Part shown: positions 1-55,429 of the stretch, piece by piece
Numbering within the stretch: position 1 is the first letter of the stretch
Layout: every line of letters begins with the position of its first letter
Assembly: GCF_001194135.2 (NCBI RefSeq)
Contig: NC_069000.1
Location: forward strand, 4,490,570-4,545,998
DNA length: 55,429 nt
Direction: 5' to 3'
Source of the DNA: Octopus bimaculoides
Taxonomy: Eukaryota
Notes under the pieces: model-generated
Seen by the model: the letters and a program-made list of their open reading frames with translations, nothing else
Databases searched by the model: none
Told to the model about the DNA's origin: nothing
Made by a program: the position numbers and the translations under genes

Positions 1-12142: not shown

Positions 12143-12348
12143 TTGATTACATCGATCCCAGTGCTTTTCTGGTACTTTATTTTATCGACCTCCGGAACGA
12201 ATGAAAGGCAGAATTTTCTACGCAGGAATTTGAACTGTGGCCGTAAAGACGGACGAAATACTGCTAAGCATTTCGTCCGTCTTTACGGCCACAGTTCAAA
12301 TTCCTGCGTAGAAAATTCTGCCTTTCATTCGTTTTTCTGGTGTATAAA
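12143..12348. mobile_element. SINE-A-derived foldback with a perfect 64-bp inverted repeat
   Basis: 12196-12259 is the exact reverse complement of 12270-12333, loop actgctaagc; the left part follows minus-strand SINE-A (compare 33630-33755). Confidence 0.9.
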
Positions 12349-12522
12349 CGATCCAGCTGGTTCGCCACTGTTATAGAAATGTCTGTGAAGAAGTTGGTAC
12401 AACAGGGTACATCTGCCATCAGCAGGGACAGCTACGTTGTTAACGCACCCCACCAACATACTCGGTCAGATGCAACATTGAGAATGGAATTCTTGGTGGG
12501 GGTAGCGGTGGTGGTGGTGGTG

Positions 12523-12602
12523 GCAAGCGTCTTCTACTATAGCCTCAAGCCAACCAAATCCTTGTGAGTAGATTTAGTAGGCGTAAACTGAAAGAAGCCC
12601 TT

Positions 12603-12637
<35 letters not shown>

Positions 12638-12875
12638 GCGTGTATGTGTGTGTGTGTCTGTATCTCTGTTCCGCTCCCCCGCTTGACAACAAGTGTTGGT
12701 GTGTTTACGTCCGCATAACTTAGTGGTCCGGCAAAAAGATATCGAAAGAATTAATACCAGGCTTAAGAAAAAAAAAAGTACTGAGCTAGATTCATTCGAC
12801 TTACAATCCTTCGAGGTGGTGCCCCAGCATGGCCGCAGTCTAGTGACGGAAACGAGTAAAAGGCAAAATACATAT
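12523..12875 (+). mobile_element. SINE-B, 5'-truncated, internal (TA)n/(TG)n
   Basis: caagcgtcttctactatagcc...ctgaaagaagccc, microsatellite, gcttgacaac...gtgtttacgtcc...ccagcatggccgcagtc. Confidence 0.85.
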
Positions 12876-12973
12876 GTATATATATTTATACAGACACACA
12901 CATACATATATGTATATGTATATATATGTATGTATATGTATATATATGTATATATGTATATATGTATATGTAT

Positions 12974-13104
12974 CAGAGGTGCAATCTGTGTGGGTGTTTT
13001 TTCAAAACACTGTCTGGTTTAAAAAGCCACATCAGACGCCATGAAAGGGCTAAGGTGTAGGTGCAGGAGGTGGTCAAACTCTGTTTAAGGAGTAGACAAC
13101 CACC
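12974..13104 (+). mobile_element. RTE-clade LINE 3' end encoding a C2H2 finger
   Basis: 12974-13060 reads QRCNLCGCFFKTLSGLKSHIRRHERAKV* (C-x2-C-x12-H-x3-H), then a short UTR ending ggagtagacaaccacc and an (ATATGT) tail; BovB-type RTEs end in such a finger. Confidence 0.65.
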
Positions 13105-13986
13105 ATATGTATATGTATATATATANNNNNNNNNNNNNNNNNNNNNNNNNNNNNNNNNNNNNNNNNNNNNNNNNNNNNNNNNNNNNNNNNNNNNNNNNNN
13201 NNNNNNNNNNNNNNNNNNNNNNNNNNNNNNNNNNNNNNNNNNNNNNNNNNNNNNNNNNNNNNNNNNNNNNNNNNNNNNNNNNNNNNNNNNNNNNNNNNNN
13301 NNNNNNNNNNNNNNNNNNNNNNNNNNNNNNNNNNNNNNNNNNNNNNNNNNNNNNNNNNNNNNNNNNNNNNNNNNNNNNNNNNNNNNNNNNNNNNNNNNNN
13401 NNNNNNNNNNNNNNNNNNNNNNNNNNNNNNNNNNNNNNNNNNNNNNNNNNNNNNNNNNNNNNNNNNNNNNNNNNNNNNNNNNNNNNNNNNNNNNNNNNNN
13501 NNNNNNNNNNNNNNNNNNNNNNNNNNNNNNNNNNNNNNNNNNNNNNNNNNNNNNNNNNNNNNNNNNNNNNNNNNNNNNNNNNNNNNNNNNNNNNNNNNNN
13601 NNNNNNNNNNNNNNNNNNNNNNNNNNNNNNNNNNNNNNNNNNNNNNNNNNNNNNNNNNNNNNNNNNNNNNNNNNNNNNNNNNNNNNNNNNNNNNNNNNNN
13701 NNNNNNNNNNNNNNNNNNNNNNNNNNNNNNNNNNNNNNNNNNNNNNNNNNNNNNNNNNNNNNNNNNNNNNNNNNNNNNNNNNNNNNNNNNNNNNNNNNNN
13801 NNNNNNNNNNNNNNNNNNNNNNNNNNNNNNNNNNNNNNNNNNNNNNNNNNNNNNNNNNNNNNNNNNNNNNNNNNNNNNNNNNNNNNNNNNNNNNNNNNNN
13901 NNNNNNNNNNNNNNNNNNNNNNNNNNNNNNNNNNNNNNNNNNNNNNNNNNNNNNNNNNNNNNNNNNNNNNNNNNNNNNNNNNNNNN

Positions 13987-14025
<39 letters not shown>

Positions 14026-14317
14026 ATGTACATATACATATGTGTATATATATATTTATATGTATATGTAAATATATATATGTGTGTGCGTGTGTGTGTG
14101 CGTATGCATAGAAATGAAAATGTCAAAATATGAAGATTAGCAAATATGTATTTCATGTGCTAAACGTTTAAAATGCGTGTGAATACATACATATATATGC
14201 GTGTGTGTATGTGTGTGTGTGTATGTGTGTGTGATTGTGCCCGCGCGTGTGAGTATGTATGTATTTATACATTTATATATGTCTATATATGTACCTATAC
14301 ATCTAAGTATATATATA

Positions 14318-14404
<87 letters not shown>

Positions 14405-14896
14405 ATATGCATATACATATACATATACATATATACACCTGAACATTAATATGTAATTTTGGATGGAGATATTATAGCGATTTCTTTGGTAAACTTAATG
14501 GAGAATAGATACAAAAGAATAAAAAAAACGCAAGCTAAGACATACGTTGTTTTCTGATGCTTGTAACTAATCGAATAAATATGTTCTGGTATAGCCGCCA
14601 TTGTTGTACATATTTTTATGATATAAAGGAAACCACGAAATTTCAAGCGCAGACAAAAATACGACCATGTCTGATGGCAATAAAATATAATAACTTACGT
14701 AGAATTTTATAGACATATACTGATAATTTTGAATGCCTGTTATTACTATATTTAAATAATAAATGAAATATTTATTTACGTTCATTACGGTTTTAGCTTT
14801 TAATGTAAAGGTACGGATTTGATTCATTACCTAAATATCTGGAAAAAGTGAAGCTTATTTCTGTAATCGAGATAAATTATGACATGCATATATACA

Positions 14897-15070
14897 GGCG
14901 TCGATGTAGCTTCGTGGAAAGAAGTCTGCTTCCAAACCACATGGTTCTTGGTTCAATCCTACAGCGTGACAATTTCGGCAAGCGTATTCAACTATAGACT
15001 GGGCCCGACCAAAGCTTTGTGAGCTTGTAAGTGGATTTGGTAGACGGAAACTGAAAGAAACCCATTGTGT
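14897..15070 (+). mobile_element. SINE-B 5' half
   Basis: gcttccaaaccacatggttcttggttcaatcc...ggcaagcgtattc...gtggatttggtagacggaaactgaaagaa, ending in (TA)n. Confidence 0.85.
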
Positions 15071-16804
15071 ATATATATATATATATACAAGACGACGAAC
15101 TCTCGGGATGTTGTTAAACCATTTATATCTTGAATTGTTCAACATATGTTTGGACAGATGCACTCCAAAATGTCCGACAGGATAAATTATTATAGTCAGC
15201 AATGCATCAATCTCATCATATATCTGTACATATGTATATTTGTATGTGTGTGTGTGTGCGTGTGCGTGTGCATGTGGTTATGTTTGTATGTATGAGGCAG
15301 ACAACCAGAAATCATTTTGAAACTAAACTATATTTGTTTAGTATCCTGTTGTAAACAACGTACGTTCAATTTATATTCTGCTGTAATAAAGGCCACTTAC
15401 GTGAGTAAAAAAAATGTCTTTCTTTACAACGTTTAATCATTTTTCTTAGAATATAAATACTGCGAAATACCACAAATAACCATGCTGTTAGCAGGAGAAG
15501 TTAATCGAGGTTAGAAAAAAAAATAATGAAAGAATACTAACTATTACACTCAATTACTATAATAAAGTCGGTTTTATTTAATTTCCGTGCGTAATATTTA
15601 CCGCTAAAACTAAACTATTTATTTTACATTTCTGTAAATAGTTCAATGACATTGTTTGTCTTTATTATTTTCGGAGTCCGTTAAAATTTTATTTTTACAC
15701 ATACATACATACATACATACATACATACATACATACATACATACATACATACACACACACATACATACACAAGTACATACATATGTATGTGCGTATGTCA
15801 GTGTGTGTATGTATGTATATATATATANNNNNNNNNNNNNNNNNNNNNNNNNNNNNNNNNNNNNNNNNNNNNNNNNNNNNNNNNNNNNNNNNNNNNNNNN
15901 NNNNNNNNNNNNNNNNNNNNNNNNNNNNNNNNNNNNNNNNNNNNNNNNNNNNNNNNNNNNNNNNNNNNNNNNNNNNNNNNNNNNNNNNNNNNNNNNNNNN
16001 NNNNNNNNNNNNNNNNNNNNNNNNNNNNNNNNNNNNNNNNNNNNNNNNNNNNNNNNNNNNNNNNNNNNNNNNNNNNNNNNNNNNNNNNNNNNNNNNNNNN
16101 NNNNNNNNNNNNNNNNNNNNNNNNNNNNNNNNNNNNNNNNNNNNNNNNNNNNNNNNNNNNNNNNNNNNNNNNNNNNNNNNNNNNNNNNNNNNNNNNNNNN
16201 NNNNNNNNNNNNNNNNNNNNNNNNNNNNNNNNNNNNNNNNNNNNNNNNNNNNNNNNNNNNNNNNNNNNNNNNNNNNNNNNNNNNNNNNNNNNNNNNNNNN
16301 NNNNNNNNNNNNNNNNNNNNNNNNNNNNNNNNNNNNNNNNNNNNNNNNNNNNNNNNNNNNNNNNNNNNNNNNNNNNNNNNNNNNNNNNNNNNNNNNNNNN
16401 NNNNNNNNNNNNNNNNNNNNNNNNNNNNNNNNNNNNNNNNNNNNNNNNNNNNNNNNNNNNNNNNNNNNNNNNNNNNNNNNNNNNNNNNNNNNNNNNNNNN
16501 NNNNNNNNNNNNNNNNNNNNNNNNNNNNNNNNNNNNNNNNNNNNNNNNNNNNNNNNNNNNNNNNNNNNNNNNNNNNNNNNNNNNNNNNNNNNNNNNNNNN
16601 NNNNNNNNNNNNNNNNNNNNNNNNNNNNNNNNNNNNNNNNNNNNNNNNNNNNNNNNNNNNNNNNNNNNNNNNNNNNNNNNNNNNNNNNNNNNNNNNNNNN
16701 NNNNNNNNNNNNNNNNNNNNNNNNNNNNNNNNNNNNNNNNNNNNNNNNNNNNNNNNNNNNNNNNNNNNNNNNNNNNNNNNNNNNNNNNNNNNNNNNNNNN
16801 NNNN

Positions 16805-16857
<53 letters not shown>

Positions 16858-17195
16858 ATGTATGTATGTATGTATATACATATAGAAACATTTAATCCAT
16901 TATTTCATTATTTCGAGAAAATACATCTTAGAAAATATTGTAGTGACAAACGCATTTATCGCTGAAGCCGGAAGCAAGTCGTCTTTGGTTGTTGATATAT
17001 CAAACGAAAGCGCTGGATCTCTCAACAATAATCTCCTTCACAGAACTGCCTTCGGTTACGAAACATAGTAACGTAATTTGAAGTGGATTGAAACAGTATA
17101 CATACTATGAGTATGAGTATATATACGTGCATGTATGCGTGTATGTATATACCTGTATGCACATACGCGTATATATATATGTACTGAATATAAGT

Positions 17196-17271
<76 letters not shown>

Positions 17272-18384
17272 TGATATATATAGTGAGTATATGTATATCA
17301 TATAATATGTATATACGTACATACACATACATATATGTATGTAATGAATGTATAAATATATACGCAAATAAACATGAAGATAGTTATTTTTGTATGTATG
17401 TATGTGTGTCTGTGTGCGTGCGTGTATAGATGCATGTTCGCACTCACACGTGCATCCACACATATACTTAAGTATAGATAAGATACCCACATATATACAT
17501 ATATATATATACGTACATGCGTGCGTGTTTGTGTGTATATGTCTTTGTATGTCTTGTACTTATGTATACACACTTCTGGGGATTATCTGCTTATTTCTAT
17601 TATCATTATTTAGTAATAAAGCAATACCTGTACTGAAATATCTACAATAAGTTTATGTAGAAACATATATATCTGTGGGGAATTCTTAACAGAACGTTTG
17701 AATATAAATTGAAATCATCAGAAACGTGTTAAAGAAAATTGAATGTTGCGACTTTTCCCAAGAAACTCTTACATATTGGATTGATGTAACGTTTAAGGAG
17801 AGAAAACCTTGTCTCCATTTAGCCTGTGGTGCTCTGTCTTCCAAAATTTCTCAGTTATATGTACAGGAAATCATATTATTCGGTGCTTTTGTGAATTATC
17901 TCTCTGTCCCTGTTTCTGCGTCCTTTTGTCGGTTATCTCTTTTCCGAGCCTTTGTCTGTCTTTATATGCCTGCCTGTCTGTTTGTCCGTCTTTCTGTCTG
18001 TCATTTTGTCTGTCTGTGTTTGTGTGTGTGTGTGTCTCTCTCTCTTTCTCTCTTTTTATCTCTATCTCTCTTTTTATCTCTATCTCTCTTTTTATCTCTA
18101 TCTCTCTGTCTCTTTCTCTCTCTTCTCTTCGATCACGATTGGAACATATTGACTGTTTTCGAAATTAATGAAAAAATTGTACTGGAAAAAATAAAAAGAA
18201 CCAAAAACAAAAAGACTGTTTCCGTTGGTGCCGAGTTCTTCAAAGTCTGATTGAAAGGTGCTTCATTACTGACCGCGCCATCTTATTTTCTAACAAACCT
18301 TCCCGGGTCTATACTCTCATGAGTGTTCTTTTTTTTCTTCATACTGTGATCTGTGGAAGGCATTCTTTTGTTGTTTTTGTTGTT

Positions 18385-18460
18385 ATTGTTTAGCCTTGTC
18401 TCATTCTTGATTGAGCGGAGCTATGCTAAAAGGCCTTCCAGCCGTGGCTAACACGTAATT
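18385..18460 (-). mobile_element. 3' end of an unclassified retroposon with a (CAA)n tail
   Basis: Reverse complement cacggctggaaggccttttagcatagctccgctcaatcaag...ggctaaacaa matches 24195-24245 and 39150-39210. Confidence 0.55.
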
Positions 18461-18612
18461 GAGAAAGATGTATTCTGAAAAAAAAAAAATGAAGCATAAA
18501 ATACGAATTGAAGAATTCTTGTTTTTGTTGGTGTTTAGCTCTTCAATATCTGATTGGAAGACGCGCCAGTGATGACCATTCCATCTCTCACTCACTAATA
18601 ATAATAATAATA

Positions 18613-18824
18613 ATGGTTTCAAATTTTGGTACATGGCCAGCAATATCAGGGGAGGGGTAAGTCAATTACACTGAGCTACTTCTCAACTGGTACTTATTTT
18701 ATCGACTCCGAAAGGATGAAAGACAAAGTCGAGCTGGGCGGAATTTGAACTCAGAACGTAAAGGCGTACGAAACACCTCTAAGCATTACGCCCGCCGTGC
18801 TAACGATTCTACCAGCTCGCCCCC
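18613..18824 (-). mobile_element. SINE-A full length (tail type B)
   Basis: Minus strand: ggcgagctggtagaatcgttagcac (A box)...gagttcaaattcc (B box)...ctttgtctttcatcctttcggagtcgataaaataagtaccag...gccatgtaccaaaatttgaaacc(att)n. Confidence 0.9.
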
Positions 18825-18825
18825 T

Positions 18826-19020
<195 letters not shown>

Positions 19021-19710
19021 ATCCACTAACGACTCATCAAGTCTGATTACATTAAACAGACGATGCATTCAGATCTATTTTACAATTCAAATTATTTTTC
19101 TCCCTTTCAATTCATTTATACTAAATAAAAGAATTACAGAAAATTATAAAGTATAATCTCAGAAGGCAGAGAATAAAGGGTTTATGCTCGAGGGTCCATG
19201 ACCAAGGGCAAAAAAATAATTAGCGCTGTTCTTGTATACTGTCGCTGATGCATGGTTTAGTGTAATTAAACCGCCATCTTGTTTGATAGATAGGAACTCT
19301 AAGTGAAAGGAATGAGGAAGAGCGAGAGGGAGAGGGAAAGAGAGAGAGGGAAAAGAGAGAGAAAGAGAGAGAGAGAGGGAAGAATGAAAATATCTTAGAG
19401 ATTGATAGTTGAATATTTGGATACAGCAAACATTTGATCGTTGGAAAACTTCAGAATGTACACACACCCACATACATGTATGTGTGCGTGCGAGCATGTG
19501 CAAATATGTGCGTATGTGTGCGTGCGTGCGTGTGTGTGTATACGCATACGTGTGTGCGCATACGTGTGTGCACGTGTACGTGTGCATGTATATGTATTTA
19601 TGTATGTGTGTGTATATATATACATATATATATATAATTACACACACACAATCACATATATACATATATAAATATATATATATATATTACACACATGCAC
19701 ACACAAACCC

Positions 19711-19764
<54 letters not shown>

Positions 19765-20201
19765 TACATATTTATATATTTATATGTTAGTTAATTAAAC
19801 ACTGGATTTTCGCAATATTTTAGTTTTGTATTTGTACAATTATTTCGTTGTTTTTGAACCTAACATCACATTAGATTATTTTTTATCCATAAAATCTGAC
19901 GGATACAAATATGTAAGTAAATATTTATGTAACAGCCATATCTAGGAGGATAATTATAAAGGTTGTTTATATTTGTCTAAATCTAGCAATCTATATTTAT
20001 TTATATATCTGAAACAACAGAACAAACCCAATCGTTTTTATTACGAGTTGAGTCATGTGTTTCAAAGAATGGTTTACATACAAAACGAGGGGGAAACAAG
20101 ACACATGACTCACAATTGAAAAGATAGCTACCTCTTAAAAATGAGTGGATACGATTTGGAAAACGTAGATAATTTCTTAAACTTGGCTTCATGGATTCAT
20201 A

Positions 20202-20412
20202 CGAAAGGGTGTTGAAAAGTTCCTCGCTTTAAGAGTACCGCGAAAGGCCTGGGTGGAGGCACAGCGTTCCTAGATTTTTTAGAGGGCTTGCAAAAACTGA
20301 AGGACCGTTGCAACAAGTGTGCGAATCTGAGAGTGGAATATGTTGAATGGAATTATAATTAACTGATTCTCCTGGCTTTACTCAAGGCCAGGAAGGCTTC
20401 AACACTCTCTCA
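20202..20412 (+). mobile_element. Tc1/mariner-derived non-autonomous element (MITE)
   Basis: TA at both ends (20200-01, 20413-14); imperfect ~30-bp TIRs (cgaaagggtgttgaaaagttcctcgc vs reverse complement tgagagagtgttgaagccttcctggc); 20282-20349 reads EGLQKLKDRCNKCANLRVEYVE, like a mariner transposase C-terminus. Confidence 0.8.
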
Positions 20413-20433
20413 TATATATATAAAAATATTAAT

Positions 20434-20640
20434 GCGGTGAGCTGGCAGAATCGTTAGCACGCCGGGCGAGATGCTTAACGGTATTTAGTCTGTCTTTACG
20501 TTCTGAGTTCAAATTCCACCGAGGCCGACTTTGCCTTTCATCCTTTCGGGGTTGATAAAGTAAGTACCAGTTGCATACTGGGGTCGAACTAATCGACTGC
20601 CCCCCACCAAATTTCAGGCCTTTTGTCTAGAGTACAAAAG
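20434..20640 (+). mobile_element. SINE-A full length (tail type C)
   Basis: gcggtgagctggcagaatcgttagcac...gagttcaaattcc...gactttgcctttcatcctttcggggttgataaag...aaatttcaggccttttgtctagagtacaaaag. Confidence 0.9.
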
Positions 20641-20770
20641 TATATATATATATACTTTTGTACTCTATATATACTTTTGTACTCTATATATACTTTTNNN
20701 NNNNNNNNNNNNNNNNNNNNNNNNNNNNNNNNNNNNNNNNNNNNNNNNNNNNNNNNNNNNNNATATATAT

Positions 20771-21130
20771 ATGAAAATGAAAGAAAAAGAGGATATCTAT
20801 AGACAACTGCTTCGAAATCACCAGCTTCTATATTCAGACTATGAATTCATATTCATACCAATAGTAATTGGAGCACTAGGTTTTGTTAGAAATTGGTTAA
20901 GGGAGAATCTGGATAAACTGAGATTTTCAGAAAGAGAAATCGACCGCCGGCTAATTCGTACATTACAAGTGCAAACTGTGAGTGGAACAATAAAAATATG
21001 CAAGACTTTTCTCAAGTTCCAAATGTGAATTTGTCTGTGCTAACTACATCCCAAAGATGGAGCCGTGTCTCCTGGTTGGAAACCGACTCCCACCTCAGTG
21101 GAAAATTTATAATAATTAAATAATAGAAGA
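20771..21130 (+). mobile_element. R4/Dong-like lineage T 3' end (copy c), endonuclease C-terminus plus 3' UTR
   Basis: KEKEDIYRQLLRNHQLLYSDYEFIFIPIVIGALGFV...SGTIKICKTFLKFQM*; PIVIGALG is the hallmark C-terminal RLE motif of R4/Dong elements; followed by (TACA)n 21134-21168. Confidence 0.85.
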
Positions 21131-21170
21131 GATATACATACATACATACATACATACAAACATACATATG

Positions 21171-21378
21171 AAAGCTTGGATTTTCATAAAACGAAATCAA
21201 CTGATTCGCACTTTACAATACAAATAAGCGGAACTGTAAAAATATGCAAGACTTTTCTTAAGTTTAAAATACGACATTGTTTTCGTTATCTACATTCCAA
21301 AGATGGAGCTCTGTATCTTTGTTAGAAACCAGCTCCTTCTTCAGAGGAAGATTTTAAAAGATTAAATACAGAATAGAC
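21171..21378 (+). mobile_element. R4/Dong-like lineage T 3' end (copy d)
   Basis: KLGFS*NEIN..LIRTLQ..ISGTVKICKTFLKFKI, then ccaaagatggagctctgtatctttgttagaaacc; starts immediately after the (TACA)n array. Confidence 0.85.
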
Positions 21379-22129
21379 ATATGTACACTTGCAAAACGAC
21401 ACATGTTTATATATGTAAATATATGCATATATTAACTTGTGTGTGTGTTTCTGTGTTTGTGTGTTCCTGTATAACATTGCTGTTAATAATGACAATAAAT
21501 ACATATATTAATTTTATTGGATTGTTTTGATAAAAATTACAAGAAAAAAATAAAACAAAAATATTTAAGATATAGAAAAGTATGTTTCTTTTTAAATTCA
21601 GATATTTACATATTGTAATTAACTTGGCAAAGAACACTCTTGGAAAAGGAAAGAATATAAACGAAACACTTTCTTTTCACCTTAATATTTGTTTTAATGT
21701 CTTAGAAAGTGAAAATTTACTCAAATGCTTAATAAATATCAAATAAGCTTAAATGTATACGAAGAAATGTGTAACAGAACGATATAACAGAGCCTGTCAA
21801 GAAGGAACAGCTATAGCAACTGGATGGGAATCAAGAACGGGTGGATCTCGGAGAGGCGTTATTTAAATTGCCGCAACGGATTTAAATTTAGCAGATTTGT
21901 GGCTAAATACATACACACACACACACGCTCAGGCAAACAGACTGACAGACAGATACACACACACACACACAAACACACAAACACACACATCCATGTGAAA
22001 ATAGGAAGGGTATCCCTAGTTTTGTTGTTCTAGTCACATTATTGGGAAAGAAATTGTTGTGGTCGTGGTTGGAAAGTTTTTGGTCATGTGTGCATGATTG
22101 GGGGTGATCTACGACTGAAAAACACCATT

Positions 22130-22150
22130 ATCACTATCATAATCATCACA

Positions 22151-22197
<47 letters not shown>

Positions 22198-22301
22198 TGT
22201 TCACGATGACCTTCATCACTGTCATCACCATCCTCCTCATCATCATTGCCATCATCGTCATTATTGTCATTATCATCATCACACTACCATCACCATCATC
22301 G

Positions 22302-22338
<37 letters not shown>

Positions 22339-22560
22339 TGTTCACGATGACCTTCACCACTGTCATCACCATCCTCATCATCATGATCATTGCCATCATC
22401 ACCATCATCGTCATCATCATCACAATCACGACGACGGTGACCAACTTCATCACCACTGCAACCATCACCACCACCACCGCCATCACTGCCACAGTCATCA
22501 CCACCACCACCACCACCACCTCCACCACAATCACCACTATCCTCTTCGCCACCAACATAT
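22130..22560. repeat. Degenerate (CAT)/(CAC) array with a 141-bp internal duplication
   Basis: ccatgttcacgatgaccttca at 22195 and 22336. Confidence 0.9.
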
Positions 22561-23571
22561 CTCGGAGTGTCACCATATTTCAAGGATGGAAAGTTTGGCA
22601 ACATTTCACTGAATTCTTCAACGGTTTTGGCTGTTTTTGATGTTTATTGAGTTGACAGAACCAGTAGGTTAATTGAAAGAGAATTTCAATGGAGAGACAC
22701 TGGGATGCTGGTGTGTAGCCCTGGAAACTGGAAATTCTTCATAGATACACACAAACACGCACACACGCACACACGCAAACACGCACACACAAACACACAC
22801 ACTGTTATTTATATATATATATATATGTAGAATTCGTGAAAATGTTGATTATATATATATACATACAAACATACATATGTAAATAATATATATACATATA
22901 TATATATACATATGTGTGTGTGCGTAACTGTCATGAAAAAGTAATTCACTATACAAACACACACACACGCACACTGACTCACTACTGTAGCCGCACATGC
23001 AGTAGGCTGATACCCATACGCAGACACTGTCTGTTAATAAATTACTCCGAGGTGTTATGTCACAAAGATGTTGCTTTGAGCTATTTTGCTTCCTGTCTTT
23101 TTTTTTTCTTTTCCTAAACCCGATCTCTCAGTTTTCCAATATTCTATCAACTTACCTGACTTCTTTTCCATTTTCCTCACCACATAATTATATCTAGTTA
23201 ACTTTTTATTTATTTACTTTTTCGCTACTGTACCTTGCCTTAAATGTGTTAACAGTAACTAAATTATTATCTTTCATATGGACGCCGTCTCTGAGTTTTA
23301 TATATGCTTTTCCAAACAATTCTAGCTTTCTAAATCAATCTGTTTAGAATTTGGTACTGCTTGTTAGCAATTCTCTCAACACTACTTTAGCAAATACAAA
23401 TATATTCATTGCTGAAGAGGTTATAATAAAAGAGGAATTGGTTGGAGTGATCTCCCCTACTATGTGAAATAAATGGAAATGATATCTTACTGTTTCGTAA
23501 TCTGCATACCTGTCTATCCTTATCGATTTATTTATCGATTTATCTACCTACCAACCTACCTATCTACCTCG

Positions 23572-23645
<74 letters not shown>

Positions 23646-23647
<2 letters not shown>

Positions 23648-24115
23648 ATTTGACTGTGGCCATGCTGGTGCTCCACCTTCAAGGGTTTTGTCGAAAAAAT
23701 AAATCAACCCCGCTTAATTTTTTTAAACTCGGTATTTAATCTGTCGGTGTTTTTTTGCCCAATCGCTACGTTACTGGGACGTAAACACACCAACACCAAC
23801 TGTCAAGCAGTAAAGGGAGACAACCACACACACACACAATGACATACACACATACAAAGACACACAAAGACACACACACACACAAAGCCACACATACACA
23901 CACAAACATACACATATACACAGATACTCACCCCCCCCCCAACATATGACGCGCTTGCTTCGGTTTCCCCTTCAACGAAATTGTATTCACAATACTTCTG
24001 ACGGCTCGAAGGCTATAATAGTAGACACTAGCCCCTGGGTGCCACGCGGAAGGACTGAACCTGGAATCATGCGGTTGGAAAGCAAACTTCTTACCACAGA
24101 GTCACGCTGGCGCTT
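23646..24115 (-). mobile_element. SINE-B near full length, diverged, internal (CA)n
   Basis: tcatttgactgtggccatgctgg (tail) through gggtgccacgcggaaggactgaacctggaatcatgcggttggaaagcaaacttcttaccac (head). Confidence 0.85.
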
Positions 24116-24189
24116 GCGTTACCGTCTTAACAAACTACGGCAACACCTTCTATACCGTATTAAGCCTAGCTTAATATACAAGACGTAAC

Positions 24190-24260
24190 GATGATAACGG
24201 CTGGCATGCCTTTGATCGTGCAGAGCTGACCTAGGGCTAAACACAACCACCACCAACAAC
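24190..24260 (+). mobile_element. 3' end of the (CAA)n-tailed retroposon
   Basis: acggctggcatgcctttgatcg...gagctgacctagggctaaacacaac followed by CAA/CAG repeats. Confidence 0.55.
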
Positions 24261-24334
24261 AACATCAGCAGCAGCACTAGCAGCATTATTAACAACAGCA
24301 ACAATATTTGACTCATCGTTTATTGGGATAACCT

Positions 24335-25295
24335 TCACTGCTGAACACCCCCTCCCTTCTAACTCCACTCTTTCCGCTACGCTCTCCTTTTCTCCTTGTC
24401 CAAATTCTATGTTTCTCTCCAATTTCTTTTTCATATTTACTCTTCATTCCTCTGGCTCTCTCTCAAATTCTTTCTCTTTCTCTCTTTCATGTTCTCCGCA
24501 GTCTTTTCTCTCCCTTTAGATCGTTCCTTGTCGCTCATTCTCTTTCTTTCTCTCTTTTATTCGTTAAGTTTCTTTCTCTGTGTGACACTCTCTTTCGCTC
24601 TTCTTATTCGCAACCGTTATTCTCTCATATTTCTTTGTTTCTCATTTACTCTACTCTACTCACTCACTCAATCTCTCACTCACTAATTCCCTTCCTCTCT
24701 CACTCACTAATTCCCTTCCTCTCTCACTCACTCACTCATTCACTCTCTCACTTTCACTATTACACTTTCACTTTCACTATTACACTTTCACTTTCGCGAC
24801 CTCCCCCTCTCTCTGCTTGTCATTAGCCTTTCCTCTTTCTCTCTCCATCCTGACTGCATTTCCTTCTCCTGTCTCCCCTCCTACTTCTTCCACCCGCTCT
24901 AATCTTTCTCTCTTCCTCTCGCTTATACTCCTTCTTATTTATCTCTCTCTCCTTTCTCCTCCTTCCCACTACCTTCCTCTCACTTATTCTCTCTCTTTCT
25001 ATTCCTCTCCTTTTCTCTCCGTTTCTATTTCTCTCTATCTTCCTCTCACCCACCCTCACATTCTCATTTTCTTACCATCTTTCACTCTCTCCCCCCTTCT
25101 CTCTCTCTCGCATTTCCTCTCACCTTTTCTTTTCTCCTCTGTCCGTTCCGTTCGGTCCTCGCCTCTTCTCTTTCCTGCTCTCCTCAATTTCTCCCCTTCC
25201 TCTTCTTTACTCTCCATTTCCCCCTCTCCCCCTCTCCCCACCGCAACCCTTACTCCCCCACTGACACAATCTTTACTGTAATCTCTCCTTCTTAG
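24335..25295. repeat. ~960-bp polypyrimidine/polypurine low-complexity tract
   Basis: Strongly C/T-biased plus strand with short internal direct repeats (ctcactcactaattcccttcctct twice). Confidence 0.9.
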
Positions 25296-25446
25296 TTATT
25301 GATTTTCCCGTGAATTCCATCGATCGGCAAATGAGATTTATTATTCAACACTGAATTATTTACCAATATCGTCCTCTAAAGTCAAATTGTCGGAGCCTGC
25401 CGGCCAGCAAACCTACCTGCTTGCCATTATTCAACTGTTACTAAAT

Positions 25447-25768
25447 ATCATCATCATCATCGTCGTCGTCATCATCATCATCACCATCATCATCTTCGAC
25501 ATCATACTCCTCATCACGTTTATCATCGTCGTCGTCGTTGTTGTCGTCATCATCATCGTCATCATCATCATCTCACCATCACCATCACCATCATCATCAT
25601 CATCGTCATCGTCATCATCATCATCGTCATCATCATCATCATCATCATCTTCATCATTATCATCATCATCATCATCATCAACTTCGTCATCCCCCTTCCC
25701 CTCCTCCTCCACCTCCTCCGCCTCCTCCTCCTCCTCCTCCTCCTCATCATCTTCGTCATCATCTTCGT
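25447..25768. repeat. (CAT)/(CGT)/(CCT) triplet array
   Basis: Direct reading; source of the poly-S/H/D/M ORFs. Confidence 0.95.
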
Positions 25769-25779
25769 GGATAATCAGC

Positions 25780-26170
25780 TCGCTAGAAACTGCAGCCTAA
25801 TCGCCCTCAGATCAACCAGTCATAATCTTCACAAAGATTGGACACATTATAAAACGCCCCCCCCCCCGTATAGACTATACTGAAAGCATCAAAAATCATT
25901 GATGCAGTAAAAAGGACACATTATAGACTGTATTCCTTGATAGACCGTGACTGCAAACAACTACAGGCTACAACTAAATGGCCGCCAAATGAAATCGTAT
26001 TAAGTTAATAGAAAGAGAGGGTGCATGAAACAATGTACACTCAGATAGACCTAGCCTGGGAACCAGAAAATATATTTCAGGTGGAAAGTGATAATGATAA
26101 GTTTGGTTGTTTGACCAGAATTGTCCAAGGGTTAAACAACAACAACAGCAACAACAACAACAAATACAAT
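25780..26170 (+). mobile_element. Degenerate copy or copies of the (CAA)n-tailed retroposon
   Basis: Ends ttgaccagaattgtccaagggttaaac(aac)n, like 39195-39210; ggacacattat occurs twice upstream. Boundaries uncertain. Confidence 0.35.
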
Positions 26171-26304
26171 AACAAAAAGGATACACTCTTCCTCTGGCAA
26201 TTTTTACCGCCATTACAGGCATTTGTTATTGGTTGGTTTCGCAACGACGATGTCCAGAGCCTCCGATCCGTAATGGCTACCCATTGCTTTGATTCTTTGA
26301 TTCT

Positions 26305-26515
26305 TTGATTCTTTTATTTGTTTCAGTCATTTGACTGCGGCCATGCTGGAGCACCGACTTCTAGTCGAACAAATCGACCCCCAGGATCTATTTTTTGTAA
26401 GGCCAAGTGCTTATTCCATCGGCCACTTTTGCCGAACCGTTATGTTACGGAAACGTAAACACACCAACATTATCAGTTGTCAAGCGATGGTGGGGGGACA
26501 GACACGAACACACAA
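26305..26515 (-). mobile_element. SINE-B 3' half
   Basis: tttgtttcagtcatttgactgcggccatgctggagcaccg...gtaaacacaccaac...gttgtcaagcgatggtgggggg. Confidence 0.9.
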
Positions 26516-26528
26516 ACATATACAGACA

Positions 26529-26787
26529 GGGCGGCGAGCTGGCAGAAACGTTAGCACGCGGGGCGAAATGCATAGCGGTATTTCGTCTTCCGTTACGTCC
26601 TGAGTTCAAATTCCGCCGAGGTCTATACACGTATGTGTGCATATGTTTGTTATTTCTTTATTGCCCACAAGGGGCTAAACATAGAGGGGACAAACAAGGA
26701 CAGACAAAGGGATTAAGTCGATTACATCGACCCCAGTGCGTAACTGGTACTTAATTTATCGACCTCGAAAGGATGAAAGACAAAGTC
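26529..26787. mobile_element. SINE-A split by an inversion (5' half plus, 3' half minus; tail type A)
   Basis: The plus head 26529-26623 ends ...gaggtc; the minus 3' half 26650-26787 begins gactttg...; joined they rebuild the 33555-33790 copy. Confidence 0.85.
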
Positions 26788-27199
26788 GGGAAACCGTACA
26801 GGAAGTTAGATTTCCACAATTAATTCAAAATAATTCTAAAATGCCTACCAAAATATAACTAAAGAGTTAATTTCATGAAATATTCTTTTAAAAATTTAAG
26901 TGACTTTTGCGCTACCCTTTACACAGAAAATGCCACGTTCATAGCATTAATTGAGACTTCTTCCAAGGATACAAATTGGGATTCAGGAGAAGGATAATAA
27001 AGGGATAGTTTATTACTTGAATGTCAAACCTTGCCAGCGATTTCGTTTTATTGATCACGGAATGATAAAAGGAAAAAGATGAACGGAAATTGAACAGAAA
27101 ACATAAATCGGTGCAGCTCTTTTTGTCCAAAACAAGATGTTTGTGGAATTCTAAAGTTCTTTTCTACAATAAACACAACGACGGAAGTTTGGTCGGAAG

Positions 27200-27372
27200 G
27201 GAATGAGTCGATTACATCGACCCCAGTATTCAACTGGTACTTATTTTATCGATCTCGAAGGGGTGAATGTCAAAGTTGACCTAGGTGGAATTCGAACCCA
27301 GAATGTAAGAACGAGCTAAATACCGCTGAGCAGTTTGTCCAGCGCACTAACGAATCCGCCAGCTCACTGCCT
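27200..27372 (-). mobile_element. SINE-A head and body
   Basis: gtcgattacatcgaccccagt...actggtacttattttatcga...gaattcgaacccagaa...actaacgaatccgccagctcactgcc. Confidence 0.85.
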
Positions 27373-27384
27373 AATTAAGTTGTA

Positions 27385-27540
27385 TTATTGGTTTCAAATT
27401 TTGGCACAAGGCCTGCAATTTCGGGAGAGGGTGGGTGGGAAAACTTGATTACATTGACCAACACCCCCCACCCCAGTGGTCAACTGGTACTTATAAAGAC
27501 CAACGAAAGACTGCTAATGACGCTGTCACCTCCCCGCTTG
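27385..27540 (-). mobile_element. SINE-A with internal deletions, flanked by an 11-bp direct repeat
   Basis: Tail B at 27389-27430, remnant head ctgctaatgacgctgtcacctccccgc; attaagttgta at 27374-27384 and 27541-27551. Confidence 0.7.
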
Positions 27541-27571
27541 ATTAAGTTGTAATGTAATATTAAAATCAAAA

Positions 27572-27730
27572 GGTTCTGAGTTTAAATTCTGCCGAGGTCG
27601 ACTTTGTCTTTCATCCTTTCGGGGGTCGATAAAATAGGTACCAGCTGCGTTCTTGACACGACGTAAACGATTTACATTTCCTCACCCACCGAAATTGTTG
27701 GCCTCGTGCCAAACTTTGAAATCACTACTA
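27572..27730 (+). mobile_element. SINE-A, 5'-truncated (tail type B)
   Basis: gttctgagtttaaattctgccgaggtcgactttgtctttcatcctttcg...gaaattgttggcctcgtgccaaactttgaaatc. Confidence 0.85.
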
Positions 27731-27786
27731 CTTAACACTAGGATCTCTTAAGAGACAACTGGACATCTTAACTTTATGACGACTGC

Positions 27787-27818
<32 letters not shown>

Positions 27819-27944
27819 CCACAATCACAACTATTAAAACTGGCAGCACCAACAGGCAGCGGATGTGCGGTGAATAAACTCTGGCCCGTGTCGTGTCTAA
27901 AACAGGCCACAAAACTCTTTTGTACTATCAGCAATTACAATAAC

Positions 27945-28266
27945 ACCGCCACCACCACTACCACTACCACTACCACTACCACTACCACCACCGCCACCAC
28001 CGCCGCCACCACCACCAACGTCACCCAGTATCATCACCACCATCACCATTATCACCCTCATTATCACCAGTGCTATTTAGGCCATAATCATCAACATTTC
28101 CGCCACCATTCAAGGCTATCTCTACCAGCATCACCAACCACCACTACACCACCGCCAAACTGCCCCTCGCCCCCGCCCATCACTTGCCACTTCTACAACC
28201 AACGCCACCAGCGACAGCAGCATCAACACCAATACCAACACCAGCACTAGTACCAGTCTCACAGCC

Positions 28267-28298
<32 letters not shown>

Positions 28299-28870
28299 CA
28301 CCACCACCACCACAAATAGCATGACCGCCATCAGCGTTTGTAGCATTACCATAGTTAGCAGTACCACCATCACCATACTACCACCAACACCATTATCATC
28401 ACAATGAACATCATCATTGAAACCAGGGCTACCTTATGCCNNNNNNNNNNNNNNNNNNNNNNNNNNNNNNNNNNNNNNNNNNNNNNNNNNNNNNNNNNNN
28501 NNNNNNNNNNNNNNNNNNNNNNNNNNNNNNNNNNNNNNNNNNNNNNNNNNNNNNNNNNNNNNNNNNNNNNNNNNNNNNNNNNNNNNNNNNNNNNNNNNNN
28601 NNNNNNNNNNNNNNNNNNNNNNNNNNNNNNNNNNNNNNNNNNNNNNNNNNNNNNNNNNNNNNNNNNNNNNNNNNNNNNNNNNNNNNNNNNNNNNNCCAGC
28701 ACCACCAGCACCAGCACCACCACCAGCACCTCTACCAATATCATCACCAGCACCGCTACTCCACCACTAGAACCAGTACCAACTTATATAACAATACTAA
28801 CACCCCACCCCTCACGACCAATGCCGCCATCCCCTCCTCCACAGCCGCCACCAATACCGGACCATATCAT
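27945..28870. repeat. Degenerate (CAC)/(CAT)/(GAC)/(CAG) triplet region spanning a gap
   Basis: Direct reading. Confidence 0.85.
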
Positions 28871-29149
28871 CAATTATTGATCGCGTGATTCCCCAAATAT
28901 TCCCGCCAAATGAAAAAAATAGATAAATAAAAAAAAGATAGAAGAGGAAAAAAAAGAAAAAAAGAAATTCAAGACGAAGGAGGAGGGAGTGCAAGAGGAG
29001 AAGTGGGAGTAGGTGGCAAGTGAAGGGCGGAGGGGGAAGGTGTGCGTAGAACAAACAAATAAATAAGTAAATCAATGGAATATAACTAAATCAAGCGAAC
29101 AGTGTTCAATGGAAGGTTGCTATGGTTACGTATCTGATTGGGTTACACA

Positions 29150-29201
29150 GCAAAGATCGATATTGTGAAGAACGATAAACACGGCGGTGGCTGTGATTGT
29201 A

Positions 29202-29255
<54 letters not shown>

Positions 29256-29405
29256 CCTGTGGGTATGAATATACGTCTATGTGTGTGTATGTGTGTCTGT
29301 GTTTATATGCATATGTGCGTGTGTTTGTGTGTGTCAATGTGTGTGTCCAGTGTGTGTGTGTGTGTTTGTGTGTACGTGTGCGTTTGTGTATACGTGTGTC
29401 TGTGT

Positions 29406-29445
<40 letters not shown>

Positions 29446-29905
29446 ATGTGTGCTTGTAAGAGCGTGTGTGTGTACGTGTGTAACGGTATGTTTGCGTTTG
29501 TGCGTATATATGTGTTTGTGCGTATATGTATGTGTTTGCGTGTCTATGTGTGTGTGTTTGTGTGTACGTGTTCGCTTGTGTATCCGTGTGTCTGGGTGTG
29601 TATATATATATGTGTGTGTGTGTATGTGTGCTTGTAAGAGCGTGTGTGCGCATGTGTGTAACATTATGCGTGTGTTTGTGCGTACATATGTGTGTTTGTG
29701 TGTATATGTATGTGTTTGTGTGCGTAAATATATGTGTATCTGTGAGAGTGTATTTATGTGTGTGTATGTGTGCGCTTGTATGCAGCTATATCGCTGCGTG
29801 TATATATGAGCTTGTATGTCGATTAATCTGTGTGTATATCTACGTGTGTGTATCTGTGTGTATAAGTACGCATCCCTGTGTGTCTGTGCGTCTCTTTATG
29901 TGTAT
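29150..29905. repeat. (TG)-rich array with a ~178-bp duplication
   Basis: cttgtaagagcgtgtgtg at 29453 and 29631, with colinear flanks. Confidence 0.85.
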
Positions 29906-29960
29906 CTGAGTGACTGTGTGTGGATGTGTATATACGCGAATCTACGGATGTATATATCGT

Positions 29961-30013
29961 GGCACTCCGTCAGTTAAGACGAGGGTTCCAGTTGATCTGA
30001 TCAACGGAACAGC
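29961..30013 (-). mobile_element. SINE-C extreme 3' end
   Basis: ggcactccgtcagttaagacgagggttccagttgatctgatcaacggaacagc matches 935-990 and the reverse complement of 30887-30908. Confidence 0.75.
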
Positions 30014-30078
30014 ATATATATATATGTACGCACACAAATACACACATATAAACACACACAAACACACATACACACACA

Positions 30079-30121
<43 letters not shown>

Positions 30122-30299
30122 CTGCAGATACGTACACAGATATGTCTTACAATGGCCAACTCAACATTTCTGGAACTTCCTGGAGCTAATCAATATTGGA
30201 CAACTATTGGTTCCATTGGAGGAATCCTGGTTTTCGAATTTGTTGTTGTCGTTCTTCTTATTTAACCTGCGGTTAACAAACTCTGCGGAATCAGGTTTA

Positions 30300-30425
30300 T
30301 GATTAGAAACTTGCCAACTGCGTCCTGCTGCGAGGAACCTTAGGCAAGTATTTTGTGATATAGCCGCGAGTCGATCAAAGCCTTGTGAGTGGATTTCGTA
30401 GATGGAAAGTGAAAGAAAACTGTCG
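30300..30425 (+). mobile_element. SINE-B 5' half, diverged
   Basis: ctgcgaggaaccttaggcaagta...caaagccttgtgagtggatttcgtagatggaaagtgaaagaa. Confidence 0.8.
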
Positions 30426-30435
30426 TGAATGTATG

Positions 30436-30481
<46 letters not shown>

Positions 30482-30526
30482 TGTATGTATGTATGTATGT
30501 ATGTATGTAGGTAGGTATGTATATAT

Positions 30527-30625
30527 GTCATTATTCAGTTTATTTCAAGATTTCTTGCTAATAGAGAAAGAACCGGTTTCTAACCTAGATCCAAGGCTCC
30601 TTCATTGGAGTTTCAACAACAATAA
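30527..30625 (-). mobile_element. R4/Dong-like lineage T 3' UTR (copy e)
   Basis: Reverse complement of the 8580-8676 sequence; its 3' end abuts a long (TACA)n array (30429-30526, read as TATG on plus). Confidence 0.75.
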
Positions 30626-30908
30626 CTCGCTGTCATAGGATCGTAGTTTCGATTCCCTGATTAGGCGTTGTGAGAGTTTATTGAGCAAAAATACTTAAAG
30701 CCCCACGAGGCGCCGGCAGTGGGTGGTGGCGAACCCTGCTGTACTCTTTCGCCACAACTTTCTCTCACTCTTTCTTCCTGTTTCTGTTGTACCTGTATTT
30801 CAAGGGGCCGGCCTTGTCACAATCTGCGTCACGCCGAATCTCCCCGAGAACTACGGTAAGAGTACACGTGTCCGTGGAATGCTCAGATCAAATGGAACCC
30901 TCGTCGTT
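30622..30908 (+). mobile_element. SINE-C body with a 44-nt internal deletion
   Basis: actcgctgtcataggatcgtagtttcgattccc (continues the 9067 head; B box)...gtacacgtgtccgtggaatgctcag|atcaaatggaaccctcgtcg; the segment missing at the bar is present in the 960-1015 copy. Confidence 0.8.
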
Positions 30909-31051
30909 AGGAAGGGCATCCGGCTGTAGAAACTCTGCCAGATCAGATTGGAGCCTGGCGCAGCCATCTGGCTCGCCTGTACTCAGTCAAACCGTCCGAC
31001 CCATGCCAGCATGGCAAGCGGGCGTTAAATGATAATGATGATGATGATGAT
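30905..31051 (+). mobile_element. 3' part of another retroposon with a (GAT)n tail
   Basis: aggaagggcatccggctgtagaaac...ccatgccagcatggcaagcgggcgttaaat(gat)n; single copy in the window, so the family call rests on tail structure and recall. Confidence 0.6.
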
Positions 31052-31274
31052 GTATATATATATTATTCTTCGCTTTGTATCTGGTTTGCAAGACTCTATA
31101 GTGTGTATGTTGCCGTGCATGTTTGCGTGTCTATTCGGACGAAACAAAACGTAAGTTGTAGGTNNNNNNNNNNAAGTTCAAATTCCTATATACTGAATTT
31201 ATTTGAGCGGCCTCTAATCTTATCAATCGTTAGATTAAAGATACAGAATAATTCCTACGGTTAACCACGTTACA

Positions 31275-31342
<68 letters not shown>

Positions 31343-31654
31343 GATTATTATTATTATTACTGTGGTTTCGTTATATAGAAACAACATGTAGATATTACAA
31401 CTAAAAAAATATTACAGTCAGAACTAAGAATATATATTATAATTTACTTTTCCAAAAGACGGAATTGGATTCATATTTTGTTTGTAATATGTTTTCATAT
31501 TTCGATATGTTTTGGTAAATCGTTTACATTGGGAAATTTATCAAGTATTTATGAGAAAGATAAGAAAAAAATGATTATTCTTTGGTGAATACACGAGTAT
31601 TATGTGTTGTTGAGAATTATCAAAACTATACATGTAAATATTAGAAATTTTAAA

Positions 31655-31726
<72 letters not shown>

Positions 31727-32404
31727 NNNNNNNNNNNNNNNNNNNNNNNNNNNNNNNNNNNNNNNNNNNNNNNNNNNNNNNNNNNNNNNNNNNNNNNNNN
31801 NNNNNNNNNNNNNNNNNNNNNNNNNNNNNNNNNNNNNNNNNNNNNNNNNNNNNNNNNNNNNNNNNNNNNNNNNNNNNNNNNNNNNNNNNNNNNNNNNNNN
31901 NNNNNNNNNNNNNNNNNNNNNNNNNNNNNNNNNNNNNNNNNNNNNNNNNNNNNNNNNNNNNNNNNNNNNNNNNNNNNNNNNNNNNNNNNNNNNNNNNNNN
32001 NNNNNNNNNNNNNNNNNNNNNNNNNNNNNNNNNNNNNNNNNNNNNNNNNNNNNNNNNNNNNNNNNNNNNNNNNNNNNNNNNNNNNNNNNNNNNNNNNNNN
32101 NNNNNNNNNNNNNNNNNNNNNNNNNNNNNNNNNNNNNNNNNNNNNNNNNNNNNNNNNNNNNNNNNNNNNNNNNNNNNNNNNNNNNNNNNNNNNNNNNNNN
32201 NNNNNNNNNNNNNNNNNNNNNNNNNNNNNNNNNNNNNNNNNNNNNNNNNNNNNNNNNNNNNNNNNNNNNNNNNNNNNNNNNNNNNNNNNNNNNNNNNNNN
32301 NNNNNNNNNNNNNNNNNNNNNNNNNNNNNNNNNNNNNNTATATATATATATATACATATATATATGTATTTATGTATCTATATATATATCAATATCTATA
32401 TCTA

Positions 32405-32447
<43 letters not shown>

Positions 32448-32568
32448 GTATATAGCCTTTAAGTTCGTTTACGGGAGACGTTTTCGAGTACTCGTTAAAA
32501 ATCTATTTTATTATGTGGTTACTGCCTAACGATACCAACTTGTTGCAACAGTTTTACGGGGTCTTACA

Positions 32569-32644
<76 letters not shown>

Positions 32645-33554
32645 TACACACACGTATGTGTGTGAGTGTATGTGTTTGTGTGTATGTGTGTCTGTATATA
32701 TATATAATATATAAACATTGGCTTTCTCATATTTTTAAATATTTCAATTTATACACCAGCGGTATCCCACTCATCTATTGATATTGGGGATAATAAAGTC
32801 ATACGACAAAGGATTACAGGAATAGCAGAAGAACGACAGAATAGCTAAATAAAAATGAAGAAATGAATACCGAAAGGAAAGTAGGACGAAATCTTATGGA
32901 AGGAAGTATTCTATATAAACACATAATAGTAGTTGCAGTAGTAGCAGTAGCAGCAGTAGTAGTAGTAGTAATAACAATAATGATAATAATAATAATAGTA
33001 ATTGTATGATTGGCATGAATGCTATAATAGCAACAGAGTATAAATAAACGGAAGAGCGGAAGCCAGGAGGGAAAGCAATCCAGAAAAGTACGTGACAGAT
33101 ACGTGTAAGGGAGACCGTGTGTAATATCCGGAGAAAGATCTCCGGAATGCAAGCAATGGCGTCACAATGTAGATCATGTTAGGCATGGTGTGTATCTGAA
33201 TAAGTATTTCTATGTTGGATATGGACAGACTAAATTGATTAATGTTGTTTAAAGGTTTCGCTAGTTGTAGCCGAGTTTCTTTGCGTTGGCTTCACAGTTT
33301 AGAGGATGAGAGCAACAGAGGGAAATATTACTATCTGAACAACGAACAACGTCACAATATCCTCAATGTCTGTCTCTCTCTCTCTATATATATATATTTA
33401 AGTAGATATCTACCAATCTATATATCAGTCTGTCTGGCTGTCTGGCTGTCTGCCTGTATATCTGCCTGTATGTCAGTCTGTCTATCTATCTATCTATCTA
33501 TCTATCTATAATTATTATGATTCCTGAACTTTGATTTTCATACCTATATATATG

Positions 33555-33790
33555 TACTTCTTTATTGCCCACAAGGGGCTAAACATAGAGGGGACAGACA
33601 AGGACAGACAAAGGGATTAAGTCGATCGATTACATCGACCCCTGTGCGTAACTGGTACTTAATTTATCGACCCCGAAAGGATGAAAGGCAAAGTCGACCT
33701 CGGCGGAATTTGAACTCAGAACGTAACGGCAGACGAAATACCGCTGAGCATTTCGCCTAGCTTGCTAACGTTTCTGCCAGCTCACCGCCT
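33555..33790 (-). mobile_element. SINE-A full length (tail type A), best-preserved copy
   Basis: Minus strand: ggcggtgagctggcagaaacgttagc...gagttcaaattccgccgaggtcgactttgcctttcatcctttcggggtcgataaattaagtaccag...ccccttgtgggcaataaagaa. Confidence 0.92.
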
Positions 33791-34482
33791 TGCAATGAGA
33801 TATAAAATTCTATCGAGGAGAGGGCAGTAAAATCATTAACACAACCTACAAATTTTACAGACTGCACGGACACAGGAATACTGACGCAGTAAATTGCAGT
33901 TGATATCAGGACCCAAATAAGAATGGAACGGCACTGCATATGGTTATCTCTGAAATTATAAGACCCTCGTAATAAATAGCGAAAAAGTATGTTCTATGTA
34001 TCTTATTTATTCCTTGATTTCAAAGTTAAACTTGCCAAATATTAATGAAGAAATGATTATCACCCTTGTACCAGTTGTTCGCCAGAGGACTCCACGTACT
34101 TAATAAACATTGTAGCATTCTGCTATGATATGTTTCGTAGGAAGAAATTTTTTTTACTTATTTTATCGCCGGATAACGGTTGATTTATCGTTTGATGAAA
34201 TCGTTTCCTGTCAACAAGATATTTTCTTATAGCTATCATCAGATGGATATAAAAGAAAAAAAAAATCACTTAATATCACTCAGTTTAGTAATGTTAATTT
34301 CAATTTCCGGCTGCGCATGCCTGTAAATTACCATGTGATGCTTTTTTTTATGAGATTGATTAACTTCTGATTAACTCTCATTTAGGTTTATAAATTCTGG
34401 CATTTAAAATCTTTTTAAATATTTAAATAAATTATGCGACATACGTGTATGTGTTCATGATGACTGTTATTACTGTCATAAT

Positions 34483-34551
<69 letters not shown>

Positions 34552-34569
34552 TATTATTATTATTATGAA

Positions 34570-34731
34570 GGAGGCAACCTGGCAGAAACGTTAGCACGCC
34601 AAGCGAAATGCTTAGCGGTATTTCGTCTGTTTTTACGTTCTGAGTTCAAATTCCGCCGAAGTCGACTTTGCCTTTCATCCTTTCGGGGTTGATAAAGTAA
34701 GTACCAGTTGCATTCTGGGGTCGAACTAATC
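34570..34731 (+). mobile_element. SINE-A head and body, tail missing
   Basis: ctggcagaaacgttagcacgcc...gagttcaaattccgccgaagtcgactttgcc...ggggtcgaactaatc. Confidence 0.9.
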
Positions 34732-34990
34732 TACTGCGATTAAAGGATTTTTCTGTGGAGCCTGTTCTTGTCCATCCTGTGTACGTGACCCAACCAACGG
34801 AAATTTCTATCCATGAGGATTTTGATCACAGGAGGCAGGGCACCACGCCGTAAGGTCTCTCCATTCATGCTCTTGTCAAACAGAGTAATATTCATGATTC
34901 ATCATAACTGTCTCATCATATATGCATGTAGCATGTCTACTTGGGCCTTATAGACTCTCCAGGTTTCAGCTCCATACAGCTGACGAGTAT
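34732..34990 (-). mobile_element. RTE-clade LINE fragment (post-RT region)
   Basis: Minus-strand translation LYGAETWRVYKAQVDMLHAYMMRQL**IMNIT...RNFRWLGHVHRMDKNRLHRKIL; YGAETW and RWLGHVxRM are RTE signature motifs. Confidence 0.88.
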
Positions 34991-35124
34991 TCCAGTGGTA
35001 ATTCCAGTTAATATAGTAATCTTCTGTTTATTAATATTGTTAAAAACAACGGCCAGCAACGGCCAGAAAAGAAAGAGGAGGGAGCCTCTTCAAAGTCATC
35101 TGTCCATTGAAACATACATTAAGG

Positions 35125-35185
35125 GTTGCTCCAGCATGGCCACAGTGAAATGACTGAAACAAATAAAAGAATAAAAGAATAACAT
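35125..35185 (+). mobile_element. SINE-B 3' tail
   Basis: gctccagcatggccacagtgaaatgactgaaacaaataaaagaataaaagaat. Confidence 0.8.
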
Positions 35186-35485
35186 TTCTAAAGGATGTGG
35201 ATTTTGAAGCGAGTCTGGGACATTTGAAAGATTTGCGTCGTTGTTTTTATATCGTTAGTATAACGTTGCTTTGTTTCAACTCTCATCAAGCAGGTAGGGG
35301 AAGCGAAAATGTTATACTGTCTGCAATTTGATATTAGCTCTGTGTTTCTCTTTGTGTCTGACGTGAATTGATTTATGACATATTTCTCATTCAAAAATAT
35401 ACACGGCAGATTTTATTGAAGATCGCAGTATTGAGACTAGTGTTAAAGGAAAGCACAGAAATAATTCCCGTGACTCACACACGCA

Positions 35486-35559
<74 letters not shown>

Positions 35560-35731
35560 NNNNNNNNNNNNNNNNNNNNNNNNNNNNNNNNNNNNNNNNN
35601 NNNNNNNNNNNNNNNNNNNNNNNNNNNNNNNNNNNNNNNNNNNNNNNNNNNNNNNNNNNNNNNNNNNNNNNNNNNNNNNNNNNNNNNNNNNNNNNNNNNN
35701 NNNNNNNNNNNNNNNNNNNNNNNNNNNNNNN

Positions 35732-35780
<49 letters not shown>

Positions 35781-36206
35781 AGCACACACATATATATACA
35801 TACATATATACATATATACATATATATATAAACATATATATATAATTATGTATACACACATACATACATAAACACATGTATTTGAATACATGTTTATAAA
35901 TGTGTACATATATAGCGAGTCAGACAGGAGAGAGAGACACACACACACATACGGATTTGTACCCACACATGCACACGTTCACACACTCTCCCATTCATCT
36001 ATACACATCAATAGATTTGTGTGTGAGTGTGTGTGTGTATGTGTGTGTGCGTCTACGAATGCACATAAATCTGTGTCTGACAAGTACGTGTTTATGCATA
36101 TCTTTGTGTAATATTTAGTCATTTACATATGAGGTGCCGTGTAGCACTTAAATTTGCCTACGTCTGTGTGCGTCTGCGCTTGTTTATCCGTGCACGTATG
36201 TGTGTA

Positions 36207-36245
<39 letters not shown>

Positions 36246-36636
36246 GATAAAGAGAGAGAGAGTGTGTGTGCGTGTGTGTGTGTAACTGTATGCTCAGTCA
36301 TCTTGGTCCGTTGGGTCTTGTTGGAATGTTGTTGAATCGCCACTCAAAGCAAACGCTAGTTCTTGAAAGAATGCAACTTGGCAAACAAAGACCATTGTTA
36401 ATCAAAGGAGGAAACGGTTGAAACGTAAAATTGGTTTTCATTGTTCGTTGGTGAGAGACTTAAATCTCATTTTCGCTTTCTTAAAACATCGTTGATTTCA
36501 TTTAGCCATGTTTGATCTCGACCACAGTGCTGCTGTCATGTTGACCCTAGCGCCGTTTCGGCTACCAACTTAGTATACATACCTACAAACATGCACACAT
36601 ACATACATACATGCATACATGCATACATACAAACTT

Positions 36637-36699
<63 letters not shown>

Positions 36700-36739
36700 N
36701 NNNNNNNNNNNNNNNNNNNNNNNNNNNNNNNNNNNNNNN

Positions 36740-36790
<51 letters not shown>

Positions 36791-37393
36791 TACATATATA
36801 ATATAATATATATCCCTCTATCCATACATACAAACATGCATGCATGTGTGAGTGTCTTTGTTTCAGTGATATCTCTCTGTGTGTGCGAATTAAGTAATAA
36901 ATAATTAGATAATTCAGTTATTATGTTAAACGTCAGTTAGATAACTGGCTTTACGAAGAGAAATAATTTGTGAGAGTTGACAAGTTCTTACATCACAGCA
37001 GTACGTCTTACTTGACACATACACATACACACATACACACACATATACATACACGCGTACACAGTCAGACACACTCGTAAACACATGCAAGGACAGATAT
37101 AGACACACTCACACTTCACTAGCGACCATCTTTCGCTTTCTGTTTGAACATTTGTAAAGTCCTTAACCATATTAGGTTATCCGCGAAAGAAACGCGTAGA
37201 TAAGAGACACTTCGTTCAGAAAATTGAATGAGTCAAAAGAAACAAAAGTTTATTTAATAAAGTTTTCATTGAAATCACTGGAAGACTAACTTTGTGGTTT
37301 TCATATGAATAACTAACCTTGGATATTTCAAGTATTGGTAGGGTCCAAAAGTTACGTTAACAATAACCGTTAGATATATACGAAAACGAAAAC

Positions 37394-37441
<48 letters not shown>

Positions 37442-37454
37442 NNNNNNNNNNTTC

Positions 37455-37511
<57 letters not shown>

Positions 37512-37683
37512 CCTGTCTGTCTGTCTCTCTCTCTTTTTCTCTCTGTCTGACTGTCTGTCTGTCTGTGTCTCTTCCTCTGTCTTTCTAATTGTGATTTTGC
37601 ATTTCCTTTATCTCACTTTCTCAGTTTCTCTCTCACTCTGTATTCGCCTTTTCCATATCTGTTTTTATCTCCTCTCTCTCCCC

Positions 37684-37738
<55 letters not shown>

Positions 37739-37739
37739 C

Positions 37740-37813
<74 letters not shown>

Positions 37814-38387
37814 TATATTATATTATATAATATTATATTATGCAACAACACGAGAAAACAAAAGCAAAAACAAAGGCAAAAAACAAATCGAGTGCATTAG
37901 ATTTACGCTTAGGAAACAGGACAAAAAAGAAAGGAAGTCTGTTACGTTTCGAGTACACATTTTCTGATGAAATAAAGAATAGACAAAATGCAGAGAAAAA
38001 CTAGGAAAAGAAATGGAGAAAAAGAGCACACGTTTGTATAATACCACTCTCTAACTCTCCCAAGTCTCTCCTCTCTATATTTGTCTGTTTGTCTGTCTTT
38101 TCTACCCCCCTCTTAAGTTATTATCATCAGTTGCCATTTTCTCAACATTTCTAATTGTGGCACATATTTGCTCTTCCTCGTCCCCGGTTCTTTATTCTCT
38201 GTTCAGTTAACCTGATTTATTCGCCGATCTTCCACTGGAACACATAAATTGCATTTACACTTAAATCTATCGTTGAAGAATGTTTAACGCAAATTCTTCT
38301 GTTAAAAACGAAAACATCGCTGAAGCTGTTTACCCGTGTTTCTATTCCGATAATCCCTTCACTTCTCCACACAAATTAACTAGAATT

Positions 38388-38472
38388 CTTTTATTCTTTT
38401 ATTCTTTTGCTTGTTTCAGTCATTTTGACTGCGCCCATGCTGGAGCACCGCCTTTAGTCGAACAAATCGACC
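38388..38472 (-). mobile_element. SINE-B 3' tail
   Basis: ttattcttttattcttttgcttgtttcagtcattttgactgcgcccatgctggagcaccgcctttagtcgaacaaatcgacc. Confidence 0.85.
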
Positions 38473-38498
38473 ACCATTTTGATTGTTACTTCTGTTAA

Positions 38499-38905
38499 CA
38501 AAATATCGAAACAGTAGACACATTCACCAATCTGGGTAGCTTCATCGATAATAATGGAGATATTGAAACAAAGAATTGCCAAAACCTCGGCTGTATTCCT
38601 GAAAATGTGCGCTACCTGGTTTCTACGCACAAATATCTCGCTCCTCTATAATAACACTGTCCAAGTAGGAGTTCTCTATGTCAGTGAGATATGGAAAAAC
38701 AACGTGAAAACGACAGAAAATTTGATATGTTCCACCAAAGATTCTTGAGAAAAATTGAGAACATACTGACACGACAACGTGACGAATGGAGACATTGTAG
38801 AGAGAGCTAACAAAAGACATCTTAGCAAAATCACAGAGAGCGGAGAATAAAACAAGCAGGTCTCGTAGTCCGGCAACAAGAACATTCTAAAACCGTTACC
38901 AAATG
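38499..38905 (+). mobile_element. RTE-clade LINE fragment (RT C-terminus/thumb)
   Basis: Across frameshifts: QNIETVDTFTNLGSFIDNNG; QRIAKTSAVF; VLYVSEIW; DMFHQRFLRKI; HDNVTNGDIVERAN. These follow the F(T/K)YLGS, RI.KA, YGSETW and FHQRCLR motif order of RTE. Confidence 0.85.
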
Positions 38906-39099
38906 GACCCTCACCCTGTATTTCTCGCTTGTCACTCCGTTTGTATAATTTCCCTTAAAAATCCCATACGTGATTCCCTTTCTACGTCAGGCTTGCATCT
39001 AAAACTTCCTCTATGCTCAGAAACCAACATCAGACATGTTACAAATCCCTTTTCCTCAGAATTACTCAAACAACTCCTTAATATTTCGAGAAACAAGTA

Positions 39100-39215
39100 G
39101 AGTACATTGGTTAATGCAATCCCAACAACTGCAAAACAGGGAGGATTGCCACAAGTGGAATAATCTTGAACATAGAACTACTCGATCAGATGTTGACCAA
39201 GGGTTAAAGAACGAA
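39100..39215 (+). mobile_element. 3' end of the (CAA)n-tailed retroposon, diverged
   Basis: cttgaacatagaactactcgatcagatgttgaccaagggttaaagaac resembles 18385-18460 (reverse complement) and 26110-26140. Confidence 0.45.
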
Positions 39216-39456
39216 TAAATGTTTATTTGCATCTATTGTCTTGTCGATTTATTATCTGCATTATAAGTTATTTCTTATCATCTGAAAATATGCACATGTT
39301 TTGCTTTGATGGTGTAAAATTTAACAAAAAATAAAAACACAAACTTACAATTACATAGAATGCTAAGAAATATGTACATATACATTTATAAATATAAAAT
39401 AATATCAATGTACAAATACAGAGACACACACACAGCAGACACACACATATTTATGT

Positions 39457-39515
<59 letters not shown>

Positions 39516-39561
39516 ATATGTATATATTTTTATGTATATATATATATATATATATATAAAA

Positions 39562-39615
<54 letters not shown>

Positions 39616-39960
39616 ATATATATGTGTGTGTGTGTGTATATATATGTGTGTGTATATAAACATACATATATATATATATGTATGTATATATGTATATATA
39701 TATGTGTGTGTGTATACTTGTTTGTCACTATGATGTGTCTTTATGTCATAATGAGTTGGTATGTGTTTGCATGTATCTATCTATCTATCTATATATGTAT
39801 GTATATATATATTATATAATAGTATATAGATATCATATGTATATATTATACATTATATATAAATATTGTGTGTGTAGCGAAGAATGGAGAGCAATAGAGA
39901 TAAAGGGAGAGAAAAAGATGAGCAAAGTCAGTAACAACATCTGCACGTGAATACACACAC

Positions 39961-40072
<112 letters not shown>

Positions 40073-40515
40073 GTTCAGAACTTGAAAACTAGCTTAATGT
40101 ATATACTCATATTTGTGTATTTGATGCAAATGGATGCATACATGCTTATATGTGTATAAAATATATTGGTGCTTCTTCTATATGTGTTAATGTACCTGCG
40201 TATATTTTTATAACGGTGCGTATGTTTATGCACGTATTTCTGTATACATCTGCATACATTCGCGTTTATATACGTCAGTATGTATGTTTGATGTTTAAAT
40301 ATTTGATCAAGTGTGAGAGGATAGTGGGTGTATATGTCTGTATGTGGGTGTGTGCCACAGTGTGCGTATGTGGGTTACGTGCGTGTTTCTCTCTCTCTCT
40401 TTCTCTCTTTCTAGCTGTGTTTTGCTTACCTCCATAATTTGAAACATAAATCAATCTGGAAAAATTATAATTTTTTTGTATTCTGTAGAAAACATTCCCA
40501 TAAATATACAGATGT

Positions 40516-40551
<36 letters not shown>

Positions 40552-40625
40552 CATATATGGTGCGTATGTATATGTACGTATATGAATATGTATATATATT
40601 CTTTTATTCTTTTAATTGTTTCAGT

Positions 40626-40662
<37 letters not shown>

Positions 40663-40948
40663 AATTGAAAGAATCCACGAGTAGGAGTACGGTTGGAATT
40701 CATTTTCAATCGCAACTGTTTCTATGCGATGTAGTTCTCCAGGCATGCAGGTTTTTGCTTGCTCATGCAATTTGACTTTACGGAAACAATATTTACACAT
40801 CACCCAAGGAAACAAAGCTAGATCTCACAATGCAGGGAAACGGTCGCAAGGACCTGTCTAGAGAACTACGTTGCGTAGAAACAATTGTAGTGGTCGAAAA
40901 TGAATGTCCAACCGTACTCTTTCTTGTTGACTCCAATTTCTTTCAATT
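40663..40948. mobile_element. Foldback/MITE-like element with ~100-bp imperfect terminal inverted repeats
   Basis: Left arm aattgaaagaa...gagtacggttggaattcattttc...caactgtttctatgcgatgtagttctc matches the reverse complement of the right arm gagaactacgttgcgtagaaacaattg...gaaaatgaatgtccaaccgtactc...ttctttcaatt. Confidence 0.8.
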
Positions 40949-41084
40949 ATTTATTCACACGCGACAGAAACTCAAACACAAACATGGAAGTGCGTATAAT
41001 GCTACTACTGGATAACACAGGGTGAAATCTGAACGTGGACGAGCTTTGTACTGTACTCTACTACGTCCTTAATAGAATATACCA

Positions 41085-41152
<68 letters not shown>

Positions 41153-41294
41153 CCCCCTTTTTCCCTTCCTACGATCCCTTTTGATCGACACACCCCTACT
41201 TTTTATTTTCCTCCCCCCCACCCCAAAAAAAGAAAAGCTCTACATTGTATTTGTCCCATCTTTGTTGATCCCTGTGTGGCTAATAAAAGAAATG

Positions 41295-41351
<57 letters not shown>

Positions 41352-41520
41352 GTCTATCTGTCTGTCTCTCGTATGCACATAAATATAAAATATTTATTTG
41401 TCATGTATAGTGCAGTACAACATCTGAGTTGAGCAGATAGACATGTTCACAGATGTATTCTCGTCTGCAGCCATTCAGAATTATTTTTTTCCCTTTAATG
41501 TTACGTCAGTTTTGGAATAA

Positions 41521-41615
41521 TCTTGATTATGGAGATTATCTCCCTTTCTCATTTGGAGGTGCGCTCAATTGTTGGACCTCCTCTGTAAAGGGAGATAATT
41601 TTCAATTAGTCAAGA
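41521..41615 (+). ncRNA. Candidate pri-miRNA-like hairpin
   Basis: Stem segments of 9+5+13+2+6 bp (incl. GU) with a 15-nt loop (41561-41575), in otherwise unique sequence; no match to a miRNA I recognise. Confidence 0.35.
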
Positions 41616-42872
41616 AATTTATTGCTCTTTTGTTGCACACATAACTGCGATTGGTAACGTTCTGTTAATTCTCTTCGCTCATTATCGTTATACATACATA
41701 CGTACATACATACACACGTATACATACGTACATACATACGTATAGACATATATACGTACACATACATATATATACATACACACATGCATATATATATATA
41801 TATATATATATATANNNNNNNNNNNNNNNNNNNNNNNNNNNNNNNNNNNNNNNNNNNNNNNNNNNNNNNNNNNNNNNNNNNNNNNNNNNNNNNNNNNNNN
41901 NNNNNNNNNNNNNATGCATATAAGTGTGTGTATGCATGTGTATATATGAATATACACACACAAACCAATCATTATTTTTCTCGCATTTTTTTTTTTGTTA
42001 CGGTGTTTTAAAAATTTCCTTTATATAAACAGAAAATATAGTGAAGTGCGTTTTGTTTAGAAATTCTTATCAAAGAAGGAAATACACTGTTTTTACCAAC
42101 ATGCAAAAATTGCTTAAAAACAAACAAACAAACAAACAAACCACAACAGTAACAATAACAACAACAAGAACAACCAACACTATAATCAGGTACAAACAAA
42201 AATAACTAAAAGAAACTATAAACAACAAAAACAAACATAACGAAAGAAGCTTAAAAAAATACTAAAAACAACAACAAAAGAATTAAATTTCCTTGAAGTT
42301 TTCACAAAAGATAAAATTTGTTGGAAAATGATTTTTACCCCATTCCCACCCCTTTTCTACCCCGTTTACCGCGGAGAGGTTATTTTTTTATTTTTTTTTT
42401 TTATTTTAGTTTTCTTGTTATATCTACATCAATGTATTATCTTTGCGGTAATTTCTTAACTTTGCTACTGCTGTTGTTGTGGTTGTTGCTGTTGTTTATT
42501 GCTGTTGTAGTTGTTGTTGTTGATATTAATGTTGATGTTGTTGTTGGTATTTTTGTTTTTTTTTTACACTTTTTAAAATGAAACACATTGATTTTTCATC
42601 GTATTGTGTTTGTGAATGTGTGTGTGTGTGTGCGTGTGTGTGCAAGTGAGTATGTGTATGTATGGTTGAGTACGTGTGTGTCTATAAACAAACATGTGTT
42701 TGACTGAGTACCTGTGAGTGTGTGTTTATATATATATATATGTGTGCGTGTGTGTGCGCGTGTGTACATGTGTGTGTATGTATGTACGTATATATGTATA
42801 TATTTTTATATGCCAATATCTATGCATGCATTCGATTGTATATTTATGTGTGTGTGTATGTGCGTATATACG

Positions 42873-42950
<78 letters not shown>

Positions 42951-43465
42951 CGTGTGTGCGCGTGTGTGTGTGTGTGTACATATACATATATACATTTGTG
43001 TGTCAACGTGTGTGTGTGTAATGTATTTTTGTGCGTGTATGTATATCTGTGTAAGCGGGTTTTGTTTATGTGCCTAGTACGTGTGTGTGTGTGTGTATGT
43101 GTATGTCTGTACAGTGAGTGCATGAGCGCATGTGTGTGCGCGCGTGTATATGTGTACGCTAGTGTATGTGTACCTGTATTTTGTTTACGCTTCCAGGAGT
43201 GTGTAAATGTTTTGGTTATAGTATGATCACGGGAGTGCAAATGAGTCTTTGCTGTGTGTGTCTGTGTTTTGGTGTATAAACGTCTATATGTCCTTTGAAC
43301 ATGTGCGTTTATAACTGTAAATGAGTGTGTGAGACTACATAAGCCTCCATGACTGTTTGAGCATGTGTCTGTATGATGGTGTGTATGTGTGTGTTTGGAT
43401 GGGCGTGACAACATACAATTATAAGGTGATTTTGAGCATATGATTGCGTGGGTGTGCCGGTGCGT

Positions 43466-43503
<38 letters not shown>

Positions 43504-43791
43504 TGTGTGTGTGCAGGTGAGTGTGTGTGATTAAGGCATATCTATGTCTGCCTGAATGTGTGTATATAGATAAATAAGTGTCTACAAGTGTTTTAACATG
43601 TGTTCCTTGTGATTGCATGTCTATGTAGATAGACGTGTGTATTTGAATGCATGTGTAGGACAATATATGCATGCCACATACATACACACACACACATATG
43701 CATATATGCATGAATATATACACATATATATATACATGTATATATATATTATTATATACTCATATATATATGTATAAATATATGCAGATAT

Positions 43792-43839
<48 letters not shown>

Positions 43840-43878
43840 GTGTGCGTGTATATATATCCATATATATATTTGTGTTTG

Positions 43879-43922
<44 letters not shown>

Positions 43923-44175
43923 TGCAAAAATATAGTGTGTACACATTGATATGGTTGTCTGTTGGGTCTTACTGTAATTTCAATGGTGTTTATCAGCTTT
44001 TATTGTTTTATTGTCTTATTGTTTTATTATATTAGTTTCCATTATTATTTCTATATTTTTTTACAAAAATTTTTTTCGGTTTTTTTTCTTTTTGCTTGTT
44101 TCGGCGATAATCTTTCAACTTTCTTGTTTTAACTTCAAATCTTCGTCAAAACATGATGTGACTCGGCACTCACGG

Positions 44176-44223
<48 letters not shown>

Positions 44224-44479
44224 ACACACATATATATATATATACATATATACATGTATGTACATACAGGGAAAAGCATATATACACATATACATAACCA
44301 CACACAAACACTGATGGACTGAAGCATTCATACACACCGCAGACTCATACACACGCACATATGCATGCATATATATAAATATATGTGTGTATATACATAT
44401 ATATATTTACATATATCTATCTATATATATATATGTATATATATATGTATATATATACATATATATATGTATATATATA

Positions 44480-44543
<64 letters not shown>

Positions 44544-44757
44544 CATATAAATGTTTGTATATATATGTGTATACACATATATATATTGAATGTGATCTAA
44601 TCTATAATATACAATCTATACAAAAGCATAATATTGCTGAAACAAATGTCAGTTGCGCTAGGAACTTCGATATATCGATATATGTATATGAGCATATACA
44701 TATATCGATATATATATGTATATGTATTTGTATATATATATTTATATATATATATAT

Positions 44758-44790
<33 letters not shown>

Positions 44791-45140
44791 AATGCATATA
44801 TATGTATACACATATTCATGTATTTATGTATGTGGGTACGAGTGTAGAGAGATGTCAGAGTTATTGTGTTGAGGTTGTGGCTGTCATAATTCATATTACC
44901 ATTAAAAGAATATATTTGTGTATATGTTTGTATATGCATATGTTCGCATAATTCTGTATATATATATATATATGTATGTGTGAGCGTGTGAGTGTGTGTA
45001 TGTATCTGTGCATATATGTATACATGTATATTTGTTTATATGAAATGATTCGTGTTGTTGTATGTATTGTATGTACGTATGAACCCACTTATATACGCGT
45101 GTATGTCTGCATGTATGTATATATGTAAATGTCTCTGTAC

Positions 45141-45247
45141 GTTATTCGGTTTTATTCCTATTTCTTTCCAACGTAGAATGAACCGGTTTCTAACCTACAT
45201 CCAAGTCTCCTTCACTAAAATTTTAAATAACATCAACAAAGTATTTG
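45141..45247 (-). mobile_element. R4/Dong-like lineage T 3' UTR (copy f)
   Basis: Reverse complement gtgaaggagacttggatgtaggttagaaaccgg...ggaataaaaccgaataac matches 8600-8676. Confidence 0.7.
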
Positions 45248-45483
45248 TGCATGTTTATATGTATATGTGCAATATTTTGAATCATGACTTAAGTAAAGCG
45301 GAAACGTGTAGAGTTGGATTCAGCCAACCGTGCCCTAAGACGGAGATGGTCACAACTTAAATACATTTGTTGTAACTCCGTCCGATGAATTACAAATGAC
45401 CAGGGGTTAAATAACATCAGCAATAGCTACATCGACATCAGCACCAACACTAACAACAGCAAAAGCTACAACAACAACAACAA

Positions 45484-45515
<32 letters not shown>

Positions 45516-46049
45516 GCAGTAACAACAACAGCAAAGCTACGAACACAACAATAGATTTCGTAATTTCGGAAATATCTCCATTCTTTTCGTATCAACAAAA
45601 TATATTCCTGGTTACATAATAACCAACCCTGATAAGTTTCAATTATTTCCACTTTCAGGATATCGAACCATTAATTAGCTTTAAAGCATAGTTTTAGTCC
45701 GATTACAAGTGGAGATAAACCTCTCTCTTTCTTTCTTTCTCTCTCAATAATCATTATGATTATCATATACCGTTTTCAAAGATGGAACAATGGTACCAAA
45801 TCCCAAAACATTCTTCATACAAGGAGATTAGAACTATCGAAGTATCGAAGTATCATTAAATTCGATTGTTTAATAGCAATTCCTTGTTGAAATATTTCAT
45901 TCTGATATCGATTATTGATTAAAACTATTTTAGGATATAAGTGATTTTTGAGGAAACCATCCATTATAGTTGATACCATTGCTAGTGACATGGCACTGTC
46001 GAGTTTTGGTTTCAAGTTACGTAGCGTAGATAGTTGTTGTATGGCTAAG

Positions 46050-46175
46050 GTATACGCCTTGCCAACAGCTTGGGGCAAGTTTCGATCCCAGTGCACGGAA
46101 CTTCAAACGTGTATTCTCTTGTAATCAGGTGTTGGCCAGTACCTTTTGAGACAAATTGGTTCACGGAAACGGAGT
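46050..46175 (+). mobile_element. Old, diverged SINE-B 5' half
   Basis: gtttcgatcccagtgcacgg...gtgtattctc...ttggttcacggaaacggag is colinear with the SINE-B head, then (TACA)n. Confidence 0.5.
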
Positions 46176-47199
46176 ACATACATACATACATACATACATA
46201 CATACATACATACATACATACATACATACATAAATACATACATACGTACGTACGTACATGCATACATGCATACGTGCTTACACACATGCATATATACATA
46301 CAAAATAAATACATGCATACATAAATACATGTATACACACATACTTACGTACATACACATGCATATATATATATATATATATATATATANNNNNNNNNNN
46401 NNNNNNNNNNNNNNNNNNNNNNNNNNNNNNNNNNNNNNNNNNNNNNNNNNNNNNNNNNNNNNNNNNNNNNNNNNNNNNNNNNNNNNNNNNNNNNNNNNNN
46501 NNNNNNNNNNNNNNNNNNNNNNNNNNNNNNNNNNNNNNNNNNNNNNNNNNNNNNNNNNNNNNNNNNNNNNNNNNNNNNNNNNNNNNNNNNNNNNNNNNNN
46601 NNNNNNNNNNNNNNNNNNNNNNNNNNNNNNNNNNNNNNNNNNNNNNNNNNNNNNNNNNNNNNNNNNNNNNNNNNNNNNNNNNNNNNNNNNNNNNNNNNNN
46701 NNNNNNNNNNNNNNNNNNNNNNNNNNNNNNNNNNNNNNNNNNNNNNNNNNNNNNNNNNNNNNNNNNNNNNNNNNNNNNNNNNNNNNNNNNNNNNNNNNNN
46801 NNNNNNNNNNNNNNNNNNNNNNNNNNNNNNNNNNNNNNNNNNNNNNNNNNNNNNNNNNNNNNNNNNNNNNNNNNNNNNNNNNNNNNNNNNNNNNNNNNNN
46901 NNNNNNNNNNNNNNNNNNNNNNNNNNNNNNNNNNNNNNNNNNNNNNNNNNNNNNNNNNNNNNNNNNNNNNNNNNNNNNNNNNNNNNNNNNNNNNNNNNNN
47001 NNNNNNNNNNNNNNNNNNNNNNNNNNNNNNNNNNNNNNNNNNNNNNNNNNNNNNNNNNNNNNNNNNNNNNNNNNNNNNNNNNNNNNNNNNNNNNNNNNNN
47101 NNNNNNNNNNNNNNNNNNNNNNNNNNNNNNNNNNNNNNNNNNNNNNNNNNNNNNNNNNNNNNNNNNNNNNNNNNNNNNNNNNNNNNNNNNNNNNNNNNN

Positions 47200-47272
<73 letters not shown>

Positions 47273-47292
47273 AGAGAGAGCGAAGAGATGGA

Positions 47293-47670
47293 GAGATCAA
47301 CTGCCCTGCTAATGTGAAAATCGCTTCGAAAATCAAAGAGGAGAAAAGATAACTACGGACAATTGTTAGGAAACCACCGGCCTCTACTTCTAAAATATAA
47401 ATTCATCACGTTTATACCAATAATAATAGGTTTAGTTGGTTTTCTGAGTTATTGCCAAAGTAACAATCTGGGTAAAGCAGGGTCTTCAGATTGCGAAATC
47501 AACCAGCAAATTCGTACATTATACTCGTGGTTCAAAACTATAGTTGGAACAATAAAAATATACAAGACTTTTCTCAAGTTTATTTTTGTTATCTTTATTC
47601 CCACGATGGAACTCTGTGTCTATATTAGAAACCAATTATTTTCTTGCAGGAAGATTTCAAATAATTACAT
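47293..47670 (+). mobile_element. R4/Dong-like lineage T 3' end (copy g), includes the active-site motif
   Basis: EINCPANVKIASKIKEE(fs)DNYGQLLGNHRPLL...FIPIIIGLVGF...VGTIKIYKTFLKF, then cccacgatggaactctgtgtctatattagaaacc. Confidence 0.85.
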
Positions 47671-48254
47671 CATAACCTAATATTCTAGAAAGACAGCAGC
47701 CAGAGAAACAGATAGATAAATAGAAAGATAGATAGATTGATAGATAGATAGATGGGTAAATGGACAGATAGATAAATACATAGATAGCGATATACAGAGA
47801 TAACATAGGGAAAGTGCACCGGAATGAAACTAGTTCTGTATCCACTCTGAAGTTGCCAACAATGGGAACTGCATTCAGAATAGAGAAGGCCAGAACAAAT
47901 ATCGTAAAACATTTTTATACGACCTTCTAACGACTCAACTAGATGACCATCTTTTGGATGATTTATTTCCACGTGTTCATTTATTTCAATGCGACGGTTG
48001 GCTGTAATGAGGGTCTTTAGCTGTGGTGGTTGGTGGCCTATTAGTTTTGTGTGCTGATGGTATTTAGGTTGTAACACACAAACTTAACGATGATAGATCG
48101 TGGTCAGGAAGCAAATGAGAATCGTTTCAACATTTCTTGCAATTATCTTCAAGAATTGGAACAGCTCAAACGTTGCTCCATTTCGTTAATGTCGTAAGGA
48201 AACATAAAGATTCTTATTAGAGATATATGATAGATGCGTGCGTGTGTGTGTATG

Positions 48255-48285
<31 letters not shown>

Positions 48286-48675
48286 ATGTATGGGCATCGT
48301 GTATAGAGAAACAGGTATAGGGAAAAAAGGGCGATAATGGTTGAAGATAAGTCATAGCTGCGATGATTTACTCAGCGATTAATACACACGCACGTACTCA
48401 AACACAAAAACACACATACACGCGCAAAGATGTGTATGTATATATCTTTATATACATATATGTATAAATATTCATGCATATGTGTAAGTACACACACATA
48501 TATGTGTACATGTGTAAATGAATTTATATAAAAACGCATAAATTTATACACACACACGCACGCGCGCGCAAGCACACACGCATATACATACATAGAAGTA
48601 TCTATCTATCCATCCATCTGTTTATCTTTCTCTTTGGATATAAATTTATACATGCATGCATACATACATACATAC

Positions 48676-48711
<36 letters not shown>

Positions 48712-48765
48712 TGATATGGATATTAGCGTCAAATCTCTCTCTTAAATGTAAAAATTTAAAACTTT

Positions 48766-48818
<53 letters not shown>

Positions 48819-49753
48819 CACACACACACACATATTTATAGTTAGATTGATAGGTTGATATATAAGTGGTTAGAGACATGCTGCTGTTTCTATACAAAGG
48901 ATACGAAAACATTTCTTTGTACAAAAACAGAATAGTATATTAATTATTTTCACTCAATATCTGGTACATTTACTGGTGATTCTATCGTTAAATCGTTTGA
49001 AAATCGGTAACGTGAGACACACTAACTATTGGCAAAGCTTCAAAAATTCCAAAACCATACATAAATTCATATATACATTCATATATACAATATATTTATA
49101 TATACACATGGTGGCGCGCGCACACACACAAACACAAATAGAATCGTACACACACACACATACATCCTCATATATATTATTTAAAAAGAAATCTACTTAT
49201 GCTTGAAATTTCAAACTAGCGTTTTAAAAACTTCAACTGTCTTTGTTAACAAAAGTGTTTATTCACACAAGAGCCAGCACTTCACTTCGAGTGCTTAGGG
49301 TTTGAAATATTATAGATTTACTTATATACACTTGCAACGAACGATCGAATATATATCTACGTATGTGTGCGTGCTGGGGGTAAATATCTATGCAGCCATC
49401 GATAAAGTGAACTTGACAAAGAAGACCAGAAGCCTTCCCGGAATAGAAATGTATATCTCTTAAAATGAATTGAAAGTGATATGTTTTTTTGGGGGTGTTT
49501 TTTTTTTCGGTCTTTGTCTGCTACCATGTTTCTTTGTTGTTTTTTTATTTGTTTATACATTTTGCTCTAGAGAAATTATTGTGGATAAGAATTTTACTTT
49601 ATTCCATTCCGTATTGTATTATCTCTCAATATTGTATTAACCTGAATATCACCTACGGGCTAAAGCAATAAACATTTTGTGTGACATACCGATTGTTTCT
49701 ACATACATACATAAACATCCACATATAGATATGTACATATATACACACGTATA

Positions 49754-49785
<32 letters not shown>

Positions 49786-50612
49786 NNNNNNNNNNNNNNN
49801 NNNNNNNNNNNNNNNNNNNNNNNNNNNNNNNNNNNNNNNNNNNNNNNNNNNNNNNNNNNNNNNNNNNNNNNNNNNNNNNNNNNNNNNNNNNNNNNNNNNN
49901 NNNNNNNNNNNNNNNNNNNNNNNNNNNNNNNNNNNNNNNNNNNNNNNNNNNNNNNNNNNNNNNNNNNNNNNNNNNNNNNNNNNNNNNNNNNNNNNNNNNN
50001 NNNNNNNNNNNNNNNNNNNNNNNNNNNNNNNNNNNNNNNNNNNNNNNNNNNNNNNNNNNNNNNNNNNNNNNNNNNNNNNNNNNNNNNNNNNNNNNNNNNN
50101 NNNNNNNNNNNNNNNNNNNNNNNNNNNNNNNNNNNNNNNNNNNNNNNNNNNNNNNNNNNNNNNNNNNNNNNNNNNNNNNNNNNNNNNNNNNNNNNNNNNN
50201 NNNNNNNNNNNNNNNNNNNNNNNNNNNNNNNNNNNNNNNNNNNNNNNNNNNNNNNNNNNNNNNNNNNNNNNNNNNNNNNNNNNNNNNNNNNNNNNNNNNN
50301 NNNNNNNNNNNNNNNNNNNNNNNNNNNNNNNNNNNNNNNNNNNNNNNNNNNNNNNNNNNNNNNNNNNNNNNNNNNNNNNNNNNNNNNNNNNNNNNNNNNN
50401 NNNNNNNNNNNNNNNNNNNNNNNNNNNNNNNNNNNNNNNNNNNNNNNNNNNNNNNNNNNNNNNNNNNNNNNNNNNNNNNNNNNNNNNNNNNNNNNNNNNN
50501 NNNNNNNNNNNNNNNNNNNNNNNNNNNNNNNNNNNNNNNNNNNNNNNNNNNNNNNNNNNNNNNNNNNNNNNNNNNNNNNNNNNNNNNNNNNNNNNNNNNN
50601 NTCTTTATATAT

Positions 50613-50700
50613 GTGTACAGTAAGAAGCTTGCTTCCCAACCACAATATTCCGGGTTCAGTCCCACTGCGTGGCACCTTGGGAAAGTGTCATCTGCAGTAG
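50613..50700 (+). mobile_element. SINE-B head
   Basis: gtaagaagcttgcttcccaaccac...ccgggttcagtcccactgcgtggcaccttgggaaagtgtc. Confidence 0.88.
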
Positions 50701-51329
50701 CAACGCAGGAAGTTGTCGAGATGCTTGAAAAAGTGGTAGTCGGTATAATAATGCATCATAGTAATATTTATTCTCCGATCTGAAGCGACAATTTTTAAAT
50801 ACAAACAAACGACCGAAAAATGATGAGCTAACCCCAGGCAGAATCGAAACCACAAATCAACGCTAACATTGCTCCTTGCACATTCGATTGGCCAAATGCT
50901 CACCCATGTATGTATAATTTTTAATCAGCAGTCGTTACAAAGGCACTCTAATGACGAGAGTTTAGTGTTTGTGTGTGAATATTTTGTTGTTGTTAATATG
51001 GTTTTGTTTCTGGCATGTGAGTATGTCTGTGCATGCGTGTAAGTGCGCACGTGTATATGTTTGTATGTAATTTTTTGCGATCGTGGTTTTGTTTTCTTCT
51101 CGATCTTATTAAACACACTTAAAAGTTGAATGTCTATTCATTAGTGTTTTTTTACCTTTATCTATTGAACCTATACATCTTTCCTCTTCAACCTCTCGTC
51201 AATCATATTATGGTCATGAATACAAGACAATACACAATCATGTTGTTGTACTTATGGTTATTGACGCATTTTTATGGTGCATATTTTCGTTGGCCTTTGT
51301 TCAACCGTTCCTACTTTCATTTTCATTTT

Positions 51330-52005
51330 TACATCATCATCATCATCTTCTTCTTCTTCTTCTTCTTCTTCTTCTTCTTCTTCTTCTTCTTCTTCTTCTT
51401 CTTCTTCTTCTTCTTTTTTCTTTCTTTCTTTCTTTTTTCTTTCTTTCTTTTTTTCTTTCTTTCTTTCTTTCTGTTACATTTTATTTTTCCTAATTACGGC
51501 AATGGCGATGCTGTTGACTGTGTAGCGATACGAAGACGGCATGACGACGAAGAAGACAAAAAAGACGACGACGATGACGATAATGAAGAGGAGGTTTCTG
51601 TCCTTACCTTCTGTACCTGTGATTTATTTATTCAACGTTTTCATCGTTCTTCTTTTCTTTACTTGTTAATTACCTTCGTTTTCAATCTTGTTCTGTCGAG
51701 AACTCCACAAACATGAAGAGCATGCGAAATGTTTTGTTTTCGTTAATAAAATATTATTAAAATAACAAAAAACGGTGAGCAAACAAACTTGGATGAAACA
51801 GGAGAGGAAGAATAGGAGGAGTAGGAGGAAGAGAAGTGATGGAGACAAACATTGACGACGTTGACAACAACAAGAACGGCAATAACGTCAGAAGCCACGG
51901 CTGTAACAAAGAGAAAAAACAAAAGAAAATTATACCACATCAACAAAAGGAGTTTGCCAGCAGCATCGACATCAACAGAAACATCTGAAAGGAGGAGAAG
52001 AAGAA

Positions 52006-52064
<59 letters not shown>

Positions 52065-52158
52065 AGAAGAAGAAGGAGAAGGAGAAGGAGAAGGAGAAGG
52101 AGAAGGAGAAGGAGAAGAAGGAGAAGGAGAAGAAGAAGAAGAAGAAGAAGAAGTGGAA

Positions 52159-52193
<35 letters not shown>

Positions 52194-52355
52194 AGAAGAA
52201 GAAGAAGAAGAAGAAGGAGAAGAAGAAGAGGAGAAAAAGAAGAAGACGGAGAACAACAGCAATAATTATAATAATGATGATAATCGTTCCTTTATTGGCC
52301 ACAAGAGCCGAACACAAAACAAATAATGATAGACATAATGATGCTGATGATGATG

Positions 52356-52420
<65 letters not shown>

Positions 52421-52589
52421 GATGATGATTAAGAGTAAAATAACAAATACAACATCAGTAATAACAAGAACAAGAACAAGACGTACAGCAACAACAACAC
52501 CAACAACGAAAACGAGAGAAAAAATAAAATCCATGCAACAACAACAGCGAAAAATAACAACAAGTGAAATACTAAGAAAAACAGGAGTA

Positions 52590-52622
<33 letters not shown>

Positions 52623-52910
52623 TCAACATCAGTTATAGGAATAACAATAAAAAAGAAAAAAAAACCCAACATCAGTAACAACAACAGTTACAACAAACAT
52701 AAAGAAGAGGGAAAAAAATTCTCGTAGCATTGCTGCGACATGGAGTTGTGAGTTTTATTATTATGATTGTTGTTGTTGTTGTTGTTGTTGTTGCTGTAGA
52801 AGCTGTTGTTTCATTATCATCATTGTCGTTGTCGTCGACATCATAATCATCATCATCCTCATCATCATCCTCATCATCCTCATCATCATCAAGGTCCTCC
52901 TCCTCCGTCC
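51330..52910. repeat. Compound triplet region: (TTC), (GAC), (GAA/GGA), (AAT/GAT), (CAA), (GTT), (CAT)
   Basis: Direct reading. Confidence 0.92.
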
Positions 52911-52917
52911 TCCCCTG

Positions 52918-53150
52918 CTGGCAGAAACGTTAGCAGAAACGGCGAGTTGGCAGAAACGTTAGCATGCCGGGTGAAATGCTTAGCGGTATTTGGTCCGTCC
53001 TTACGTTCTGTGTTCAAATTCCGCCGAAGTCGACTTTGCCTTTCATTCTTTCGGCGGTCGATAAAATAAGTACCAGTTCAACACTGGGGGGTCGATGTAA
53101 TTGGCAAATCCCCTCCCTCAAAATTGCTTCCCTTGTGGCAAAATTTGAAA
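52918..53150 (+). mobile_element. SINE-A full length (tail type B) with a duplicated A-box segment
   Basis: ctggcagaaacgttagca at 52918 and 52947; body gtcgactttgcctttcattc...; tail cccttgtggcaaaatttgaaact(att)n. Confidence 0.9.
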
Positions 53151-53170
53151 CTATTATTATTATTATCATT

Positions 53171-53212
<42 letters not shown>

Positions 53213-53230
53213 CTTCTTCTTCTTCTTCTT

Positions 53231-53261
<31 letters not shown>

Positions 53262-53589
53262 TTAACATCGTCATCATCACACCACCACCACCACCACCAC
53301 CACCACAACCACACTCTTCACCCACCCCACCATCATCATCATCATCATCATCAACAACATCGTCGTCGTTGTTATTCGCTTTCTTATCGTTGTTATTATT
53401 GTTTTTTGAGACTATTATTATGGCCGTCATAACATCCACATTATTATTATTATAATTAGAATAGTTATCGTTATTATCATTATCATTATTGTTATTATTA
53501 TTATTATTATTATTTGATGTTGTTGTTGCTGCTATAGTTGTTATTGTTGCTCTTCTTATTGTAATTATTTATTATCATTATTATTATTA

Positions 53590-53641
<52 letters not shown>

Positions 53642-53764
53642 CATCATCATTATCATAATATTCCTTTCTTAATTCACCATCGTCGTCGTCGTCGTCATTT
53701 TTCTGATAATCCTTCTCTTCACCGTCATCGTCTCATTATTATCAATATTAATATTACCATTTCA

Positions 53765-53850
<86 letters not shown>

Positions 53851-54163
53851 CACTACCAACGTTGGTTTTCATTATAAGAAGTGAAATCTGAATTTTGTGA
53901 TTTTCAAAAGAAACCTTTCAGTCTATTTATAAGATATTTACTTGTTTTCGTTTCATAATTTCTTAAAGAGTTGATTAATACTGTAAGAAAAGGAAAAGGT
54001 TTTATCTTTTTGTTTTTTTCTTTCTCTCAACATTGTGTTTGGGTTTTGTTTATGATTTTTTTTTCTTCTTTTAAATTTCGTTTTTATGGAAAACGTATTT
54101 ATTCACATTTGTTTGGCTGCAAAATAATATTTTTACATTCCTGCGTCATTCTTTGTCGTCATG

Positions 54164-54225
<62 letters not shown>

Positions 54226-54250
54226 CATTATTATTATTATTATTATTATT
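53150..54250. repeat. Compound triplet region: (TTA), (GTT), (TTC), (CAC), (CAT), (CTA), (CTG)
   Basis: Direct reading. Confidence 0.92.
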
Positions 54251-54410
54251 CAGTAGTTTTATTTTTATAACGTGCTTTCACTTCACGACCGAGCGCAGCT
54301 CTGTGTGCCTTGGGTATGTGCTGTAGTTTGCTGTGATGCTCTTATGGTTACTGTATTGAAAGGGTTCCTGCGTAGGATGTGTGCGGTGCCCTGAAGTGCA
54401 ACATGTGTGG
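54251..54410 (-). mobile_element. R4/Dong-like retrotransposon 3' end, second lineage, abutting (TAA)n
   Basis: Minus strand reads VALQGTAHILRR (typical R4/Dong final helix), then a ~115-nt 3' UTR running directly into (TAA)n at 54165-54250. Confidence 0.75.
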
Positions 54411-54526
54411 CTCAAAGGGATAAAGTAGAAAACTAGCATAAAGAGTCGAGGCTCAGGAAGAAATTCTATGACGTCATATTGAAGAACCAGTTGACAACTA
54501 AAAACAATGTATGCGCATGCGTCTAA

Positions 54527-54711
54527 ACATGCGTGTTCTCTTCAGTTTTTAGTTAAATTCTTTTTTTTTTTTTTCGAGAAAGGAGCTGGTTTCTAACAAA
54601 TATATGAAGCTCCATCGTTGGAAAGTAGAGAGCGAAAACAATATCACATTTCAAACTTGAAAACATCTTGCACATTTTTACTGTTCCTCTTACAAATCGT
54701 ATCTGCGATGC
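54527..54711 (-). mobile_element. R4/Dong-like lineage T 3' end (copy h)
   Basis: Reverse complement ggaacagtaaaaatgtgcaagatgttttcaagtttg (GTVKMCK...), then ccaacgatggagcttc...gttagaaaccagc. Confidence 0.75.
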
Positions 54712-55284
54712 GCGTCTAACTTGGTTGATGTCTTTTTATGAAAATCTTAGCTTATCTAGATTCTCACAAAACCAAACGATCCAATTATTATTGGTTCAAA
54801 TGTAAATTCGTAAACTGGATATACAAAACGGAGGTCTCATTTTATGTATATGTATGTATGTATGTGAGTGTATGTATGCTTGCAAGCATGCATGTATGTA
54901 TGAGTGAGTGTAAGTTGTTTACTTATCTGCTCATAAGCACTAATTCTAGATCTATTCCAAAATACAAAACGAGTATCACGTAGGAAGACGTTGATAGATA
55001 TCTACAGCGAATACGTTAATGCACTTTAATATTTTCTCATTACATCTGAATTATTATTGGCTTCGTTATGGAGCCTTTAGAATATTAAAGAAAAGATTAA
55101 TCCTTTATCGTAACAGCACCGAAACGAGATAAGATATATAGATATTCATACTTTCTAAAGATACGTGTGTCTTTTTGTACATACATACGAACGAATATAT
55201 ATGTATGTGTGTGTGTATCTTTATATATTCATAGACGCACATATATATCTACATATGTATGTTTATATATATATGATTATATAT

Positions 55285-55316
<32 letters not shown>

Positions 55317-55362
55317 AAACACACATATATATGTATGAATATATGTATGTATATATACATAC

Positions 55363-55424
<62 letters not shown>

Positions 55425-55429
55425 GTATA

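What the first reader, a model, noticed from the sequence alone, without database searches (positions are those of the whole stretch)
20771..21378. R4/Dong-like retrotransposon lineage associated with (TACA)n
Seen: eight 3' ends in the window (1083, 8564, 20771, 21171, 30527, 45141, 47293, 54527), five with RLE C-terminal coding (E-I-x-C-P, PIxIG(A/L)xG, GTxKxCKxFLKF) and all sharing a (g/a)ttagaaacc-like UTR motif (degenerate in copy a). Here two copies are stacked head to tail with only (TACA)n between them, and copies b, c, e and f end in TACA-rich sequence on the sense strand. Known: Dong elements target (TAA)n. Inference: this lineage has shifted to a (TACA)n target, a specificity I do not know to be described. 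Copies a, g and h lack a clear array, so specificity may be loose or the array may be a tail.
Basis: partly seen in the sequence, partly recalled or inferred. Interest (0 to 1): 0.78.

Follow-up and report, generated by a model that had tools for sequence, protein, structure and literature searches.

The report
Dong-like LINE with TACA-repeat tails
The window holds eight decayed 3' ends of a Dong-type jumping gene already known to be abundant in octopus genomes; the family ends in a (TACA)n repeat, and copies usually have the same repeat at their 5' end too, a modest and not fully proven twist on the known (TAA)n habit of Dong elements.

Summary
The window contains exactly eight 5'-truncated 3' ends of one LINE family. 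Five keep C-terminal coding sequence, and all eight share a 3'-UTR motif.

Full-length relatives fetched from other assemblies encode about 1150 aa. They have a reverse transcriptase, a CCHC knuckle and a restriction-like endonuclease, and no AP endonuclease. R2 proteins are the nearest solved structures. This fits the 'Dong/R4' LINEs already published for octopus.

The UTR motif is the 3' arm of a hairpin with a YTTGTT loop, and the hairpin is well supported by covariation.

The (TACA)n array belongs to the element. Genome-wide, 381 of about 506 reads that reach the 3' end of the commonest subfamily continue as (ATAC)n.

Arrays of the same unit and strand also sit at most 5' junctions, both in the window (3 of 7) and in twelve loci from other genomes. 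Some of these 5' arrays abut non-element DNA. A sister lineage does the same with (ACTT)n.

This favours insertion into matching microsatellites, including the tails of resident copies. It is not proven. One full-length copy carries its 5' arrays inside a 108-bp target duplication, and another has no 5' array. No empty sites could be examined.

Verdict: a new variant of a known kind, of moderate interest.

The parts
1083..1330 (+). Copy a: decayed 3' end (coding remnant ...SGTVKICKRFLKS plus a degenerate UTR hairpin at about 1247-1277). No clean array at either end.
8478..8564 (+). (ATAC)n array of about 22 units directly 5' of copy b. It is preceded by (TATC)19 and an assembly gap.
8565..8676 (+). 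Copy b: UTR-only piece ending ...aataatgac. Hairpin at 8605-8636.
8677..8726 (+). Tail of copy b: imperfect then perfect (CATA)n.
20764..21133 (+). Copy c: last 85 codons of the ORF (stop at 21026-21028) plus the 3' UTR. Hairpin at 21059-21090. Its 5' side runs into an N gap.
21134..21170 (+). (TACA)n-like array of about 9 units: the tail of copy c and at the same time the 5' flank of copy d.
21171..21379 (+). Copy d: last ~20 codons (...SGTVKICKTFLKF) plus the UTR. Hairpin at 21305-21336. Stacked head to tail on copy c. Only a short degenerate TACA-like stretch follows it.
30428..30526 (-). Tail of copy e: about 20 units of (TACA)n on the element's sense strand (TGTA on the + strand).
30527..30620 (-). 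Copy e: UTR-only piece. Hairpin at 30569-30600. Its 5' end abuts an unrelated SINE-like repeat.
45141..45240 (-). Copy f: UTR-only piece. Hairpin at 45179-45210. Degenerate TACA-like sequence lies on both sides.
47293..47695 (+). Copy g: about 95 decayed codons starting at ...EINCP, plus the UTR. Hairpin at 47608-47639. Its 5' flank is (GA)n and a gap. There is no TACA tail; a (GATA)n-like array starts about 20 bp downstream.
54527..54826 (-). Copy h: decayed coding (...PIIIGSFG...GTVKMCK) plus the UTR. Hairpin at 54582-54613. No clean tail.
54827..54900 (-). Degenerate (TACA)n-like array of about 15 units on the sense strand, directly 5' of copy h. No other copy lies upstream of it.

Best explanation
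These are eight old, 5'-truncated insertions of a Dong-like (R4-clade-type) non-LTR retrotransposon that carries a restriction-like endonuclease. This kind of element is already known to be abundant in octopus genomes.

A full element is about 4.2 kb. It has a 5' UTR of about 200-260 nt, one ORF of about 1150 aa and a 3' UTR. The ORF encodes a conserved N-terminal three-helix domain, a reverse transcriptase, a CCHC knuckle and a PD-(D/E)xK endonuclease. The 3' UTR contains a conserved hairpin (two 6-bp stems, loop YTTGTT) about 40-60 nt before the end. The transcript ends in an (ACAU)n repeat.

Inferred mechanism, by analogy with R2, Dong and 'stringent' LINEs:
1. The protein binds its own RNA through the hairpin.
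2. The endonuclease nicks DNA.
3. Reverse transcription is primed at the nick, with the (ACAU)n tail pairing or slipping on the target.

Under this mechanism integration is favoured in (TACA)n microsatellites, including the tails left by earlier copies. That would produce head-to-tail stacks such as c-d, and arrays on both sides of many copies. Most copies are 5'-truncated because reverse transcription is incomplete.

Shown here: the family, its domains, the hairpin, the tail, and arrays at both junctions. Inferred: hairpin recognition, tail-target pairing, and a preference for (TACA)n targets.
For: **Family and domains.**
- establish eight copies and the C-terminal coding.
- Searches give homologues with CCHC and HN(R/K)PD..E.SCP.D motifs, and full ORFs of 1130-1200 aa.
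- One search finds RVT_1 and zf-RVT only, with no Exo_endo_phos.
- One search finds R2 proteins as the best PDB matches (E = 3e-28).
- PMC13282606 and PMC9115989 report Dong-R4 in Octopus, with a mean recent insertion of about 4.19 kb.

**Abundance.** Read depth is 400-1200x (c type) and about 3400x (b type) at roughly 1x genome sampling, rising towards the 3' end. The single-copy control depth is 2-4.

**Hairpin.**
- All 12 pairs show changes on both sides.
- 81.7% of cells are paired, against 66% in shuffles and 29-53% in slid controls.
- RNAalifold finds the same hairpin.

**Tail.**
- 381 of about 506 reads reaching window position 8676 continue as (ATAC)n.
- d-type ends continue as (ACAT)n or (CA)n.
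- RNA reads run from the 3' end into (TACA)n.

**5' arrays.**
- In the window, copies b, d and h have one (P = 1e-5).
- L003 is a full-length copy with (CATA)41 between unique DNA and its 5' UTR.
- L006 copy 1 is truncated and has (ATAC)6 inside an unrelated integrase-like sequence.
- L002 has a short degenerate array.
- L001 and L006 hold stacks of different subfamilies separated by (CATA)n.
- By regex, 16 of 22 scorable copies in the loci have a same-unit sense array at the 5' junction. No antisense array occurs in any locus.

**Flank unit follows the element's own tail unit.** In one and the same assembly (ERZ25878469), the ACAT-type copy (L008) is flanked by ACAT arrays and the ACTT-type copies (L004, L011) by ACTT arrays.
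Against: - No empty (pre-insertion) site was seen, so nothing shows directly that an array was there before insertion.
- L008 is a full-length ACAT-type copy. Its roughly 260 bp of 5' arrays lie inside a 108-bp duplication of flanking DNA ((GATA)n plus a 64-bp unique stretch). There the target was not (TACA)n, and the 5' arrays came in with the element or were added during insertion.
- L010 (full length) has a (ACAT)24 tail but no 5' array.
- Window copies a, e and g lack a 5' array. Copies a, d, g and h lack a clean tail.
- Three of the L007 copies share one truncation point and one junction, so they are tandem duplicates of a unit and not independent insertions.
- In the non-window loci, apart from the (GATA)n and (ACAG)n arrays in L008 and L005, virtually every tetranucleotide array touches a copy. 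The elements clearly make these arrays, and free target arrays look rare there.
- Clade assignment rests on domain architecture and published annotation, not on a phylogeny.
- Rfam finds no HDV-like ribozyme at the 5' ends.
- The N-terminal domain gives no significant Myb match.
Confidence: 0.6

Rival explanations
1. Tail only, with no target preference. The (ACAU)n repeat is simply the 3' end of the RNA, as in many LINEs with microsatellite tails. Under this view, arrays at 5' junctions and head-to-tail stacks arise during or after insertion, in three ways:
- The R2-like reverse transcriptase jumps from the 5' end of one (often broken) RNA to the repeat tail of another, giving chimeric stacked cDNAs or a short terminal array.
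- Full-length copies carry upstream array sequence from read-through transcripts of donors that themselves sit behind an array.
- Unequal exchange between arrays duplicates units.
For: - In L008 the 5' arrays are inside a 108-bp target duplication, and the target was a (GATA)n/unique site.
- L010 has a tail but no 5' array.
- L007 contains duplicated units with identical junctions.
- Almost all arrays in the loci touch a copy, so the elements generate them.
- End-to-end template jumping is an established property of the R2 reverse transcriptase (own knowledge: Bibillo and Eickbush 2002).
Against: - 5'-truncated solo copies have a sense array between them and unrelated DNA (L006 copy 1, L002, window h and probably b).
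- Stacks combine different subfamilies with different truncation points and arrays of up to about 75 units (L001).
- The 5' array has the element's own unit in every scorable case. Both models predict this, so it does not discriminate.
Confidence: 0.3
2. Coincidence with a microsatellite-rich genome. TACA-type arrays are simply common in this genome, and the copies happen to lie next to them.
For: The window is very rich in simple repeats (425 TRF rows). Seven of its 12 perfect TACA arrays are not next to a recognised copy.
Against: - P is about 1e-5 for each end in the window, and orientation is always sense.
- 381 of about 506 genomic reads continue from the element end into (ATAC)n.
- The same holds in independent genomes, with no antisense arrays.
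Confidence: 0.01
3. Correct mechanism but a different clade. The family is an RLE-type LINE of another early-branching clade (HERO or NeSL-like) and not R4/Dong. Some HERO and NeSL-related families are also microsatellite-specific.
For: - No phylogeny was possible.
- Defining Dong/R4 extras (5' HDV-like ribozyme, N-terminal Myb-like domain) were not detected.
- The target is not (TAA)n.
- Microsatellite-specific HERO families and (TG)n-specific Togen families exist (PMC4640811).
Against: - Octopus genomes are reported to hold thousands of Dong-R4 copies of about 4.2 kb but very few Hero or R2 copies (PMC13282606, Table 1). The abundance and length seen here fit Dong-R4.
- There is no N-terminal zinc finger or protease domain, as NeSL would have.
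Confidence: 0.09

Closest known systems
Dong (Bombyx mori) and DongAg / DongBg, R4 clade
   Same: Single-ORF LINE with RT, CCHC and a C-terminal restriction-like endonuclease, and no AP endonuclease. It ends in a microsatellite, and the same microsatellite is found on both sides. Copies lie outside genes. Dong-type elements are reported in molluscs, including Octopus (PMC3812793, PMC7998251, PMC9115989).
   Different: [quoted passage not shown] Here it is the tetranucleotide (ACAT)n, sometimes (CA)n, and (ACTT)n in a sister lineage. Dong's 5' HDV-like ribozyme (PMC3774820) was not detected here.
R4 of nematodes and R2 (rDNA-specific RLE LINEs)
   Same: Same enzyme architecture. R2 proteins are the nearest solved structures. 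The 3'-UTR RNA structure is presumed to be bound by the protein to start target-primed reverse transcription.
   Different: R4 and R2 insert at one 28S rDNA site. R2 has N-terminal zinc-finger and Myb domains, which Pfam did not find here.
Waldo (R1 clade)
   Same: Targets ACAY microsatellites, the same repeat class as (ACAT)n/(CA)n (PMC3812793).
   Different: Waldo uses an AP-type endonuclease and belongs to an unrelated clade of insects. No Exo_endo_phos domain is present here.
Togen (NeSL-related, (TG)n-specific) and microsatellite-specific HERO families
   Same: RLE LINEs with specificity for a simple repeat (PMC4640811).
   Different: Different clades and different repeat units. These are known from fish and other taxa.
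Stringent-type LINE 3' ends, e.g. eel UnaL2 (own knowledge: Kajikawa and Okada 2002)
   Same: A conserved stem-loop shortly before a short tandem-repeat tail. Both are needed for recognition and initiation in UnaL2.
   Different: UnaL2 is an AP-endonuclease LINE of the L2 clade with a (TGTAA)n tail and no microsatellite target preference.

Membership tests
RLE-type (R2-group) non-LTR retrotransposon | Reverse transcriptase domain of the LINE type | tested here: met
   RVT_1 with E = 1e-22 to 1e-26 in five full-length relatives. R2 RT is the best PDB match, E = 3e-28. The window copies themselves keep only the C-terminus.
RLE-type (R2-group) non-LTR retrotransposon | C-terminal CCHC knuckle followed by a PD-(D/E)xK restriction-like endonuclease, and no AP endonuclease | tested here: met
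   C-x2-C...H-x4-C and HN(R/K)PD...E(F/V)SCP.D.N...K were read in the homologues. zf-RVT gives weak hits and there is no Exo_endo_phos. The CCHC region aligns to R2. Window copy g keeps 'EINCP'. Catalysis was not tested.
R4/Dong clade | RT phylogeny groups with R4, Dong and Rex6 | not testable with these tools
   No Repbase or Dfam reference sequences were available. The assignment rests on architecture and on published RepeatMasker classes for Octopus (PMC13282606, PMC8967140, PMC9115989).
R4/Dong clade | No N-terminal zinc fingers, and a divergent Myb/SANT-like N-terminal domain (PMC7998251) | tested here: inconclusive
   Pfam finds no zinc finger. A conserved N-terminal domain (R11, Y13, W19, K48, W51, D52, P56, L66 invariant in the 18 aligned sequences) folds as three helices with pLDDT 85. 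There is no significant Myb/SANT match by profile or fold.
R4/Dong clade | HDV-like self-cleaving ribozyme at the 5' end (PMC3774820) | tested here: inconclusive
   No Rfam hit in any of the eight loci scanned (L001-L008), nor at two of the 5' ends at E up to 10. Such ribozymes are often missed by covariance models. A shared 5' motif, CGA.GAGGA.GGAGCTC, was seen in L003, L004 and L009.
R4/Dong clade | Site-specific insertion into rDNA or a microsatellite, with the repeat on both flanks | tested here: inconclusive
   Same-unit sense arrays sit at both junctions of most copies. However, L008 has its 5' arrays inside a target duplication, L010 has none, and no empty sites were seen.
Dong proper | (TAA)n tail and target | tested here: not met
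   Tails are (ACAT)n or (CA)n in the window's genome, and (ACAT)n or (ACTT)n in the related loci. No (TAA)n was found at any junction.
Waldo (R1 clade, ACAY target) | AP-type endonuclease N-terminal to the RT | tested here: not met
   No Exo_endo_phos domain in the full-length relatives.
Stringent-type LINE 3' end | Conserved stem-loop close to a tandem-repeat tail | tested here: met
   The hairpin shows compensatory changes in all 12 pairs. A repeat tail directly follows the element. Function was not tested.

The most novel reading that the evidence does not exclude
In this Dong-like group the insertion site is chosen largely by base pairing between the RNA's repeat tail and the nicked target, and not by protein-DNA recognition. 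A change of tail unit (ACAT to ACTT, apparently more than once among close subfamilies) would then immediately retarget the element to the matching microsatellite. The elements would also seed the very arrays they later use, growing head-to-tail stacks. That would make it a naturally 'RNA-programmable' RLE retrotransposon.
Probability: 0.25. Interest if true: 0.65.

Novelty: new variant of a known kind. Interest (0 to 1): 0.4.

Why it matters
Microsatellite-specific LINEs are a small, well-defined group, and Dong is the textbook (TAA)n case. A Dong-like group whose tail and flanking repeat are tetranucleotides, and differ between sister lineages within one genome, offers three things:
- A natural comparison for asking what sets target choice in restriction-like-endonuclease LINEs: the protein domain or RNA-target pairing. 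This is relevant to current efforts to retarget R2-type elements.
- An explanation for part of the striking (ACAT)n microsatellite load and the gap-prone, stacked repeat structure of octopus assemblies.
- A compact, covariation-supported 3' hairpin as a candidate recognition signal.

It does not change any general picture, and the element family itself is already catalogued.

Tried and rejected
- **Protein search with the 85-aa C-terminus alone** gave 3 short hits. A 4-sequence profile gave only fragments of 204 aa or less. Full-length ORFs came only after using an RT found in a fetched locus. No protein from the window's own species was in the collection, so no further loci of that genome could be fetched.
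- **Read laying including the array** was swamped by microsatellite reads.
- **Read laying on copy c without the array** showed only subfamily breakpoints among its six listed loose ends. A genome-wide 5'-junction census was therefore not possible.
- **Long-read runs** were not available.
The species of the ENA assemblies remain unknown, apart from Argonauta hians (L005).
- **Target-site duplications around the window copies:** none were found.
- **HDV-like ribozyme:** no Rfam hit.
- **N-terminal Myb-like domain:** no support from Pfam, a PDB profile search or Foldseek.
- **A tRNA-like sequence at 46040-46174 that ends in (TACA)14** looked like a SINE partner. It is single-copy in the reads and has no other copy in the window, so the idea was dropped.
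- **Supplements of PMC9115989** hold no Dong consensus sequence to compare with.
- **A quick NJ tree of the C-terminal 130 aa** is star-like and unsupported. It is used only as a hint.
- **Empty-site search in sister species** was not attempted. The available runs are about 1x coverage, and the copies (about 4-6% from the read consensus) probably predate the species split.

Full report
**What the window is.** It is AT-rich, extremely rich in simple repeats (425 TRF rows) and broken by 15 N gaps. It carries SINE-like repeats. Public runs that hold it belong to one organism, and the literature on Dong-R4 in Octopus fits what follows. The organism name was not disclosed to me. I call it octopus-like on the basis of its repeats (own knowledge) and the homology to an Argonauta hians protein.

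**Observation.** blastn with copy c, direct reading and translation confirm eight pieces:
- a: 1083-1330, + strand
- b: 8565-8676, + strand
- c: 20764-21133, + strand
- d: 21171-21379, + strand
- e: 30527-30620, - strand
- f: 45141-45240, - strand
- g: 47293-47695, + strand
- h: 54527-54826, - strand

Copies a, c, d, g and h keep decayed C-terminal codons (PI.IG..G, SGT.KICKTFLKF, and EINCP in g). Copies b, e and f are UTR-only. A profile of the shared UTR motif finds these eight sites and no others, and tblastn with a full-length relative finds no RT-coding part in the window. Copies c and d are stacked head to tail across about 37 bp of (TACA)n-like sequence. Copies b, c and e have clean sense-strand TACA tails. 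Copies b, d and h also have sense TACA arrays at their 5' ends. Five of the 12 perfect TACA arrays (4 or more units) in the window abut a copy in sense orientation. The chance of 3 of 8 3' ends, or 3 of 7 5' ends, is about 1e-5 each.

**What the element is.** Homologues of the C-terminus show a CCHC knuckle followed by HN(R/K)PD...E(F/V)SCP.D.N...K, a PD-(D/E)xK restriction-like endonuclease, and then the PI.IGALG...GT.KICKTF end. A locus fetched through one of them (L001) supplied an RT. That RT retrieved full ORFs of 1130-1200 aa, including a protein of the octopod Argonauta hians. Pfam sees RVT_1 and weak zf-RVT, no AP endonuclease and no zinc fingers. The best solved relatives are R2 proteins (E = 3e-28).

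Full copies span about 4.2 kb (L008 and L009). This matches the mean length of the 1129 'recently active Dong-R4' insertions reported for O. vulgaris (4,732,901 bp / 1129; PMC13282606). A full-length 'Dong' consensus was also noted in the O. bimaculoides repeat library (PMC9115989). I therefore accept 'Dong/R4-like', but without a phylogeny. Two published extras of the clade could not be confirmed. No HDV-like ribozyme was found by Rfam. The conserved N-terminal domain folds confidently as three helices but gives no significant Myb/SANT match.

**Abundance.** One DNA run was sampled at about 1.9 Gb. Against copy c it gives 400-1200x depth, rising towards the 3' end as expected for 5'-truncated LINEs. 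Copy c differs from the read majority at 22 of 361 positions. The b-type hairpin region reaches about 3400x, while a single-copy control gives 2-4x. The family therefore has on the order of a thousand copies. RNA reads cover it at low level in both orientations, and some run into (TACA)n.

**The UTR motif is a hairpin.** Fifteen 3' UTRs from the window and from five lineages in other genomes were aligned. All 12 pairs show changes on both sides. In total 81.7% of cells pair, against 66% in shuffles and 29-53% when the partner is slid. RNAalifold predicts the same hairpin independently. It lies about 40-60 nt before the tail. By analogy with R2 3' UTRs and with stringent LINEs such as UnaL2 (own knowledge), it is the likely recognition site for the element's protein.

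**The array is the tail.** Of about 506 reads reaching the last bases of the b-type end, 381 continue as (ATAC)n, and another 119 do so after a small indel. d-type ends continue as (ACAT)n or (CA)n. Relatives in four of the ENA assemblies and in Argonauta end the same way.

**Is it also the target?** Twelve loci were fetched by protein identity alone, so they were not selected for repeats. In them, 16 of 22 scorable copies have an array of the element's own unit, on the sense strand, at the 5' junction. The array lies 0-56 bp from truncated starts and 192-260 bp upstream of the ATG of full-length copies. No antisense array occurs.

Telling cases in favour:
- L003 is full length and has (CATA)41 between unrelated DNA and its 5' UTR.
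- L006 copy 1 is truncated and has (ATAC)6 inside an integrase-like sequence.
- L002 has a short degenerate array.
- Window copy h has a 5' array with no other copy upstream.
- L001 holds three copies of two subfamilies separated by (CATA)59 and (CATA)75.

A sister lineage behaves identically with (ACTT)n (L004, L009, L011, L012). In one assembly, ACAT-type and ACTT-type copies are each flanked by their own unit. This is what insertion into matching microsatellites predicts, as described for Dong and (TAA)n (PMC3812793, PMC7998251).

**Why it is not proven.** Four observations hold it back:
- In L008 the full-length copy and about 260 bp of 5' ACAT-type arrays lie inside a 108-bp duplication of (GATA)n plus unique DNA at 90.7% identity. 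This looks like a long target-site duplication of a non-TACA site. The 5' arrays there came with the RNA (read-through from a donor behind an array) or were added during insertion.
- L010 has a (ACAT)24 tail and no 5' array.
- Three L007 copies are duplicates of one unit.
- The R2-type enzyme's known end-to-end template jumping could build stacks, or add a short terminal array, in one event.

No empty site, long read or genome-wide 5' census was available. I put target preference at about 0.6 and tail-only at about 0.3.

**Comparison and novelty.** RLE LINEs are typically specific for repeats. R4 and R2 use rDNA, Dong uses (TAA)n, Togen uses (TG)n, and some HERO families use microsatellites (PMC4640811). 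ACAY repeats are a known LINE target, but of the unrelated AP-endonuclease element Waldo (PMC3812793). I found no paper linking a Dong/R4 element to (ACAT)n or (ACTT)n, though I could not consult Repbase or Dfam. The family itself is already catalogued in octopus. What is added here is:
- the tetranucleotide tail and flank;
- its apparent lability between sister lineages (a hint only);
- the covarying hairpin;
- one instructive long target duplication.

Noticed in passing
L008 8397-8504 and 12765-12872: A 108-bp direct duplication (90.7% identity; (GATA)n plus a 64-bp unique stretch) brackets a full-length ACAT-type copy together with its 5' arrays: (TACA)12 T (CATC)9 CAA (CCAT)9 (ACAT)6 ... 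(TACA)22. It looks like an unusually long target-site duplication with about 260 bp of extra repeat at the 5' junction.
   Followed up: partly
L004 8387-19327; L009 8318-12754; L011 8136-17486; L012 3821-13141: A sister lineage of the same LINE group has (ACTT)n/(TTAC)n in place of (ACAT)n at both ends. It is also stacked head to tail, and it co-occurs with an ACAT-type copy in the same assembly (ERZ25878469). In a rough tree the two tail types are interleaved.
   Followed up: partly
window about 8632-8638 and about 21036 (seen in reads, not in the window sequence): In a subset of genomic copies (about 46-100 reads per breakpoint) the sequence just after the hairpin, or after the stop codon, continues as the perfect palindrome AGGTTCGTCCATCGATCGATGGACGAACCT. 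This could be an inserted MITE-like element or a subfamily-specific module. It is unexplained.
   Followed up: no
L004 about 7900-8386 and about 13030-13708: An unrelated repeat ending ...ggcgaataaaaa is followed by the same (CTTA)n array and is stacked in the same orientation between Dong-like copies. It may be a non-autonomous partner or another LINE that shares the tail.
   Followed up: no
L001 1685-2017; L007 2900-3400 and equivalents; L002 10560-10660: One subfamily carries a 17-18-bp minisatellite (gtctatattgtctgrg)n of variable length inside its 3' UTR, between the stop codon and the hairpin.
   Followed up: no
window 46040-46232: A tRNA-like, SINE-looking sequence directly followed by (TACA)14. 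Read depth shows it is single-copy (2-4x), so this is a free-standing TACA array and not a SINE tail.
   Followed up: yes
window 30300-30526: The (TGTA)n array that serves as the tail of copy e (- strand) is bordered on its other side by the 3' end of a + strand SINE-like repeat. Two retroposon ends therefore face each other across one array.
   Followed up: no
window 8081-8404, 15828-16804, 20698-20762, 46390-47199 and others: Many assembly gaps sit directly beside microsatellite arrays or LINE ends (for example (TATC)n at 8405 and (GA)n at 47200). Some junctions (5' of b, c and g) cannot be read for this reason.
   Followed up: no
window 47696-47790: Copy g has no TACA tail, but a (GATA)n-like array starts about 20 bp downstream. 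This recalls the (GATA)n target of the L008 copy.
   Followed up: no
L003 4621-4660; L004 14896-14940; L009 8382-8420: The 5' ends of full-length copies of different lineages share the motif CGA.GAGGA.GGAGCTC immediately after the upstream array. It is not matched by any Rfam family and may be a 5' processing or promoter element.
   Followed up: partly
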